From: Candidatus Hadarchaeota archaeon
GTDB lineage: Archaea > Hadarchaeota > Hadarchaeia > Hadarchaeales > JAGGTB01
Assembly (NCBI GenBank): GCA_964384105.1
Contig: CAYLJV010000001.1
Location: forward strand, 512,001 to 576,000
Length of the DNA: 64,000 bases
Direction of reading: 5' to 3'
Position numbers and translations under genes: made by a program. Shown here one piece after another: positions 1 through 64,000 of this stretch; position 1 is the first letter of the stretch, and every line of letters starts with the position of its first letter. The notes beneath the pieces were generated by a model. It had not been told where the DNA came from. It did no database searches and saw only the letters and a program-made list of their open reading frames with translations.

Positions 1-976
1 CTGGACTCAAACTTGCTACCACTCCAAAGGCATTTAGAACTTCTACTGTATCGGGGAATGGATAAAAAGCGCTGGAAATGGCCACGCTACCTTCGGTCCT
101 CCCCTTCATTTCTAGCCCTATGAATTCAGCTAGTTTATCTAGTTCAGAGTTTTTACAGGTTCTGTCTATATCTTTTAGTTTTTCGTATGGTTTGTTAGCG
201 CGGTACGCACTGATGAATCCTGCATCTACTCTATTTTGTTGTCCTGCTCCGATTCCGATGGTGGCTTTGTCTTTAACTAGAAGTACAGTGTTGGATTTAG
301 TCCGTCTGTTTATTTTCCAACCGAATAACATATCTTCTATTTGGCTCTCAGTTGGTTTTTTTATTTCTTTATCCTCTAGGAATATTAGATCCTCTGGATT
401 TATCTCAGTGTAATCAAATTCTTGAACTAGGAATCCTCCATATATTGGTCTCATATCGAATCCAGGATCCTTCGGCATTTTAGTTTCAATTTTTAGAATC
501 CGGAGATTCTCTTTTTTTCTGAGGATTTCTAGTGCGCTATCTTCATATTCGGGGGCTATTATAGCTTCTAGAAACTTTTTATCTATAGCATATTCGGCGA
601 CTTCTTTGGTAACTGGTCTATTTACTCCTGCGATACCACCGAAGGCACTTAGCGGATCACAGTTCCAAGCTCCTTTGTAGGCCTCCAGAATTTCTTTGTT
701 CTGACAGGCACCTGAGGGGTTGAGATGCTTGAAAACTGTTGCGAAAGGCTTCTCAAATTGCCAGAGCATTTTAAGAACTGCGTCTGCATCTAACCAGTTA
801 TTGAAAGACATCTGTTTTCCATGAAGTTTTTCAGCTTGAGTGATTGGAAAAATCTTGTAAGGTTCGCCGTCTTCTTTTAGAGTTTCGTATATAGCTCCAT
901 CTTGCTGTGGATTTTCTCCGTATCTTGTTTTGGCAATCTTCTTAAGTACTAATCTTATTTCTTCTGGAAATTTCAA
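1..976 (-). CDS. purH: AICAR transformylase half of a split PurH; runs off the window's left edge
   Basis: Not in the ORF track. Translated by hand from TTG at 976: MKFPEEIRLVLKKIAKTRYGENPQQDGAIY, then LHGKQMSFNNWLDAD, FKHLNPSGAC, CDPLSAFGG, all PurH C-terminal motifs. Confidence 0.9.
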   Translation of the reverse strand, partial: MKFPEEIRLVLKKIAKTRYGENPQQDGAIYETLKEDGEPYKIFPITQAEKLHGKQMSFNNWLDADAVLKMLWQFEKPFATVFKHLNPSGACQNKEILEAYKGAWNCDPLSAFGGIAGVNRPVTKEVAEYAIDKKFLEAIIAPEYEDSALEILRKKENLRILKIETKMPKDPGFDMRPIYGGFLVQEFDYTEINPEDLIFLEDKEIKKPTESQIEDMLFGWKINRRTKSNTVLLVKDKATIGIGAGQQNRVDAGFISAYRANKPYEKLKDIDRTCKNSELDKLAEFIGLEMKGRTEGSVAISSAFYPFPDTVEVLNAFGVVASLSP

Positions 977-978
977 TT

Positions 979-1593
979 TTAACTCCCTTCTACTAATTTT
1001 TTAGTCCAGTCTCTTATTTTTTCATCGTATTCACAAGTGTGATTGAATGCCTTGTAGACTAGAGAAATTATTGTGTCTTTGCTTAATGAGTTATTTTCAG
1101 ATAATTCTCTTAGTATTTTGTCGTAATCAGCGGGCTCGATAATTGGTACTACGTTCCCATGTCTTAGTGCCCCCTTTGCTGCCGATCTTATCAAAGTGGG
1201 TCCTCCAATGTCTATGTTTTCTACTAATTCCTCGTTAGTAGCTTTTCTTTTGAGGGTCTCTTCAAAAGGATAAAGATTTACTACGACTAGTTGAATAGGG
1301 ACAATTTCATTCTTTTCGAGATATTTCTTCTCAGGACCTCTTTTGGCATCTAGAAGTATTCCTCCGTGAACTTTTGGATGAAGAGTTTTTACTAACCCAC
1401 CGGGAGCCTCAGGGAACCCCGTGTATTTTGAAACATCCGTGACCTCAAATCCGCATTCTCTAATTTTTTTCGCAGTTCCCCCACTCGAGAATATTGTTAT
1501 ACCTGGGTTTATTTGGCGTAATCCTTCTACTAGTTTTTTAAGATTTTTTTTATTTGAAACACTTATGAGTGCTGATTTAATTCCTTTGTCCAT
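979..1593 (-). CDS. purH: IMP cyclohydrolase (MGS-like) half of a split PurH
   Basis: ALISVSNK, SSGGTA, TGFPE..GGLVKTLHPKVHGGIL, VNLYPF, ENIDIGGPTLIRSAAK. ATG at 1593 preferred over 1620. Confidence 0.9.
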   Translation of the reverse strand: MDKGIKSALISVSNKKNLKKLVEGLRQINPGITIFSSGGTAKKIRECGFEVTDVSKYTGFPEAPGGLVKTLHPKVHGGILLDAKRGPEKKYLEKNEIVPIQLVVVNLYPFEETLKRKATNEELVENIDIGGPTLIRSAAKGALRHGNVVPIIEPADYDKILRELSENNSLSKDTIISLVYKAFNHTCEYDEKIRDWTKKLVEGS

Positions 1594-1804
1594 AACTACC
1601 CCAATTGATGATATTATCAAGTAATTTAAATTTGCTTAATGAACCGAATATAGAATTTCAGATCGGGACTAATTTTTCTATTCAAATTACGAGAAGCACT
1701 CATTTAATTAATAGTATAGCCTTCAGCTTAATCCTAATTATGTTTCATCTACGATACAAAGTTAATAATTTAAGAATTACAAGAAAGTTTCTGGGCACAA
1801 GAAT

Positions 1805-3181
1805 ATGAATAGAAATTTCCATGTTGTTGTTCTGATTGTCTTGATATTGGCGGTTGTGGCCGGTTCTTATCTAGTTTTGATAAGGCCAAATGGCTCAGGA
1901 AATCATTCGGAAAATAATTTCTTCTCCTTTGAGGAAGAGATGGAAGGATGGGTTAAAAACGGGACCGATTTGGATAACCCACCCGTTGAATGGTCTGTTG
2001 GCCGCTCCGAAAATTTAGCTACTCATGGAGATTATTCTCTAAGGTATTATCTTTCGAATGTTAATGATGCTGGAAAAATATGGATAGAACGGCCATTTCA
2101 AGTAGAGCCGAATACGAGTTACAAAGTTAATGTTTCCTACGATTTTGCTAGTGCTGATTATGGCGACATTAACTTGTGGAAGATTATCACAGGAGTTCAC
2201 AAAACGACTCCTCGAGATAGTGGAGAGCTAATTTTCCAGGGGGATACTGGTAATGGAGCTTCTTCGGACGTGGGATATAAGTGGATGGATAAAAGTTATG
2301 AATTTACCATAAATTCGGATTCCAACGGCGAAATTTACCTTGTAATTGGGGTATGGGGAACTTGGGAAACTGGTCGATTTTACTATTTGGACAATCTTAA
2401 TGTAAACATCGAAGAAATCGGCCAAAGTGGTGTGGTGACAGAAGATAAAAGTAAATTAATAGCAAAGAATTTCGTAAAAAATTCTCCTACCTACAAATTC
2501 GATGGTTCCGATTTGGAATATATTGAGACACTTTATCCTGACACTGTTGATTGTCCCTACTGTTGGACATTTGTTTTCGAGTTCACGTCCGGTGCCGCAG
2601 GTTATGGGGACCGAAGTGACGAGTCTGTGAACCCAGTAATAACTCCTCACGAGGCTCATGTTACTGTTGAAAATGGAGAAGTTACCAATGCTATTTTGGA
2701 TTTGAAATGGGATATGATAAATCAGAAATTTTTGGATAATGAAGTTTCTTATGGGGTATATGTTTTTGATCATAGTGGAGTTGGAGGATCAATAATAGAA
2801 AATGGATTAGAATATGATCCTGAAAATGTAGGTAGACAGAATTTTATAGATATTGTGAATTCCAAAGAAGAATCTAAGAAATTTGATTATTCACTTATCG
2901 ATAACAGAGTGGTCTCTTTTATTGATTCAACTAATTTTGATAAATCCTGTTTATTGGTTTTTCAAGAGTTCCCTGCTTCGACAGAACCGGATTACGAAAT
3001 AAAAAGTATCCAGAAATATAGCGGAAATTTGAAAGTATATGTTGGCCATTCCAGTCAGACGGGAACAGACGACATAACGATTGAGACAATGTTGATTAGA
3101 TTGCCTAATTGGATAAGTTCTGAATTTGAAACAATCGCTATAATTTCTGAGGATAATAACGTGACATCACTAGTGGTCTAA
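1805..3181 (+). CDS. Membrane-anchored or secreted multidomain surface protein of unknown function
   Basis: N-terminal hydrophobic helix, then aromatic beta-rich domains with several N-x-S/T sequons. Confidence 0.7.
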   Translation: MNRNFHVVVLIVLILAVVAGSYLVLIRPNGSGNHSENNFFSFEEEMEGWVKNGTDLDNPPVEWSVGRSENLATHGDYSLRYYLSNVNDAGKIWIERPFQVEPNTSYKVNVSYDFASADYGDINLWKIITGVHKTTPRDSGELIFQGDTGNGASSDVGYKWMDKSYEFTINSDSNGEIYLVIGVWGTWETGRFYYLDNLNVNIEEIGQSGVVTEDKSKLIAKNFVKNSPTYKFDGSDLEYIETLYPDTVDCPYCWTFVFEFTSGAAGYGDRSDESVNPVITPHEAHVTVENGEVTNAILDLKWDMINQKFLDNEVSYGVYVFDHSGVGGSIIENGLEYDPENVGRQNFIDIVNSKEESKKFDYSLIDNRVVSFIDSTNFDKSCLLVFQEFPASTEPDYEIKSIQKYSGNLKVYVGHSSQTGTDDITIETMLIRLPNWISSEFETIAIISEDNNVTSLVV

Positions 3182-3259
3182 TTTTTTCTAGTTGTTTTAT
3201 TGCCAAAGAGTTAGTTATTTGATACAAGGAATGGAAAAGAAATTGTTGGTGTTACTAGA

Positions 3260-3577
3260 GTGAGTAAATATTACTTAGTCTTATCAACCATTGATGATTT
3301 ATCGGAAGCGAAGGAAATAGCAAGAAAACTGATTGAAGATCAATTAGTAGCTTGCGTGAACGTTATTCCCGATATAGCTTCGATTTACCGTTGGGAAGGT
3401 AAGATAGAGGAGTCGGAGGAAGTGCTAATTTTAATTAAAACGGTGAAATATCGATTAGACGAATTAATTTCAAAGGTAAAAGATTTGCATAGCTATGACG
3501 TACCTGAGATTATCGCGATTTCAATCGAAGAAGGATCAATGAATTATTTGAAATGGTTGTCCAAGAATGTAAAATAA
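3260..3577 (+). CDS. cutA: Divalent-cation tolerance protein CutA
   Basis: LVACVN, SIYRWEGKIEE, HSYDVPEII. Confidence 0.93.
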   Translation: MSKYYLVLSTIDDLSEAKEIARKLIEDQLVACVNVIPDIASIYRWEGKIEESEEVLILIKTVKYRLDELISKVKDLHSYDVPEIIAISIEEGSMNYLKWLSKNVK

Positions 3578-3601
3578 ATTGGAAATCGATTTTTTGGCGT
3601 C

Positions 3602-4855
3602 TTAGGTACAGGTTTTCCAAGATTTGAGATATTCTATCTGTTCTTTAGTTGGTTCTTCTAATTCTGAGCCCATTGCTTCCAGTTTTAGTTTGGCGACCTC
3701 ATGGTCTATTTTGGAGGGTACTTCGTAAACTCCTACCTCAAGGTCTTCATTTAATACGTATTCAGCTGTTAGAGCCTGTAGAGCAAAACTCATGTCCATT
3801 ATTTCTGCAGGGTGTCCCAATGATTTTTCTCCGGCTAGATTTACTAATCTTCCCTCTGCTAGAACGTGTAACCTTCTTCCATCCTCCAATTTGTATTCCT
3901 GTATATCCTCTAAAATTTCTCTTTCTTCAACCGACATATCTTTCAATTCCTCTAGATCTATTTCTACATTGAAATGCCCAGAGTTGCACAGTATGGCGCC
4001 GTCTTTCATTTTTCTAAAATGTTCTTTTCTGATTACCTTCAGATTACCGGTTGCTGTTACAAATATATCACCATATTTCGCTGCTTTTTTCATACTAGTT
4101 ACCTCGTATCCTCTCATGGAGGCTTCTAAGGCTTTTATTGGGTCTGTTTCAACCACGGTTACTTTTGCCCCTATGCCTTTTGCTCTTAATGCTATCCCTT
4201 TCCCTACAAATCCATAACCTATTACCACCACGTGTTTTCCAGCAATCATCGAATTTGTAATACTCATAATCGCATTGATTGTGGATTCTCCCGTACCAAA
4301 TCTGTTGTCGAATAGTTTTTTTGCAGGTGTGTCGTTAACTGCTAATACAGGTATTTTTAGGTCTCCCTGTTCTTTCATCGCTAAAAGTCTATTAACTCCT
4401 GTCGTTGTTTCTTCGGCACCACCTCTAACTTCCGAAATAAAGTCATAGTCTTTGGAGTGCAGAGCTGATATTAAATCCGCTCCATCATCTATGATGATAG
4501 TTGGTTTTTCTTCTAAAACTCGCTCAATATTTCGGTTGTACTCTTCTTCAGTTTCCCCTCTCCATGCGAAGATATTGATATCTTCTTTTGCGAGGCTGGC
4601 GGCCACTTCATCTTTTGTTGATAGTGGATTGGAACCGGTAACGACGAGAGTTGCACCACCTATTTTTAGGGTTTTGAGTAATGCGGCTGTTTTTGCTTCG
4701 ATATGCAGAGAAACTCCAATGGTGGTGTTTTTAAAAGGTTTTTCTTCAGAGAATCTTTCTCTTATACTCATAAGGACGGGCATATGTTGCTCTACCCATT
4801 TTATGGATCGATCTCCATTGGGAGCTAATTCAATATTTTTTATTTTATATTGCAT
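3602..4855 (-). CDS. ahcY: S-adenosylhomocysteine/S-inosylhomocysteine hydrolase
   Basis: SNPLST, DDGADL, EETTTGV, KKLFDNRFGTG, GYGFVGKG, GRLVNL..GHP. Confidence 0.95.
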   Translation of the reverse strand: MQYKIKNIELAPNGDRSIKWVEQHMPVLMSIRERFSEEKPFKNTTIGVSLHIEAKTAALLKTLKIGGATLVVTGSNPLSTKDEVAASLAKEDINIFAWRGETEEEYNRNIERVLEEKPTIIIDDGADLISALHSKDYDFISEVRGGAEETTTGVNRLLAMKEQGDLKIPVLAVNDTPAKKLFDNRFGTGESTINAIMSITNSMIAGKHVVVIGYGFVGKGIALRAKGIGAKVTVVETDPIKALEASMRGYEVTSMKKAAKYGDIFVTATGNLKVIRKEHFRKMKDGAILCNSGHFNVEIDLEELKDMSVEEREILEDIQEYKLEDGRRLHVLAEGRLVNLAGEKSLGHPAEIMDMSFALQALTAEYVLNEDLEVGVYEVPSKIDHEVAKLKLEAMGSELEEPTKEQIEYLKSWKTCT

Positions 4856-6171
4856 TATCTGGCCCTTTTCTTTAGTTCTTCTGAAGCCTTTTGAGCTTTC
4901 TTTAAAAATTTCTTTTCATTCAGAGTCAGAACTTTCCTATTTTCCATAATCATCTTTCCATCTACGATTACGCTTTCTACGTCGGCTCCATTACTACTAT
5001 AAACTACATGCGATTCTACGTCATTGAAAGGAGTAAGATGAGGTTTTTGGAAGTCTAATAAGATGATATCAGCTTTTTTCCCGACTTCCAGAGATCCTAT
5101 TTCATTTTCCCGTCCTAGGGCTTTGGCTCCGTTAATAGTGGCCATTTCCAAAGCGTTCCTAGCGGGGACTGCGGTGGGGTCTTTTTTGCTAACTTTGCTC
5201 AATAGAGCTGCAAATTTCATTTCCTTGATCATGTCTAGTGTGTTATTGGATGCGGCACCATCGGTACCAAGAGCAACTGGAATACCTTTTGAAAGTAATT
5301 CAGGTATAGGAGCGATTCCAGATCCCAGTTTCATATTGCTTACTGGGTTATGTACTGGTTTTACACCATTTTCGTGAATTAGTTGGATTTCATTTTCTTG
5401 TAAATATGTACAATGTGCGGCAAGTAAGTCGGGTCCTAGAACGCCAGTTGATTTCAGAAGCTCTATGGGTCTTTTTCCTTGAGATTCAAGCACAGCTTCT
5501 ATTTCTTTTTCATTCTCTGCGAGATGTGTGTGTATTCCAACTTCGTATTTCTCTGCTAGTCTTCTCACTTCTTTTAGACATTTAGGAGAACAGGTATATG
5601 TGGAGTGGGGGCCAAACATTGTTTTAATTCTTCCCTTCGCTCTACCTTCATATTTCTTTACTAATTCTTCTCCTATTTTTAGTTCGTTTTTTCTTTTTTC
5701 GGAGTCGTTATTTTCTATTATTCCGTAAGACAAGGTGGCACGAAGCCCCGATTCTTCAACTGCCTGTGCTACTTTGTTCATGAAGAAATATTGATCTGAA
5801 AAGCACGTAGTTCCAGACTTTATCATTTCCAGACACCCAAGAACTGCTCCGGTGTGGGTGGTTTGCTCGTCTAGTTGACTTTCTAAAGGCCAAATTTTTT
5901 CCTGGAGCCAGGTTTGAAGATCCAAGTCGTCGGCTATTCCCCGGAATAGTACCATCGATAGGTGAGTATGGGCATTTATCAATCCAGGAAGTACGACTTT
6001 TCCTTTTGCATTTATTACTTTGTCTGCTGTTTTATCCAAATTTTTTCCTATCTCTACAATTTTATTCTCTTCTATTACCAAGTCTCCCCTTTCGATAATC
6101 TCCCTACCTTCGTTCATCGTTATGATATGACCATTTTTTATCAGAATACTGGACATTTTCCGGATCCTCAT
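4855..6171 (-). CDS. mtaD: 5'-methylthioadenosine/SAH/5'-deoxyadenosine deaminase (amidohydrolase)
   Basis: PGLINAHTH, HTHLAE, HNPVSNMKLGSG, LGTDGAASNN. Overlaps the ahcY start by 1 nt. Confidence 0.85.
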   Translation of the reverse strand: MRIRKMSSILIKNGHIITMNEGREIIERGDLVIEENKIVEIGKNLDKTADKVINAKGKVVLPGLINAHTHLSMVLFRGIADDLDLQTWLQEKIWPLESQLDEQTTHTGAVLGCLEMIKSGTTCFSDQYFFMNKVAQAVEESGLRATLSYGIIENNDSEKRKNELKIGEELVKKYEGRAKGRIKTMFGPHSTYTCSPKCLKEVRRLAEKYEVGIHTHLAENEKEIEAVLESQGKRPIELLKSTGVLGPDLLAAHCTYLQENEIQLIHENGVKPVHNPVSNMKLGSGIAPIPELLSKGIPVALGTDGAASNNTLDMIKEMKFAALLSKVSKKDPTAVPARNALEMATINGAKALGRENEIGSLEVGKKADIILLDFQKPHLTPFNDVESHVVYSSNGADVESVIVDGKMIMENRKVLTLNEKKFLKKAQKASEELKKRAR

Positions 6172-6254
6172 CTTTTATTAATAACTAGACAACTAACAAG
6201 TATTACTTTCTTTTTTTAAATATGGTTGAAAATAAAGGTTATAGGAAGATAAAA

Positions 6255-8063
6255 ATGAAGAATAAGTTCTACGTTACTACTCCAATATACTATATCAATG
6301 CTGTTCCACATATCGGTCATGCTTATTCGACCATAGCTGCAGATATTCTAGCAAGATGGCATCGACTTACCGGTGATGATGTTTTCTTTTTAACGGGTCT
6401 CGATGAAAATTCTGCCAAAACTGTTGAAGCTGCAAAGGATAGAGGATACGACGATATTCAGGAATATGCCGATTCGATAGCAGATGACTGGTTAGAAGTT
6501 TGGGATGCTTTGAATATCAGCAATGACGATTTTATAAGAACTACAGAGGAACGCCATAGAGAAAACGTGAGAGAATTCATCAATAAACTTCACGACCAAG
6601 GAGATATCTACAAAGATACTTACAAAGGCCTCTATTGTGAAGGTTGTGAGGGGTATTTATCTGAGAACGATCTTGTTGAGGGGAAGTGTCCGTTTCACGA
6701 AAAAGAACCGGTGCAGCTTGAAGAGGAAAATTACTTTTTTAGACTTTCTAAATATGAGGATGAGATCTACGAACATATAAAAAAGAATCCAGATTTTATC
6801 AAACCTAGAGGTAGAAGAAACGAAGTAATTTCTCTTTTGGAAGACGGTCTTGAGGATGTTAGTATCTCTAGACCACATCTTGAGTGGGGTATAAGCGTCC
6901 CTTGGGAAGAAGATCAAACTGTTTGGGTCTGGTTTGACGCTTTGATAAATTATATGGTGCCTGAAGATTATTGGCCGGCTGATTTGCATATCATTGCGAA
7001 GGATATACTTAGATTTCATTGTATTATATGGCCGGGTATACTACTTGCCGCCGGATACGAATTACCCAAAAGAATCTATTCTCACGGTTTCTTGACAGTT
7101 GAGGGAAAGAAGATCAGTAAGTCATTGGGTAATGTAATTGACCCTGTTTACTTATCCAAAAAATATTCTCCTGATGCGCTAAGATATTATTTAATGAGGG
7201 AGAAGACTCTCGGTCAGGATGGTAATTTCTCAGAAAAAGATCTTGTTACGAAATTCAATTCAGAATTAGCTGACGCATTTGGTAATTTTGTACATAGGGT
7301 ATTAACTTTCACATATCAGAACTTTGATGGCAAGATTCCGGAGGGTGAGGAGAATAAGGAGTTTTCTTCCGAGATTCGGAGCAAAGTCGATCAAATAGGA
7401 GAATATATGGAAGAAGTGAAGATCAACCAGGCTTTAGGATTGATTAATTCTCTGGTTAGACGTGGAAATGAGTATTTTCAAGAGTGTGCGCCGTGGAATT
7501 CTAGTGAAGAGGGGGCTTCTAATTGTTTATATAATTGTGTAAATTTGGTTGATACTCTAGCGATCTTGCTTTATCCATTTATACCTGAATCCTCGGAAAA
7601 ATTAGCGCAAATGCTGGATGTTGATTTGATGGATTTCAATTCTCTGAAGAATTTCAGAATTGATTCAGGGCATGTAGTTCAGAAACCGAAGATTCTTTTC
7701 GATAAGGTTGATATAAAGGAGGAAGAGGAGGTGAAAGAGGAGATGATTTCCTATAAAGATTTTCAAAAACTCGATATTCGAATTGGCGAGATCAAGAAAG
7801 TCGAGAATATAGAAGGGGCGGATAATCTGTATAAACTTCAAATCGATGTAGGTGGTAAGACCAAACAGAGTGTTGCGGGTATGAAGGGATATTATCCACC
7901 TGATGAGCTAGAGGGTAGAAAGATTCCTGTGTTAGTTAATCTTGAATCTTCTGAATTGATGGGTGTGAAAAGCGAGTGTATGATACTTGCGGCAGTGGAG
8001 GACGAAGAACCCGTTTTATTGAGGACGGATCGTGAAGTAGAAGTTGGCACTAAGATAGAATGA
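6255..8063 (+). CDS. metG: Methionine--tRNA ligase with C-terminal Trbp111-like tRNA-binding domain
   Basis: TTPIYY..PHIGH, CEGC/CPFH knuckle, WVWFDALINY, KDILRFH, KISKS. Confidence 0.95.
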   Translation: MKNKFYVTTPIYYINAVPHIGHAYSTIAADILARWHRLTGDDVFFLTGLDENSAKTVEAAKDRGYDDIQEYADSIADDWLEVWDALNISNDDFIRTTEERHRENVREFINKLHDQGDIYKDTYKGLYCEGCEGYLSENDLVEGKCPFHEKEPVQLEEENYFFRLSKYEDEIYEHIKKNPDFIKPRGRRNEVISLLEDGLEDVSISRPHLEWGISVPWEEDQTVWVWFDALINYMVPEDYWPADLHIIAKDILRFHCIIWPGILLAAGYELPKRIYSHGFLTVEGKKISKSLGNVIDPVYLSKKYSPDALRYYLMREKTLGQDGNFSEKDLVTKFNSELADAFGNFVHRVLTFTYQNFDGKIPEGEENKEFSSEIRSKVDQIGEYMEEVKINQALGLINSLVRRGNEYFQECAPWNSSEEGASNCLYNCVNLVDTLAILLYPFIPESSEKLAQMLDVDLMDFNSLKNFRIDSGHVVQKPKILFDKVDIKEEEEVKEEMISYKDFQKLDIRIGEIKKVENIEGADNLYKLQIDVGGKTKQSVAGMKGYYPPDELEGRKIPVLVNLESSELMGVKSECMILAAVEDEEPVLLRTDREVEVGTKIE

Positions 8064-8120
8064 GATTGGGTACGCCAAGTTCTGAGAGCATTTATTTTTA
8101 ACTTTCTTTCCCTATTTTTT

Positions 8121-8777
8121 GTGGTGAAGTATTTGCATACTTTTGATTTACATGTTCATACGGAAAATTCGGGAGATTCTCCCTGTAGTGTTAGTGACGC
8201 TATAGAAGCGGCAAAGAAAAGGGGATTGAGTGGAATAGCAATCACTGATCACAATTCTGTTTCTGGATTAGAAGAAGCTGCTAAGTTAGTCAAGGGTGAG
8301 GACTTTCTCATTATCCCAGGAATTGAGGTTTCTAGTAAAGATGGGCATATTTTGGGACTTGGAATCGATGAAGTCGTTCCCAGAGACCTACCTGCATCGG
8401 AGGTAGTTGAAAGAATCCGAGGTCTGGGGGGGATAGCAGTTTCTGCGCATCCTTTTGGTCTAGGTCCAAAGCCTTTCTCCTTATTAAAAGCCGATTTTGA
8501 TGCAGTAGAGGTTTTTAACCCTAGAAGGATACTTGGGAATTTTTTAGCGAGCAATTATGCTTCCAAACATGAAATAGCTGTAACTGGTGGATCGGATTCT
8601 CATTTTCGAGAAGAGGTGGGCTTAGCAGGGATTAAATTAGATTGTAAATTAGAGGTAGAAGATATTTTAAAGAAGATAAAACAGGGAAGAGCATCCGTTT
8701 TTGGCCAGCTTCTTCCTCTTTCAGGATATATCCGGAGGCTTCTCTTCAGATTTCCTCTTACAGATAACCAATATTGA
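8121..8777 (+). CDS. PHP-domain metal-dependent phosphoesterase
   Basis: DLHVHT, AITDHN, PGIEVS, AHPF, GGSDSH. Confidence 0.85.
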   Translation: MVKYLHTFDLHVHTENSGDSPCSVSDAIEAAKKRGLSGIAITDHNSVSGLEEAAKLVKGEDFLIIPGIEVSSKDGHILGLGIDEVVPRDLPASEVVERIRGLGGIAVSAHPFGLGPKPFSLLKADFDAVEVFNPRRILGNFLASNYASKHEIAVTGGSDSHFREEVGLAGIKLDCKLEVEDILKKIKQGRASVFGQLLPLSGYIRRLLFRFPLTDNQY

Positions 8778-9858
8778 GGTTGATGGGGGCCTCAGCTCTT
8801 TTCGAGCTGGACCCCCTGGAGGAGTTCACCCCTTTGTCGGAGGCTGGACCGAGGAGGTGAGGTGAACTTGCCCCGCTTATTAGTAGGATTGTTTGGAGAG
8901 TTTCTCCAAGATTTCGGTTTATACGTGCCCCAAGAATATTTTGGGTATTAGGATTTACATATTCTTGAACTATTTCTCCTATTCTATTCGCTTCAGCAAT
9001 ACTGACATTTGATCCTGATACGTGCATTATCACACCTTTTGCTGTTGAGTAGTCGATATCTCCCAAGAGAGGACACTCTAGGGCTTGAAGTACTGATTTT
9101 TCAGCTCTATTTTCACCTTTTGCTTCACCAGTTCCTACGAGCATTATACTTCCCTCTTCCATGATGGCTCTTACGTCGGCAAAGTCCAGATTTATCAGAC
9201 TTGGGGCCATTATCGTTTCTGCTATTCCTTTCACCATTTGGGATAATACCTCATCCGCCATGGTGAATGCGTACCTCATTGGAAGGCCGGAAGCCATGTC
9301 TGAAAGGCGATTATTATCTATAACTATGACAGAATCCGCATATTTTCTGAGTTTTTCTAATCCATTTTCAGCCGTTTCTGTTTTCTTTTCTACTTTGAAT
9401 GGCATTGTTACTACTCCCGTTACCACTGCACCTTCTTCTTTTGCTATCTTTGCCAGTATAGGTGCGCCACCTGTGCCTGTTCCTCCACCTAGACCACAGG
9501 CTAAGAATACTAAATCTTGTCCTTTGAATAGATCTCTGAGCTCTTCTTCTGCATTTTCAGTAGCTCTTTCGCCAATTTCAGGGAATCCACCGGTTCCTCT
9601 TCCTTGAGTTATCTCCTGCCCTATTGCTATTTTTTTGTTTGTTTTCACATGCTTCAGATGTGTCTGGTCTGTATTTATCGCGACCATCTCCACTTCAGGT
9701 ATTCCTTTTGCCGATAGTCGGTCTACAGTGTTATTTCCTCCTCCCCCTATTCCTGCTACCAATATTTTCGGTTTGTGGGAATGAAGTTCATTTTCAGTTA
9801 TGGAAGTGTGAGAAGCTTGATTGGTTCCTTGCATGACAGCTTGAAGCGGGCTTTTCAT
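8758..9858 (-). CDS. ftsZ: Cell division protein FtsZ (FtsZ2-like)
   Basis: GIGGGGNN, AINTD, GLGGGTGTGG, T7 loop PSLINLDFADV. Confidence 0.93.
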   Translation of the reverse strand: MKSPLQAVMQGTNQASHTSITENELHSHKPKILVAGIGGGGNNTVDRLSAKGIPEVEMVAINTDQTHLKHVKTNKKIAIGQEITQGRGTGGFPEIGERATENAEEELRDLFKGQDLVFLACGLGGGTGTGGAPILAKIAKEEGAVVTGVVTMPFKVEKKTETAENGLEKLRKYADSVIVIDNNRLSDMASGLPMRYAFTMADEVLSQMVKGIAETIMAPSLINLDFADVRAIMEEGSIMLVGTGEAKGENRAEKSVLQALECPLLGDIDYSTAKGVIMHVSGSNVSIAEANRIGEIVQEYVNPNTQNILGARINRNLGETLQTILLISGASSPHLLGPASDKGVNSSRGSSSKRAEAPINLNIGYL

Positions 9859-9910
9859 TTTGACCCTCCAACTATTCTAATTCTAGAAATATTACTCACT
9901 TATTTTCCCC

Positions 9911-10129
9911 CTAGTTTGAACTAATATAGCCCTCTTCTTCAGCTTCTTCTGCTATTTTCAGTAATTCCTGCCGCTTCTCGATATTATCGTTCAACCATGA
10001 TTGGATAATATTTCTGATAACTTCACTTCTGGTGTTTCCATAAGCGCCAATGAGGTCATCGACTATTTTGAGTTGCACTCCACCTAGAAAGACCCTGACC
10101 TCGGCTTTTTTTGTCTTTTTTTCGGGCAC
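9911..10129 (-). CDS. Ribbon-helix-helix regulator (CdrS-like) directly upstream of ftsZ
   Basis: VRVFL strand followed by helix and NTRSEVIR (RHH signature). GGAGG Shine-Dalgarno upstream. Synteny matches cdrS-ftsZ2. Confidence 0.7.
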   Translation of the reverse strand: MPEKKTKKAEVRVFLGGVQLKIVDDLIGAYGNTRSEVIRNIIQSWLNDNIEKRQELLKIAEEAEEEGYISSN

Positions 10130-10149
10130 CTATTCAAACCTCCGACTTT

Positions 10150-10182
10150 CAGTAAAACTGCATTATAACGTCAGTCTTACTG
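10150..10182. promoter_or_regulatory. Double palindromic operator candidate (CAGT-N3-ACTG twice)
   Basis: CAGTAAAACTG (10150-10160) and CAGTCTTACTG (10172-10182), 11-nt spacer, just downstream of the minus-strand TATA box. Confidence 0.6.
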
Positions 10183-10207
10183 CACTTAAAATAAGAGTTG
10201 TACACAA

Positions 10208-10221
10208 TATTTAAGGGTTTT
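10208..10221 (-). promoter_or_regulatory. BRE/TATA promoter of the RHH-ftsZ unit
   Basis: Minus strand reads AAAACCCTTAAATA, a typical archaeal BRE-TATA. Confidence 0.6.
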
Positions 10222-10315
10222 GTTTGTTTCTGAAAAATTGACGAATATCTACGTGGAATTAAAAAAGCCATATAAGTGATATTTGGAGATAAACGAATGG
10301 TAAGGTGAGATTAGT

Positions 10316-10564
10316 TTGAATTCTTCAAGAGTTTTAGGTGGGCTTCTTTGTTTAGCCACTGCTGCTGTAGCCGTTCTACATATCTATTTTGGATATGTGG
10401 TTGGTTCGGTTCCACAAGGTTACGCTTTTGCTCTTCCTGTGACTGTATTTGTTTTAGTGGCTACGGGACTAGGTTTTTGGTTGGGATGGATCATGGTTAC
10501 TACTAATGAGTCTGCCCCCGCTTCTGCCGATGTTGAGAGGGAACAAAAAGAGTCTGAAGGATGA
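10316..10564 (+). CDS. Small two-TM membrane protein
   Basis: Two hydrophobic helices and an acidic tail. GGTGAG Shine-Dalgarno upstream. Confidence 0.65.
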   Translation: MNSSRVLGGLLCLATAAVAVLHIYFGYVVGSVPQGYAFALPVTVFVLVATGLGFWLGWIMVTTNESAPASADVEREQKESEG

Positions 10565-10605
10565 AAAATTGCAAAGACTATTTTAAATTGGAAGACGCCT
10601 AAAAT

Positions 10606-12942
10606 TTGGAAGGTGCTAAATTGAACTATAGGAGATTGTTTATCGTCGGGTTCGTTGTGGCCTTGGCTGTCTTTTCGTTTTATCACCTATCAACGGCAGG
10701 TTCTGATTATAGGGTGTTAACAACCTCCGATAGTGGGTTTTTCGAAGGGGTAGCGGAGGGTATCGATGAACAAGATGGTTTCATTGATAAATATGAATTG
10801 TCGCACCCTCCACAAGGAAAGACTATCTCAAAGTCCCAGCAGTTCCAGTCTTTGTTGGCAGTGTCCATATACCGAGGGTTACACGCTTTGGACCCAGGTA
10901 TTTCTTTGTCAACTGTTATTCAATATTTCTCTCCTTTTTTGTTTGCCTTAGCAGTTATTGGAGCTTTCTTAGCAGCTCGTGAGTTAGGTGGAGACTTAGC
11001 GGGTTGCACATCTTCACTTTTAATTAGTACTCTAGTTGGTTCTATTTACTGGACTAAAATTGGTGCATTCGACAGAGAGACAACTTTGATTTTCTTTGGA
11101 GTTTGGATGTTCTACTTACTAGCTAAAATTTACAAAGCTAGGGGAACTGAAATTTTCAAGTACTCTGTTATGACTGGATTACTTTATGGATTATTTCTGA
11201 TTACGTGGTCTGGTGCGCCTTTTATAGCGGTAATCTTTGGTTTGGCTCTGGTTTTGACGGTATTGGAAAAAGCTATTTCTGGTCTGGGCTTGACGGTTAC
11301 AGGTCTTTTATTGTTTGTATTAGGTTATAATTTCTCAGGGTTTGATGTCCCGGAGCTAATTGGTGTATTTGTATTCCTTGCGGGGATTGTGAAGATTGCC
11401 AGGGATTGGGAGTCATTGAAACGAATTGAAAGTAGTTTTATCTCTAGTTTTAGAGATAACTCTTGGTTGATAGCTGGGATTATAGTTATATTTGGCGTGT
11501 CTACTGTTTTTGCTGTGTCATTAGGGGGAAATTCTCCAGACTTCTGGACTGGTATCTTCGGGGAGAGTATACCCGGGTTTTTAGGTGCAGGTGGTGATGG
11601 AGGAGTTTCTTTCCCCAGTATAGCTACGGAGATGGCTGCTGCTCCTTCGAATCCTGGTGGATACTATAGCAATTTAATATCGCAGCTCTATGGTAGTTCT
11701 GCTCTAACAGGAGTTACCCTATTTCTGGTTGCTCTTGCGGTAATTCGGATTTTCATGGAAACTAGGAGACGAGATCTTATGATACTCTCTTGGATTATTA
11801 TTGTAGCTCCAATGCCTCTTTCCCAGGCTCGATTCTTTAGGTTATTCTGGCCCATGTGGCCTGTTTTAGCTGGTATTGGCTTTGCTGCCCTTATTTGGAT
11901 GGGTAGGAAGGCTTTAGCTTCGACTAGTCTCTCGGATTTAAGTTGGGTGAAGAAATTTAGGCACCCGTTAGCTTTGGCTCTTATAGCCACTCTTCTGATA
12001 GTTCCGTTTGTTCAAAATGCTCGTGCGGATATGCATGCGAGTGATACTGTTCCTTATCCCCACGGTGGTTCATTGCCATCTAATTATTATCATTCCTTAC
12101 TCGATAGTTACAATTGGATAGAAGAAAATACTCCCGAGAATTCTGTCATTGTAATACCGTGGTCTTATGGCCACTTTGCGACTGGAGCTACTGGTAGGCC
12201 ATCTGTTACTGATGGTGCACAAACTATGGGATGGCGAGATGAGTGGGAGAACTCACCCGGAATAAAACCACCTGATTACATAAGGTACATCTCCGGTGGA
12301 AAAGGTTACATAGTTGGAAGAAATGCTCCAGTTGAAGCCTATCAGATCAACGGAAGAAGAATAGACGTACAGAGAATGGTAACTATGGGCGATGAAAAAG
12401 AATTTGCTTGGTTAGTGGATACTTACAAGGAAAACTACAACCTGGAAATGGATTACATAGTTTTCAACAATTCCGTTTCAGGTGGAATGACTTCTTTCCA
12501 ATCGTCTTTGCTCTCCTTGTCGGAGAATATGGAAACTACGAATAGTACAGAAGAGAATGGCCGTACGTACACTTTCAAATTCAAGAAAGAGAATATTAGC
12601 TTTGACTTTGCGAATGCACCGGTTACACAAGATAATGAGGAATTAGCTGGTTTCATTTATTATCAGCTACCCCCAGAGGGGTCCAATAGACCTGGAACTT
12701 TGCTGAATTACCATTTCACGGACTCACCCGATAAGTCCAAGATTTTGTGGGTATTTTTCTCAAGCCAGCAACAGATTCAAGGAGCGGGTTTAGCAGATTT
12801 CAAAGGCGTACCGATGTTAGTGAGAGCTTTAAGAGGGTACGACATGCCGGACTATTTGGAAAGTGCTTATAGTAGCCAGTACGGGCAGGCCGAAGTTTAT
12901 AAGATCATTCACGAAAATATTCCCAAGTATCTGCCCGAGTAG
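10606..12942 (+). CDS. aglB: STT3/AglB-family oligosaccharyltransferase homologue with a non-canonical WWD motif
   Basis: Multi-TM N-terminal region with SDS, HPPQG, GAFDRE, QARF. C-terminal WIEENTPENSVIVIPWSYGHF..GRPSVTDG. Confidence 0.8.
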   Translation: MEGAKLNYRRLFIVGFVVALAVFSFYHLSTAGSDYRVLTTSDSGFFEGVAEGIDEQDGFIDKYELSHPPQGKTISKSQQFQSLLAVSIYRGLHALDPGISLSTVIQYFSPFLFALAVIGAFLAARELGGDLAGCTSSLLISTLVGSIYWTKIGAFDRETTLIFFGVWMFYLLAKIYKARGTEIFKYSVMTGLLYGLFLITWSGAPFIAVIFGLALVLTVLEKAISGLGLTVTGLLLFVLGYNFSGFDVPELIGVFVFLAGIVKIARDWESLKRIESSFISSFRDNSWLIAGIIVIFGVSTVFAVSLGGNSPDFWTGIFGESIPGFLGAGGDGGVSFPSIATEMAAAPSNPGGYYSNLISQLYGSSALTGVTLFLVALAVIRIFMETRRRDLMILSWIIIVAPMPLSQARFFRLFWPMWPVLAGIGFAALIWMGRKALASTSLSDLSWVKKFRHPLALALIATLLIVPFVQNARADMHASDTVPYPHGGSLPSNYYHSLLDSYNWIEENTPENSVIVIPWSYGHFATGATGRPSVTDGAQTMGWRDEWENSPGIKPPDYIRYISGGKGYIVGRNAPVEAYQINGRRIDVQRMVTMGDEKEFAWLVDTYKENYNLEMDYIVFNNSVSGGMTSFQSSLLSLSENMETTNSTEENGRTYTFKFKKENISFDFANAPVTQDNEELAGFIYYQLPPEGSNRPGTLLNYHFTDSPDKSKILWVFFSSQQQIQGAGLADFKGVPMLVRALRGYDMPDYLESAYSSQYGQAEVYKIIHENIPKYLPE

Positions 12943-12951
12943 GTGATTTAT

Positions 12952-14214
12952 ATGCAAAGACCAAGAGGAACCAGAGATTTATACGGAGATGAACTTCGAA
13001 GGATTCGGAGGGTACAGAAGGGGTTGGAAGAGGTATTCAAGCGTTATGGTTATGATGAGATAGAGACGCCTATTTTTGAAAATCTGGAATTGTTCACTAA
13101 GAAGAGCGGGTCCGAAATAATGGACCAAATCTATCATTTTGAAGATAAATCTAAGAGAAAACTTGCTTTAAGACCCGAGTTGACCGCCCCGGCTATTAGA
13201 CTGTATAATAACGAACTCAAAAGTAGGCCTAAACCTTTAAAAATATATTATTTTGGTCACTGCTTCAGGTACGAGAGACCCCAAGCCGAACGATGGCGCC
13301 AATTTTTACAGGCAGGAGTTGAATTGATTGGTTCCGACCGGCCCGAATCAGATGCAAGTGTCATTGCTTTAACAAATGATTCCATTAAGGAGCTGGGGCT
13401 AGAAAACTGTGTTCAGAGAATAGGTCATATTGGTCTTCTGAGAAAGGTTTTGGATTACGGAGGTGTTTCTCGAGATAATCAGGATCCAATTCTGAGAGAG
13501 ATAGATAGTAGGGACGAAGAGGGTTTGAAAAAAGAACTGGAAGAGAAGAATGTTAATTCTGATGTTCGAGAAAAAATCTGGTCATTAATAGATCTTAGGG
13601 GGGGTCCTGAAATGGTTGAGGAGGCCGAAGAACTGCTAGGGATGGTACCTGGAACTAATAAGGTTTTCAAAAATTTTCGAGATATACTGAGGAGATTAAA
13701 TCAAATGGGAGTGGAGGATTACGAGATAGATTGGGGAATTGCTAGAGGACTAGAGTATTACACCGGGTCTGTTTTTGAGGTGTATCATGAAGGAGTTCAA
13801 ATCGGTGGTGGTGGTAGGTATGATGGATTGATAGAATCTCTTGGTGGTGAGTTGACTCCGGCCGTTGGTGTGGGTTTCGGCGTTGATCGAATTGCTAGCG
13901 CGATAGAAAAAGAAGATGGTGAACCTAGGAGATATGGCGTTGATGCAATGTTGCTGCCGACTGGCGATGGAATGTTGAGTGAGAGCTTGAAAATGGCTAG
14001 AGAACTGAGAAAAGATGGTTTTGAAATCGACATAGATCTGATGGGTCGAAGTTTGAGCAAGGCCCTTAGCTATGCAGATTCTAGAAAAGCTAAGTATGCG
14101 GTTATCGTTGGCCCAAAGGATATGGCCGAGGGTAGAGTAACTATTAGAAATATGGACAGTGGAGACCAGGAAAGAGTTTTTTGGGAAGCTGTTTCTAAGA
14201 GGCTAAAATCCTAG
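12952..14214 (+). CDS. hisS: Histidine--tRNA ligase
   Basis: PRGTRD, LRPELTAP, FRYERPQ, ARGLEYYTG, GGGRYDGL. Confidence 0.96.
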   Translation: MQRPRGTRDLYGDELRRIRRVQKGLEEVFKRYGYDEIETPIFENLELFTKKSGSEIMDQIYHFEDKSKRKLALRPELTAPAIRLYNNELKSRPKPLKIYYFGHCFRYERPQAERWRQFLQAGVELIGSDRPESDASVIALTNDSIKELGLENCVQRIGHIGLLRKVLDYGGVSRDNQDPILREIDSRDEEGLKKELEEKNVNSDVREKIWSLIDLRGGPEMVEEAEELLGMVPGTNKVFKNFRDILRRLNQMGVEDYEIDWGIARGLEYYTGSVFEVYHEGVQIGGGGRYDGLIESLGGELTPAVGVGFGVDRIASAIEKEDGEPRRYGVDAMLLPTGDGMLSESLKMARELRKDGFEIDIDLMGRSLSKALSYADSRKAKYAVIVGPKDMAEGRVTIRNMDSGDQERVFWEAVSKRLKS

Positions 14215-14232
14215 TTAGGATGTTGTAGATGA

Positions 14233-14811
14233 ATGCTAAGCGACATTCGGAAAAAGATAAAACCCTTGGTGGAAGCGGCTGCTCGACCTTTTGTTAGGTT
14301 GGGATTTAAGCCAAATCAGATTACCATATTGGGAGTTATTATCGGCATTGTAGCAGGTCTCCTTTTTTCTTTGAATGAGGTTCGTTTTGCTGGTGTTATT
14401 ATATTGTTAGGGGGATTTTTCGACATAATCGACGGCGCTGTGGCTAGGCTTACGGATCAAGTGACTGATTTTGGTGGACTGCTGGACTCTGTTTCTGATA
14501 GGATCACCGATGCAATATTATTTGTGGGAATAATTGCAGGTGGGATTGGTGGCTTATTTGGTTTACCTAGCTGGTTTTTGCCGGTTTTTGCCCTTATTGG
14601 AAGCTATCTAGTTAGTTATACTAGGGCTAGAGCAGAGGCAGCCGGTTCTGGCAAGTTGGATGTGGGTATTGCAGAGAGGGCCGAGAGGTTACTAATTTTA
14701 GCTTTGGGGGCTTTGCTTGGCTTAACGGCTTATGCTGTTTTACTGATAGTTGTACTTACATTTATCACAGTATCTCAGCGTATTTTAGAGTCATATAAAC
14801 GTTTCATATAG
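14233..14811 (+). CDS. CDP-alcohol phosphatidyltransferase, probably archaetidylinositol-phosphate synthase
   Basis: PNQIT, DIIDGAVAR...G.LLDSVSDR, SYTRARAE, ERAER. Next to ino1. Confidence 0.85.
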   Translation: MLSDIRKKIKPLVEAAARPFVRLGFKPNQITILGVIIGIVAGLLFSLNEVRFAGVIILLGGFFDIIDGAVARLTDQVTDFGGLLDSVSDRITDAILFVGIIAGGIGGLFGLPSWFLPVFALIGSYLVSYTRARAEAAGSGKLDVGIAERAERLLILALGALLGLTAYAVLLIVVLTFITVSQRILESYKRFI

Positions 14812-14821
14812 TCTCTAATTT

Positions 14822-15136
14822 TCAGCCATAAAGATCGTCTATAAGTTGCTTTAGATACTTTTCCGACTCTCTAAGGATTTTTTTTCCTTTCTCCGTTATT
14901 TTGTAGTATTTTCGTGGTCTACTCTCTTCTTTCTTCCACTCCCCCACTATACAGTCTCCTCGTTCTAGTCGATATAGGACGGTGTAAGAGGATGTAAGGG
15001 GTGGTTCCCAACCAAAACGATTTTCTATTTTCTTGCGGAGTTCGTAAGCGTAGGCTGGTTCTTCTCCAAGTAGTTTTAGAATATAAGGCCAAAGAAGTTC
15101 TTCTCTTGTTTTTTTCTTTAGTCTTTCTATAGGCAA
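14822..15136 (-). CDS. PadR-family transcriptional regulator
   Basis: YAYEL, SYTVLYRLE, RPRKYYKITEKG. Likely TTG start at 15136 (ORF track gives 15163). Confidence 0.88.
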   Translation of the reverse strand: MPIERLKKKTREELLWPYILKLLGEEPAYAYELRKKIENRFGWEPPLTSSYTVLYRLERGDCIVGEWKKEESRPRKYYKITEKGKKILRESEKYLKQLIDDLYG

Positions 15137-15160
15137 TTGACCACATTCAGGGCTTAGCCG

Positions 15161-15173
15161 CAAAACTTATAAA
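15161..15173 (+). promoter_or_regulatory. BRE/TATA promoter of ino1
   Basis: CAAAACTTATAAA about 45 nt upstream of the ino1 start. Confidence 0.6.
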
Positions 15174-15188
15174 GGTTTCCGAACTTGT

Positions 15189-15211
15189 AATATTTCAAGA
15201 CGTGAAATATT
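15189..15211. promoter_or_regulatory. Perfect inverted repeat, candidate PadR operator
   Basis: AATATTTCA-agacg-TGAAATATT in the divergent padR/ino1 intergenic region. Confidence 0.7.
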
Positions 15212-15217
15212 TTAGGT

Positions 15218-16297
15218 GTGGAAATGGGAAAAGTAAACGTTGCTATCGCCGGTGTGGGGAATTGTGCCTCTTCTTTGGTACAAGGTATAGAGTACTATAA
15301 AGATGCCAAAGCAGGAGAAGACGTCCCAGGTTTGATGCATGTTGATTTTGGGGGTTATCACGTTAAGGATATAAATTTCGTCGCAGCTTTTGATGTTGAT
15401 GCGAACAAGGTTGGGAAGGATCTTTCTAGAGCGATATTTACTAAACCTAACTGCACAACTAAGTTTTCAGATGTCTCCGATTTAGGAGTCAAGGTTATGA
15501 AAGGATGTGTTGAGGACGGAATTGGGAAGTATCTGAAAAATACAGTTCCTGTAGATAAAACCGAAGAATGTGTTGATGTTGCTCAAGTGCTTGAGGATAC
15601 AGATGCTGATGTTTTGATAAGTTACATGCCAGTTGGTAGCTACACCGCTTCTCGATACTACGCTAATGAGGCTTTGAAAGCGAACGTTGGTTTTGTAAAT
15701 AGCATTCCTGAGTTTATTGTTTCCGAAGAGGAATGGGCGAATAAGTTTGAAGAAGCTGGAGTACCCTGCGCTGGTGATGATATAAAGTCGCAGGTCGGGG
15801 CAACGATCCTTCATAGGACAATTACCAACTTGCTGAAGGATAGGGGAGTGAGGGTTGAAGAGAGTTATCAGCTTAATGTTGGGGGTAATACTGACTTTTT
15901 AAACATGCTTGAGGAGGAGAGATTAACTTCTAAAAGGACGAGTAAAACTGAGGCAGTTTCCTCTCAGGTTCCTTACGAGGTGCCTCTCAGAATTGGTCCA
16001 AGTGATTATATCCCGTTTTTGGAAGACAATAAAATTTGCTATATATATGTAAAAGGAAGAAAATTTGGTGATGTTCCTTTGACGATAGATGCTAAGCTTT
16101 CTGTGGAAGACTCGCCAAATAGTGCGGGCGTTGTTATTGATGCGGTACGGGCGGTTAAGTTGGCTCAGGATCGGGGAATAGGAGGGCCTCTCACGAGTAT
16201 TTCCGCTTATTCTTTCAAACATCCACCCATTCAGATGACTGATTCGGAGGCAAGATTGGCGGTTGAGGAGTTTATAGAAGGAAAGAGGGAGAGATAA
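15218..16297 (+). CDS. ino1: myo-inositol-1-phosphate synthase
   Basis: [44 protein letters not shown]. Confidence 0.96.
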
Positions 16298-16299
16298 TA

Positions 16300-17187
16300 A
16301 TGGAACTAGATATTGTGGTGGTGGGACATGCTACCGTTGACGTGAACGTTTTCCCACATGGAATCATCGAGAGTGTGTTGGGTGGAGCTCCTACTTATGC
16401 AGGTTTCTCTTTGAAGGCTCTGAATAGGGAGGTTGGTGTAGTTTCTAAGATAGGAAAGGACTTCCCGGACTATTTTCCTCCGCTCTTCAGTAAGTTTGGT
16501 TTGAATACAGAGGGAATACTGGCGACTTCTGGGGAGACTACGAAGTTCGAAAATACTTATTCCGAAGATGGTGAGAGGAAACAGGTCGTTAAAAGTGTGG
16601 CTGATTCAATATCTCCCAAAGACGTTCCTCAGTCTTATCTAAATTCAAATGGATTCTATATATCCCCCGTTGTCGATGAAATATCTCCTGAAACTGTGTC
16701 AAAGATTTCTGAAGGAACGGGTATAGTTATGCTCGACCCTCAAGGATTATTCAGGGAGCTGGATGATTCTGGCAGGATAAATATTAAAAAGCCCGATGAT
16801 CTCGAGAGTTATCTATCTGGTGTGGACATTATAAAAATAGGAAAAGATGAATTCAAAGCCTTTGGGGAATCGGAGGAAAACGTTCTGAGAAATTTAGTCG
16901 AAATGGGTCCTAAAACAGCACTTCTGACGTTGGGTGGCGGTGGTTGTAAGGTATTCTCTGGAGAAGAGATAACAAAGATAGATAGTTTAGATGTAGATGC
17001 TCGTGATTTAACGGGGGCTGGTGATGTTTTTGGTGCGACTTTCCTTTCTAATTATCTAGATACGAAGGATTCTGTGGATTCGGCCAGATTTGCAAATGCT
17101 GCTGCCGGTCTTAAGGTCGAATATAAAGGACCGACTGGTTTTCCTTCCAGAAAGGAGATTAAAGAAGCACTTCAAAAGTCTCAGTAA
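16300..17187 (+). CDS. PfkB/ribokinase-family carbohydrate kinase (possible myo-inositol kinase)
   Basis: LGGAPTY, DPQG, DLTGAGDVF. Starts 2 nt after ino1. Confidence 0.8.
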   Translation: MELDIVVVGHATVDVNVFPHGIIESVLGGAPTYAGFSLKALNREVGVVSKIGKDFPDYFPPLFSKFGLNTEGILATSGETTKFENTYSEDGERKQVVKSVADSISPKDVPQSYLNSNGFYISPVVDEISPETVSKISEGTGIVMLDPQGLFRELDDSGRINIKKPDDLESYLSGVDIIKIGKDEFKAFGESEENVLRNLVEMGPKTALLTLGGGGCKVFSGEEITKIDSLDVDARDLTGAGDVFGATFLSNYLDTKDSVDSARFANAAAGLKVEYKGPTGFPSRKEIKEALQKSQ

Positions 17188-18608
17188 GTTTTTGCTATAA
17201 GAACTTGCTTACTATTTGCTTTTCCACATATTGGACATTTTCCCGTTTCTTCTTCGCTATTTATCTCTCTGCCGAGAACGTCTCCGCCAGTTTCTTCTTC
17301 CAATTCTAATCCGCACTCTTTTTTTCCACACCAATAGATTTTCACTACACCCTCTCGGTTGTTCAAGATCTCTCGGGCCTTTTCGAGTTTTTCGATTTTT
17401 TGAATTCTTTCTTCTTGGAAGGATTTAGCCCTCTCCACTAGGTACTCAAAAATATCATCAAAAACTTCTTCAATTTTTTCTTTTACTTTACTCCTGGATA
17501 TTTCTATTTTTTCACCAGTATCTCTCCTAACCAGAGTCAGTTTGTTTTTCTTTACTTCTCTTGGTCCAATTTCTATCCTTAAGGGTACACCGCGTCGCTC
17601 CCAACGGTAATATTTATCACCAGGTCGTAGATCTCTTAAATCTAATTCGACTCGAATTCCTGCTTTTTCTAATTCCTCTTTTGCTTCTTTAGAAAATTTC
17701 TCAACGTCAACTTCTTCGTCTTGGAAGGGAATGGGCACTATTACCGCTTGTATGGGTGCTATTTTTGGAGGTAGACACAAACCTCTGTCATCTCCGTGTA
17801 CCATTATAACGGATGCAATTGCTCTGTCTGAGATACCGTAACTAGTTTGGTATAGATATTCTTGGTTACCTTCGGGGGTTTCGAACTTTAAGTCGTATAC
17901 TTTAGAAAAGTTCTGCCCAAGATTATGAGCGGTTCCGATTTGCAGAGTCCTTCCATCAGGAGCCAAGGTATCGAAGGCTATGGAGTATTCTGCTCCGGCA
18001 AAAGTATCCCAAGGGGGTCTTTTTGTGATTAGGTATGGAACTCCTAGTTCATCGAAGAATTCTCTGTATATCTCAACTGCTTTTTGGACTTGTTCCTCGG
18101 CTTTTTCTTTAGATTTATGTGCTGTATGAGCCTCTTTGAAAGTAGTAACTTCTCTTAATCTTATAAGAGGCTTTGTCATTTTTGTTTCGTGACGGAATAT
18201 ATTTACGATTTGGTAGATTTTCATCGGAAGATCGGTGTGTGATCTAATCCATCTGCTGAGCATAGGATAGATTGAAGTTTCGCTTGTGGGTCTTAGAGCA
18301 AGCTCCACGTTCAGTTTTTTTCTGCCTCCATGGGTTACCCAGTAAACTTCGTCTCCGAATCCTCGTATATGGTCGGCTTCTTTTTGAAAGATATCTTTTG
18401 GAATTAACAATGGAAATAAAACTTCTTCATGGTCAGAATCGTTCAAAAGTTTCTTAATAATGCTCATAGTGTTGTTGCGGAGTTTTATCCCGTGGGGTTT
18501 CCATACATATAGTCCTTTGACGGGATACTGGATGTCCATTATCTCTCCTTGCGAAATAGTTTCATTAAACCATTCGCTAAAGTTTCCCTGCCATTTTTCT
18601 CTTTTCAT
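17181..18608 (-). CDS. proS: Proline--tRNA ligase (archaeal/eukaryotic type)
   Basis: LRPTSET, FRHETK..PLIRLRE, LQIGTAHNLGQNF, C-terminal Cys motifs. Confidence 0.96.
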   Translation of the reverse strand: MKREKWQGNFSEWFNETISQGEIMDIQYPVKGLYVWKPHGIKLRNNTMSIIKKLLNDSDHEEVLFPLLIPKDIFQKEADHIRGFGDEVYWVTHGGRKKLNVELALRPTSETSIYPMLSRWIRSHTDLPMKIYQIVNIFRHETKMTKPLIRLREVTTFKEAHTAHKSKEKAEEQVQKAVEIYREFFDELGVPYLITKRPPWDTFAGAEYSIAFDTLAPDGRTLQIGTAHNLGQNFSKVYDLKFETPEGNQEYLYQTSYGISDRAIASVIMVHGDDRGLCLPPKIAPIQAVIVPIPFQDEEVDVEKFSKEAKEELEKAGIRVELDLRDLRPGDKYYRWERRGVPLRIEIGPREVKKNKLTLVRRDTGEKIEISRSKVKEKIEEVFDDIFEYLVERAKSFQEERIQKIEKLEKAREILNNREGVVKIYWCGKKECGLELEEETGGDVLGREINSEEETGKCPICGKANSKQVLIAKTY

Positions 18609-18685
18609 CTGACCACGATCACACTAAAAAAGTCCCGGCAATTCACTTAAACTTTTATGTTAAATTAGGATTGAAATGATTCAAA

Positions 18686-19150
18686 ATGGTTTATCAGAAA
18701 GTGGAAACTCTCAAGAAATTCATGGATAGAGAAGGTGTAGAAGCTAAATTTTATGAATTCTCGGAGTCAACTCTTTCGGTTGAGGATTCTGCTAGTCAGT
18801 TGAAAGTGGATCCAAGTAGAATAGTTAAGTCGCTTGTTTTCAAGGATTCACGGAATAATCCTTTGCTTGTGATAGTTTCTGGAGTTAAGAAAGCTGATGA
18901 AGAAAAACTTTCGGATGTTTATGGATCTAAAATTTCAATGGCAAAGGCTAGAGAAGTGGAGGAGTTTACAGGATATAAGATTGGGGAAGTCCCACCAATA
19001 TGCTCAGGATTAAAGACTTTTTTAGATTCAGAAATATTAGAATTCGAGTCGGTGTTTGCGGGTGGAGGTTCGACTCACACTCTAATGGAATTAGATCCTA
19101 GAGATATAGTTAGGGTTGCTAATGCTACTTTAGCAGAAATTAGTAGATGA
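18686..19150 (+). CDS. YbaK/ProX-family aminoacyl-tRNA deacylase
   Basis: IVKSLVF, TGYKIGEVPP, AGGGS. Confidence 0.85.
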   Translation: MVYQKVETLKKFMDREGVEAKFYEFSESTLSVEDSASQLKVDPSRIVKSLVFKDSRNNPLLVIVSGVKKADEEKLSDVYGSKISMAKAREVEEFTGYKIGEVPPICSGLKTFLDSEILEFESVFAGGGSTHTLMELDPRDIVRVANATLAEISR

Positions 19151-19154
19151 ATGT

Positions 19155-20228
19155 TTAAATTCCTGTTAATTTTTCGTATCCTTCTTTTTTGACTAGAACC
19201 GTATCCTCAAATCTACATCCCCCAATTCCCTTTATGTAGATCCCTGGTTCTATGGTGATTACCATATTTTCTTTTAATACTTCATCTGAGGAGATAGAGA
19301 TGTTGGGTGGCTCATGAGTGTTAAGTCCTACTCCATGTCCGAGACTGTGTAAATAGTATTTTTCATAATCCTTTCTCCGGAAAACATTTCTAGCTACTCT
19401 ATCAATTTTCTTTACTTCTACTCCATCTTTAACTTGCTCTAGAGCACTTTGTTTAGCTTTTCGAGTTATTTTCATTATTTCTTTCAACTTTTTGTCGGGT
19501 GATATTCCAAAAGTGCGAGTCATATCTGACTTATAACCCCTCCATTTGGCTCCGAGATCTATAGTTACTAGCCCGGATTCTCTCAGTCTTTTGTTTGTGG
19601 CCTCAGTATGGGGGAACCAAGACGTTTCTCCTGAGGCTATGATGGTATCAAAGGCAGTACCTTCTGAGCCAAGTTTTCTCATCTCGTATTCAATTTCAGC
19701 AGCAATTTCTATTTCTGTATATCCAGGTTCTATTATTTCCGCAGCCTTTCTCATTCCCTGTGTAGCAATTTCTCCAGCTTTTTTAATTCGGCTTATCTCT
19801 TCGAGGGTTTTGGTTTTTCGTAAAGTTTTGATTAATTCAGATTCGTTTCTGTATTTTGCTTTGTATGTTTTTTTGATTTTTTGTAATGTTTTGTTTCTTA
19901 GATTATCAAAACCGACTGTTTTTACTCTAAGTTCACTTAGAATTTCGGAAATCGCTTTGCTGAATTCACCAAAAATAATTTCTTCACAGTCTCTGAGAGG
20001 TGTATCTAGGTCAGTATAAGCTCGGATATCCTCTATTTCACTTTCTTTTTTTGTTCGATCTAAATCTAGTCTACTACAAACTAGGACTATTTTTTCGTGA
20101 GTCACGATAACCGCAACAGGAGTGGGTGTGTCTGAAAGATAGCGGGCGTTTTCAATAGCTAGAAAGGAATCTAGATTCTTTTCGACCATCTTTTTCCGTA
20201 ACTGTGAGATTTTCATATTGCTCTTCAC
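19155..20228 (-). CDS. pepQ: Xaa-Pro peptidase (M24 family)
   Basis: IDLGA, SDMTRT, HSLGHGVGL..HEPP, TIEPGIY, GCRFED. Confidence 0.88.
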   Translation of the reverse strand: MKSNMKISQLRKKMVEKNLDSFLAIENARYLSDTPTPVAVIVTHEKIVLVCSRLDLDRTKKESEIEDIRAYTDLDTPLRDCEEIIFGEFSKAISEILSELRVKTVGFDNLRNKTLQKIKKTYKAKYRNESELIKTLRKTKTLEEISRIKKAGEIATQGMRKAAEIIEPGYTEIEIAAEIEYEMRKLGSEGTAFDTIIASGETSWFPHTEATNKRLRESGLVTIDLGAKWRGYKSDMTRTFGISPDKKLKEIMKITRKAKQSALEQVKDGVEVKKIDRVARNVFRRKDYEKYYLHSLGHGVGLNTHEPPNISISSDEVLKENMVITIEPGIYIKGIGGCRFEDTVLVKKEGYEKLTGI

Positions 20229-20327
20229 AAAATATGGAGGACAGGCTAAAAGAGCTTTTTATTTCTTAACTGGCAAATCAATTGCTACAAACGAAAGCTT
20301 TTTTCTTCTTTAAATTTTCCTGTTTCT

Positions 20328-21431
20328 ATGATGAGTTCCATTGAAGATAAAATAAAGGAAATTGAGGAGGAAATTAGAAATACCCCCTACAATAAGGCTA
20401 CAGAGCAACATATAGGCCGATTAAAAGCAAAGCTGGCTAAGTTAAAAGAAGAGAAGATCAGCAAGTCTAAGAAGAGTGGTGGCGGAAAAGGTTATGATAT
20501 AGAAAAATCGGGGGATGCTACCGTTATATTGGGTGGATTTCCTTCTGTAGGAAAATCCACTATTCTCAACTCTTTGACTAATGCAGATTCCGAAGTCGCA
20601 GATTATGAGTTTACTACCCTCAAAGTCATACCAGGGACACTAAAGTATAAGGGTGCTAATATTCAGATTTTGGATGTCCCAGGAATCATATCAGGGGCGG
20701 CAGAAGGGAGGGGTAGAGGAAGGGAGGTTATCTCGGTTCTGAGAAATGCAGACCTCTTAGTCATTATTATGGACCCCTTCGACATTGATCAGTATGAAAA
20801 AGTCAAAGAAGAACTTCATAAATCTGGAATTCGACTTAATCAAAGTCCTCCGAAAGTAGAGATTAGAAAGAGGGGCAGCGGAGGTCTCGACATCAATTCT
20901 ACGGTTAAATTAGATATTGGAGAATCTGAAATGAAGTCTATATTGAACGAAAATGGGATTATAAATGCGGAAGTTTTAATCCGGGAAAATCTTAATTCCG
21001 AACGTTTTATTGATGCGGTTATGGGAAATCGGAGGTATGTTCCTGGTTTTGTAATCGTAAATAAAGTGGATTTGTTAGATAACGTTCAGTTAAGAGAACT
21101 AAAAAATGAAGTAAATGAAAAAATCGAGGAGGATGCCTTATATGTTTCAGCTAGGTTCGATGAATTGGATTCAATCAAGGAAAAAATATTTTCCGAGTTA
21201 AATTTTATAAGAATTTATCTCAAACCGAGGGGTAAGCAGCCAGACATGGATGAACCTATGATTTTACGAGATGGAGCAACTATAGAGGACCTTTGCAGAA
21301 AAATTCATAGAGATATGGTGGATTCATTTAGGCACGCCCGAGTTTGGGGTAAATCTGCTAAACATCCCGGTCAGAAGTTGGGGAAAGAACACGAGCTTGA
21401 AGATGGGGATATTGTTACTGTCTTTTCTTGA
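20328..21431 (+). CDS. drg: DRG/OBG-family GTPase with TGS domain
   Basis: NKATEQHIG.LKAKLA, GFPSVGKS, YEFTT, DVPG, NKVD, VWGKSAKH. Confidence 0.93.
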   Translation: MMSSIEDKIKEIEEEIRNTPYNKATEQHIGRLKAKLAKLKEEKISKSKKSGGGKGYDIEKSGDATVILGGFPSVGKSTILNSLTNADSEVADYEFTTLKVIPGTLKYKGANIQILDVPGIISGAAEGRGRGREVISVLRNADLLVIIMDPFDIDQYEKVKEELHKSGIRLNQSPPKVEIRKRGSGGLDINSTVKLDIGESEMKSILNENGIINAEVLIRENLNSERFIDAVMGNRRYVPGFVIVNKVDLLDNVQLRELKNEVNEKIEEDALYVSARFDELDSIKEKIFSELNFIRIYLKPRGKQPDMDEPMILRDGATIEDLCRKIHRDMVDSFRHARVWGKSAKHPGQKLGKEHELEDGDIVTVFS

Positions 21432-21450
21432 AGATTTTTAATATCAGAAA

Positions 21451-21912
21451 TCAAGAGGTGAGTATTACTGCTGCTACAGAGGCACCATTTTTCTTGACAG
21501 TGTGTTCTACTGCTGCGGTGTCTATCCGGTCTATTTTTAGATTCCTACTCTCCATCATGTTTTTTAGGATTGATTTCGCCTTTACCTTAGCTTCTTCTTT
21601 TGTAATTTTTTTTCCAGTGAATTCGGAAATTAGACCATGGGATCCCTTGCTTTTAGCAACTGCAATAGCTGCCGATATTTTTTCGTCCCTATTAGAACTA
21701 GATATTTTAGCTATTGCTACTGGTACTATAGTTCCAGGCTCTATTTCTGTTAATTCCGAGATTTCGCAATCAGCAGGTAATACACTTGATACCTCTACTA
21801 GGTTTAGGTTACCTATTCCTGCCTCTAAAAGGGCATTGTCTATTGCTTCTAATTCTGTTTCACCTTCCCCGGTTCCGCAGATCAACGAAGCTTTTTTTGG
21901 TATCAGCTGCAT
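21451..21912 (-). CDS. pdaD: Pyruvoyl-dependent arginine decarboxylase
   Basis: DNALLEAGIGNLNLVEVSSVLP, containing the SS self-cleavage site. Confidence 0.85.
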   Translation of the reverse strand: MQLIPKKASLICGTGEGETELEAIDNALLEAGIGNLNLVEVSSVLPADCEISELTEIEPGTIVPVAIAKISSSNRDEKISAAIAVAKSKGSHGLISEFTGKKITKEEAKVKAKSILKNMMESRNLKIDRIDTAAVEHTVKKNGASVAAVILTS

Positions 21913-21976
21913 TTTGTTTCTCCAGTTTAGTTTCTAGTGAGTAATTTTATTCTCCCTTTTAATAATTATTATTTGC

Positions 21977-22537
21977 ATGGAGCAAAAATTGTGGAAGAGA
22001 AAGAAAGAACTAATGACTCTTTATAACTCGACTGCTGGTGGCTATGATCGTAGATACAGGGAGCTTCAGAAGTACAAGTTTGAGGAGATCAGAAAATATG
22101 TAGTTGATTCTGCTAGGATTCTAGATGTAGGATGTGGTACGGGATTAGCTCTCGAAACTATTTTCAACGAAAAGAAATTTGTTGTGGGTGTGGATTTTTC
22201 TATAGAGATGTTGAAAAGGGCTAATGGGTCTTTTGACGAAAGGCCTTTCGTGGTAGCAGATGCCGATAATTTGCCTTTTAGAGAAGAGAGTTTTGATTTA
22301 GTGATTTCTTTTACTCTTTTACAGAATATGCCGGAGCCTAAGAAGACAGTTTCAGAAATGAATCGAGTGGTGAGTCCTGGGGGGAAAGTAATAGCTACAG
22401 TATTAAAGAAAAAATATTCCCCAGATATTGTGAGAAGCTGGTTCAAGTCTGCAGGATTAGACATATTGGATTATGGGGAAATAACTAATAGTGAGGATGT
22501 ATTTTGTATAGGTACAAAGGGAAATTCTAATTTGTAG
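21977..22537 (+). CDS. Class I SAM-dependent methyltransferase
   Basis: ILDVGCGTG, GVDFS, ADADNLPF..ESFD. Confidence 0.85.
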   Translation: MEQKLWKRKKELMTLYNSTAGGYDRRYRELQKYKFEEIRKYVVDSARILDVGCGTGLALETIFNEKKFVVGVDFSIEMLKRANGSFDERPFVVADADNLPFREESFDLVISFTLLQNMPEPKKTVSEMNRVVSPGGKVIATVLKKKYSPDIVRSWFKSAGLDILDYGEITNSEDVFCIGTKGNSNL

Positions 22538-22551
22538 GATTAAGAGTTATT

Positions 22552-23088
22552 ATGACAACAGCAGTTTTGATTATTGATATGATCAAAGATTTTGTGACCG
22601 GGAAATTTGAGAATGAGAGGGCGAAAAGAGTTGTTCCGAATATTGCATCTTTAATAGAGGTAGCTCGAGATAGAAATAAGCCGATAATATATGTCACCGA
22701 TTCGCATCCGGAGGGGGATCATGAGTTCGGCATATGGGGACAACATGCTGTTTCGGGATCTAAAGGTTCAGAGGTGGTCCCCGATTTGGAGCCAATGGAG
22801 GATGATTATAAGTTAAAGAAGATTAAATACAGTGCATTCTATGAGACTGAACTTGATTCTATTTTAAATAATTTAGAGGTTGACGAAGTTGTTCTAACAG
22901 GGGTTTTGACCCACATTTGCATACAACATACAGCAGCAGATGCATTTTATAGGGGCTATCAAATAACCATTCCAAAAGAGTGTGTTGATGATGTTTCCGA
23001 AGAAGCTAATCAGAGAGCGATCGAATTTATCAAAGAAAATTATGGGGCAAGAATTATAGATTTGGACGAACTTATCGAGGAATGGTAG
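22552..23088 (+). CDS. pncA: Nicotinamidase (isochorismatase family)
   Basis: IIDMIKDF, DSH, WGQH, KYSAF, GVLTHIC. Directly upstream of pncB. Confidence 0.8.
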   Translation: MTTAVLIIDMIKDFVTGKFENERAKRVVPNIASLIEVARDRNKPIIYVTDSHPEGDHEFGIWGQHAVSGSKGSEVVPDLEPMEDDYKLKKIKYSAFYETELDSILNNLEVDEVVLTGVLTHICIQHTAADAFYRGYQITIPKECVDDVSEEANQRAIEFIKENYGARIIDLDELIEEW

Positions 23089-23091
23089 AAT

Positions 23092-24282
23092 ATGAGTAGA
23101 TTTCATATTGCTTCGGAAGATGAGATTAAGTCCGGAAAAACGACTGATATCTATTTCAAAAGAACTGAACAAGTTTTGGAAGCCGAAGGTTTAACCGATA
23201 GAAAAGTAGTAGCGGAAGTTACTTTGTCGTCTTTACCTGATGAGTGGGAATGGGCAGTGTTTGCAGGTGTTGACGAGTTTGCTTCTCTTTTTGAAGATGT
23301 TCCCGTGAATGTTTGGTCTTTACCAGAAGGTACTGTTTTTAGTCCTTATGACTTGAGTGGAGTTAGAGTTCCTCTTTTGGTTATAGAGGGGGCTTACCAC
23401 AGCTTTTGTACTTTAGAGACGCCAATGCTTGGTTTCCTTTGTCAGGCTTCAGGAGTTGCGACTAGATCCGCTCGTGTTAGGAAGATAGTGGGGGATAAGA
23501 ATACCCTTGCTTTCGGAATAAGAAGAATTCACCCTGCCATCTGTCCTATGCTGGATAGAGCGGCGTATATCGGGGGTTTTGATGATGTTTCTAGCATTGC
23601 GGGTGCGAAAGAAATCGGGAAGGAACCGGTTGGCACTATGCCCCACGCTTTAATAATAACTTTTGGGGATCAGGTTGAGGCTTGGAAAGCTTTTGATAAG
23701 CATACTCCAAAAGACGTTCCAAGGATTGCGCTTGTTGATACGTATTCTGATGAAAAAGAAGAGGCCGTGAAGGCTGCTGAGGCCTTAAAAGATAAGCTAG
23801 AAGGGGTAAGATTGGATACTCCCGGTTCACGAAAAGGACGGTTCGCTGAGCTGGTCAGAGAAGTGAGGTGGGAGCTAGATGCGAGGGGTTTCGAACACGT
23901 TGATATCTATGTCTCTGGTGGTTTGAACGAGGACAACATACCGGAGCTTCTGAAGGCTGGAGCGGAGGGATTTGGAGTAGGAACTTCAATTACAAATGCA
24001 CCGGTTCTTAATTTGGCTATGGATATTGTCGAAGTTGAAGGAAAACCGGCTGCTAAAAGGGGTAAATTGAGCTGTAAAAAAGATGTTTGGCGCTGTAAAG
24101 ATTGTTTTGGCACGGTAGTTAAACTGTCAGGTTCAGAAAAACCTGAATGTCCAGAGTGCGGTGGAGGAACCGAGAAAGCGTTAGTACCTTTAATAGAAAA
24201 GGGTAAAATTGTCCGTGATTTACCTTCGCCGGATGAGATAAGGGATAAGGTTTTGGGGCAACTTGAAGCGTTTGACTTGTGA
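23092..24282 (+). CDS. pncB: Nicotinate phosphoribosyltransferase with C-terminal Zn ribbon
   Basis: TDIYF, FGIRR, GTMPH, LVDTY, VRLDTPGSR, SGGL, FGVGT, CxxC..CxxC. Confidence 0.92.
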   Translation: MSRFHIASEDEIKSGKTTDIYFKRTEQVLEAEGLTDRKVVAEVTLSSLPDEWEWAVFAGVDEFASLFEDVPVNVWSLPEGTVFSPYDLSGVRVPLLVIEGAYHSFCTLETPMLGFLCQASGVATRSARVRKIVGDKNTLAFGIRRIHPAICPMLDRAAYIGGFDDVSSIAGAKEIGKEPVGTMPHALIITFGDQVEAWKAFDKHTPKDVPRIALVDTYSDEKEEAVKAAEALKDKLEGVRLDTPGSRKGRFAELVREVRWELDARGFEHVDIYVSGGLNEDNIPELLKAGAEGFGVGTSITNAPVLNLAMDIVEVEGKPAAKRGKLSCKKDVWRCKDCFGTVVKLSGSEKPECPECGGGTEKALVPLIEKGKIVRDLPSPDEIRDKVLGQLEAFDL

Positions 24283-24422
24283 AATAAGATCTTTTCCCCA
24301 GCTTTATTTGAAATACTCGATTTTATGAACTTTGATAAATACGATTCAGTTTATATTTTTTAATATTGAAACCAAGTGGACTAATAAAGTAAAAGGCCTC
24401 AGGCAGAAGTAGCCAAATTAAG

Positions 24423-24929
24423 GTGTTCAATGCAATGGAGAAATACAATAAAGTTGTGGTTGGCGGAACATTTGATTTTTTGCATGATGGACATAAAGCG
24501 GTTCTGAGCAAAGCTTTTGAGGTTGGAGATAAGGTTTTAATAGGTATAGTTTCCGGTCATTTAGAGCTAAGAAAGGACTGTGCGGGGATTCAATCTCTCC
24601 AACACCGAATGGAAAAATTGAAGAGTTTTTTAAGGGCTAGAGGCTGGATCGATAGAGCTGAATTAGAGATTATTTCTGATCCGTTAGGGTCTACAGGGGT
24701 AGATGGAGAGCTTGAGGCTATTGTTATTACAGAGGAAACTAGGCTGGGGGCAGATCAGGTGAATAAATATAGAAACGAAAAAGGTCTTGAAGAATTGGAA
24801 GTTGTTGAAGTACCTATTGTCTATGCTGACGATTGCCGCCCAATCTCTTCGATTAGGATTAGGTACGGGGAAATTGACGTTCATGGTAACTTAAAAAAAG
24901 ATGAAAAAGAAGTTTTAGTGGCAGATTAA
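24423..24929 (+). CDS. coaD: Phosphopantetheine adenylyltransferase (archaeal type)
   Basis: VGGTFDFLHDGH, ITEET, ISSIRIR.GEID. Confidence 0.9.
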   Translation: MFNAMEKYNKVVVGGTFDFLHDGHKAVLSKAFEVGDKVLIGIVSGHLELRKDCAGIQSLQHRMEKLKSFLRARGWIDRAELEIISDPLGSTGVDGELEAIVITEETRLGADQVNKYRNEKGLEELEVVEVPIVYADDCRPISSIRIRYGEIDVHGNLKKDEKEVLVAD

Positions 24930-25005
24930 TTTTTATTTTCTAAAAATCAAGCTTTTTAGACAAATTTTTAAGTATAGTAGAGTTTTCCTTTTTTAAGGTG
25001 GTACT

Positions 25006-26214
25006 TTGCATCCTTCAAAGGATATCATTGGAGCTAAGAACAATTGTTTAAAAGATCTTAAGATAGCTCTTGGGATCACAGGAAGCGTAGCGGCTATAAG
25101 ATGTCCGGATATAGCCCGTTCCCTAATGCGAGAGGGTGCGGAGGTTAGAGTAGTAATGTCTAAAAGTGCTACTCAAATGATTACTCCAGAAATGATGCAT
25201 TGGGCTACGGGAAATGAAGTTCTCTCTGAGCTTACTGGTTCACTTGAGCATGTTGAGCTAGCTAAATGGGCGGATGTTGTTGTAATGGCCCCTTCTACAG
25301 CTAATACTATTGGAAAAATAGCCAATGGGATCGATGATACCCCACCCACTTCTGTTGTTTCAGTTGCTCAAGGTTTAGGGAAGCCAATAGCTTTGGTTCC
25401 TGCTATGCACAGTTCGATGTATTCCCATGATATTATTCAGAAGAATATTACTTATCTTGAGAAGGTAGGATTTAGGATTCTTGAACCTAAGTTTGAGGAA
25501 GAGAAGGCTAAGGTACCTCCCGTAGAAGAAATTGTAGACTTTATAAAGTCTACTCCTTACCCGGCGAATCTGAAGGGTAAAAGGATTCTAGTTACAGCAG
25601 GGCCTACTATAGGGCGGTTAGATCCGGTTCGGTTCTTAACTAATAAAAGCTCTGGGAAAATGGGTATTTCTATAGCTCGTTTGGCCTCCAACAGAGGGGC
25701 GGATGTTACTCTGATTTATGGAGAGGGCACCGAACCCGAGCCAACGGGAGTTAATACAATAAGAGTTGAGACTACCGAAGAAATGTTTGATAGAGTTGTT
25801 GAAGAACTTGAGAATCATTATGATCTTATTGTTGCTGCTGCTGCACCCCAGGATTTTGCTCCGGAAAAGAGTTTTGAGAAGAAAATAAGAAGAGGGGAGT
25901 CTCTAGATGTCAAGCTCTTGCCGACTCCAGGGATTTTAGAGAAAGCTGCTGAAGTGTCTTCGAATTCTTACTTAGTGGGATTCAAAGCGGAATGTAATGT
26001 GACCGATGGGGAGTTGATAGAAGCGGCTAGAGCGAAGATGGAAGAATGTAATTTGGATTTGATAGTAGCGAACGATGTTATGAGAGAAGGAGCTGGGTTT
26101 GGTACTGATACTAATGAAGTTATTCTTTGTTCATCTGATGGCACTGAACATATTAAAGCTACTAAATTTGAAATAGCTAACTCTATACTCGATAGATATC
26201 TGCAAGATCTTTGA
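25006..26214 (+). CDS. coaBC: Bifunctional PPC decarboxylase/PPC synthetase
   Basis: GITGSVAA, EHVEL, APSTANT, TAGPT..LDPVRFLTNKSSGKMG, VGFKAE, VAND. Confidence 0.93.
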   Translation: MHPSKDIIGAKNNCLKDLKIALGITGSVAAIRCPDIARSLMREGAEVRVVMSKSATQMITPEMMHWATGNEVLSELTGSLEHVELAKWADVVVMAPSTANTIGKIANGIDDTPPTSVVSVAQGLGKPIALVPAMHSSMYSHDIIQKNITYLEKVGFRILEPKFEEEKAKVPPVEEIVDFIKSTPYPANLKGKRILVTAGPTIGRLDPVRFLTNKSSGKMGISIARLASNRGADVTLIYGEGTEPEPTGVNTIRVETTEEMFDRVVEELENHYDLIVAAAAPQDFAPEKSFEKKIRRGESLDVKLLPTPGILEKAAEVSSNSYLVGFKAECNVTDGELIEAARAKMEECNLDLIVANDVMREGAGFGTDTNEVILCSSDGTEHIKATKFEIANSILDRYLQDL

Positions 26215-26224
26215 GGAGACTATA

Positions 26225-27130
26225 ATGGCAACCTCGGAAGTATTCGTTCCAGGCCATATTTCGGGTTTTTTTCAAGTCCATAGATCTAACAACCTAAGTC
26301 GTGTTGGTTCTAGAAATTGTGGTCCTTGTATAGATGCAGGGGTTCATACTAAAACTCGAGCCGAAGAAAGCGATTTCACTGATATAGAAATTACTATAAA
26401 TGGCCAGAAGAGAGAAGCTGATTCCACCAAAATGGGGGTGGAAGAGTTGTTAAAAGTGTCTGGTAGGAAGGCCAATATCAAAATTGAGCATTCTGTCAAA
26501 GCTCCGATCGGGGCAGGTTATGGAATGAGTGGTGCGGGAACTCTTGGAGCAGTACTTTCTCTTTCAAATGCTTTGGCTTTGGATATTGGAGCGGATAGGA
26601 TACTATCAATTGCCCATAGGGCTGAAGTTGCTTGCAAATCGGGTCTTGGTGATGTAGGCCCGCAGATGATGGGGGGATTTATCATAGGATTGGAGGCTGG
26701 TGGTCCTCCCTTTGGTAAGTGGAAGAGTATGAAAGTAAGTGAGGATATTAAATTTGTTTGTGGAACCTCAGGTCTTTTGCCTACTTCGGATTTTCTAGAT
26801 AATGATTCTTTTATGAAAAGATCTATTTCCCTTGGGGGAACTGCTCTGAAGAATTTACTATCTGATCCAAATCTCAGAAGTTTTATGAGGGTTTCAAAGG
26901 ACTTTGCTTTGGATTTAAATATATTTGAAGAAGATTTTATCGAAGTTCTCGAAGATATCTCTATAAACAGTCCTCTGGGAGCTAGTGCTGTAATGCTTGG
27001 GCGAGCTATTTTTGCTCCGGTCAAACCATCAGAAGTAGAGGCCATAAAAGAATTATTCCTTGATTATTTTGACCATCGGTCGGTCTTTGTTACCTCGGTA
27101 GATTTCAAGGGAGCAAGAATTTTACCATAA
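26225..27130 (+). CDS. Pantoate kinase (GHMP family)
   Basis: FVPGHISGFF, PIGAGYGMSGA, AH.AEV..KSGLGDV. Located in the CoA cluster. Confidence 0.88.
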   Translation: MATSEVFVPGHISGFFQVHRSNNLSRVGSRNCGPCIDAGVHTKTRAEESDFTDIEITINGQKREADSTKMGVEELLKVSGRKANIKIEHSVKAPIGAGYGMSGAGTLGAVLSLSNALALDIGADRILSIAHRAEVACKSGLGDVGPQMMGGFIIGLEAGGPPFGKWKSMKVSEDIKFVCGTSGLLPTSDFLDNDSFMKRSISLGGTALKNLLSDPNLRSFMRVSKDFALDLNIFEEDFIEVLEDISINSPLGASAVMLGRAIFAPVKPSEVEAIKELFLDYFDHRSVFVTSVDFKGARILP

Positions 27131-27297
27131 CTCTTTTCTATGTTTTCAGAAGAAAAATTGTGCTAATATGTAGCCGATTATGAACACAATTATGAGTTTT
27201 AATATCTCTTTTCTTGACATTTTGATGCCTTTATGGATTGATAAGGGTTAGCGCATCTGAGCTTTTAAAGAGTCCGTTTTGTGATAATGAGGATATA

Positions 27298-27834
27298 TTA
27301 GTAGTATTTTTCTCCGTAAACATTTTCATAAGTTATTTCCTCTAAGTCTCTTTTTTTTGGGGCTTTCGGTTGTTGAACGGGTTTCCCTATGGGGATAAGA
27401 GCTAGTGCCCTAACTTTTTCAGGGCCTTCTATAATTTTTTCGACCACCCCCTCGTCGTATGCACCTATCCAACAAGTTGCGTAACCAAGAGACTTGGCCG
27501 CTAGATGGATGTTTTGAATTGAAGCTGCTGTATCCTGGATTATGTACAGCTCGGATCCCCTTTTACCATATCTTTTGCTAGTCCGAGGAATGTTCGCACA
27601 GACAACTACTACGACTGGAGCCTCTGCTATGAAAGATTGACCATGAGCCGCTTTGACTAATTTTTCTTTTATATCTTGATTCGTAATTACCACGAGTTCT
27701 AGGGGTTGCATGTTGCCAGCGGATGGGGCCATTCGGGCTGCATCGAGTATTTTCTTTAAATCTTCTTCAGGTACTGGATCTGGCTTATATTTTCTGACAC
27801 TTCGTCTTTCCTTTATAGCGTCCAATACATCCAT
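27298..27834 (-). CDS. Nitroreductase-family flavoprotein
   Basis: RRSVRKY, APSAGNMQP, LAAKSLGYATCWIG. Confidence 0.9.
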   Translation of the reverse strand: MDVLDAIKERRSVRKYKPDPVPEEDLKKILDAARMAPSAGNMQPLELVVITNQDIKEKLVKAAHGQSFIAEAPVVVVVCANIPRTSKRYGKRGSELYIIQDTAASIQNIHLAAKSLGYATCWIGAYDEGVVEKIIEGPEKVRALALIPIGKPVQQPKAPKKRDLEEITYENVYGEKYY

Positions 27835-27883
27835 TTTATCAGTTTGTTTTATACATTAGAGTTCTATATACCTTGTTGAGAAA

Positions 27884-28132
27884 ATGGGAAGTGCTGATAT
27901 CGATTGGATTGTCGAAAAGGCATCTGAGTTACTTGCGGACAAGGTTGAGGATGGTCCGTTGAAAGAGGAAGATATAAGACTTGCCTATGAAATGTTCGCT
28001 GAACCTCGATTGAGCAAAATTTCTGATTCGTTTTCCGATGAAGACGAATACACAGAGGCAACGAACGAGATTAGAGTCAGGCTTCACGAAATAGCAAATG
28101 AATTAAATGAAAATAGATGGGGTAGAGAATAA
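27884..28132 (+). CDS. Small acidic helical hypothetical protein
   Basis: Clean 82-aa ORF with host-like composition and no recognised motif. Confidence 0.6.
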   Translation: MGSADIDWIVEKASELLADKVEDGPLKEEDIRLAYEMFAEPRLSKISDSFSDEDEYTEATNEIRVRLHEIANELNENRWGRE

Positions 28133-28149
28133 AGGCGCTGATTGGGGTC

Positions 28150-28353
28150 TTATAGAGGTACTGCCCCTCCGGGATTTCCTAAGATCAACCAGTAGAATAG
28201 GAATATACAGACAGCGACTATTGCGAACATTCCACCGCTCCACTTTTTAGCTTGGGCTTTCCATGAGATATAGCCAAAAAGTCCTGCTGCGGCGATTATA
28301 GCAGCTAGGATAATCCCAAAGATTATTCTTAAAGCCCACATCCACCAGACCAA
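28150..28353 (-). CDS. Small two-TM membrane protein
   Basis: Two hydrophobic helices. AAGGTG Shine-Dalgarno upstream. Confidence 0.6.
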   Translation of the reverse strand: MVWWMWALRIIFGIILAAIIAAAGLFGYISWKAQAKKWSGGMFAIVAVCIFLFYWLILGNPGGAVPL

Positions 28354-28942
28354 TTTAACACCTTAATTTCCTTAATTTTTAGATATAAAAATATTGGCTC
28401 CGTAAAAAGTAGTACTTTTTGCCGATTTGATTGTTCGAAACTTGTTTTTCGGTTATTTTCTAATCCTTAAGTTGTTTTCTCCTTTATTATCTCTTATTTT
28501 TATTCTAAAATTCTCTTTGTTTTTCAGCTTGAGAACTTTTTATTTCATAACAACATCCGCCGGATTTCTTGGTACATCAATAACAAATTTTGTGGAAAGG
28601 ATTGAATTATCTGAAAAGACTGTCCTCGTTAGAAATAGGGATAATACGGATGAGGTAAGCAAGCCGGAAAAAACTGAATCGAGCAGATGTAAAATCCTTT
28701 GAAATAAAAGAATATCCCTATCAGCTCGAAAAAGAGAAAACTACTGGTGGTGGTCGAGGATGGTAAAAGACGAAACTAGCATCGCTTTTGCAAAAACATG
28801 AAAAGATCGGAAAGTGGGGGATTTACCTACTTTGACTAAGTTTTGAGTTTGTTGATGGAGTTTAAGAATGGAAGGTTGAATAAATATGACCAAGGTTTAT
28901 ACTAGGAACTAACTTACATGAAGGGAATAGCAAAGGTTAAAC

Positions 28943-29437
28943 ATGTTAGAAAGAGTAGAGAGAAGTCAACTCAATTGGATAATCGGTGGCTTAGCAATTT
29001 TAGTAGTGGTTGCATTTGTCGCAGGTTCCTTTTTCGGTGGTGGTTTAGCAGATGAGTTCAGAAATGATGAATCACCGACGGGTGGGGATATAGAAATAGG
29101 AGAAGAAGTATCAGAGGATGAAATAAAACAAAATGCCCAATCGTTTATGGATTTACAATTGGCACAGACGAGGCGGCAGTTAGAAATGATAGTGGACCAG
29201 AGCGAGAATATCTCCGAAGATGATGTCTACATCGATGCATCGATCGATGATGTGTCATCGTCAGAGTTCGGTTCGTTATATAACGTGACTGTATCGATAA
29301 CTGGAACTATGCCTTCCCAAACAGGTGGACTTGAGGATATCGATCAAGAACAGAGCCTATTCATCTCTGAAGACGGACGATATGTTTTCCAAGAGCCAAT
29401 AGATTTGGAGCAGGATTTAGGGCAATCGCAACAATAA
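28943..29437 (+). CDS. Membrane-anchored, very acidic exported protein with a DsbC N-terminal-like motif
   Basis: N-terminal TM helix. GSLYNVTV and LFISEDGRYVF..PIDL segments. Confidence 0.7.
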   Translation: MLERVERSQLNWIIGGLAILVVVAFVAGSFFGGGLADEFRNDESPTGGDIEIGEEVSEDEIKQNAQSFMDLQLAQTRRQLEMIVDQSENISEDDVYIDASIDDVSSSEFGSLYNVTVSITGTMPSQTGGLEDIDQEQSLFISEDGRYVFQEPIDLEQDLGQSQQ

Positions 29438-29828
29438 TTCTATAGTTTCTAGGAGCTGGAAATAAGAATCTTATTTTGGAAATTAGCCTAGAGATATCAG
29501 TAAATAATTAGGATTTGTATAACTAACCTAAAGGGGAGCCAAGAAGTATTCCTTCTGTGGCCAACAGGGCTCTCTGAACAATAAGATGTGGTGTGACTGA
29601 AAGATATCACTTGGTGAAAGGTTCTAGAGGGGATTGTGGACAAGGCCTAGGGATACTGGAAAGGGATCTATGGTGAAAAAATTCTTAGAGAGATTTAGAG
29701 ATTTAAAAGATTCAAGGAGAAGAATAGTTTAGGATAGTCTTTTTTTAGTAATAGGAAGTAACTTGAACCTTATTTTTTACTAAAAAGAAATTAAATAGAT
29801 TGTAGAATTCAATAAAGAGGTCATCAAG

Positions 29829-31589
29829 ATGCCCAGAATTGCAGTATTGGATCGAGAAAAATGTCAGCCGAAGAAATGCGCCATGGAGTGCAAGAATTTT
29901 TGTCCTGGTGTTAGAGTAGGAGATGAAACGATTACGATTGATGAGGATGGAAAGCCAGTTATTTCGGAAGAGTTGTGTACGGGTTGTGGGATCTGTGTGC
30001 ATAAATGCCCATTCGACGCTATCCATATAATCAATTTGCCTGAGGAGTTAGAGGAGAAATGTGTTCATAGATATGGTCCCAACGGTTTTGCACTTTATGG
30101 TTTGCCTATCCCTCGAGAGGGTAAGGTCTCAGGGCTTATCGGTCAAAATGGAATCGGTAAGACGACGGCTCTCAGGATCCTAGCAGGAAGATTAAAGCCT
30201 AACCTCGGTGGACAAAAAACCGCTTCCGAAGACGAACTTTTGGAATTTTTCAAGGGTTCAGAATTACAGACCTATTTTGGAAAGATAGATGAGATAAAAA
30301 TTTCCTACAAACCTCAGTCTATAGCAAACATCCCTTCAACGGTTGAAGGACGGACTGGTGACTTACTTGATCAGGCCGATGAACGGGGAGTATCCAGACA
30401 ATTAGCCGAAAGCCTAGATCTTTCTGGAGTTATGGATAGGAAAGTAAGTGCTCTAAGTGGGGGGGAGCTTCAGAGGTTGGCTATAGCTGCAGTGGCTGCA
30501 AAGGATGCGGATTTGTATTATTTTGACGAACCTACATCTCATCTGGATATTTATCAGAGACTAAATTCTGCGAGAACAATTCGGGAGTTGGCAGAAGCGG
30601 ACAAGGCTGTTTTGGTGGTTGAGCATGATTTGGCTGCGCTTGACTATATGTGTGATTACGTTCACGTTGTTTACGGTACTCCGAATGCTTATGGTGTTAT
30701 TTCAGAGCCAAGAGGGGTAAGAGTGGGAATAAATGCGTATTTGGAGGGCTATCTAAAAGAGGAAAACGTGAGATTTAGGTCTGATTCAATTTCCTTTGAG
30801 ACAAGGGCTCCTGATGAATCACAAAGGGGTATAGAATCGCTTTTAGAATTTCCCGAGATGACGAAAGAATTTGATGGATTCAGGCTGGAGGTTGAAAGCG
30901 GTGATATCTTCCCGGGTGAAATCGTAGGTGTTGTTGGTCCGAATGCTACTGGGAAGACCACTTTTGTCAAACTTTTGGCGGGTGAGTTGGAGCCTACTGT
31001 GGGTAGGTTGGATACTGAACTTAATATTGCTTATAAGCCCCAGTATCCCCAGATAGAGGTCGAGGGAACTGTTCGATCTTATTTGGCTTCTAATGTGGAC
31101 GAATTCGATAAAAGGTTCAAAATAGACGTATTAAAGCCTTTAGGGGTTGAGGGTCTTCTTGATAACGATATTCAGGGTCTTAGTGGGGGGGAACTCCAGA
31201 GAACTGTTATATCTGCCTGTTTGGGCCAAAAAGCGGATTTGTATCTTCTGGATGAGCCTAGTGCTTATTTGGATGTTGAGCAGAGGCTGGGAATGGCGAG
31301 AGCCCTAGATCGGTTTATTGAAGGTAGAGGGGCCGCCGCTTTTGTTGTGGATCACGATGTGCTTTCCGTCGATTATGTGTCTAACAAATTACTGGTGTTT
31401 ACAGGAGAACCGGGTAAAGAAGGAAAAGCTAGAGGCCCTCTAAAAATGAGAGAAGGTATGAACACTTTTCTTAGAGAAGTTGCTGTAACTTTTAGGCGGG
31501 ACCCTAAAACCGGCAGACCGCGGGTGAATAAACCAGATAGTCAACTTGATAAGAAGCAGAGGAAAAGAGGAGAGTACTACTATACCTAG
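29829..31589 (+). CDS. rli: Ribosome recycling factor ABCE1/Rli1
   Basis: N-terminal Fe-S cysteines, two ABC domains (GQNGIGKT, LSGGELQR, GPNATGKT), TFRRDP. Confidence 0.97.
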   Translation: MPRIAVLDREKCQPKKCAMECKNFCPGVRVGDETITIDEDGKPVISEELCTGCGICVHKCPFDAIHIINLPEELEEKCVHRYGPNGFALYGLPIPREGKVSGLIGQNGIGKTTALRILAGRLKPNLGGQKTASEDELLEFFKGSELQTYFGKIDEIKISYKPQSIANIPSTVEGRTGDLLDQADERGVSRQLAESLDLSGVMDRKVSALSGGELQRLAIAAVAAKDADLYYFDEPTSHLDIYQRLNSARTIRELAEADKAVLVVEHDLAALDYMCDYVHVVYGTPNAYGVISEPRGVRVGINAYLEGYLKEENVRFRSDSISFETRAPDESQRGIESLLEFPEMTKEFDGFRLEVESGDIFPGEIVGVVGPNATGKTTFVKLLAGELEPTVGRLDTELNIAYKPQYPQIEVEGTVRSYLASNVDEFDKRFKIDVLKPLGVEGLLDNDIQGLSGGELQRTVISACLGQKADLYLLDEPSAYLDVEQRLGMARALDRFIEGRGAAAFVVDHDVLSVDYVSNKLLVFTGEPGKEGKARGPLKMREGMNTFLREVAVTFRRDPKTGRPRVNKPDSQLDKKQRKRGEYYYT

Positions 31590-31734
31590 TCTGGATTCCA
31601 CCGTAAAGTGATTAGAATAATTGTTTGATGTTGTTAGAGAGCGTATTTACCGGTTAGGATTTATCGGATTTTTATAGTAATGGAAATTTATTATTTGCAT
31701 TCCCAAAAACTCTGTCAGAAACCACTGTTTGTTG

Positions 31735-31782
31735 GTTGTGAGGGGGTGGAATACTTTCACTTTCCCCACAGCATTCTTTTTT
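31735..31782 (+). terminator. Imperfect G-U-rich hairpin followed by a U-tract
   Basis: GTTGTGAGGGGGTGGAA-tac-TTTCACTTTCCCCACAGC followed by ATTCTTTTTT. Confidence 0.3.
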
Positions 31783-31982
31783 AATTGATTTTGGGAGAAT
31801 TTAGCCCATGTTCGAAACTCAAATAGAAAAAGATATTCAATATGTTAAAGCATTGGTCGGTTCAAGAATCTCATTGCATACTTCAAATACGAAAAAAGTC
31901 GATATTACTTTCAAAAGATTGGGAAATTTAGTTATACTTAACTATTAAAAATTAGTAAACTACCTACAAAGAGGCTGGTTAA

Positions 31983-32249
31983 ATGGGAATCAAAAGCGAT
32001 ATTAGGTGGCTGAAAGAAGCAGATGAGCGAGTAAATATTTTCATTCTCATTGCAAGAAAAGGTCCACTGAAAATAAGAGAACTAAAGAAATCATCTAAGT
32101 CTGAGGATTGGTGGCCTGTAAAATACAATGTAAATGAGCTAATTGATAGAGAGCTGATAGAGCAGGTTGAGGAAGGTTATAGTATAACGGAATCAGGTAG
32201 AAAGGTAGTCGAATCTTTAAAAACTGTCTATGATATTGAATCAGTCTAA
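31983..32249 (+). CDS. Small winged-helix DNA-binding protein
   Basis: GPLKIREL, NELIDRELIE, YSITESGR wing. Confidence 0.7.
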   Translation: MGIKSDIRWLKEADERVNIFILIARKGPLKIRELKKSSKSEDWWPVKYNVNELIDRELIEQVEEGYSITESGRKVVESLKTVYDIESV

Positions 32250-32473
32250 CTGGTTATAGCCCGAATGTTTCCGCCTTTTACTATAATTAATTCGTGATTT
32301 TTCACTTGATCGTTTTCTTTGTATTCTTTGGCCTTTTTTAGTACAAGATTCATGTAGTCATCGTACTCATCAAGAATACCTTCAATTTTTTGGCCACCCT
32401 TTAGGTTTACAGTAATCTTTTCTCCTACCAGGTTTCCTAAATTGATGGAATTGCTATTTGACATGTGTACCAT
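32246..32473 (-). CDS. lsm: Sm-like (Lsm/SmAP) RNA-binding protein
   Basis: Sm1 motif V.LKGG..IEG.L..YDDYMNLVL and Sm2 motif IIVKGGNI. Confidence 0.9.
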   Translation of the reverse strand: MVHMSNSNSINLGNLVGEKITVNLKGGQKIEGILDEYDDYMNLVLKKAKEYKENDQVKNHELIIVKGGNIRAITS

Positions 32474-32610
32474 GCTCCTTTCTCTCTTTTTATATTGGTA
32501 ATGTTGTTTTTAAATCCTAATTAGTTTAGGATTTATTTTTACTTTCACCTACCCCCCACCCCAAAATCGGTTTAAAAATAAGAATAGGAATTGTTCCTGG
32601 AGGTGAAACA

Positions 32611-33543
32611 TTGACCGAGCTTGAAGATTTACCAGGAGTCGGGCCTTCTATTTCAGAGAGGCTATGCGAGGCAGGTTTTGATACAATAGAGAGTATTGCC
32701 ACAGAAACCGCGCCAGAATTAAGTTCTGCTGCAGATATCGGAGAAAAAAGTGCTCTAAAGATCATTCGTGCAGCCAGGGAAGCTGCCGACATGGGATTTG
32801 AACGAGCTAGGGATGTTATGACCAGAAGAGAAAATGTTGCTAGGATATCTACGGGATGTGAAGATCTCGATAGAATATTAGGAGGAGGAGTTGAGACCCA
32901 GTCTATTACTGAATTTTTTGGAGAATTTGGTTGTGGTAAGACGCAAATTGCTCACCAAATTTCTGTTGATGCACAGCTTTCTTCCGAGGAAGGTGGAGTT
33001 GAAGGTGAGGTAGTGTATATAGACACTGAAAATACTTTCAGGCCAGAGAGGATAATAGAAATGGCAGAGGATAAAGGACTGGATCCTGACCAAGCGTTAG
33101 AAAACATTTTCGTTGCTAGAGCTACTACTACGGACCACCAGATGCTTTTGGCTGAAAAAGCAGGAAAAATGGCACAAGAAGATAATATAAGACTTCTTAT
33201 TGTCGATGCGCTAATGTCTTTGTTTAGAACAGAATTCGTTGGTAGAGGTGCTCTTGCGGAAAGACAGCAAAAATTAGGAAAACACCTGGCAGCTCTTAGG
33301 AAAATTTCCGAAGAGCATAACATAGCTGTTTTTGTGACGAATCATGTTCAATCGAATCCTAATTCCTTCTTTGGTGATCCTACTAAGCCAATAGGTGGGC
33401 ATGTTTTGGCACATGCTGCTACTTGCCGGATTTACATTAAGAAGAGTAGGCAAAATACGCGAGAAGCCCGTCTTGTCGACCATCCAGCGCTTCCTCCGGA
33501 ATCAGCTAAATTCCGAATAGAAAAAGTGGGGATTAGATCCTAG
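32611..33543 (+). CDS. radA: DNA repair and recombination protein RadA
   Basis: LEDLPGVGP N-domain, GEFGCGKTQ, YIDTENTFRPER, GRGALAERQQ, GGHVLAH. Confidence 0.94.
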   Translation: MTELEDLPGVGPSISERLCEAGFDTIESIATETAPELSSAADIGEKSALKIIRAAREAADMGFERARDVMTRRENVARISTGCEDLDRILGGGVETQSITEFFGEFGCGKTQIAHQISVDAQLSSEEGGVEGEVVYIDTENTFRPERIIEMAEDKGLDPDQALENIFVARATTTDHQMLLAEKAGKMAQEDNIRLLIVDALMSLFRTEFVGRGALAERQQKLGKHLAALRKISEEHNIAVFVTNHVQSNPNSFFGDPTKPIGGHVLAHAATCRIYIKKSRQNTREARLVDHPALPPESAKFRIEKVGIRS

Positions 33544-33554
33544 GAGGTTTGAAT

Positions 33555-33683
33555 ATGCCAAATGCAAGTGCAAAAGGAGTTATGACCTATCTTCGCCTAA
33601 AGGGCTTAAAGAAAGCTAAGGACATTCAAAAGGTTAGAGTAGAGGAGTGGTTGAACGACAACGTAGAGAGAGTCTCCTTTTAG
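33555..33683 (+). CDS. Unannotated 42-aa small protein downstream of radA
   Basis: MPNASAKGVMTYLRLKGLKKAKDIQKVRVEEWLNDNVERVSF. GGAGGT Shine-Dalgarno overlaps the radA stop codon. Confidence 0.6.
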   Translation: MPNASAKGVMTYLRLKGLKKAKDIQKVRVEEWLNDNVERVSF

Positions 33684-33738
33684 GAAAAACGCCTTCTCCC
33701 CTATTTTTTTATTCTTTATTTCTAAAGCTAGGTTTAAT

Positions 33739-33972
33739 TTAAGGGGAGTTTCTTGACATTTTTTCGTATTTCTCTTCTACTTCCTTACTAACTTTTACTT
33801 TCCACCGAAGTTTGCCGTCTCGTTCTATACTTTCTACATTTCCCTCTTCTTGTAGTCTGTATAGGTCCATTCTTAGATTTGGTATAGCTATGTCTGTTCT
33901 TTCAGACAAGTTATCGATGGTTAAGGGTCTCCCAGCATCCCGGAGCTCCTCGATAATTTTACTTTTTTTCAT
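33739..33972 (-). CDS. Small winged-helix HTH protein
   Basis: PLTIDNLSERTDI..NLRMDLYRLQEEG.V..W wing. GAGGTG Shine-Dalgarno before ATG at 33972. Confidence 0.75.
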   Translation of the reverse strand: MKKSKIIEELRDAGRPLTIDNLSERTDIAIPNLRMDLYRLQEEGNVESIERDGKLRWKVKVSKEVEEKYEKMSRNSP

Positions 33973-34139
33973 TCTTATCCACCTCTTTCTTAACAATTAT
34001 TCTCGGCTTACCATTTGAGTTTGACCTTATCGTTTCAATTTTTATCTAAGTCAATGTTAGTAGAAGTTAATAACCCTAATTTTTATGAGATGAGTTTATT
34101 TTAATGATTAGTGATTACTAATGGGTATAGGTGATTTAG

Positions 34140-34397
34140 ATGAGTTCACAAGAAGAAAAACTACAACAGGTTGCAGAGATAATGGAACGCGTTTCAGAAG
34201 ATATGTCAGTCCCTCGCAATATTAGACGGGCTGCTAAAGAAGCCAAAGAATCTCTCTTAGAAGGAGATGATCCGATAGTTAGCGCTTCTTCTGCGATTTC
34301 TGTTTTGGATGAAATAAGTAATGATCCGAATATGCCGGTTCATACGAGGACTACAATCTGGAATGCATTGAGTGTTCTGGAAACTGTAAGGGAGTAG
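34140..34397 (+). CDS. UPF0147 family protein
   Basis: [28 protein letters not shown]. Confidence 0.92.
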
Positions 34398-34413
34398 TCC
34401 ATTCCACGAGGTT

Positions 34414-34758
34414 TTGATCATGAAAAGAGGTTTAAAATCATTTGCAAGAGCTGTTAGAAATCGAGATAAAAGCGAAGCAGATGAACTGATAGAAAAAATT
34501 GTGCAGGGAAGTCTTGATGACGCGGTTTGGGAAGGATATGAGAGGGCATTGAACGGAATGAGTGAAGCTTTGGATTCAGATGATGGTCTAAGATTGGTTA
34601 ATCAAATTGCTGAGGAAAAGTTTTCCTTAAAGAGACTTGAAAAAATCAGAGAAGAGATGGAAGAAAGAGCTTCTCAAGAGTTTAGACCTAAAGATGAGCG
34701 AGGGTACAACAAAGCATGGTCTGATGTACTTAAAGTGATGATCGAAGACGCAAAATAG
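34414..34758 (+). CDS. Helical hypothetical protein
   Basis: Co-directional with UPF0147. Internal GY..A repeat. Confidence 0.65.
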   Translation: MIMKRGLKSFARAVRNRDKSEADELIEKIVQGSLDDAVWEGYERALNGMSEALDSDDGLRLVNQIAEEKFSLKRLEKIREEMEERASQEFRPKDERGYNKAWSDVLKVMIEDAK

Positions 34759-34773
34759 AGATTTTGTCTGATT

Positions 34774-35361
34774 TTATTCGACTGTAGCATGTTGTTTACT
34801 AAGATCCTCTTCTTTTTTTCCTAATTCTTTCATTAGACTTGCTATAATACCGTCCATGAAAATAAGAGCGGATACCTCAAACAGAGTACCTAAAGGGGTC
34901 AGGGATTCGTATTCCCCGGTTATCTGCCTTCCAGTATAGCTTTTTTTCTCCGCTGTTTTGATTCTTCCGGGTATTTTCACTGCTAAATCAGCTAGCTGTC
35001 CAAGAGTTGAATCCTCATACGAGGTTATCACGACTATCTTGGCTCCTATTTCTTTTGCATCTTTTGCTGCACTCACAACTCTAGCTGTTTCTCCAGATCC
35101 AGAGACCCCCAAAAACAGATCTCCTTCTTTCAGTCTGGGAGTAACGGTTTCTCCAATAACGTGAACGTGTACGTTAAGATGCATTAGTCGCATTGCAAAG
35201 GCGCGGGCTATTAGTCCTGAGCGTCCTGCACCGGTTACAAAGACTTGCTTAGAATTCAAGAGAGTTCTCACAAATCGGTTTACTTCCTCTTCTTTCAGTG
35301 TTTTTGAAACATTTTTCGTATGTTCGGTGATTATTTTCATTGCTTTATTTACTTCTTCCAT
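34774..35361 (-). CDS. hxlB: 6-phospho-3-hexuloisomerase (SIS domain)
   Basis: GAGRSG, FAMRLMHL, GETVTP, SGSGET, PLGTLFE, QHATVE. Confidence 0.92.
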   Translation of the reverse strand: MEEVNKAMKIITEHTKNVSKTLKEEEVNRFVRTLLNSKQVFVTGAGRSGLIARAFAMRLMHLNVHVHVIGETVTPRLKEGDLFLGVSGSGETARVVSAAKDAKEIGAKIVVITSYEDSTLGQLADLAVKIPGRIKTAEKKSYTGRQITGEYESLTPLGTLFEVSALIFMDGIIASLMKELGKKEEDLSKQHATVE

Positions 35362-35525
35362 TTAATCATCTCTTTTTTGGAGACTTCGGTTTAACTGTTT
35401 TTTGTTAAATCCGGCTTTAGGATAGTATATGTTTTTATTTATAGAATTGTATTTAAAATGAAATTGAAAATACTTATGCGTGTGAGCTATTTACTATTGG
35501 AAGAAGCTGAGCGGAGGTAAATCTA

Positions 35526-36971
35526 TTGTTTCACTTACTGGGTTTGACACTACTTATAGTAAGTGGAGTTATGGTCGTTCCCATACCCGTGGCTTTTATT
35601 TTCAATGAACTAAGTGTTATTCCTTCTTTTGCTGTTCCAGCGGCTATAGCAGCTCTTATTGGATTTTTTCTGTGGAAAAAATTTGAGCTTGGTGGTTTAA
35701 ATTATGGAAAGGCTATGGTCATAGCAGCGTCTGCTTGGCTTATAATTTCCTTTTTTGGTTCTATTCCGTTTTTTATGAGCGCCGGTTTAGACCCTATCAG
35801 TGCTTACTTTGAGAGCATGTCAGGATTTACCACAACAGGATTGACTATGTTCGAAATGAGTGGGCCTGGAATGATTTCGGCCCCTAATACAATTCTGTTT
35901 TGGAGGAGTTTGACACAGTGGGTTGGAGGTATTGGTATAATGGTCCTTTTCCTTTCATTAATAGTAGGTGCGGGAGGCGTAGCTAAGAGACTTTTTTCGG
36001 CGGAAGGTGGAGGTGGCCGCTATATTAAGGAAGACAAGGGTCCCGCAATGAGTCTATTGAATATCACGAGGTCTGTATGGAAAATTTATGTTTTTCTTAC
36101 TCTTGCGTCGATAGTATTGTTTTACCTTTTGGATATGCCTCTATTTGAGTCAATAAATCACTCAATGACCGCTTTAGCAACGGGGGGTTTTTCTGTTACT
36201 TCCGATAGCTTTGTTTCCTATTCGGCACCAATTCTCATTGCTACTTTGTTCCCCATGATATTGGGAGCAACGAACTTTATAGTCCATATTAGAGTTTTCA
36301 AGGGTGATTGGAAGGCTTTTTTCAAAAATACGGAATTTAAATTGCTTTTATTCCTTATTGGTGTATCTACATTTATTTTAGCTTGGACTACAGGGGTTGT
36401 GGATGGGATATTCTCTGCAGTAACGGCCTCTACCACGGTTGGGTTCTCTAGTGTAGGCCAGGCGGGTATTGTAAATGGGCCGGGATGGGGCCCCTTGCAG
36501 AAGAGCATTATCGTCGTTCTCATGGTTATCGGTGGTGGTTTTGGTTCAACTGCGGGTGCTATAAAGCTTATTAGGACAGTTGTCTTGATATTGGCACTCT
36601 ACTGGTTAGTGAAGAAAGCTATATTGCCCGATAGGGCTGTGGTTCCTTTTAAGCTAGGAAATCGAGTTTTCTCAAACGAAGAGATTTTACAGACCGCTGT
36701 TTTCGTTTTCGCTTATATCTTATTGCTTGTATTAGGGTCTCTGATAACTATGGCCGCTTTGCCTAATGAAAGTGCCATTAATTGTATCTTTGATTCAGCT
36801 TCTGCTCAAGGTACTGTGGGTTTATCCGCTGGAATAACTGGGATTGGGATGCCAGTGGTAGTAAAAATCACATATATAATTCAAATGTGGATAGGTCGTT
36901 TGGAGGTTATACCGGTGATAACTTTAATTAGTTATTTTATCGGTAAGGTTGATCGTCGCGAGCCTTTTTAG
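35526..36971 (+). CDS. trkH: TrkH-family potassium uptake membrane protein
   Basis: FESMSGFTTTG, WRSLTQWVGG, ATGGFS, GSTAGAIK, GTVGLS, MWIGRLE. Confidence 0.93.
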   Translation: MFHLLGLTLLIVSGVMVVPIPVAFIFNELSVIPSFAVPAAIAALIGFFLWKKFELGGLNYGKAMVIAASAWLIISFFGSIPFFMSAGLDPISAYFESMSGFTTTGLTMFEMSGPGMISAPNTILFWRSLTQWVGGIGIMVLFLSLIVGAGGVAKRLFSAEGGGGRYIKEDKGPAMSLLNITRSVWKIYVFLTLASIVLFYLLDMPLFESINHSMTALATGGFSVTSDSFVSYSAPILIATLFPMILGATNFIVHIRVFKGDWKAFFKNTEFKLLLFLIGVSTFILAWTTGVVDGIFSAVTASTTVGFSSVGQAGIVNGPGWGPLQKSIIVVLMVIGGGFGSTAGAIKLIRTVVLILALYWLVKKAILPDRAVVPFKLGNRVFSNEEILQTAVFVFAYILLLVLGSLITMAALPNESAINCIFDSASAQGTVGLSAGITGIGMPVVVKITYIIQMWIGRLEVIPVITLISYFIGKVDRREPF

Positions 36972-37527
36972 GTCTTCTTGTAAAAATAGAGTATTTATCT
37001 TCTCCCCTCAACTCTTTTTCTACTCTTTTTGCTAGCATCTCCTTTGGATTTGGCAGTGATTTTACTCTCTTCTTAAGGTCTTCAAAACTATCAAACTTTT
37101 TCTTTTCTCTCTCTTCTATTATTGCCCACATCAACTTCTTGCCGATTCCTGGGATCAGTTCGAATTGATGGTATCTACTGGAAATCGGCGAGGCCTCGTT
37201 GAAAAATTTAAGAAACGTTTCCTCGTCCTTTTCTATTATCTCTTTTATCGCGATGGGAAGCTCGGCTTTTGCAGCGGAAGTTAGTTTATCGTAGACTATT
37301 CTATTTTTCACTCTTTCGATTTCTTCTCTTCCCTTTCTGCCTATGTAAACGTGGTCATGAGGAGAAAGTTTAGTTCCTTCTCTTGGGACGGTTTCTAATA
37401 GAGTGAAGTATTTTTCTCCGATGATTTGAGCTATTGGCTCTCTGTATTGAGCAGGTTTCCTGTCTTCCGGGTGACCTTCCGGCAAAAAATCTAATACAAT
37501 CCCATAATCTTCGTATTTCTTAGTCAA
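36937..37527 (-). CDS. DUF655 family putative RNA-binding protein
   Basis: VLDFLP.G, FTLLE, FFN.A.PI..R.H..ELIPGIGKK. Confidence 0.9.
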   Translation of the reverse strand: MTKKYEDYGIVLDFLPEGHPEDRKPAQYREPIAQIIGEKYFTLLETVPREGTKLSPHDHVYIGRKGREEIERVKNRIVYDKLTSAAKAELPIAIKEIIEKDEETFLKFFNEASPISSRYHQFELIPGIGKKLMWAIIEEREKKKFDSFEDLKKRVKSLPNPKEMLAKRVEKELRGEDKYSIFTRRPKKARDDQPYR

Positions 37528-37554
37528 AAATAGCCCCCTCCGTTGCTTAGTTAT

Positions 37555-37893
37555 TTATCCTCGGTACTTTTCAATTATTTCTAATATTTCCTCTATTGTT
37601 TTATCGTCAAGAGAAGTTCTTTCTTTTGCAAAGATTAAGCGAATGTCTTGGGGTGTTTCGGGCATATTATTTACAAGGATGATTGCTTGATGTTTCCTAA
37701 TCTTTTCAATTTCGAGTAGTTCTTCAGCCAATTTTTTCGCATCTTCTGCGGATAATTTCGAAAACTTTTGTACATAGTCATAAGACAGCCGTTGTTCGAA
37801 TTCTAGTTCTTCTTCTTTTTTCCTCTCTTCTAGTATTTCGAGAGTTTCCGAATATGTAATCGGTTCTTCTCCTAGGACTTTTTCCCCAATCAT
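37555..37893 (-). CDS. rpoF: RNA polymerase subunit Rpo4 (RpoF)
   Basis: MIGEKVL.EEPIT, EQRLSYDY..KFSK, MPET..DIRLIFAKE. Sits in L21e-RpoF-DUF655 synteny. Confidence 0.92.
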   Translation of the reverse strand: MIGEKVLGEEPITYSETLEILEERKKEEELEFEQRLSYDYVQKFSKLSAEDAKKLAEELLEIEKIRKHQAIILVNNMPETPQDIRLIFAKERTSLDDKTIEEILEIIEKYRG

Positions 37894-38192
37894 TTTTCTA
37901 TCCTCACGAGATGTTCTGGTCTCGAGATGACCTCTTTACTTTTCCCCCCTTCTTTTATATTTATAACGTATGCCTGTCCCTGTTTTCTACTAATTGTACC
38001 CACATTTCCGTGGAATTTTGGGTGTGGTTGTCCGTCTGGAACGCTCGGATTTATTCTAATGGAAACTTTTTTGCCGTCTGAAAAATCCTGAGTTATGTTT
38101 TTTATAGGGGGTTTACCACGTTCTCTAACGTGTTTACGTAATTTTTGTCTTGTTTCGCTTCTTTTTCCTTTAGACTTTACCAATTGAAACAC
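37890..38192 (-). CDS. rpl21e: 50S ribosomal protein L21e
   Basis: SKG.R..TR.KLRK..RERG, GQPHPKFHG, RPEHL. Likely TTG start at 38183. Confidence 0.94.
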   Translation of the reverse strand: MFQLVKSKGKRSETRQKLRKHVRERGKPPIKNITQDFSDGKKVSIRINPSVPDGQPHPKFHGNVGTISRKQGQAYVINIKEGGKSKEVISRPEHLVRIEK

Positions 38193-38244
38193 ATCCTTAG
38201 TTTAGATTAAGTAAGAGCTAATGGTATTTATTCTTTTTAGGCTT

Positions 38245-39603
38245 CTAGCCTATATTTTTTGGCATATTTTTAAAGAATTTCCGTAATGCTCCTTTTTTTG
38301 GTGTGTGGCCCTTTGACAAGGATTTCATCATTTTTTTCATTTTTTTATACTGGCTTAGAAGTTCTTTAACTTCCTCTTTCGAGGTGTTTGATCCTTTCGC
38401 GATTCTTTCTATTCGGGAGTCCTTCAAAATTTTTGGTTTTTCGAGTTCTTCTTCAGTCATAGATTGCATTATAAGTTTAAATTTGTCCAACTTTTCTTTT
38501 CCTACTTTCATCTCCTCTTCTGGTATGGACATTCCGACTCCTGGAATCATCTGCAATATTTTTTCCAAGGATCCCATTTGGCTAACTTGTTCAAGCTGTT
38601 CGTAAAAATCCTTTAACGTTATCTTCCCTTGCATGATTTTTTGTATTTTTTCTGGTTCGAGATCTTCTTTTTTGGTGGTCTCCTGTATCTTTTCCAATAG
38701 AGTCTCTATGTCTCCCATTCCTAGGAGCCTTGAAACAAATCTTTCGGGTTTGAATGGTTCGATATCTGCTATTTTTTCTCCAGTGCCGATGAAATTGATT
38801 GGTGCACCTGTGGCGGCTACAGCCGATAGTGCACCCCCTCCTTTCGCAGTCCCATCGAGCTTAGTAACAAGTATGGATCCTATGTTAGTGGTTTCTTTAA
38901 ACGCCGAAGCTTGGCTTTCTGCTTGTTGACCTAATGTCCCGTCTATAACTAGTATTACTTCGTTCGGATCTACTTCTTTGCTTATTTCCTTCATTTCCTC
39001 CATGAGTGTCTCTTCTTCTCTATGGCGTCCCGCTGTGTCGATTAAGATAAGGTCCTTTGAGTCTTCTTCGAAGTGTTCGACTCCTTCTTTTGCGGCTTTT
39101 ACTGCATCTTTTTTGTCGGGATTACCGTATACTGGTACATCTATTTCTTCACCTAATTGTTTCAATTGTTCGTAGGCTCCTGGTCTGTAAGTATCTGACC
39201 AAACCAAGCCGGGTTTATAACCTCTCTTTTTATAGTAAGCAGCAAGTTTTGCACATGATGTGGTTTTTCCGCTACCTTGAAGTCCTATCATGAGTACTTT
39301 CGTGGGTTCTTCCTTCTCTAAATCAAGTTTTGTGCTCTTACCAAGAAAACTTGAAATTTCCTCATAGACTATCGTTACTATGTGCTCTTTTTTGGAGACA
39401 CCCGGAGGTAATTCTTCCTCTAGTGCTCTTTTTTCAATCCTTTTTGTGAGGTCTAGAACAAGTTGCACGTTGACATCTGATTGAAGCAACGCTTTTTGTA
39501 TTTCCTTAACTAGATTTTTCACTGCTTTTTTGTCCACTTGTCCGGATTTTGTTATATTTTGTAAGGCGGAGTGAAGTGATTTTCCTAGTTTTTCCAAAAC
39601 CAT
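38245..39603 (-). CDS. srp54: Signal recognition particle protein SRP54
   Basis: GLQGSGKTT, DTYRPGA, DTAGRH, TKLDGTAKGGGA, Met-rich M domain. Confidence 0.97.
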   Translation of the reverse strand: MVLEKLGKSLHSALQNITKSGQVDKKAVKNLVKEIQKALLQSDVNVQLVLDLTKRIEKRALEEELPPGVSKKEHIVTIVYEEISSFLGKSTKLDLEKEEPTKVLMIGLQGSGKTTSCAKLAAYYKKRGYKPGLVWSDTYRPGAYEQLKQLGEEIDVPVYGNPDKKDAVKAAKEGVEHFEEDSKDLILIDTAGRHREEETLMEEMKEISKEVDPNEVILVIDGTLGQQAESQASAFKETTNIGSILVTKLDGTAKGGGALSAVAATGAPINFIGTGEKIADIEPFKPERFVSRLLGMGDIETLLEKIQETTKKEDLEPEKIQKIMQGKITLKDFYEQLEQVSQMGSLEKILQMIPGVGMSIPEEEMKVGKEKLDKFKLIMQSMTEEELEKPKILKDSRIERIAKGSNTSKEEVKELLSQYKKMKKMMKSLSKGHTPKKGALRKFFKNMPKNIG

Positions 39604-39688
39604 TGTTCTTCCCTTTACTTTGATATCTTTTATTTCTAAAAGCTAAGGAATTGAATTACGCTTTTTGCTAATATTGAACTGAAACTTC

Positions 39689-40543
39689 TTAAATTTCCTT
39701 TTTTCTAGTGAACGACTCAGGCATATTTTTGAACCACAGGTCTCTTTGTGGGAAGGGGATTGTTATCTCCTCTTCTGCAAATATTCTATCTATCTCGAAG
39801 TTTATTTCGCTCTTTGTTATTTTTCTATACTTTGGTGATTTTACCCAACATTTAAGTTCGAATTTTAGAGCTGAATCTCCAAATTCCGAGAAGAAGACCA
39901 CTGGTTCGGGAGTTTTTAATACATTTTTGTTTTTATCCGCAATATCTAATAGGATATCTTTAACTTTTTTAACATCACTTCCGTATTTAACCCCAATAGG
40001 AATTTCAATTCGGATTTTCGTGTCTTTATATGAGTAGTTTATGAAATCGTTTTCAACGAAGTTTCTATTTGGGATGATTACGTGTAGGTTATCAAAGGTT
40101 CTCATTGTGGATGCTCTGACTCCAGAGTCAATGATTTTTCCATATCTACTATTAATCTCAATCCAATCTCCTACTTGAACTGTTCGTTCTCCCATTAGGA
40201 TTAGCCCGGAAATAAAATTGGCTATGATGGGCTGGAGACCGAATCCTATTATAATACCAGCGATACCCGCTACTGCAATAAGCGCAGTGAGAGTTATTCC
40301 GAGTACGTTAAAAGCGGTCCAGACACCTATAAAAACTACCAAATAATGGATAATCCTCAGGACGGATACTCTGGCTTCTTTTTTGACTCCTTTTCTACCT
40401 AAAACAGAATCTAATGTCCTTACGATTACAAATTTTGAAAAAAGATAGGAAAATATGAGGACTAGTGCAAAGGTAATGAGTTTTAATAAGGTTACTTTGG
40501 TTCCTGCGATTGTAAATAACTCTATTGATAGAATATCTATCAT
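39689..40543 (-). CDS. mscS: Small-conductance mechanosensitive channel
   Basis: GIIIGFGLQ..IANFISG, VGDWIE, IIPN, FSEFGDSAL, IPFPQRD. Confidence 0.92.
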   Translation of the reverse strand: MIDILSIELFTIAGTKVTLLKLITFALVLIFSYLFSKFVIVRTLDSVLGRKGVKKEARVSVLRIIHYLVVFIGVWTAFNVLGITLTALIAVAGIAGIIIGFGLQPIIANFISGLILMGERTVQVGDWIEINSRYGKIIDSGVRASTMRTFDNLHVIIPNRNFVENDFINYSYKDTKIRIEIPIGVKYGSDVKKVKDILLDIADKNKNVLKTPEPVVFFSEFGDSALKFELKCWVKSPKYRKITKSEINFEIDRIFAEEEITIPFPQRDLWFKNMPESFTRKKEI

Positions 40544-40684
40544 TATTCTGTAACCTTTACCCTTCAGTGTATTTTATTTTTGTTGGAATATAGATAAATT
40601 TTACAGTTTTCTTCAAAATCTTAAGACTATCGCGTTAGTTAGATATTAACAAGAAGAATTTGGATAGATAAATCGAGGAAAATT

Positions 40685-42373
40685 ATGAAAAATAAGGAGA
40701 TTGCGAAGATTCTCTACGAAATCGCTGATTTTCTTGAGATGAAAGATGTGGATTTTAAGCCAAGAGCTTATCGAAAAGCAGCAAGGAATATAGAAGCCCT
40801 GACTGAGGATATCGAGAGTATACATGAGAGAGGTGAGCTTGAGGATATCAGTGGTGTTGGTGAGTCGATAGCTAAAAAGATCGTGGAGTATTTGGATACT
40901 GGTAAGTTGGGATATTATGAAGAGCTTAAAGCAGATCTCCCTGTTGATATAGAGGCTCTTACTAACGTCGAAGGTTTGGGACCTAAGAGAGTCAAAAAAC
41001 TCCATAAGGAGTTAGGAATCGAATCTCTGGAGGGTCTGGAAAGAACTGCAATGAAAGGTAAAATTGCAGATGTGGAGGGCTTTGGCGAGAAAATCCAAGA
41101 AAATATTCTCAGAAATATAGAGGCTGCAAAAAAGGGGAGAGAAAGACAGTTAATTGGGAGGATTTTCCCAGTAGTTCAGGATTTGGAAAACAAATTATTG
41201 AATAAAGATACTTTTGATGATTTAGTGATTGTTGGTTCTTATCGTAGGAAGAAAGCAACTGTAGGTGATATCGACATCCTAGGGAGTTCTCAAGAGCCGA
41301 AGAGGGCTATGGATGATTTTTGTGAATTGGAGGATGTGAAAGAAATTTTGGTCAAAGGAAAAACCAAATCTTCGATTATTCTTTCTGAAGACCTGCAGGT
41401 GGACCTTCGAATTGTTAATAAGGATTCCCTTGGATCGGCGCTCATGTATTTTACGGGGTCTAAGGATCATAACGTTGCTTTGAGAAATAAAGTGAAACGA
41501 AAAAATTGGAAATTGAATGAGTATGGTCTGTTCGATGAAGATGATAAAAAATTGGCGAGCGAGACCGAGGAGGAGGTTTATAGAAGGATCGGTCTCGAGT
41601 TCATACCTCCTGAACTTAGGGAAAATACTGGGGAAATCGAAGCCGCAGAGGAGGGGAATTTGCCTGATTTGGTAAAAGTCGGGGATATTCGTGGGGACTT
41701 ACAAGTTCATTCTAATTACAGCGATGGGTCTAGTAGTTTAGAAGAAGTTGCTAAAAAAGCGGAAGAAACCGGTTTGAAGTATTTACTGATTTCTGATCAT
41801 GGACCTTCTTTGAAAGTGGCTGGTGGATTGGATAGAGAAGAGTTTGAACAACAGAAAAGAGAGATCGAGGAAATAAACGAGAAGATAGATGTAGAGATTT
41901 TGCATGGAATTGAAGCGAATATAGTTGATGGAGAATTGGATATTTCCTCCGATTGGTGTGAGGCGTGTGATATTCTTACGGTTGCTTTACATAATAGACC
42001 AGCTGATCCTACTCAAGAGATTTTGTCTGTTTTTGAGAACTACCCAGTTGACATTTTAGTTCATCCACTGGGGAGACAGATTTACAAGAGAGAACCCATT
42101 GATTTGGATCTGGATCGAATAGTGGAGAAGGCCCTGAAAGAGCACATTGCGATTGAGATAAATGCTCAGCCTGAGAGATTGGATTTGGACTGGCGGAACG
42201 TAAAGAAATATAGAAATAAGGTGAAGTTTGTTATCTCTACTGATGCCCATTCTACAACGGAGATGGATTTCATTCGTTTGGGAGTTTCCCAGGCGAGGAG
42301 AGGTTGGTGTGAAAGCAGAAATATACTTAATACTCGGCCCATAGAAGACGTGAGGTCGTATCTACATGGTTGA
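40685..42373 (+). CDS. polX: Family X DNA polymerase with C-terminal PHP domain
   Basis: AYRKAA, VGSYRR, GDIDIL, QVDLR, YFTGSK.HN, LNEYG, PPELRE, SDH, TDAH. Confidence 0.95.
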   Translation: MKNKEIAKILYEIADFLEMKDVDFKPRAYRKAARNIEALTEDIESIHERGELEDISGVGESIAKKIVEYLDTGKLGYYEELKADLPVDIEALTNVEGLGPKRVKKLHKELGIESLEGLERTAMKGKIADVEGFGEKIQENILRNIEAAKKGRERQLIGRIFPVVQDLENKLLNKDTFDDLVIVGSYRRKKATVGDIDILGSSQEPKRAMDDFCELEDVKEILVKGKTKSSIILSEDLQVDLRIVNKDSLGSALMYFTGSKDHNVALRNKVKRKNWKLNEYGLFDEDDKKLASETEEEVYRRIGLEFIPPELRENTGEIEAAEEGNLPDLVKVGDIRGDLQVHSNYSDGSSSLEEVAKKAEETGLKYLLISDHGPSLKVAGGLDREEFEQQKREIEEINEKIDVEILHGIEANIVDGELDISSDWCEACDILTVALHNRPADPTQEILSVFENYPVDILVHPLGRQIYKREPIDLDLDRIVEKALKEHIAIEINAQPERLDLDWRNVKKYRNKVKFVISTDAHSTTEMDFIRLGVSQARRGWCESRNILNTRPIEDVRSYLHG

Positions 42374-44405
42374 AGAGCCAAAGGATAATCCATACGTACG
42401 AACTCCGAGCTTGAATTTCAAAGATATCAGTGAGATGGATAGGGCGGAGGCAAAAGGTGAGATTGAGAATTTGAGAGAAGCAATAAATTATCATGATTAT
42501 AGGTACTATGTCAAAAGCGATCCAATCATTTCTGACAGAACTTACGATTTGCTTTTTAATAGACTTGATGAATTAGAAAAAGAATTTGACTTTTTCGATG
42601 AGAACTCCCCAACTCAAAGAGTTGGTGGAGAGCCTTTGGACTCTTTTGAGACGAAGGAACATGTTTCCGAAATGCTTAGTCTAGACTCATCTGAAGACGA
42701 AGAAGAAGTTCGTAGATTCGACGAGAGGGTCAGGAGGGAGATAGGGAATGTTCAATATACTGCTGAGCCTAAGTTTGATGGATTTTCGGTTGAGATAGTT
42801 TATATTGATGGTGAGTTTGATAGGGCCGTTACTCGAGGGAATGGTTTAAGAGGTGACGATGTTTCTAAGAATGTTAAAACTATCAGAGCTGTCCCTTTAA
42901 GGCTGGATGGGGCTCCCGAACTGCTTTCCATTAGAGGTGAAATTTTCATGTCAAAGCCTGGTTTTCAGGAGTTGAACGAGGAGAGAGTCAAGAAAGGCGA
43001 GTCACCCTTCGCAAATCCTAGAAATGCTGCAGCTGGAACCATCAGACAGCTAGACTCGAGTGTTGTTGCCGAGAGACCTCTTGACATTTTTTTCTACGAT
43101 ATACTGGATACCAGTAAGGAGATAAGAACTCAAAGTGAAGCATTCGAATTTATGAAATCCCTCGGTCTAAAGGTGAACGAACTCAATGAACTCCTTGATG
43201 ATATAGATGCTTTTATCGACTATAGACAGAATATGCTGGAGATGAGGGATGAGTTCGAATATGATATTGATGGGGTGATAGCTAAGGTCAATAATATTGA
43301 GAGAAGGGAAAGGATGGGAAAAACAGCTAGACACCCTCGGTGGGCCTTTGCATACAAGTTTCCGGCTAAGACCGAGGAGACCAAAGTGGAGAAGATAGTA
43401 GTACAAGTGGGGAGGACGGGTAAATTAACTCCTGTGGCTTTATTGGATCCGGTAGATGTAAAGGGGGTTACGGTCAGTCGTGCAACTCTTCATAATGAAC
43501 AAATCGCTAGAGACTTGGGGATTACAGAAGGTGCGAGAGTTAAGGTAGAACGGGCGGGAGATGTAATTCCAGAGATCGAGGAGGTAATTGAATCGAAGGG
43601 GGAGCGTTTTAGCATGCCTAGTGCTTGTCCCGTCTGTGAGAGCAAAGTGGTTAAGGAGGGTAAATATCATTTTTGTACGGGCGGACTTTCCTGTGAGGCT
43701 CAGCTTGTCAGGTCTTTGGAGCATTTTTGTTCAAAATCGGCTATGGATATAGAAGGGGTGGGGGGTAAAATTGCGAGAAAACTAGTTCAGGTGGGGCTGA
43801 TTATGTCTGTTGCGGACTTATATTCTCTAAAAAAGGAGGATTTGGTTGATTTAGAAAAGTTCGCGGATAAATCTGCAGAGAATCTTCTTCGGGAGATAGA
43901 AGAGAGCAAAGAAGTTGACCTTGCGAGTTTTATATATGCTCTGGGAATTCGTCATGTTGGCAAAGAGAGGGCTAGGATTTTAGCGAATAATTTCACTTTA
44001 GAGGAGTTAGAAAATGCTAGCAGAGAGGAACTAGAAAATATTGAGGATATTGGTCCTGAAGTCTCCGCCAGTATTTATTCCTTTTTTAAAAGCGAGAAAA
44101 ATTTGGAGACCTTGAATAGATTAAAGAAGGCTATTAAGGAGCCGAAGAAACTAACGGAAGGCGAAGAGTTCGAAGGTTTGAAGTTCGTATTTACTGGGTC
44201 TGTGGAGGGATATACCCGGAGTGAGCTCAAGGACTTGATGGAGAGATCCGGAGCGAGGGTTACCTCTTCGGTCAGTGGAGAAACCGATTATTTAGTGAAG
44301 GGAGAGAATCCTGGGAGGAATAAACTAGAAGAGGCGAAAAAGTTAGGGACGGAGATTTTGGACTCAGAAGAATTTAAAGAAAGATTTCTTGATAAGATAG
44401 TTTGA
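42366..44405 (+). CDS. ligA: NAD+-dependent DNA ligase (LigN/LigA)
   Basis: EPKFDG, TRGNG, FANPRNAAAG, QVGRTG, ATLHN, RAGDVIP, Zn finger, HhH, BRCT. Confidence 0.96.
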   Translation: MVEEPKDNPYVRTPSLNFKDISEMDRAEAKGEIENLREAINYHDYRYYVKSDPIISDRTYDLLFNRLDELEKEFDFFDENSPTQRVGGEPLDSFETKEHVSEMLSLDSSEDEEEVRRFDERVRREIGNVQYTAEPKFDGFSVEIVYIDGEFDRAVTRGNGLRGDDVSKNVKTIRAVPLRLDGAPELLSIRGEIFMSKPGFQELNEERVKKGESPFANPRNAAAGTIRQLDSSVVAERPLDIFFYDILDTSKEIRTQSEAFEFMKSLGLKVNELNELLDDIDAFIDYRQNMLEMRDEFEYDIDGVIAKVNNIERRERMGKTARHPRWAFAYKFPAKTEETKVEKIVVQVGRTGKLTPVALLDPVDVKGVTVSRATLHNEQIARDLGITEGARVKVERAGDVIPEIEEVIESKGERFSMPSACPVCESKVVKEGKYHFCTGGLSCEAQLVRSLEHFCSKSAMDIEGVGGKIARKLVQVGLIMSVADLYSLKKEDLVDLEKFADKSAENLLREIEESKEVDLASFIYALGIRHVGKERARILANNFTLEELENASREELENIEDIGPEVSASIYSFFKSEKNLETLNRLKKAIKEPKKLTEGEEFEGLKFVFTGSVEGYTRSELKDLMERSGARVTSSVSGETDYLVKGENPGRNKLEEAKKLGTEILDSEEFKERFLDKIV

Positions 44406-44461
44406 ATATTCAAAAAAGGTACTCGTATGATTTCCTGGTTCTATGTTTATCGGTGATATAA

Positions 44462-45244
44462 TTGCAAAATTTGCTTGCCAATTGGGATGAGTATAAGGGT
44501 CTATTTTTAGATCCTATCTTTTTAATATCGGACTATGACGGTACATTGACTCCAATTGTGAGTCGGCCTGGGGATGCTGAGCTTTCTAAAGATATGAAAG
44601 AATTGCTAGGTAAAATGGCCAGAGTGTGTCCAGTTGCTATTGTGAGTGGGCGATCTCTTGATGATCTAAAGGCTAGGGTGGGTCTTGAAAATCTTTATTA
44701 CTCCGGTAACCATGGACTGGAGATTACTGGGCCTGGAATTGAATTTACAAAAGAAGAAGCAAAAGAATCGAGGGCGGTTATTGAGGAAATCTGCGAGAAG
44801 ATTATGGAAAAAGGTGGATCTATAGAGGGGATCTTGGTAGAAAACAAGGGTCTCACAGCGAGTGTCCACTATAGGCTCGTTGGAAAAAAGGATCTTCCAC
44901 GTTTAAAGCGCATAGTTGAGAAGGAAATTTCACCTTATAAAAGAGAGGGGTTGTTGGAAATTAATCATGGTAAAAAGGTAATTGAGATCAGACCTGATAT
45001 AAAATGGAACAAGGGAAATGCAGTTTCGCTATTGTTAAATGTTGTAAGCTTGGATCACGATACTTTTCCAGTTTATTTAGGGGACGATACCACAGATGAA
45101 GATGTTTTTTCTTATCTAGAGGACCAAGGAGTTAGCATCCTAATTTCAGAGGAAGATAAAGAATCTTCTGCTGGTTTTAGATTAAACAGTGTTGACGAGG
45201 TCGGGGAGTTTTTAAGCAGATTGCATGATGTTCTGGATTTGTAA
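44462..45244 (+). CDS. otsB: Trehalose-6-phosphate phosphatase (HAD)
   Basis: DYDGTLTPIV..P, VSGR, GNHGLE, SVHYR, EIRP...NKG, YLGDDTTDED. Confidence 0.92.
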   Translation: MQNLLANWDEYKGLFLDPIFLISDYDGTLTPIVSRPGDAELSKDMKELLGKMARVCPVAIVSGRSLDDLKARVGLENLYYSGNHGLEITGPGIEFTKEEAKESRAVIEEICEKIMEKGGSIEGILVENKGLTASVHYRLVGKKDLPRLKRIVEKEISPYKREGLLEINHGKKVIEIRPDIKWNKGNAVSLLLNVVSLDHDTFPVYLGDDTTDEDVFSYLEDQGVSILISEEDKESSAGFRLNSVDEVGEFLSRLHDVLDL

Positions 45245-45310
45245 ATATTTCTTGTGAAAAAGGGTGATATTAGGTAAATCTTAAGTATACTTTTAAGATA
45301 GCCTAATTCG

Positions 45311-46612
45311 ATGTATTCGAAATATATACGCGATCCAGTTTTTGGTTATATTGGCTTGACCGAAGTAGAAAAGAACATAGTGGATACTTTCCCAGTCCAG
45401 AGGTTGAGAGGCATAAAGCAGCTTTCAGTTTCTAATATAGCTTATCCTGGAGGGGATCATAGTCGTTTTTCCCATATTTTGGGTACCATGCACTTGGCAG
45501 GCGAAATCGCAGAGAGTTTAGGCAGTAGAGTGGAGATATCTAAGGAAGATTTGCAGCTAGTTAGGCTGGGGGGATTACTTCATGATATTGGACATGGTCC
45601 TTTTTCTCATTCTTACGAAGAGATTTTGTCAAAGCATAGGAACATGACTCACGAGGACTTGGGTGCAAGAATCCTAAAGGAGAGTTCGCTCGCGGATGAA
45701 ATCAAGGCTCAAGGGTTTGAGCCAGATGAAATCGCAGAATTGGATTTTGGCGAGCCTGAAAGGGAGAGATACTTCAAGCAGATTATAACGAGTCAATTCG
45801 ATGCAGACAAGATGGATTTCTTACTCCGGGATTCTTACTTTACTGGAGTAGAGTATGGTAGAATAGACGTTCATAGGCTTATCCAAGCTATGGATGTTAT
45901 TGAGGGCGATATCGCAATAGACAAAAAAGCCATAGCTGCTCTTGAAACTTTTATGATCGCGCGTTACGAAATGTTTCTGACGGTTTATTATCATCATTCT
46001 GTCAGGGCTGCGGAGATAATGCTCAGAAAAGCGATGGATCATGCCCATGAAATTCTGGGTTTGACGACGTTTGATAGTGCCGAAGAGTTTCTTCAGTTAG
46101 ATGACGCCTACGTAGCGAGTGAACTTAAAAAATTGGATCCATCTGAATATAGAGGAGAAGATAGAGAAGAAGCGGAAAAAGCCAAGCAGCTTTTTCAGAA
46201 ACTTAGCAGACGGGATTTGTTGAAATCCGCCTTTGAAAGGACTATTTTTTTGCAGGATGAGTATGTGGCGAGACTCCTGAGCGATGAGTCAATTCGAGAG
46301 AGAAAGGAGTTAGAGATTGCCGAAAAAGCTGGAGTTGATCCTGAGTTAGTGATTGTTGATGTACCGACTCTTACATCCATGCCTTATTATCCCAGAGAGA
46401 TAGACCCTGTGGAGGTACCAATTTTCGAGACTACTCTCGAGGGTGAAAAGAAGTTAGTGCCCCTTTCTGGATATTCTAAGTTTGTTAATGTTCTGAAAGG
46501 ATACGTGGATATAATAAGAGTCTTTACTTCAAAGGAACACAGGAAATCTGTAGGGCAAGCCGCTGAGGAAGTATTTGAAGAACTACCTCTCTCGGCTAAA
46601 ATTAGTATGTGA
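45311..46612 (+). CDS. HD-domain dNTP triphosphohydrolase (SAMHD1-like)
   Basis: QRLRGIKQL, HSRFSH, LLHDIGHGPFSH, DADKMDFLLRD, VYYHH. Confidence 0.88.
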   Translation: MYSKYIRDPVFGYIGLTEVEKNIVDTFPVQRLRGIKQLSVSNIAYPGGDHSRFSHILGTMHLAGEIAESLGSRVEISKEDLQLVRLGGLLHDIGHGPFSHSYEEILSKHRNMTHEDLGARILKESSLADEIKAQGFEPDEIAELDFGEPERERYFKQIITSQFDADKMDFLLRDSYFTGVEYGRIDVHRLIQAMDVIEGDIAIDKKAIAALETFMIARYEMFLTVYYHHSVRAAEIMLRKAMDHAHEILGLTTFDSAEEFLQLDDAYVASELKKLDPSEYRGEDREEAEKAKQLFQKLSRRDLLKSAFERTIFLQDEYVARLLSDESIRERKELEIAEKAGVDPELVIVDVPTLTSMPYYPREIDPVEVPIFETTLEGEKKLVPLSGYSKFVNVLKGYVDIIRVFTSKEHRKSVGQAAEEVFEELPLSAKISM

Positions 46613-47210
46613 TGACTTTTTTTACTTCGTTTATTATTTTTTTGTGTACTTCTTTTTCTTTTAAGGTTCCATCTATCAAAGGCATTTTTTCTTCTTTTGC
46701 TAATTTTTGATAGGTTTTCCTTACCTTTTTTTGAAGGTCTAGATCGCTTTCGAAGACATCCGACTTTCCTTCAAAATTAGTCCTTTGGTAGCCGATCTCG
46801 ACTGGAATATCTATGAATATAGTTAGGTTAGGGTCTACGGCATATTTGTTGATTAGTTCGACCCATTTGCGAGGGAGTCCTCTTGAGGTTTGATATGCTA
46901 GAGAAGAGTGCAAGTATCTCTCGGTTACTACTATCTTTCCTTTTTCCAAGGCGGGCTTGATAACTTCCTGTATATGTTGGGCCCGATCACTGGCGAAGAG
47001 TAAGGCCTCCGCTTCCAACGATATATCGATCTTTCCGTTCAGAGAATCTCTGAGAGTTAGACCTATCTGATTATCAGTGGGTTCCTTAGTCATCTCGATT
47101 TCATATCCTTCCGATTTCAACCATTTGGAAAGTAACTTTGCTTGTGTGCTTTTTCCGCATCCGTCGGGTCCTTCAAGAGCTATTAGTAAACCTTTAGTAT
47201 TTTCTTTCAT
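46602..47210 (-). CDS. tmk: Thymidylate kinase
   Basis: EGPDGCGKST, KEPT, LLFASDRAQH, ERY.HSSLAYQ. Confidence 0.94.
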   Translation of the reverse strand: MKENTKGLLIALEGPDGCGKSTQAKLLSKWLKSEGYEIEMTKEPTDNQIGLTLRDSLNGKIDISLEAEALLFASDRAQHIQEVIKPALEKGKIVVTERYLHSSLAYQTSRGLPRKWVELINKYAVDPNLTIFIDIPVEIGYQRTNFEGKSDVFESDLDLQKKVRKTYQKLAKEEKMPLIDGTLKEKEVHKKIINEVKKVITY

Positions 47211-47276
47211 TTTTCAAAACAACCATTCTAACAATATATTAAGATCCGTAATTGTAAAAATACTGAAGTTTTTTAG

Positions 47277-47672
47277 TTACCTATTCACTTCTACGTTCCC
47301 ATTTCTTATAGTAACGAAATCTTCATTTTTTATGACTTCGATCGGATTCTTATTGAGTTTGTGAACTAGAGGAATGTCCGCGATGATCGCACCGGTTGCA
47401 ACTATCGGTTCCGTATTGACATTTATCATCGCAGCTGGTGCTTTATTGTTTAGAACAAGTTGGTAAATTACATAAGACCCTACTGTACTCCCCTTTCCGT
47501 GGGGAAATACGAGAATTTTATTTTTGAGTTTTTTTCCTTCTAATTCATGACCGGATTCTATGACCACCCCTGTTTCTGCATTCACTCCGCCTAGGAACGA
47601 AAGTGGGTCCTTTGTTACAAGCGCTTTTCCTTCAGCGCGTCCTTTTCTTACTGCTTCTCCTTTAAGCTTCAT
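47277..47672 (-). CDS. Phosphomevalonate dehydratase small subunit (AcnX swiveling domain, DUF126)
   Basis: LSFLGGVN..TG, FPHGKGSTVGSY. True start is ATG 47672 (ATGA overlap with the large subunit), not 47897. Confidence 0.88.
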   Translation of the reverse strand: MKLKGEAVRKGRAEGKALVTKDPLSFLGGVNAETGVVIESGHELEGKKLKNKILVFPHGKGSTVGSYVIYQLVLNNKAPAAMINVNTEPIVATGAIIADIPLVHKLNKNPIEVIKNEDFVTIRNGNVEVNR

Positions 47673-48841
47673 CTTATCAACTCTTTTAGTGGAGCAAAGT
47701 GTACTTTTACACCGGCTAGCAACGGAGCATAGTATGCCGCTTTGGCGGAATTTACTCCTATTTTTTCGTAGCCCATCTCTGCCAAGGGGGCCACAACCAT
47801 GCAAGTATCGCAGACAAGTCTCACATTCTTTTTTTCGAGTAGTTGAAGTTCTTCTGGATCGAGTTTCTCTTTTAGGTTTCTGGCCAAGCATAGCCAAATT
47901 TCCTTTTCCCCCGCGTTTTCTATTATACTCTTTATTTCATCTTTTGAAGCGTGTGGACATCCTATGCAGATGATATCGGTGTCGCTGACTTGATCGAGTT
48001 CGTTTACAACTTCTTCTAATTCTTCTTTTCCAAATTCTACTTTTTCCTCCCCTTTGCAAATCTCCGGGTTTCTTTTCGCCTCTGCAGTTACTTCGGGAAT
48101 GTGATAAAGTGCTATTGCTCCAGAGGTTGCTAGGCCCGCGCCAAGCGCCTTTTTTTGATCTTCGGTTGGTCTGAGATTTTCTATGATAGGAGTTGCTTCT
48201 GGAAACTTTTTTCCGATCCAGTAACCGAGAACACTGTAAGGAAAAGTTTCATCGCTCTTGAAAAGATTTGAGTCGGGTTTTATCGTTACATCACCCGTTC
48301 TATTCTCGTCTAAATGATATCCATGGAGGGGGGTTAGTCCGGTGATAGCGGAGGCGAGTGCGCTAGGAGCTCCTTCTCTGTTTGTCCTGGCTCCGAGAAC
48401 TGAGTTTGCATAAACTACGGCGGAAGATTCCGCCCAGGCTAGGTGGTCTCCGAAAGAAGGGTTGTTACCGATTAGATAGGGGGTACAGGAACAAATCGGT
48501 GTCGCACCCATCTCTTCGTAAGCTTTGACCATCCTCAGTTGTTTTTTGGACATTTCTTTTGGGGCGCCCAATTCCTTCCAGTTTTTAAGGTCCATGCCTG
48601 CGGGGTTTATAGTAGTGGGGACTGAAACTTTGGCTCCCTTTTCTACTAGATCCTCGAGGAAGTTTAGACCGGCATCTCCGGCGGTTCTTACGGAAACTCC
48701 TGACACGTGTGCGTTTTTTATGGGTATTAGTTTGTCTGCGTTGTATATCTCACCGAGCGCTACTAGAATTTCCATTGCTTTCTTAGAGGCTTTTCCTTCC
48801 TCACCGGCTAAGATATTTTCTTGCTTTTTTGTAAGATGCAA
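47669..48841 (-). CDS. Phosphomevalonate dehydratase large subunit (AcnX catalytic domain)
   Basis: AHVSGVS, CSCTPY, AWAESSA..ANSVLGARTNRE, GCPH, DTCMVVAP, NSAK. Confidence 0.88.
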   Translation of the reverse strand: MHLTKKQENILAGEEGKASKKAMEILVALGEIYNADKLIPIKNAHVSGVSVRTAGDAGLNFLEDLVEKGAKVSVPTTINPAGMDLKNWKELGAPKEMSKKQLRMVKAYEEMGATPICSCTPYLIGNNPSFGDHLAWAESSAVVYANSVLGARTNREGAPSALASAITGLTPLHGYHLDENRTGDVTIKPDSNLFKSDETFPYSVLGYWIGKKFPEATPIIENLRPTEDQKKALGAGLATSGAIALYHIPEVTAEAKRNPEICKGEEKVEFGKEELEEVVNELDQVSDTDIICIGCPHASKDEIKSIIENAGEKEIWLCLARNLKEKLDPEELQLLEKKNVRLVCDTCMVVAPLAEMGYEKIGVNSAKAAYYAPLLAGVKVHFAPLKELIR

Positions 48842-48853
48842 TGTAGTCTACCT

Positions 48854-50140
48854 CTACTCTTCTGGGATTTTCGCTTTTTCGAACCTTTTTGGATCTTCTA
48901 AATCTTTTGTTGCATCGATTCCCATTTTACAACCTAATCGAGATTCGGGATCGGCAGTGGGGTCTAGACTAGAGCCCCGGACATTGGATTTGATTAAAGA
49001 ATCAGTATCCCCACGGAAGCGGGTGGCGATTGCCCATTCTACTTCCCTCATGTTGTAGATATCTATATCTTCATCTACGACCACTACATGTTTCACGCTG
49101 GGATGTCCTTTAAAGGCAGCCTCGATGGCTTTTTTTCCATCTTTCTCATTCTTTTTGTCTATGCTTACTACAGCATGTAGCCATCCACATCCCCCAGGTG
49201 TGAGGGCTACGTTGATCGTTTTAACGACATGGTTCACTTCTTCAAAGATGAGAGGTTCTCTTGGAGTCCCCATTAGAAGTTGATGTTCGATACTGCCAGG
49301 GAGTATTGCGGGATAAATCGTTTCTTCTCTCCTTGTGATGTACTTTACTTTGAACACGGGTTGCTTCCTGACTGCGTCGTAAGTTCCAGTGATGTCTGCA
49401 AATGGTCCTTCTGGGGCTCTTTCTTCGGCAAGTAGTTTTCCTTCTAGAACTATTTCTGAAGTGGTTGGAACTTCTAGATCCATGGTCCTGCATTTTACGA
49501 GTTCTAAATCTTTTGTGAGAGCATTTGCTATGGCATATTCGTCTCTTTCGTATTCCACCGAGGTCGCTGCTGCTAAGGCTACTCCGACATCTACCCCAAG
49601 AATAGCGGCTACATCAAGATCTTCGTTATTTCGTTCTTTTTCTTTGAAGATTTTGTGAAGGTCCCGAGGAACTAACCGGATTGTGAACTTATCCTTTTCA
49701 ATCAGTTGCATTCTGTGAAACGATAGATTGCGGATACCTTCAGAGTCTTTTGCGACTATTATGCTTGAAGTAACGTATGGTCCCCCATCTTTTTCAAAAT
49801 GTTTCAAAATTGGAAGTTTTTGGAGATTGACTTTATCCTTTTCTATTTCTTGAGCTGGTCCACTGGCTTTTATTCTAGGTTTTTTCTTGTTGGAAAGTGC
49901 ATCTTTCATTTTTCTGAGCAGGTCATCTTTTTTTATTCCCAGATTTTCCGCTACCCTTTCTCTAGAACCGTATATATTTCCGGCCAGTCTTATATCGGAT
50001 TTTTTGACTTTTTCAAAAATTATAGGATCGTCAGATTTGTTTAGTTTGGAAGAAATCTCATATTTTGGACTTATTTCGTTCTTTACATGCTCAAGCCTTT
50101 TCTCTCGATCTAATTTGTTTATAAAATCTCTAAAATTCAT
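48854..50140 (-). CDS. ubiD: UbiD-family prFMN decarboxylase, probably anhydromevalonate phosphate decarboxylase
   Basis: DGGPY, SFHR, EGPFADITGTYD, GGCGWLH, VDEDID, EWAIATR, GSSLDP, KMGIDAT. Confidence 0.88.
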   Translation of the reverse strand: MNFRDFINKLDREKRLEHVKNEISPKYEISSKLNKSDDPIIFEKVKKSDIRLAGNIYGSRERVAENLGIKKDDLLRKMKDALSNKKKPRIKASGPAQEIEKDKVNLQKLPILKHFEKDGGPYVTSSIIVAKDSEGIRNLSFHRMQLIEKDKFTIRLVPRDLHKIFKEKERNNEDLDVAAILGVDVGVALAAATSVEYERDEYAIANALTKDLELVKCRTMDLEVPTTSEIVLEGKLLAEERAPEGPFADITGTYDAVRKQPVFKVKYITRREETIYPAILPGSIEHQLLMGTPREPLIFEEVNHVVKTINVALTPGGCGWLHAVVSIDKKNEKDGKKAIEAAFKGHPSVKHVVVVDEDIDIYNMREVEWAIATRFRGDTDSLIKSNVRGSSLDPTADPESRLGCKMGIDATKDLEDPKRFEKAKIPEE

Positions 50141-50145
50141 TATTT

Positions 50146-50703
50146 TTAAAGACCTCTCCAAGCTTGATAAAGTTGGTGTTCAATACCAATTTGATCCAGT
50201 ATTTTGCCCACTACGAAGTTGACTAAATCTTCTATTGATTTTGGCTTGTGGTAGAAGCCGGGTGATGCAGGAAGGATCGTTGCGCCAGCTTTCTTCAGTT
50301 TTGTCAGATTGTCCAAATGAATCGCGTGCAGTGGTGTTTCTCTGGGAACTAATATCAACTTCCTATTTTCTTTTAAAGCCACATCTGCAGCTCGAGTTAT
50401 GAGGTTGTCTGCTATCCCACTGGCTATGGACCCTATTGTTTTCATACTACAAGGGACGATAATCATACCATCATTTTTCACAGAACCACTAGCTATAGGT
50501 GCCCCGATTTCTTTATATCCATAATAATTAGTTGATTTTCTCTTTATTTCATCTATTTTATCTTCTAGTTCAAATTTCATTATTTTTTCTGCGGCTGGGG
50601 ATATTATGAGGTTTGTTTTGATCTCTTTTTTCGAACATACCTCTATTAGCTTTTTTCCGTAGACGACTCCACTAGATCCGGTTATAGCGATTATTAATTC
50701 CAT
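50146..50703 (-). CDS. ubiX: Flavin prenyltransferase UbiX
   Basis: ITGSSG, APIASGS, PCSMKT, RAADV.LKE.R, RETPL, PGFYHKP. Confidence 0.94.
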   Translation of the reverse strand: MELIIAITGSSGVVYGKKLIEVCSKKEIKTNLIISPAAEKIMKFELEDKIDEIKRKSTNYYGYKEIGAPIASGSVKNDGMIIVPCSMKTIGSIASGIADNLITRAADVALKENRKLILVPRETPLHAIHLDNLTKLKKAGATILPASPGFYHKPKSIEDLVNFVVGKILDQIGIEHQLYQAWRGL

Positions 50704-50778
50704 AACTCTCCAGTTGGCTTTACTTGAGATTCTTAATAAGTCTAGAGCTTTTTATTCAAAATATTGGTTCAGAAGAGC

Positions 50779-51612
50779 TTAACTTTTAAAGCTATTTCGA
50801 ATTTTTTGAAGTTCGGATAAGCTGTATTTTAGGAAGGGATCCTCATTTTCGGGAATCCACCCTTCTACTGTCACAATTCCGTTAAATGGCCTAAGCTTGC
50901 TAAGAACTTTTTTAAAGTCTATATTTCCCTGTCCGAGGGTTAGATGGTCATCTTCGCCAGTATTATCACTTACATGGACATGAGCGATGTATTCTTTCAA
51001 TTCTTTTACGTATTCAAGTGGTCCAGTTTTTGTGGTATTTGCGTGGGCGATGTCGAGATTTAATTTAAGATTTTTCATATTAACTCTGTCTAAAACTTTC
51101 TTTATCTCCGGAATTCCAACACACATTGCCTTCTTTTTTGAGGATAAGTTTTCCATACAAATTTTGACACCAAAATTTTCGGCGAAACTGGTTATTTTCT
51201 TGAAGTTGTCCACCATTTTATTGAATACCATTTTCCTTTCGTATTTTCTAGATGCTATAAATCCAGGGTGAACAACCACGATGTCTGTACCGAGATAATC
51301 TGCAGTTTCTATACATTCTTTAAGTTGTGAGATAACTTCTTTTTCAATACCACGGTTTAGTGTGGCTATATTACAGTCATGGTAGGGTGCATGAAGAGAA
51401 ACACTAGTTTCTACTGTTGATAGCACCTCTTTTACTTCTTTTTTAGTTTTTTCCGCTTTTTCAGTCCCCCAACCTTTGAAAAAAGGACTTTCACAGTGTA
51501 TTTCTACGGCTTCAAAACCTAGGTCATCTACAGAATGAATTATGGCTTCAGGAATATTGAGTTTTTTATAGTCCCACATTATGGCAGTTGAAACGCCAAT
51601 TAGCATCTTCAA
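50779..51612 (-). CDS. TIM-barrel metalloenzyme of the xylose-isomerase-like/AP-endonuclease-2 superfamily
   Basis: VEIH, LHAPY, HPG, MEN, LDIAH, HVSDN, DHL..G.G.IDF, VE. Confidence 0.85.
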   Translation of the reverse strand: MKMLIGVSTAIMWDYKKLNIPEAIIHSVDDLGFEAVEIHCESPFFKGWGTEKAEKTKKEVKEVLSTVETSVSLHAPYHDCNIATLNRGIEKEVISQLKECIETADYLGTDIVVVHPGFIASRKYERKMVFNKMVDNFKKITSFAENFGVKICMENLSSKKKAMCVGIPEIKKVLDRVNMKNLKLNLDIAHANTTKTGPLEYVKELKEYIAHVHVSDNTGEDDHLTLGQGNIDFKKVLSKLRPFNGIVTVEGWIPENEDPFLKYSLSELQKIRNSFKS

Positions 51613-51626
51613 ACCTTGTTACCTTC

Positions 51627-52853
51627 CTACATTTTCAATGTCATTATTGGTTTTAATTTTGCCGCTATAGTAGAAAGATCAAATTCCATTGTTTTTCTTA
51701 TGACTTCTTTTCCTCTATAGGAATATGGCAATTCGTGAGGATTTGTGATTGTCATTTTCCCGAATTCAGAGATGCCACTATCTACTTCTATCTCACTCAC
51801 TTTAGAAGCGGGTTTGGGATTGGAAAGTTCGTAAACATTACCAAAATTTGTTGAGATTATATCTACATTTCGGTAGGAAAGTTCGACTTTGTATCCCCCT
51901 CCGTGTGGAAGGATGTTTATGTTTCTGAGCTTTTCTAGTAACCCTAATTTCCTTGCTCTTTCCTTGAATTCTAACCTTTCTATAACTTCTTCAGAGAGGT
52001 TTCTTTTACCTTTAAAGACGTAGACGGGGCAATCCCAACGAAGAGCCACAGGAAATAATCTGTTTTTCCCGGAATTATCCATTGTATTATAGCATCCTAA
52101 TCTCGCTTCGGTTTTCGAGAATAAACCTTGGTGAGTGAAGTTGGAGATAGTATTGAATTCTCCTACAACCTCTTGGGCCAAAGCTTCTCTTCTCTTCTTT
52201 GAAAATGCATCTAATCTTTTCCAATTTTCATAATATTCCTCAATTTCCTCTCCTTTTAGGGTACTTATTTTTCCGAGAGGGGTCTCGATTTTTTCACTTT
52301 TTTCTACGAATGAATAAACGCTGTTTTTTAGTTCGGGACTTGAAGAGTGAAGGATGGCGAAATAAGCATCTGAAGGAAGTATGCTAGAAAAATCTTCTGA
52401 GACTTCGAGGGGCTCGTAGAATTCAAAGAAATGATTACCTTTTCCGAAATCCGGTTTTATTTCAATTCCTTCTAGCTCTATATGTTCCTCGTTAACTTCA
52501 GATGCTCTTTTTACTACTTTTTTAGTGTCGGGTATTTCTTCAAGGCGCATTAGGATCATACCGCATCCATTTGGTCTTATTTCGGGGAAAGACACGTTTT
52601 CATCTTCCCACCCGATTACACCGCCGTAACCGTATCCTGAGAGCCACCTTTTCTTGTTTCTTGTGATGGATGCATCAGGTGCAAAAACACAGTAGACGTT
52701 AGAATTGTTTAAGGCGTACATCATTTTTCCTAGGCCGTAGAGGGTATTTTTATAGGAAAGTGCGGAGCCTAGGTCTCTTTTTCCAAGTGAGAAAACTCTT
52801 TCTTCTGCAAGGGAGAGTAAATCTTTGCCTGAAAGTGATCTTATGTCTTCCAT
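51627..52853 (-). CDS. Highly divergent RtcB-fold protein
   Basis: Motifs in RtcB order: APD, GYGGV, GCGM, GKGNHFFE, ILHS, THQ, PHGGG, ELPYSYR, LKPIMTLK. GGTGAT Shine-Dalgarno before ATG at 52853. Confidence 0.75.
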   Translation of the reverse strand: MEDIRSLSGKDLLSLAEERVFSLGKRDLGSALSYKNTLYGLGKMMYALNNSNVYCVFAPDASITRNKKRWLSGYGYGGVIGWEDENVSFPEIRPNGCGMILMRLEEIPDTKKVVKRASEVNEEHIELEGIEIKPDFGKGNHFFEFYEPLEVSEDFSSILPSDAYFAILHSSSPELKNSVYSFVEKSEKIETPLGKISTLKGEEIEEYYENWKRLDAFSKKRREALAQEVVGEFNTISNFTHQGLFSKTEARLGCYNTMDNSGKNRLFPVALRWDCPVYVFKGKRNLSEEVIERLEFKERARKLGLLEKLRNINILPHGGGYKVELSYRNVDIISTNFGNVYELSNPKPASKVSEIEVDSGISEFGKMTITNPHELPYSYRGKEVIRKTMEFDLSTIAAKLKPIMTLKM

Positions 52854-53113
52854 TTTTATCACCAATTCCAAATTAGAGCTTATAAGTAGACGGTTTTCCA
52901 GTATATGAATTTAATCTATTGATTGAATCCGACTACCGCTTATAAGTTCTGTCAGAAAAACTTGAAAAAGGTATATGATGAGGAGATTTGGAATAAATTT
53001 TGACTTCAATCGAAAAATACAATTAAAAAAATAGAAATAAAAATCCAACCGGTTTTAGAGGTTTTTTGATTTTGGGTTAGAATTAAATTTTTTGACTTCT
53101 AACAAATATATAC

Positions 53114-55327
53114 ATGTCTTCTCAGGAAGAGGTAGGATCGAAAAGCTTTGGTGCTTTTTCGGGAGTATTCGTACCGACTTTTCTAAGTATAATGGGAGTT
53201 ATCTTCTTCTTGCGATTAGGTTACGTCGTGGGGGTCGGTGGTGTGGCAGGTTCGATTCTTATTATTCTGATATCAGTTTCTGTCACGTTCGCCACTGGCT
53301 TATCTCTCAGTTCTATAACCACTAACATAAAAATAGGTCCAGGTGGAGCATATTCCATCATCTCCAAAACACTCGGTATAGAAATAGGAGGTAGCGTCGG
53401 CGTCCCGCTTTTTCTCGCACAAGCATTTTCTGTGGCTCTCTATATATTTGGGTTCGCGGAAACCTGGGTTTTCATATTTCCCGAACACCCCTTTTTGCTG
53501 GTTGCTTTGGGGATATTTGGGGCCCTTTTTCTCCTCGTGTTTATAAGTACAAAAATTGCGGTGCAGGCCCAGACGGTAGTATTTTTAGCGGTCTGTGTCT
53601 CCTTAATCTCCGTCTTTGCCGGAGGTAATCTACTTGACATAGGAAGCAGATCTCTCACAACACCCATTCTCGGGGCTTTTGCGGAGATGGACTTCTGGTC
53701 ACTCTTTGCTCTTTTCTTTCCGGCAGTAACAGGACTTATGGCCGGGATCGGGATGTCTGGCGAGTTGAGTGATCCAAAAAGGCAGATTCCCCGAGGAGTC
53801 TTACTTGGACTGGGAATAACGACCGTTCTCTATATCCTTCTAGTCGTATGGTTCGGTTACTCCGCTACCACGGCCGAACTTATAGACAATCCCCTTCTTA
53901 TCGTGGAGTTCGCTGCTTTCTCTCCCGCAGTTCTAGTGGGAATTCTCGCAGCGACCTTTTCCAGCGCCCTCACAACAATCATAGCCGCCCCACGAGTTCT
54001 ACAGGCCCTGTCACGGAATAGAGTTTTGCCATTCAGTGATATGCTGACCAAGAAAACAGAAAAAGGAGAGCCTAGAAACGCGACTTTACTTACGGGGTTG
54101 ATCGTCGTGATACTGTTGCTCATAGGGTCTCTCAACTCGATCGCTCAGATCCTAACCATGTTCTTTCTGATAGCTTACATGATGATTAACGTCTCCGTAT
54201 TTATCGAGCAATTCCTGGGTCTACCAAGTTTCAGGCCCACGTTTAGAGTTCCAAAGGTAATCCCTCTCTATGGAGCAATATCATCGTTTGTAATAATGTT
54301 TCTCATCAATATCCCTGCTGGAATTGGTGCTCTGGCTTTCGTTTTCGTAATGTATCTATTTCTAGTGAACAGGAAATTGAAACAGGAATCAGGAGACGTT
54401 CGTTCGGGTCTGTTCAGGGAGATCTCAGAATGGGCCACTAAGAAGATAAGAAAATTACCCGAATCGAGGGAGCATATATGGAAACCAAACTTATTGCTCC
54501 CAGTTCTGACAACTCGAACTCTTTCAGGGAACTTCCCACTAATAAAGTCGATAGCTTATCCTCACGGCACAATGACCGTGTTGGGATTTAAACTTACCAG
54601 AAATATCGATGACAACCCAGAGGTAGGAGAAGAGATCACAAAGGCGCAGATGGATAGAGAGCTAGAACAACTGCCCAAGCTTGTAAAAAGGTTCGGTGAA
54701 GAGGGAATATTCACCAATTTCTCCATGATAGAGTCAAAAGACTACGTTGAAGGCGTTCTTACATCTCTAGGGGCTATTTCTAGTCAAGTATTTTCCCCAA
54801 ACATACTTTTCTTACCTTTCAGACCCGACAAGATTTCAAAGTCGTCTCTGAAGAGAATAGCCAATACTTCAAAAGATGCTGGAAACGGCATCATCATCTT
54901 CGACAGAGACAAGGAGCTGGGACTAGGTTCCGAGAAGGAAATTCATCTTTGGATCTCCTCAGAAGCATTGGATAAAGATTTCGAAGAGGACAGATATTAC
55001 GATCTGGCAGGGCTGGTAGCCAACGAAATAAAAGAGAATTGGGACGGTACCATCAATCTGCACATGTGCATTTGTGAGAAAACAGAAAGGAAAGTGAAAA
55101 ACTATCTAAAAAAATTGATTGATGAGGCGAGGTTCTCCCCAGAAGACACTAAAATAAATATTGAAACGAAAGAGTTTATCGAAGCTTTACAGGAAGCACC
55201 AGATGGAGATCTTCATATAGTGCCATTTGATAGCTCGGACCTAAGTACGGTATTTGAGGCTGTAGAAGTAAAAGATAAATCCTACCTTTTTGTCTTCGAC
55301 TCGGGTAAGGAAAACTTACTGAGCTGA
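53114..55327 (+). CDS. Cation-chloride cotransporter (SLC12/CCC-like, APC superfamily)
   Basis: GVFVPTFLSIMGVIFFLRLG.VVG, GGAY.IIS..LG.E.GG, FFPAVTG.MAG..MSG.L..P, APR.LQA, FRPTF, WKPN, large soluble C-terminal domain. Confidence 0.88.
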   Translation: MSSQEEVGSKSFGAFSGVFVPTFLSIMGVIFFLRLGYVVGVGGVAGSILIILISVSVTFATGLSLSSITTNIKIGPGGAYSIISKTLGIEIGGSVGVPLFLAQAFSVALYIFGFAETWVFIFPEHPFLLVALGIFGALFLLVFISTKIAVQAQTVVFLAVCVSLISVFAGGNLLDIGSRSLTTPILGAFAEMDFWSLFALFFPAVTGLMAGIGMSGELSDPKRQIPRGVLLGLGITTVLYILLVVWFGYSATTAELIDNPLLIVEFAAFSPAVLVGILAATFSSALTTIIAAPRVLQALSRNRVLPFSDMLTKKTEKGEPRNATLLTGLIVVILLLIGSLNSIAQILTMFFLIAYMMINVSVFIEQFLGLPSFRPTFRVPKVIPLYGAISSFVIMFLINIPAGIGALAFVFVMYLFLVNRKLKQESGDVRSGLFREISEWATKKIRKLPESREHIWKPNLLLPVLTTRTLSGNFPLIKSIAYPHGTMTVLGFKLTRNIDDNPEVGEEITKAQMDRELEQLPKLVKRFGEEGIFTNFSMIESKDYVEGVLTSLGAISSQVFSPNILFLPFRPDKISKSSLKRIANTSKDAGNGIIIFDRDKELGLGSEKEIHLWISSEALDKDFEEDRYYDLAGLVANEIKENWDGTINLHMCICEKTERKVKNYLKKLIDEARFSPEDTKINIETKEFIEALQEAPDGDLHIVPFDSSDLSTVFEAVEVKDKSYLFVFDSGKENLLS

Positions 55328-55574
55328 TAACAAAGTCCGGGGGATTAACTAGAAATTGCTTAGTTTTCTTCGCTTTCTTTTTTTACTCCTTTTTCTTTAC
55401 CTTACTCTCTAGAATTCTTTGAAATATTGACATTTTGAACAAGCTCCAGTACACAATTATTTCTAGTTATTTATCGTCTTCGAAACTAATCTGACGAAAA
55501 TCTTTAAGTTTATATGAACTTTGTATCGTTTACGAAACATAATTTTTAAATTCTCGATTACAATATTTAACCAA

Positions 55575-56117
55575 ATGAAAGTAGAACATTTGAAAGTCGG
55601 CCTTTTGTTAGCGATAGTTATTCTAGTTTGTGCTACTGCAGTTTCCTACTTTACTTTAGATCATTTTTATGGAGCTTCTGAGACCGGTCAAAAATTAGAT
55701 TTAGAGGCTCAGACAACCACCGAATCTGCTAGAGTTCCCAGTTCTGCCCCATTTGATGTTGTTCCTGTTTCCGTGATTATAGGAGTCAGCATGGCGGGAC
55801 TCACATTGGCTGTTTGGAGCGGAAGTCAGGTTAGTTCCACCTCAGCAAAGTTACAGGGAACTGCAACTACGATACTTTTGAACGAGGGGTTGGAAGATAT
55901 GACTGTCAGAGATGTCGAAATAGTTAGTCGAATGATTAGTAAAAGTGAATTTACTGTCCCTCAACTGCTTAGAGGGGCCCAAGTCTCGAGGTCTTCGGTT
56001 TGGAAATTGGTAAAGAAAATGGTTGATAAGGGTCTTGTGGAAGAAACGGGTAAGGAGAGGCTACCTGATAGCGGCAGAGGTAAGCCCAGTAAGGTTTACA
56101 GATATGTTGGACCCTAG
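55575..56117 (+). CDS. Membrane-tethered winged-helix transcription regulator
   Basis: Two TM helices, then HTH (VSRSSVWKLVKKMVDKGLV) and wing (GRGKPSKVY). ATG 55575 lies about 25 nt after TTTAAA. Confidence 0.72.
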   Translation: MKVEHLKVGLLLAIVILVCATAVSYFTLDHFYGASETGQKLDLEAQTTTESARVPSSAPFDVVPVSVIIGVSMAGLTLAVWSGSQVSSTSAKLQGTATTILLNEGLEDMTVRDVEIVSRMISKSEFTVPQLLRGAQVSRSSVWKLVKKMVDKGLVEETGKERLPDSGRGKPSKVYRYVGP

Positions 56118-56218
56118 GTCCGGGTAATAATCGGGAAAGACCAGATTTATGCACTAATTTTTGGTCATTATAGGGTAAATAAAATAAACTCTTGTGATAA
56201 AACCGAGTAGGTGTGTAG

Positions 56219-58036
56219 ATGAAACTCCTGTTAATTCACGCGGATTTTCTGGAGTTCGAGGCTAAAGAAAAGACGAAATTAGCTGAAGACGTTCCAGAGG
56301 AAGAAAAGTCTGGAAGGGCAGAGGAAACTCTCGTTGCTTTTATGGCGATAGAGAGGGAAGACGAGGATAATCCCGACTTAGTGATAGAAAAGGCTTATGA
56401 TGAAATAGAGGATGTTCGAGGGAAGGTTAATGCAGAATCGGTTGTTGTTTATCCTTACGCTCATTTGAGTCAATCTTTATCTTCTCCAGACACCGCGATC
56501 AAGGTTTTAGACGGAATTAAGGAAAGATTAGAGAAGAATGGAGTAGATGTTCTTAGGGCACCTTTCGGCTGGTATAAGAGTTTTAGTTTGAGTTGTAAAG
56601 GACATCCTCTCTCGGAGCTTTCCAGGGAGATCACTCCTGAGGAACCCGAAGAAGAGGTGAAGGAAGTAAAGAGCGGATGGATAGTAATCGACGAAAAAGG
56701 TGAGGAGCACGACCCGCTTAGTTTTTCTGGATCCAAGGAGTTTAAGAAGATAATAAAGTACGAAGTCGAGGACACTGTTGACAAGGGGGAGGAACCACCT
56801 CACATCCGCTTGATGAAAGAGAAAGAGTTAGTTGGTTATGATAAATTGAGCGATCCCGGGAATCTCAGATGGTATCCAAATGGGAAACTCGTCAGGGATC
56901 TGATTATTGACTATGTTAATGGGATAACTATCGACTACGGAGCGGTGAATGTAGAAACACCGGTCATGTATGATCTGGGAGACAAGGCAATTTCGGAGCA
57001 TTCTAGCAAGTTTGGCGAAAGGCAATATAGATTCGAGAGTGGGAATCGAGAAATGGTTTTGCGATTTGCGGCCTGCTTTGGAATGTTCTCTATGATGAAT
57101 GAGATGTTTCTCACAGGTGAGAATTTGCCGTTGAAGATGTACGAGCTTTCTACTTACTCTTTCAGGCGAGAACAAAAAGGGGAACTCATGGGTTTAAGAA
57201 GGCAGAGAGCCTTCACTATGCCTGATATGCATACTGTTTGTAGCGATTTGGACGAAGCGAGAGATGAGTTCGGAAAGCAGGTTAAGTGGACGCTCGAAAC
57301 TGAGAGAGTTTTGGAGCTGAGTTATCACATAATTTTCAGAGCTACTAAGGATTTCTACGAGGAAAATGAAGATTGGATAAAAGCGTTAATAAAGGATATT
57401 GGAAGACCCGCTCTGGCTGAGATTATAGAGGAGAGAAAGCATTATTGGGTGGCTAAGTGTGACTTGGCGGCCTTGGATGCTCTTGGAAGACCCCTTGAAA
57501 ATCCAACGGTTCAGATAGATGTGGAAAGCGCCGACCGTTTTGATATAACCATTTATGAGGACGAGGAGAAAGTCCGGCCTCCGATATTACATACTAGTCC
57601 AACTGGGAGTATCGAGAGGGTTCTTTGTGCCATATTAGAGCGGATTTCTGAAGACGAAAAACCCCAGTTTCCTCTATGGCTTTCACCAACTCAGGTTAGG
57701 ATTATTCCAGTGGGGGAGGAACACCTGGAGCCTTGTCAAGAAATTGCCGAAAAGATCTCTTCTAACAAAATAAGGGTGGATATCGATGATAGGGATAGAA
57801 CGGTAGGTAAGCGAATTAGGCGGGCAGAGAAAGATTGGGTTCCATATACCATCGTTTTTGGAGATAGAGAAGTTGGCTCAGAAGAGGTTCCGGTGAGAGT
57901 AAGGGAAAAGAATAAGGAAATTCCTATGAGTATCGAAGAGCTGATCGAAGAAATAAATGAGAAGGTTAGTGGAAAGCCATTTAGGCCCCTTTCACTCTCG
58001 AGATTGTTATCTAGTAGACCTTCATTTTCTCGATAA
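56219..58036 (+). CDS. thrS: Threonine--tRNA ligase (archaeal type with N-terminal editing domain)
   Basis: LLIHAD, YPYAHLS, APFGWYK, CKGHPLSE, RFAAC, SFRREQ.GE, FTMPDMH, GSIER. Confidence 0.96.
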   Translation: MKLLLIHADFLEFEAKEKTKLAEDVPEEEKSGRAEETLVAFMAIEREDEDNPDLVIEKAYDEIEDVRGKVNAESVVVYPYAHLSQSLSSPDTAIKVLDGIKERLEKNGVDVLRAPFGWYKSFSLSCKGHPLSELSREITPEEPEEEVKEVKSGWIVIDEKGEEHDPLSFSGSKEFKKIIKYEVEDTVDKGEEPPHIRLMKEKELVGYDKLSDPGNLRWYPNGKLVRDLIIDYVNGITIDYGAVNVETPVMYDLGDKAISEHSSKFGERQYRFESGNREMVLRFAACFGMFSMMNEMFLTGENLPLKMYELSTYSFRREQKGELMGLRRQRAFTMPDMHTVCSDLDEARDEFGKQVKWTLETERVLELSYHIIFRATKDFYEENEDWIKALIKDIGRPALAEIIEERKHYWVAKCDLAALDALGRPLENPTVQIDVESADRFDITIYEDEEKVRPPILHTSPTGSIERVLCAILERISEDEKPQFPLWLSPTQVRIIPVGEEHLEPCQEIAEKISSNKIRVDIDDRDRTVGKRIRRAEKDWVPYTIVFGDREVGSEEVPVRVREKNKEIPMSIEELIEEINEKVSGKPFRPLSLSRLLSSRPSFSR

Positions 58037-58050
58037 TTGCAGATTTCTAT

Positions 58051-60363
58051 CTATTGCTTTGGATCATGTATAATGGAGTAGGTCTGTCCTATTGATATTC
58101 CTCCATCTCCCGGTGGAATTTTTTCTTTTCTCACGAAGTTCAATCCATGATCCTTGACCATTTTTTGGGTTGTCCTAGTTATCGAATCGTTGTAGAATAC
58201 ACCCCCAGAAACTCCGATATTCTTTATTCCTCTATCTTTTGCTTCACTTATTGCAATTTGAGCGAATCCTCTAGCTATGGCCTTTTGCGCTGCTGCTGCG
58301 ATGTCTCTTCTTTCAGCTCCGTCTTCTAGTTTATTGACGATCTCGAGAATCAGTTTTTTAACATCTATTAATTCTCCCTCTCCTTTTTTTTCGAAAGAGG
58401 GGTTTATCTTAACAGAGTTAGCATCGCCGGATTCCGCGAAGGCCTCTAGTTTTATAGCGGGTTCCCCCTCGTAGGTTCTTTCGCCACAAACTCCCAAGAG
58501 GCAAGAAATAGCGTCCAATACTCTGCCTGTACTGCTTGTTGAGGGGGTGTTTATGTTTTTAGCGAGCTGTTGGAAAATTATTTTTACCTTATCTTCACTA
58601 AGCCATTTCTCACAATATTTATTCAAAATATCTCCTATCAAGTCGGTATCATTTGAATCCTTCCACAATATTCCGGCCAGCGCCCTTGCAGGGAACTTAG
58701 CTGCCAGATCACCCCCCGGTAATTTGTATGGTTCTATCCCTCCGATTCTCTGGAACCCATTATCAGTATACTCCATTATTTCGCCCCCCCAAATCGTCCC
58801 ATCTTCTCCGTAGCCGACTCCATCTGCTGCGATCCCCACCATCTCATTGACGTTCTTCTCCGCCATTAAGGAATAGAGATGGGCTTTGTGATGTTGTACC
58901 CGAATTAGTTCCGCGTTCATCTCTTCTGACATTTCTTCTCCGAGTTCTGTTGTAGAAAAGTCGGGGTGGAGATCGCAGGCTATATAATCCGGTTTTTTTA
59001 TACCGAGCCAATTCATGAATCTGTCTGCCGTTGACTTCAGATATTCTATGTTTTCAATATTTTCTATATCTCCAAGATACTGGCTGGGGAATATCCTATT
59101 GTCTTTAGAGATTGAGATGGTATTATCCAGATCGGCTCCGAGGCTTAGTATCGACTTTTCGTTTTTTATCTCCGTTTTTATTGGGGTAGGTACATACCCC
59201 CGAGATCTTCTCAAAAAGGCACTTTTTCCTCCACTTAGTCTTACGACAGAATCATCACATCTGTTTATAATTTCCCTATTGTGTAGTAGGAAATAATCCA
59301 CTTTTTCAGAGAGCTTGAAGATGGCCTTTTGATTTTCTATTATCATCGGTAGGCCCGGCATGTTGGCGCTAGTCATAACGTATGCCGGTTCCTTGCCGTA
59401 GTGAAATAAGAGGAAATGAATGCCGGAATAGGGTAGCATGACACCTATTGAATCCAGTCCTGGTGAAATCAGTTCTGATAGGGAGAATTCTTTCCTTTTT
59501 TTGAGTAGGAGGATAGGCCGTTCGTAGGAGGTCAGAATTTCCTCCTCTTTCTTAGTCACTCTGGCGAATTCCTTTGTTTTCTCTAAATTGTTAGACATGA
59601 TAGCTAGAGGTTGTTGTGGTCGTCTGAATCTTCTTCTCAATTCTTCTAGAACTGAGTCATCTGTTACTTTAGAAGCTACGTGCATTCCACCTATCCCCTT
59701 AATTGCGACTATTTTCCCCGAATCAAGTAGTTTGGAAGCTTTTTTTATTGGCTTGTCCGTTTTTATTTCCATGCCGTCGCTTCCATGTAAGCGCATTTTG
59801 GGTCCTTGTTTTGGACAACAATTGGGTTCTGCATGATATCGTCTGTCTGAGGGTTCTGTGTACTCTCTTTGACAATCTTCACAGAGCGGGAAGTCTGCCA
59901 TCGATGTCCTTTCTCTATCGTAAGGTAGACTTTTTATTACAGTGAATCGAGGTCCACAGTTGACACAGGTAATGAAGGGGTAGTGATATCTTCTATCGTT
60001 TGGATCCATCATCTCTTGATAACATTCATCACAAAGGCAGATATCTGGCGGAATTACGGAAGGTTTTCCTCTCTTATCTTGATCGCTCTCAAGTATCCGA
60101 AAATCTTCGAGTCCAGAAACGTTCTGAGACCATCTGGCTTTTACTTTTTCCACTTTTGATAGTGGTGGGTTGTCCTTTTTGAGCGCATGTAGAAACTTCC
60201 GGATGTTTTTTTCTTCTCCTTCTAGGACTATATTTACTCCTGCGTCTCCCATGTTTTTTACTGACCCGCTCAAATTGAATTTCTCTGCAGTCCGGTAGCA
60301 GAAAGGTCTGAAACCCACTCCTTGTACTATTCCCTCTACTTTGACTTTGGCTCTTTTTTTCAT
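58051..60363 (-). CDS. hypF: Carbamoyltransferase HypF
   Basis: VQGVGFRPF acylphosphatase domain, Zn fingers, KGIGG, TSAN, RRSRGY, DLHP, QHH.AH, DG.GYG.DG..WGGE, GDGGIS.GQ. Confidence 0.95.
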   Translation of the reverse strand: MKKRAKVKVEGIVQGVGFRPFCYRTAEKFNLSGSVKNMGDAGVNIVLEGEEKNIRKFLHALKKDNPPLSKVEKVKARWSQNVSGLEDFRILESDQDKRGKPSVIPPDICLCDECYQEMMDPNDRRYHYPFITCVNCGPRFTVIKSLPYDRERTSMADFPLCEDCQREYTEPSDRRYHAEPNCCPKQGPKMRLHGSDGMEIKTDKPIKKASKLLDSGKIVAIKGIGGMHVASKVTDDSVLEELRRRFRRPQQPLAIMSNNLEKTKEFARVTKKEEEILTSYERPILLLKKRKEFSLSELISPGLDSIGVMLPYSGIHFLLFHYGKEPAYVMTSANMPGLPMIIENQKAIFKLSEKVDYFLLHNREIINRCDDSVVRLSGGKSAFLRRSRGYVPTPIKTEIKNEKSILSLGADLDNTISISKDNRIFPSQYLGDIENIENIEYLKSTADRFMNWLGIKKPDYIACDLHPDFSTTELGEEMSEEMNAELIRVQHHKAHLYSLMAEKNVNEMVGIAADGVGYGEDGTIWGGEIMEYTDNGFQRIGGIEPYKLPGGDLAAKFPARALAGILWKDSNDTDLIGDILNKYCEKWLSEDKVKIIFQQLAKNINTPSTSSTGRVLDAISCLLGVCGERTYEGEPAIKLEAFAESGDANSVKINPSFEKKGEGELIDVKKLILEIVNKLEDGAERRDIAAAAQKAIARGFAQIAISEAKDRGIKNIGVSGGVFYNDSITRTTQKMVKDHGLNFVRKEKIPPGDGGISIGQTYSIIHDPKQ

Positions 60364-60381
60364 TTTTCGTAACCAAAATAT

Positions 60382-61710
60382 TTAGTCTAATTTTTTCCCT
60401 ATCTTTAGAGCAATTTCAGAAACTTCAGTTGCTTTTTTTCCCAATATTCTTATCATAGCTTCTTTTCCGATGCTTCCTCTGTCGTAGATTATATTCGGAA
60501 CTTTCCCGAGCTTCTCTATAGCTCTTTCAGTTCCCCAACTCATCGTTTTAACATTTTCAGGTTCATTTTCACGATCGAAACTAGATAATTCATATTCTAG
60601 ATTTTTGCAGATTTCTAAAATTTTCTCGGAGAATTTTATATTCATAGCAGATCTAATCTCGGGGTTTTTTCCCATAACTGTCAGTACTATATTAGTCACG
60701 TGCTCGGACCCGCCAAAGTCGGGTACACCGGTCATGTGGGGGGTCCCTCTGACTTTCACTATTCTTCCGGTGAGGCCTACCACCTCTTTAGGAGTTCTTG
60801 CGTCCTTTTTTGCCATCGCAATATTTGACCCTACTTCGGGAATTAGCCTGGCAAACTCAGGAGATCTTTCCAATTTTTTCGCGGCCTTCTGGACCTCTTG
60901 GATTTCTTCTCCGTTTCCTGTAACTTTCCACATTCTGGCCATCGGGTTGATCGTTTCTACCCCTTTTCCTATCTTTAATCTTCCCCGAACTGCATCTACC
61001 ATAAAGTCACTTGCTTTTTCTATGGAGTGTGGGATGCTATTTCCTTTTGTTAATTCGGCGGTTATAGCTGCTGAAAAAGTGCAACCGGTTCCATGAATCT
61101 CCGGAGCGTCTATTCTTGGCCGCTCAAATTGTTTGAATGAGTTTTTATAATGTAATAAATTGACAATTTTTTCTGTGCTTAGATGACCACCTTTTATTAA
61201 GGCTCCATCGACTCCTATTTCGGATATTTTCTCTGCTGCTGTTTTCATTGTTTCGATGTTATCTATCCGAGTGTCTGAGAGTTTTTCCGCTTCAGGAATG
61301 TTAGGTGTGACTAAAGTAGCTTCTCCTATTAGTTCTTTCAATTTTTTAATAGCCCCTTTTCTTATGAGAGAAGAGCCGGTGGCAGCTATCATTATTGGAT
61401 CGACGACAAGATTTATTTTATATTCTTTGGCCTTTTCGAGTATAGCTTCTATGATTTTCGAGTTACTAACCATTCCGGTTTTGGCCCATTCAACTTCGAA
61501 GTCCTGGGCAACTGAGTCGATTTGTTTTTTTACAAAATCTTCGGGTGTATCCAAAATGCCGTCTACTCCAAGTGTATTTTGAGCTGTTAACGAGGTTATT
61601 ACACTGGTCCCGTGAACCTCTAAAGCAGAAAAAGTCTTTAGATCCGCCTGAACACCGGCCCCGCCACCAGAGTCCGATCCTGCGATAGTAAGAGTTATTT
61701 TTGGTTTCAA
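60382..61710 (-). CDS. thiDN: Bifunctional HMP/HMP-P kinase and ThiN thiamine-phosphate synthase
   Basis: IAGSDSGGGAGVQAD, TPN.PEA, KGGH, HGTGC. ThiN domain LIPEVGSN..FGGSEH..EAMIR. Confidence 0.92.
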   Translation of the reverse strand: MKPKITLTIAGSDSGGGAGVQADLKTFSALEVHGTSVITSLTAQNTLGVDGILDTPEDFVKKQIDSVAQDFEVEWAKTGMVSNSKIIEAILEKAKEYKINLVVDPIMIAATGSSLIRKGAIKKLKELIGEATLVTPNIPEAEKLSDTRIDNIETMKTAAEKISEIGVDGALIKGGHLSTEKIVNLLHYKNSFKQFERPRIDAPEIHGTGCTFSAAITAELTKGNSIPHSIEKASDFMVDAVRGRLKIGKGVETINPMARMWKVTGNGEEIQEVQKAAKKLERSPEFARLIPEVGSNIAMAKKDARTPKEVVGLTGRIVKVRGTPHMTGVPDFGGSEHVTNIVLTVMGKNPEIRSAMNIKFSEKILEICKNLEYELSSFDRENEPENVKTMSWGTERAIEKLGKVPNIIYDRGSIGKEAMIRILGKKATEVSEIALKIGKKLD

Positions 61711-63002
61711 TTTTTGACCTCCAAAATTTCACCTTTCAGGTATGTGGGTCTCGCCTCTGTAATCTCGACACTAACGAATTTTCCGGGTTCTGCATTTTTG
61801 ACTATCACTGGTTTGTAGTTCTGGATTCTGGCTGTATAGCCTCCTTTCTTCCCTTTTTCTATAACTAGTCCTTTGTCTACTTCTCCGACGTATTTTTGGT
61901 TAATTTCATATCCAATTTCTTTAGTTATTTTGGACATTATTTTTGATCTCCTTTTTTTCTCTTCACTCTCTATTTGTTTCATCCTTTTTGCTTTAGTTCT
62001 CGGCATAGGGGTAAATCTAGTAAGGTTGACCTTGTCGGGTTTTATTTCTCTAATAAGATCGCAACTTTTTTGGAATTCTTCTTTCGTTTCAGTTGGAAAT
62101 CCAACGATTATGTCTGTGGCTAAGTAAAGATTTGGAAATTTTTCTCGAAATTTTTCAACAATATCTTTAAAGTGTTCTACTTTGTACCCTCTTTTCATGT
62201 CGTCGAGTACTTTATCACTGCCGCTCTGAATTGGTAAATGTAAGAATTTATAGATTTTTTTGTCAGAAAAGGCTTCTATTAGTTCATTTGTTATCTTTGT
62301 TGCATGTTTTGGGTTCATCATTCCCACTCGAATCCTGAAGTTCTCCTGAATCAAGGTTATCTTTTTTAGAAGTTGAGCGAGGTTCGATTCGATGTCTAGG
62401 CCATAGGCTGCGGTGTCTTGGGTAGTTACATAGATTTGTTTCCTTCCTTCTCTAAGCTCTTCTTCTATTGAGCTTACTATCTCCTTCGGTTTGAAACTGG
62501 TTAATTCTCCTCTTGCAAATTTCACACAACAATAGCTACAGTTTGATGTACATCCTTCTGCTATAGGTATAGGAACACTTATTCGATCACTTCTGAATCG
62601 AGGTCGAGGATATCTCTCAGAGAATCCCTCGATTTTTTTTATATCATCTTCGCCGTTTGAGATTTTTTCTACTACTTCTTCTATTGAGTCGATAGTTTTA
62701 CAGGATATTATCCCAGAAAATGTCCCGATACTTTCTATTTTGTTCAAGTCTATCAAGGGAAGACAACCTGCGACAATAATTTTTTTGTCAGTTTTTTGGT
62801 GTAATTCCTTCAGGCGATAAATTACCTTGTTTAGTGTAGTTCTTTTTACCGCACATGTGTTGACTATAACAATATCGGATTTATCTATACTTTCTACTAT
62901 CTGATGTCCTGCTTCCCTTAATTTACCTAGGACTATTTCGGTGTCTCCTTTGTTCATGGTGCATCCATATGTTTCGCTGTATATCTGCATTTTTTCTACC
63001 AA
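61707..63002 (-). CDS. mtaB: tRNA t6A37 methylthiotransferase (MtaB/CDKAL1-like radical SAM, TRAM domain)
   Basis: TYGCTMN, NTCAVK, AGC, GCTSNCSYC, RVGMMNP, HLPIQSGS, TDIIVGFP.ET. Confidence 0.88.
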   Translation of the reverse strand: MVEKMQIYSETYGCTMNKGDTEIVLGKLREAGHQIVESIDKSDIVIVNTCAVKRTTLNKVIYRLKELHQKTDKKIIVAGCLPLIDLNKIESIGTFSGIISCKTIDSIEEVVEKISNGEDDIKKIEGFSERYPRPRFRSDRISVPIPIAEGCTSNCSYCCVKFARGELTSFKPKEIVSSIEEELREGRKQIYVTTQDTAAYGLDIESNLAQLLKKITLIQENFRIRVGMMNPKHATKITNELIEAFSDKKIYKFLHLPIQSGSDKVLDDMKRGYKVEHFKDIVEKFREKFPNLYLATDIIVGFPTETKEEFQKSCDLIREIKPDKVNLTRFTPMPRTKAKRMKQIESEEKKRRSKIMSKITKEIGYEINQKYVGEVDKGLVIEKGKKGGYTARIQNYKPVIVKNAEPGKFVSVEITEARPTYLKGEILEVKN

Positions 63003-63077
63003 CTATGTTTGTTTTCAAGCAAAAGATACTATCCGATTTTTGAGATTATGAGGAGTGAGTTGGATATTCGATTTTGG

Positions 63078-64000
63078 TTATTCCCAGTCCAGGAGTCTTT
63101 TTTCTCCTTCGAGCTCTTTTATATCGCGTATGTCTTGAGTGATTTCCATAGTTCCCAAATACTCTTCTTTCTCGTTTCTAACAGGATAATACCTTATATG
63201 TACGAATTTTTCACCTAGTTGAATCCAAAATTCTGCTTTTTCTCTATCTCCCTTCTTAAACTCTTCTAGTATCTCTTTAACCACATCGACACTTTTTGGT
63301 GGGTGACAGAATTTTACTGGTCTCCCTAGAATAGAAGGTGCTCGGGGAAACGTTCTATCCCCTCCAGAAAAGAACCTTACTCTGTTTTCGGCATCGATGA
63401 ATGTGATATCGATAGGAAGTTTATTAATTATGGAATTTATTTCCTCCATATTTAGAAAACCAACATCCAATTCTTGATCGTTTTCTCTAATTACTTGGTA
63501 GGTATCGGGCTTTAGTTTTTGATCTCCGAGTATCTTTTTCAGTTCATCGGGTAGCTCTCGGAACTCCTCTTCGGAAAGCTTTTCTTCTATTTCATAAGGG
63601 TACTTTGGTTTTCCATCGTAACTCCATTTTTCATCTGGTTCAATTTTGTAGTATCCGATCTCCTTTTCCTGTTCCTTAACAGCTAACCATTCTTCTCCGG
63701 ATAACAGTTCTTTTAGAGTTGGATAGAGTATGTTATTTTCTCTGAAAACCATATCAACTAGGGAAGAGGAAAGATCCTTTGTTTTATTTATTATTTCCAC
63801 TGTTAGCTTTTCCCAGTTTTCGGATTTATTGGATAGTAAACCGAGGAGATCTTTCACTTTGTCCATATTTTCGTCGTGTTTTCTCCACAATACTCTTGGT
63901 ACAGCTTGTATCCCCTGTCTTTCAATATAAGGAAAGATTATCATTTCCTCTCGCGTGTAGTGGGTTCTATCGATTTGTAGAAGTTGGGCGACGAAAGATC
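63078..64000 (-). CDS. DUF438-type hemerythrin plus PAS domain protein; 5' end lies outside the window
   Basis: Frame is open to the edge (...HYTREEMIIFP). W..HD, M.FRENNILYP, PAS region LPIDITFID...CHPPKS. Confidence 0.8.
   Translation of the reverse strand, partial: SFVAQLLQIDRTHYTREEMIIFPYIERQGIQAVPRVLWRKHDENMDKVKDLLGLLSNKSENWEKLTVEIINKTKDLSSSLVDMVFRENNILYPTLKELLSGEEWLAVKEQEKEIGYYKIEPDEKWSYDGKPKYPYEIEEKLSEEEFRELPDELKKILGDQKLKPDTYQVIRENDQELDVGFLNMEEINSIINKLPIDITFIDAENRVRFFSGGDRTFPRAPSILGRPVKFCHPPKSVDVVKEILEEFKKGDREKAEFWIQLGEKFVHIRYYPVRNEKEEYLGTMEITQDIRDIKELEGEKRLLDWE

Follow-up and report, generated by a model that had tools for sequence, protein, structure and literature searches.

Judging from its residues and its predicted structure, the 408-amino-acid protein described here is tentatively read as an active enzyme that belongs to the RtcB superfamily but has diverged deeply. 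It is encoded beside a metallo-phosphoesterase in a 64,000-nt stretch of Candidatus Hadarchaeota DNA, which is referred to below as the window (Table 1). The activity that we favour, with somewhat less than even confidence, is a GTP- and Mn-dependent activation of a phosphate end, with a nucleic acid as the likeliest carrier of that end.

Table 1. Features of the two-gene locus in the window and residues proposed for catalysis
Feature	Position or residues	Strand	Description
RtcB-like gene	51627..52853	-	408 aa from ATG at 52853; identical to P0001
Intergenic spacer	51613..51626	-	14 nt; GAAGGT ribosome-binding-like motif; read from sequence
TIM-barrel gene	50779..51612	-	277 aa; endonuclease-IV-like (MJ1311-type) metallo-phosphoesterase; PF01261, E 1.2e-41
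Proposed catalytic set, RtcB-like protein	D60, C97, N140/H141, E144, H169, H241, H317 (GMP acceptor), Y379, K407		Residue mapping and conservation

Organization of the locus

The RtcB-like reading frame would cover 51627..52871 on the minus strand (414 aa) if the first in-frame TTG (52871) were used. The ATG at 52853 has a GGTGA a few bases upstream, and the product that starts there shares 100% identity with the database protein P0001. The stop codon TAG (51627-51629) is separated by 14 nt from the TTG at 51612 that opens the TIM-barrel gene, a distance given in an earlier note on this DNA and read here directly from the sequence. Should translation of the TIM gene begin at the ATG at 51606, the gap becomes 20 nt and the protein 275 aa. 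Because of the 14-nt spacer and its ribosome-binding-like motif, co-transcription and coupled translation of the two genes are suggested. A complex prediction for the two proteins scored 0.00, which is below the mark and counts neither way.

Downstream, the co-directional genes ubiX, ubiD, acnX (large subunit and swivel) and tmk were recognized by Pfam matches, in agreement with the earlier note. Any link to this run was dropped, since the arrangement is absent from all 80 other loci inspected (the best 80 of 272 genome hits) and the genes neighbour none of them.

Predicted fold of the RtcB-like protein

The AlphaFold model of the RtcB-like protein had a pLDDT of 91.1 and a pTM of 0.90. VIA superposition gave Z scores of 22.7 to 25.8 to 10 RtcB entries, with the next fold at a Z of 4.5. 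The RtcB superpositions had an rmsd of 3.0 to 3.4 Å over 303 to 318 aligned residues, spanned the model from residues 7-10 to 408, and showed about 15% identity. Foldseek returned RtcB chains at E values of 1.8e-9 to 1.3e-7 with a probability of 1.00; among its 16 matches at E<=0.001, the 12 listed were all RtcB and the other 4 were further chains of the same entries. In a profile search of the PDB, all four matches were RtcB, at an E value of about 0.007. Thus, the RtcB fold that had been proposed from motifs was recovered by both structure comparisons, and the predicted structure places the protein in the RtcB superfamily at the fold level.

No Pfam family, RtcB PF01139 included, was matched at E<=0.01, and the sole NCBIfam match was PRK09588, at 21 bits versus a cut-off of 407. 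The family could not be aligned globally with 13 canonical RtcBs by hhalign. Local hhalign gave 29 to 48% probability and was used for motif pairing only; homology to RtcB is taken from the structure match, not from hhalign.

Catalytic residues and substrate side

The RtcB motifs listed earlier are all present in the translation (APD, GYGGV, RPNGCG, GKGNHFFE, ILHSSSPE, THQ, ARLGC, PHGGGY, HELPYSYR and LKPIMTLK); the ARLGC/HRKGA stretch was not reliably aligned by hhalign. The Mn1 ligands Cys98, His234 and His329 of canonical RtcB align with C97, H169 and H241, and the Mn2 ligands Cys98 and His203 with C97 and H141, the pairing of H241 with the AHN motif having been made by eye from hhalign and the strand pattern of the model. 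At the His404 nucleophile, HGAGR aligns with HGGGY (H317). For the guanine pocket, which in RtcB we take to consist of Glu206, Tyr451 and Lys480, PYSYRG aligns with APGAYK and the C-terminal LK with AK.

These positions are strongly conserved. In 81 sequences, N140/H141/F142, H169, H241 and H317 were found in 81/81, C97 and Y379 in 80/81, K407 in 77/81, and E or D at position 144 in 74/81. The claim that the metal and His-GMP residues are kept was thereby upheld, with Cys/His ligands, nucleophile and guanine-pocket positions retained in 77 to 81 of 81 relatives. The Cys and all four His were kept in 195 of the 210 full-length family members, and the Cys was replaced by Ser or Gly in 4 of them. 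A 36-sequence alignment of the family contained 33 invariant columns, and conservation of this kind puts the motif observation well beyond coincidence; R65, R69, W70, E174, R222, R272 and R380 are among the family-specific invariant residues. As far as aligned residues can tell, a near-invariant Cys, four His, Asn and guanine pocket is what would be expected if selection had maintained catalysis.

The Mn2 ligand Asp95 presents a different picture. GYDINCG aligns with RPNGCG by hhalign, and the position holds an invariant Pro94 with an equally invariant Asn95 after it, confirming that this ligand is replaced. The PGSM loop of canonical RtcB was not found in the protein. The 5'-OH strand is contacted in PhoRtcB by Asn202, Arg190, Gln194, Arg238 and His242 (PMC8051266), and of these five only Asn202 is kept at the aligned position (N140, 81/81). 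Arg238 aligns with position 173, where the commonest residues among the 81 sequences are P (31), S (15), D (13), Q (9) and G (6), with no Arg among these five, and the adjoining Glu174 is invariant. The columns opposite Arg190, Gln194 and His242 are acidic, aliphatic or variable; the Arg190- and Gln194-aligned positions carry D/E and I/V/L, in a region of weak alignment. The suspected loss of basic residues typical of RNA ligases was therefore seen in the Arg238-type contact to the 5'-OH strand. A conserved K/R176 (75/81) might substitute for the lost strand-contact residues. By these alignments, the family is one in which the catalytic core has apparently been kept and the substrate side rebuilt.

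Distribution of the family

A search at E<=1e-3 recovered 229 proteins of the RtcB-like family, which comprises 391 clusters at 50% identity. Its patchy distribution takes in at least 272 species genomes, archaeal and bacterial, mostly of uncultured anaerobes. Almost all members are named "hypothetical protein" in the database, and no description of the family was found in the part of the literature covered. One member, P0163 (565 aa), is extended by a low-complexity, Arg-rich tail, apparently the product of a frame error. The family tree was a quick IQ-TREE run from which one short sequence (<350 aa) was excluded.

A canonical RtcB of 485 aa is encoded elsewhere in the source genome. Canonical RtcB was present in 40 of 41 relatives and the RtcB-like gene in 8 of 41. 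Because of this canonical gene in the same genome and in nearly all relatives, the RtcB-like copy is regarded as accessory, in line with the earlier view that it is not the tRNA-splicing ligase; the canonical enzyme would cover tRNA splicing.

A mobile or defence origin was considered but is not favoured. With a bacterial member as the query, no match was found in plasmid and phage collections, and the PADLOC defence models did not match the RtcB-like, HD or ATP-grasp proteins described below. The TIM barrel matched the candidate model PDC-M70B weakly, at 35 bits.

Phosphoesterase partners

The solved chain closest to the TIM protein was MJ1311 (3wqo), at an E value of 6.5e-33 alone and 1.1e-47 by profile, followed by Art22 and endonuclease IV chains; the latter are its nearest characterised relatives in the profile search. 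MJ1311 is listed as a predicted EndoIV homologue of M. jannaschii (PMC2770678, in excerpt). The TIM protein fell below the NCBIfam Nfo cut-offs (58.5 vs 244 bits and 39.8 vs 129.65 bits), a true Nfo elsewhere in the source genome reached 264.9 bits, and sugar epimerases and CbiR scored the TIM protein in the same range as the Nfo models. In the alignment to the genome's own Nfo, all nine positions that we take to be the trinuclear metal ligands of endonuclease IV were present, as the full ligand set claimed earlier implied. H114, E153, D186, H189, H212, H222 and E249 are invariant between the two proteins, and D220 (D-x-H) was identified in the alignment rows, as was the first His, which is one column out of register (HAPY vs HGTY). 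A strict TIM orthologue (>450 bits) was found only in genomes G000, G001, G003 and G006, all of which carry the close RtcB-like clade; other genomes scored at most 116 bits.

Gene neighbourhoods were counted at 80 loci, the best 80 of 272 genome hits. The TIM gene stood beside the RtcB-like gene in 14 of these 80, in the Hadarchaeota/Altiarchaeota clade only. In 15 of the 80, in other lineages and outside this window, its place was taken by the gene for a YpgQ-like HD hydrolase, and many members stood alone. The pairing with the TIM barrel proposed in the earlier note is thus conserved within one clade and not beyond it. The HD protein matched Lin1889, 2pq7, YpgQ (5dqv) and YedJ at E values of 2.7e-15 to 8.5e-14; YpgQ is an Mn-dependent (d)NTP pyrophosphohydrolase (PMC8177086, in excerpt).

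A TIM or HD gene on the same strand and within 200 nt was present at 27 of the best 80 of 272 loci, and at 21 of the 62 where both flanks covered at least 900 nt. Either gene directly adjoins the RtcB-like gene, and both were never found together in one of the 80. The HD gene was downstream of the RtcB-like gene in 11 cases and upstream in 5 (best 80 of 272), and this occurrence on either side argues for linkage rather than frozen synteny. Since the HD hydrolase replaces the TIM barrel in other lineages, the core unit is the RtcB-like enzyme plus a phosphoesterase. Many members among the best 80 of 272 loci have no adjoining phosphoesterase gene.

Proposed activity and alternatives

On the reading that we favour, Mn2+ would be bound through C97, H141, H169 and H241, and E144, Y379 and K407 would line the GTP-binding pocket, as the kept residues suggest. 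A covalent His317-GMP would form and GMP would be passed to a substrate phosphomonoester to give X-pp-G. N140 would then position a hydroxyl, whose attack would yield a phosphodiester and release GMP. The accessory RtcB-like gene would be inherited as a two-gene cassette with its metallo-phosphoesterase, the TIM barrel here and the YpgQ-like HD hydrolase elsewhere. The likeliest substrate would be a nucleic-acid end with a 3'-phosphate, DNA or RNA, and the partner may clean or de-cap ends that cannot be sealed.

The leaning towards nucleic acids arises because the TIM barrel keeps the endonuclease IV ligand columns and has endonuclease IV among its nearest characterised relatives, and because a PolX gene is adjacent at some loci and the HD partner is closest to YpgQ/YedJ. 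PolX adjoins the RtcB-like gene in 5 Planctomycetota loci and 1 Hadarchaeota locus (best 80 of 272); these neighbours point to nucleic-acid ends as the substrate. RtcB caps DNA 3'-phosphate ends (PMC8051266 and PMC4381079, in excerpt) as DNA3'pp5'G, and an X-family polymerase extends the cap (PMC4381079, in excerpt). Against the favoured reading as a whole stand the apparent loss of Asp95 and of the 5'-OH strand contacts, the lack of a Pfam RtcB match and an NCBIfam score far below the cut-off. The small-molecule-type neighbours and the many members without an adjoining phosphoesterase also count against it.

These neighbours would fit a small-molecule phosphodiester or pyrophosphate synthase, which would convert X-P and GTP to X-pp-G and then couple it to a hydroxyl, a scheme we regard as a serious rival, if rather unlikely. 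A single protein would in that case perform the work of the pairs CofC/CofD (F420) or CobY/CobS (cobamide loop). The same grade applies to its fuller form, in which the TIM or HD partner would remove the leftover phosphate and an ATP-grasp enzyme and a deacylase would add or trim an amino-acid tail. An ATP-grasp gene neighbours 12 of the best 80 of 272 loci, with at least 4 independent changes on the tree, and its model (pLDDT 83.2) resembles glutathione synthetase, GshA-like and glutathionylspermidine synthetase structures (E 2.4e-14 to 1e-9). An AstE/AspA/DoeB-like deacylase gene lies beside the ATP-grasp gene in RtcB-like loci, two of which carry a set of four genes (deacylase, ATP-grasp, RtcB-like, TIM), and at 2 further loci a flanking gene belongs to another ATP-grasp family (ATPgrasp_ST, RimK). 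In P0149, an intact APH-type small-molecule kinase domain is fused to the RtcB-like domain. The glutathione-synthetase-like ATP-grasp, the deacylase and this one fusion point to a small-molecule substrate. A GalT-like HIT protein gene adjoins in 4 Asgard loci. The strand-binding Arg238 that is not kept, with the invariant Glu174 beside its position, and the HD partner's characterised relative, which acts on free nucleotides (PMC8177086, in excerpt), agree with such a substrate.

Several observations weigh on the other side. The source genome (90% complete) has no detectable ATP-grasp gene, and the kinase fusion is confined to a single cluster, a dedicated search for longer fused forms of the family having found none. 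The PolX neighbours and the endonuclease-IV-type site of the TIM barrel fit DNA better. We know of no RtcB-fold enzyme that works on substrates other than polynucleotide ends. One version, the replacement of CobS in cobamide loop assembly, had been raised because of the weak CbiR matches and of RACo/CdhD neighbours in up to 4 of the best 80 of 272 loci. It was dropped: CobS occurs in 4 of 41 relatives, and 3 of these 4 also carry the RtcB-like gene. No result here points specifically to an osmolyte or a lipid head group.

It is improbable that the gene encodes an ordinary spare RNA ligase, that is, a rapidly evolving RtcB paralogue for the sealing of RNA 2',3'-cyclic-phosphate and 5'-OH ends, as by the canonical enzyme, in stress RNA repair, with incidental neighbours. 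The RtcB fold and complete catalytic set would suit such an enzyme, as would GCD14, a tRNA methyltransferase-like gene divergently adjacent in 15 loci, all of one lineage. In the literature covered in part, bacteria are known to have several RtcB paralogues that serve in repair, RtcB2-PrfH being an example. Yet the strict co-occurrence with the TIM orthologue, and an HD adjacency that is repeated across phyla and independent of gene order, can hardly be dismissed as incidental. All but one of the 5'-OH strand contacts are missing from their aligned positions, sequence identity to RtcB structures has fallen to the extreme of about 15%, and neither archease nor RtcA was among the recurrent neighbours of the 80 annotated loci (best 80 of 272). 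A non-catalytic or regulatory RtcB-fold protein, for example a GTP or nucleic-acid sensor, could account for the lost Asp95, the canonical second-metal ligand, and for the Ser or Gly in place of Cys in 4 of 210 members, but is very improbable given that the Cys, four His, Asn and guanine pocket are near invariant across archaea and bacteria.

Comparison with known systems and significance

The family shares with canonical RtcB (Pyrococcus horikoshii, E. coli, human; PF01139) the fold over about 310 residues and the motif order, and counterparts of Cys98, Asn202/His203, His234, His329, His404, Glu206, Tyr451 and Lys480 are kept. Unlike canonical RtcB, its members are about 15% identical to it, have no Pfam match, show Pro-Asn for Asp95 and HGGGY for HGAGR, have no PGSM loop that could be found, do not keep the Arg190, Gln194, Arg238 and His242 contacts at the aligned positions, and are accessory copies. 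Bacterial paralogues (Myxococcus xanthus RtcB1-3, E. coli RtcB2-PrfH) are a precedent for additional RtcB copies that are specialised for repair or capping; these are reportedly recognisable RtcB family members. In the part of the literature covered, no endonuclease-IV-like or YpgQ-like partner is reported for them. The TIM partner resembles Nfo and MJ1311 (3wqo) as an AP_endonuc_2 barrel with nine presumed Nfo metal-ligand columns, seven of them invariant; it differs from Nfo in scoring far below the cut-offs and in coexisting with a separate true Nfo. The HD gene at the 15 other loci, missing from this window, matches the YpgQ/YedJ hydrolases.

CofC/CofD (F420) and CobY or CobU with CobS and a phosphatase (cobamides) are two-enzyme GTP-dependent phosphodiester routes. 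A phosphomonoester and GTP give X-pp-G, which a hydroxyl attacks with the release of GMP; a phosphatase completes the cobamide route, and in F420 a glutamyl tail is added by ligases. In RtcB, a 3'-phosphate is activated with GMP carried on a histidine. The overall chemistry of these routes may therefore be likened to the RtcB cycle, although the folds are unrelated and the likeness is one of possible working, not of membership.

Here, a large branch of the RtcB fold was found that matches no Pfam model, is named almost throughout as "hypothetical protein", and is paired with a phosphoesterase. To our knowledge, RtcB chemistry has so far been seen only in RNA splicing and repair, and in DNA capping in vitro. 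If the nucleic-acid reading is true, the family would amount to a cassette devoted to the sealing or capping of 3'-phosphate ends, possibly of DNA, next to PolX. It is unlikely, in our estimate, that the family is the first RtcB-fold enzyme outside nucleic acids, in which a single protein would make a metabolite, cofactor or solute that contains a phosphodiester or pyrophosphate linkage. If it is, the TIM or HD protein would be the finishing phosphatase, the ATP-grasp enzyme, deacylase and fused kinase would build the rest of the pathway in some lineages, and the RtcB mechanism would be seen for the first time in small-molecule metabolism.

RtcB fold and predicted active site

No Pfam family matched the 408-aa RtcB-like protein, and its sole NCBIfam match, 21 bits to an RtcB model, did not reach the cut-off of 407. 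When a profile of 36 family members (alignment A1) was searched against PDB sequences at E values up to 10, four matches were obtained, all of them RtcB, at E ~0.007. The AlphaFold model of the protein (pLDDT 91.1, pTM 0.90) retrieved RtcB chains in Foldseek (E 1.8e-9 to 1.3e-7), and VIA-align superposed it on ten RtcB entries at Z 22.7-25.8 (rmsd 3.0-3.4 A, 303-318 residues aligned), with the next fold at Z 4.5. From these matches, the protein has the RtcB fold, as an earlier note had proposed; every RtcB-type motif listed there was found in the translation.

Residues were paired with those of P. horikoshii RtcB by local HMM and hhalign alignments and motif order. PD60, C97, N140/H141, H169, H317, Y379, and K407 corresponded to PD65, Cys98, Asn202/His203, His234, His404, Tyr451, and Lys480, respectively, and H241 was assigned by eye to His329 from the ungapped NFTHQG versus VAHNIA and the strand pattern. 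Metal-ligand roles and the role of His404 were taken from PMC8051266. The paired catalytic residues were conserved in 77 to 81 of 81 sequences (the window protein and those of 80 loci), position 144 was E or D in 74/81, and Cys plus all four His were present in 195/210 full-length family members, in keeping with the earlier view that the metal and His-GMP residues are largely kept. The suspected loss of Asp95 was also evident: Pro-Asn at the aligned site is invariant.

The 5'-OH strand contacts that PMC8051266 describes for P. horikoshii RtcB were absent from the family at the aligned positions. The counterpart of Arg238 by alignment is position 173, where the five most frequent residues in the 81 sequences were P (31), S (15), D (13), Q (9), and G (6), Arg not being among them; the adjoining Glu174 was invariant. 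Position 176 was K/R in 75/81, and this basic residue may possibly substitute for the missing strand-contact Arg.

Distribution and copy status of the family

A word-indexed search returned 229 relatives at E ≤ 1e-3, and an exhaustive search gave 391 clusters (50% identity), of which 153 had E ≤ 1e-30. Among the matches listed, all but one were named "hypothetical protein." A relative was encoded in at least 272 species genomes; locus analysis covered the best 80 of these 272 loci, and the counts, which include related genomes, are not independent. These 80 loci span archaea (Hadarchaeota, Altiarchaeota, Hydrothermarchaeota, Bathyarchaeia, and Asgard archaea) and bacteria (Chloroflexota, Planctomycetota, Atribacterota, Spirochaetota, and Clostridia), among other groups.

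A canonical RtcB was found elsewhere in the window's genome and in 40/41 of its relatives, and the RtcB-like gene was present in 8/41 relatives and 11/66 genomes of the phylum. The RtcB-like gene is thus accessory and patchily distributed. It does not encode the ligase of tRNA splicing, as had been argued from the sequence. In six related genomes (G002, G004, G011, G018, G021, and G028), canonical RtcB lay within open frames of 874-973 aa, and its Pfam match was split into residues ~1-50 and 46/49-426, 1.3-2.4 kb apart. The split match fell in one open frame in five of the six; G028 has a TAA within the first piece. By sequence, these look like intein-bearing rtcB genes; the window genome's own copy is uninterrupted.

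The gene pair and the identity of the TIM barrel

The ATG start of the RtcB-like gene was preferred over the TTG at 52871 because GGTGA lies a short distance 5' of the ATG. Its TAG stop is separated from the TIM-barrel start by 14 nt, as first read, or by 20 nt with the ATG at 51606. Pfam also bore out the downstream row of ubiX, ubiD, the two acnX genes, and tmk (thymidylate kinase), at 46602-50703 (-). The AcnX swivel ORF overlaps the end of the large-subunit ORF by ~230 nt, and its true start is probably further downstream. In archaea, this combination of UbiX, UbiD-like, and AcnX genes encodes the modified mevalonate pathway (phosphomevalonate dehydratase and anhydromevalonate-phosphate decarboxylase). 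Among the 80 loci examined, this run was not linked to the pair in the other loci. A gene for a cation-chloride cotransporter, in which Pfam matched both of the prokaryotic CCC C-terminal domains, lies divergently upstream of the RtcB-like gene.

Positions of the genes discussed (C1, contig of the window's genome; L, locus coordinates)
Feature	Position	Strand	Details
RtcB-like gene	window 51627-52853	-	408 aa from ATG; product identical to database protein P0001
TIM-barrel gene	window 50779-51612	-	277 aa; PF01261 AP_endonuc_2, E 1.2e-41 (Pfam)
ubiX	window 50146-50703	-	Pfam
ubiD-family decarboxylase	window 48854-50161	-	Pfam
AcnX large subunit	window 47669-48841	-	Pfam
AcnX swivel/small-subunit ORF	window 47277-47897	-	206 aa; swivel domain matched only at residues 99-178 (Pfam)
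Cation-chloride cotransporter	window 53114-55327	+	737 aa
HD/HDIG protein	window 45311-46612	+	433 aa
True Nfo	L094 1390-2277 = C1:163834-164721	+	TIGR00587, 264.9 bits
Third AP_endonuc_2 paralogue	L096 1483-2298 = C1:325532-326347	-	best NCBIfam match CbiR, 61.5 bits, below cut-off 105
Canonical RtcB	C1:261115-262422		485 aa
ATP-grasp family genes	L019 4485-5816; L024 4050-5384; 10 other loci
Arginine decarboxylase and deoxyhypusine-synthase-family pair	L077 2268-3842		archaeal locus

The closest solved chain to the TIM barrel was MJ1311 (3wqo; E 6.5e-33 alone, 1.1e-47 by profile), followed by Art22 and endonuclease IV chains and then sugar epimerases. Besides the RtcB-linked copy, the window's genome carries two AP_endonuc_2 TIM barrels, a true Nfo and a third paralogue whose best match, below cut-off, was the cobamide-remodelling phosphodiesterase CbiR. 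This third copy is directly preceded, on the same strand, by a 414-aa ORF. Aligned with the genome's own Nfo, the window protein shares the invariant columns H114, E153, D186, H189, H212, H222, and E249, carries D220 within a D-x-H motif, and has its first His one column off (HAPY versus HGTY in Nfo). A full set of metal ligands, claimed earlier, was thus recovered. Together these presumably make up the nine-ligand set of endonuclease IV, which argues for a phosphoesterase rather than a sugar isomerase. Assignment as Nfo was rejected because the protein scored well under the cut-offs of the NCBIfam Nfo models.

Alternative phosphoesterase partners

ORFs were called in the 80 loci, clustered, and annotated by cluster. 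The TIM barrel lay immediately downstream of the RtcB-like gene in 14/80 loci, with gaps of 1-51 nt in 13 and, in one, 840 nt with an intervening ORF. All 14 fell in the Hadarchaeota/Altiarchaeota part of the RtcB-like tree, which came from a fast tree search and has SH-aLRT values as its only branch support. Another 15 loci, from at least four independent lineages, had an HD-domain gene beside the RtcB-like gene (16 copies: 11 downstream, 5 upstream). The closest solved relatives of the HD protein were Lin1889, 2pq7, YpgQ, and YedJ; PMC8177086 gives YpgQ as a Mn-dependent (d)NTP pyrophosphohydrolase. The window's own 433-aa HD/HDIG protein, with dGTP-triphosphohydrolase-like matches of 22-28 bits, far under cut-offs, is unrelated to this partner.

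In 27/80 loci, a TIM or HD gene lay no more than 200 nt away in the same orientation; restricting the count to loci flanked on each side by 900 nt or more gave 21/62. In the window's order, a strict TIM orthologue (>450 bits) occurred only in G000, G001, G003, and G006, all of which carry the close RtcB-like clade, and the remaining genomes held TIM paralogues only (≤116 bits). G005, with its RtcB-like gene at a contig end, was left out of this comparison. Seven further loci of the order had the RtcB-like gene without any of these partners. The conserved core therefore consists of an RtcB-like enzyme, joined recurrently though not always by a metallo-phosphoesterase. The pairing with the TIM barrel, as first proposed, is conserved only in the Hadarchaeota/Altiarchaeota clade; other loci have an HD gene or neither partner.

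Candidate mechanism and substrate

With an RtcB fold, conserved metal, nucleophile, and guanine-pocket residues, an accessory copy, and a co-inherited phosphoesterase established, His317 would be charged with GMP from GTP and would pass it to a phosphomonoester, and a hydroxyl held by Asn140 would then displace the GMP. Our tentative preference for the substrate is a 3'-phosphate end of a nucleic acid during repair of DNA or RNA, where the partner would clean or de-cap ends. PolX lay directly downstream of the RtcB-like gene in four Planctomycetota loci, followed there by an NTPase_1 gene. A fifth Planctomycetota locus (L063) also contains PolX, and in Hadarchaeota locus L002 it lies divergently upstream; these neighbors pull toward DNA. 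PMC4381079 reports that RtcB caps DNA 3'-phosphate ends and that polymerase beta extends such caps, and PMC4499129 that aprataxin, a HIT enzyme, removes them. This nucleic-acid reading was not rated higher mainly because the acceptor side is rebuilt (no Arg238, invariant Glu174).

The main rival substrate, somewhat less likely, is a phosphate on a small molecule, for which the partner would serve as finishing phosphatase; another set of neighbors pulls toward it. A ~445-aa family without Pfam or NCBIfam match recurred in 12 loci. Its model (pLDDT 83.2) is predicted to fold as a glutathione-synthetase-type ATP-grasp ligase, matching glutathione synthetase, GshA-like, and glutathionylspermidine synthetase ligases (E 2.4e-14 to 1e-9). 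The gene usually adjoins an AstE/AspA/DoeB-like deacylase, and the order in L019 and L024 is metallo-beta-lactamase, deacylase, ATP-grasp, RtcB-like, TIM. The 445-aa family query detected no copy of it in the genome of the window (90% complete), so the ligase is dispensable for function there. ATPgrasp_ST and RimK genes occurred in two further loci, and a GalT-like HIT gene in four Asgard loci. P0149 (743 aa, a single metagenome cluster) joins an intact kinase domain of APH type (PF01636, residues 57-268, with weak NCBIfam matches of thiamine-kinase and APH-like kinds) to a following RtcB-like domain (residues 338-735) that keeps C, H, H, H, and H; a search for other long forms found none.

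Two further associations were seen. Two polyamine-metabolism genes, one for a pyruvoyl-dependent arginine decarboxylase and one of the deoxyhypusine-synthase family, immediately follow the RtcB-like gene in L077; in L047, L048, L057, L069, and L081, all Planctomycetota, they precede it at a distance of a few kb. This arrangement could be chance synteny. Four Altiarchaeales loci in which the search gave no TIM gene have corrinoid-related genes convergent with the RtcB-like gene: L013, L014, and L021 carry RACo (reductive activator of corrinoid Fe-S protein) plus two genes of the CdhD family, and L016 carries one CdhD-family gene only.

By fold and catalytic core the family belongs to the RtcB superfamily, but by sequence models and strand-binding residues it lies outside the described RtcB family. 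An ordinary spare RNA ligase is improbable, and a noncatalytic role, set against the conserved active site, very improbable. No description of the family was found in the literature searched, although an earlier mention is possible. The family is large, unannotated, and open to test by a simple guanylylation assay.
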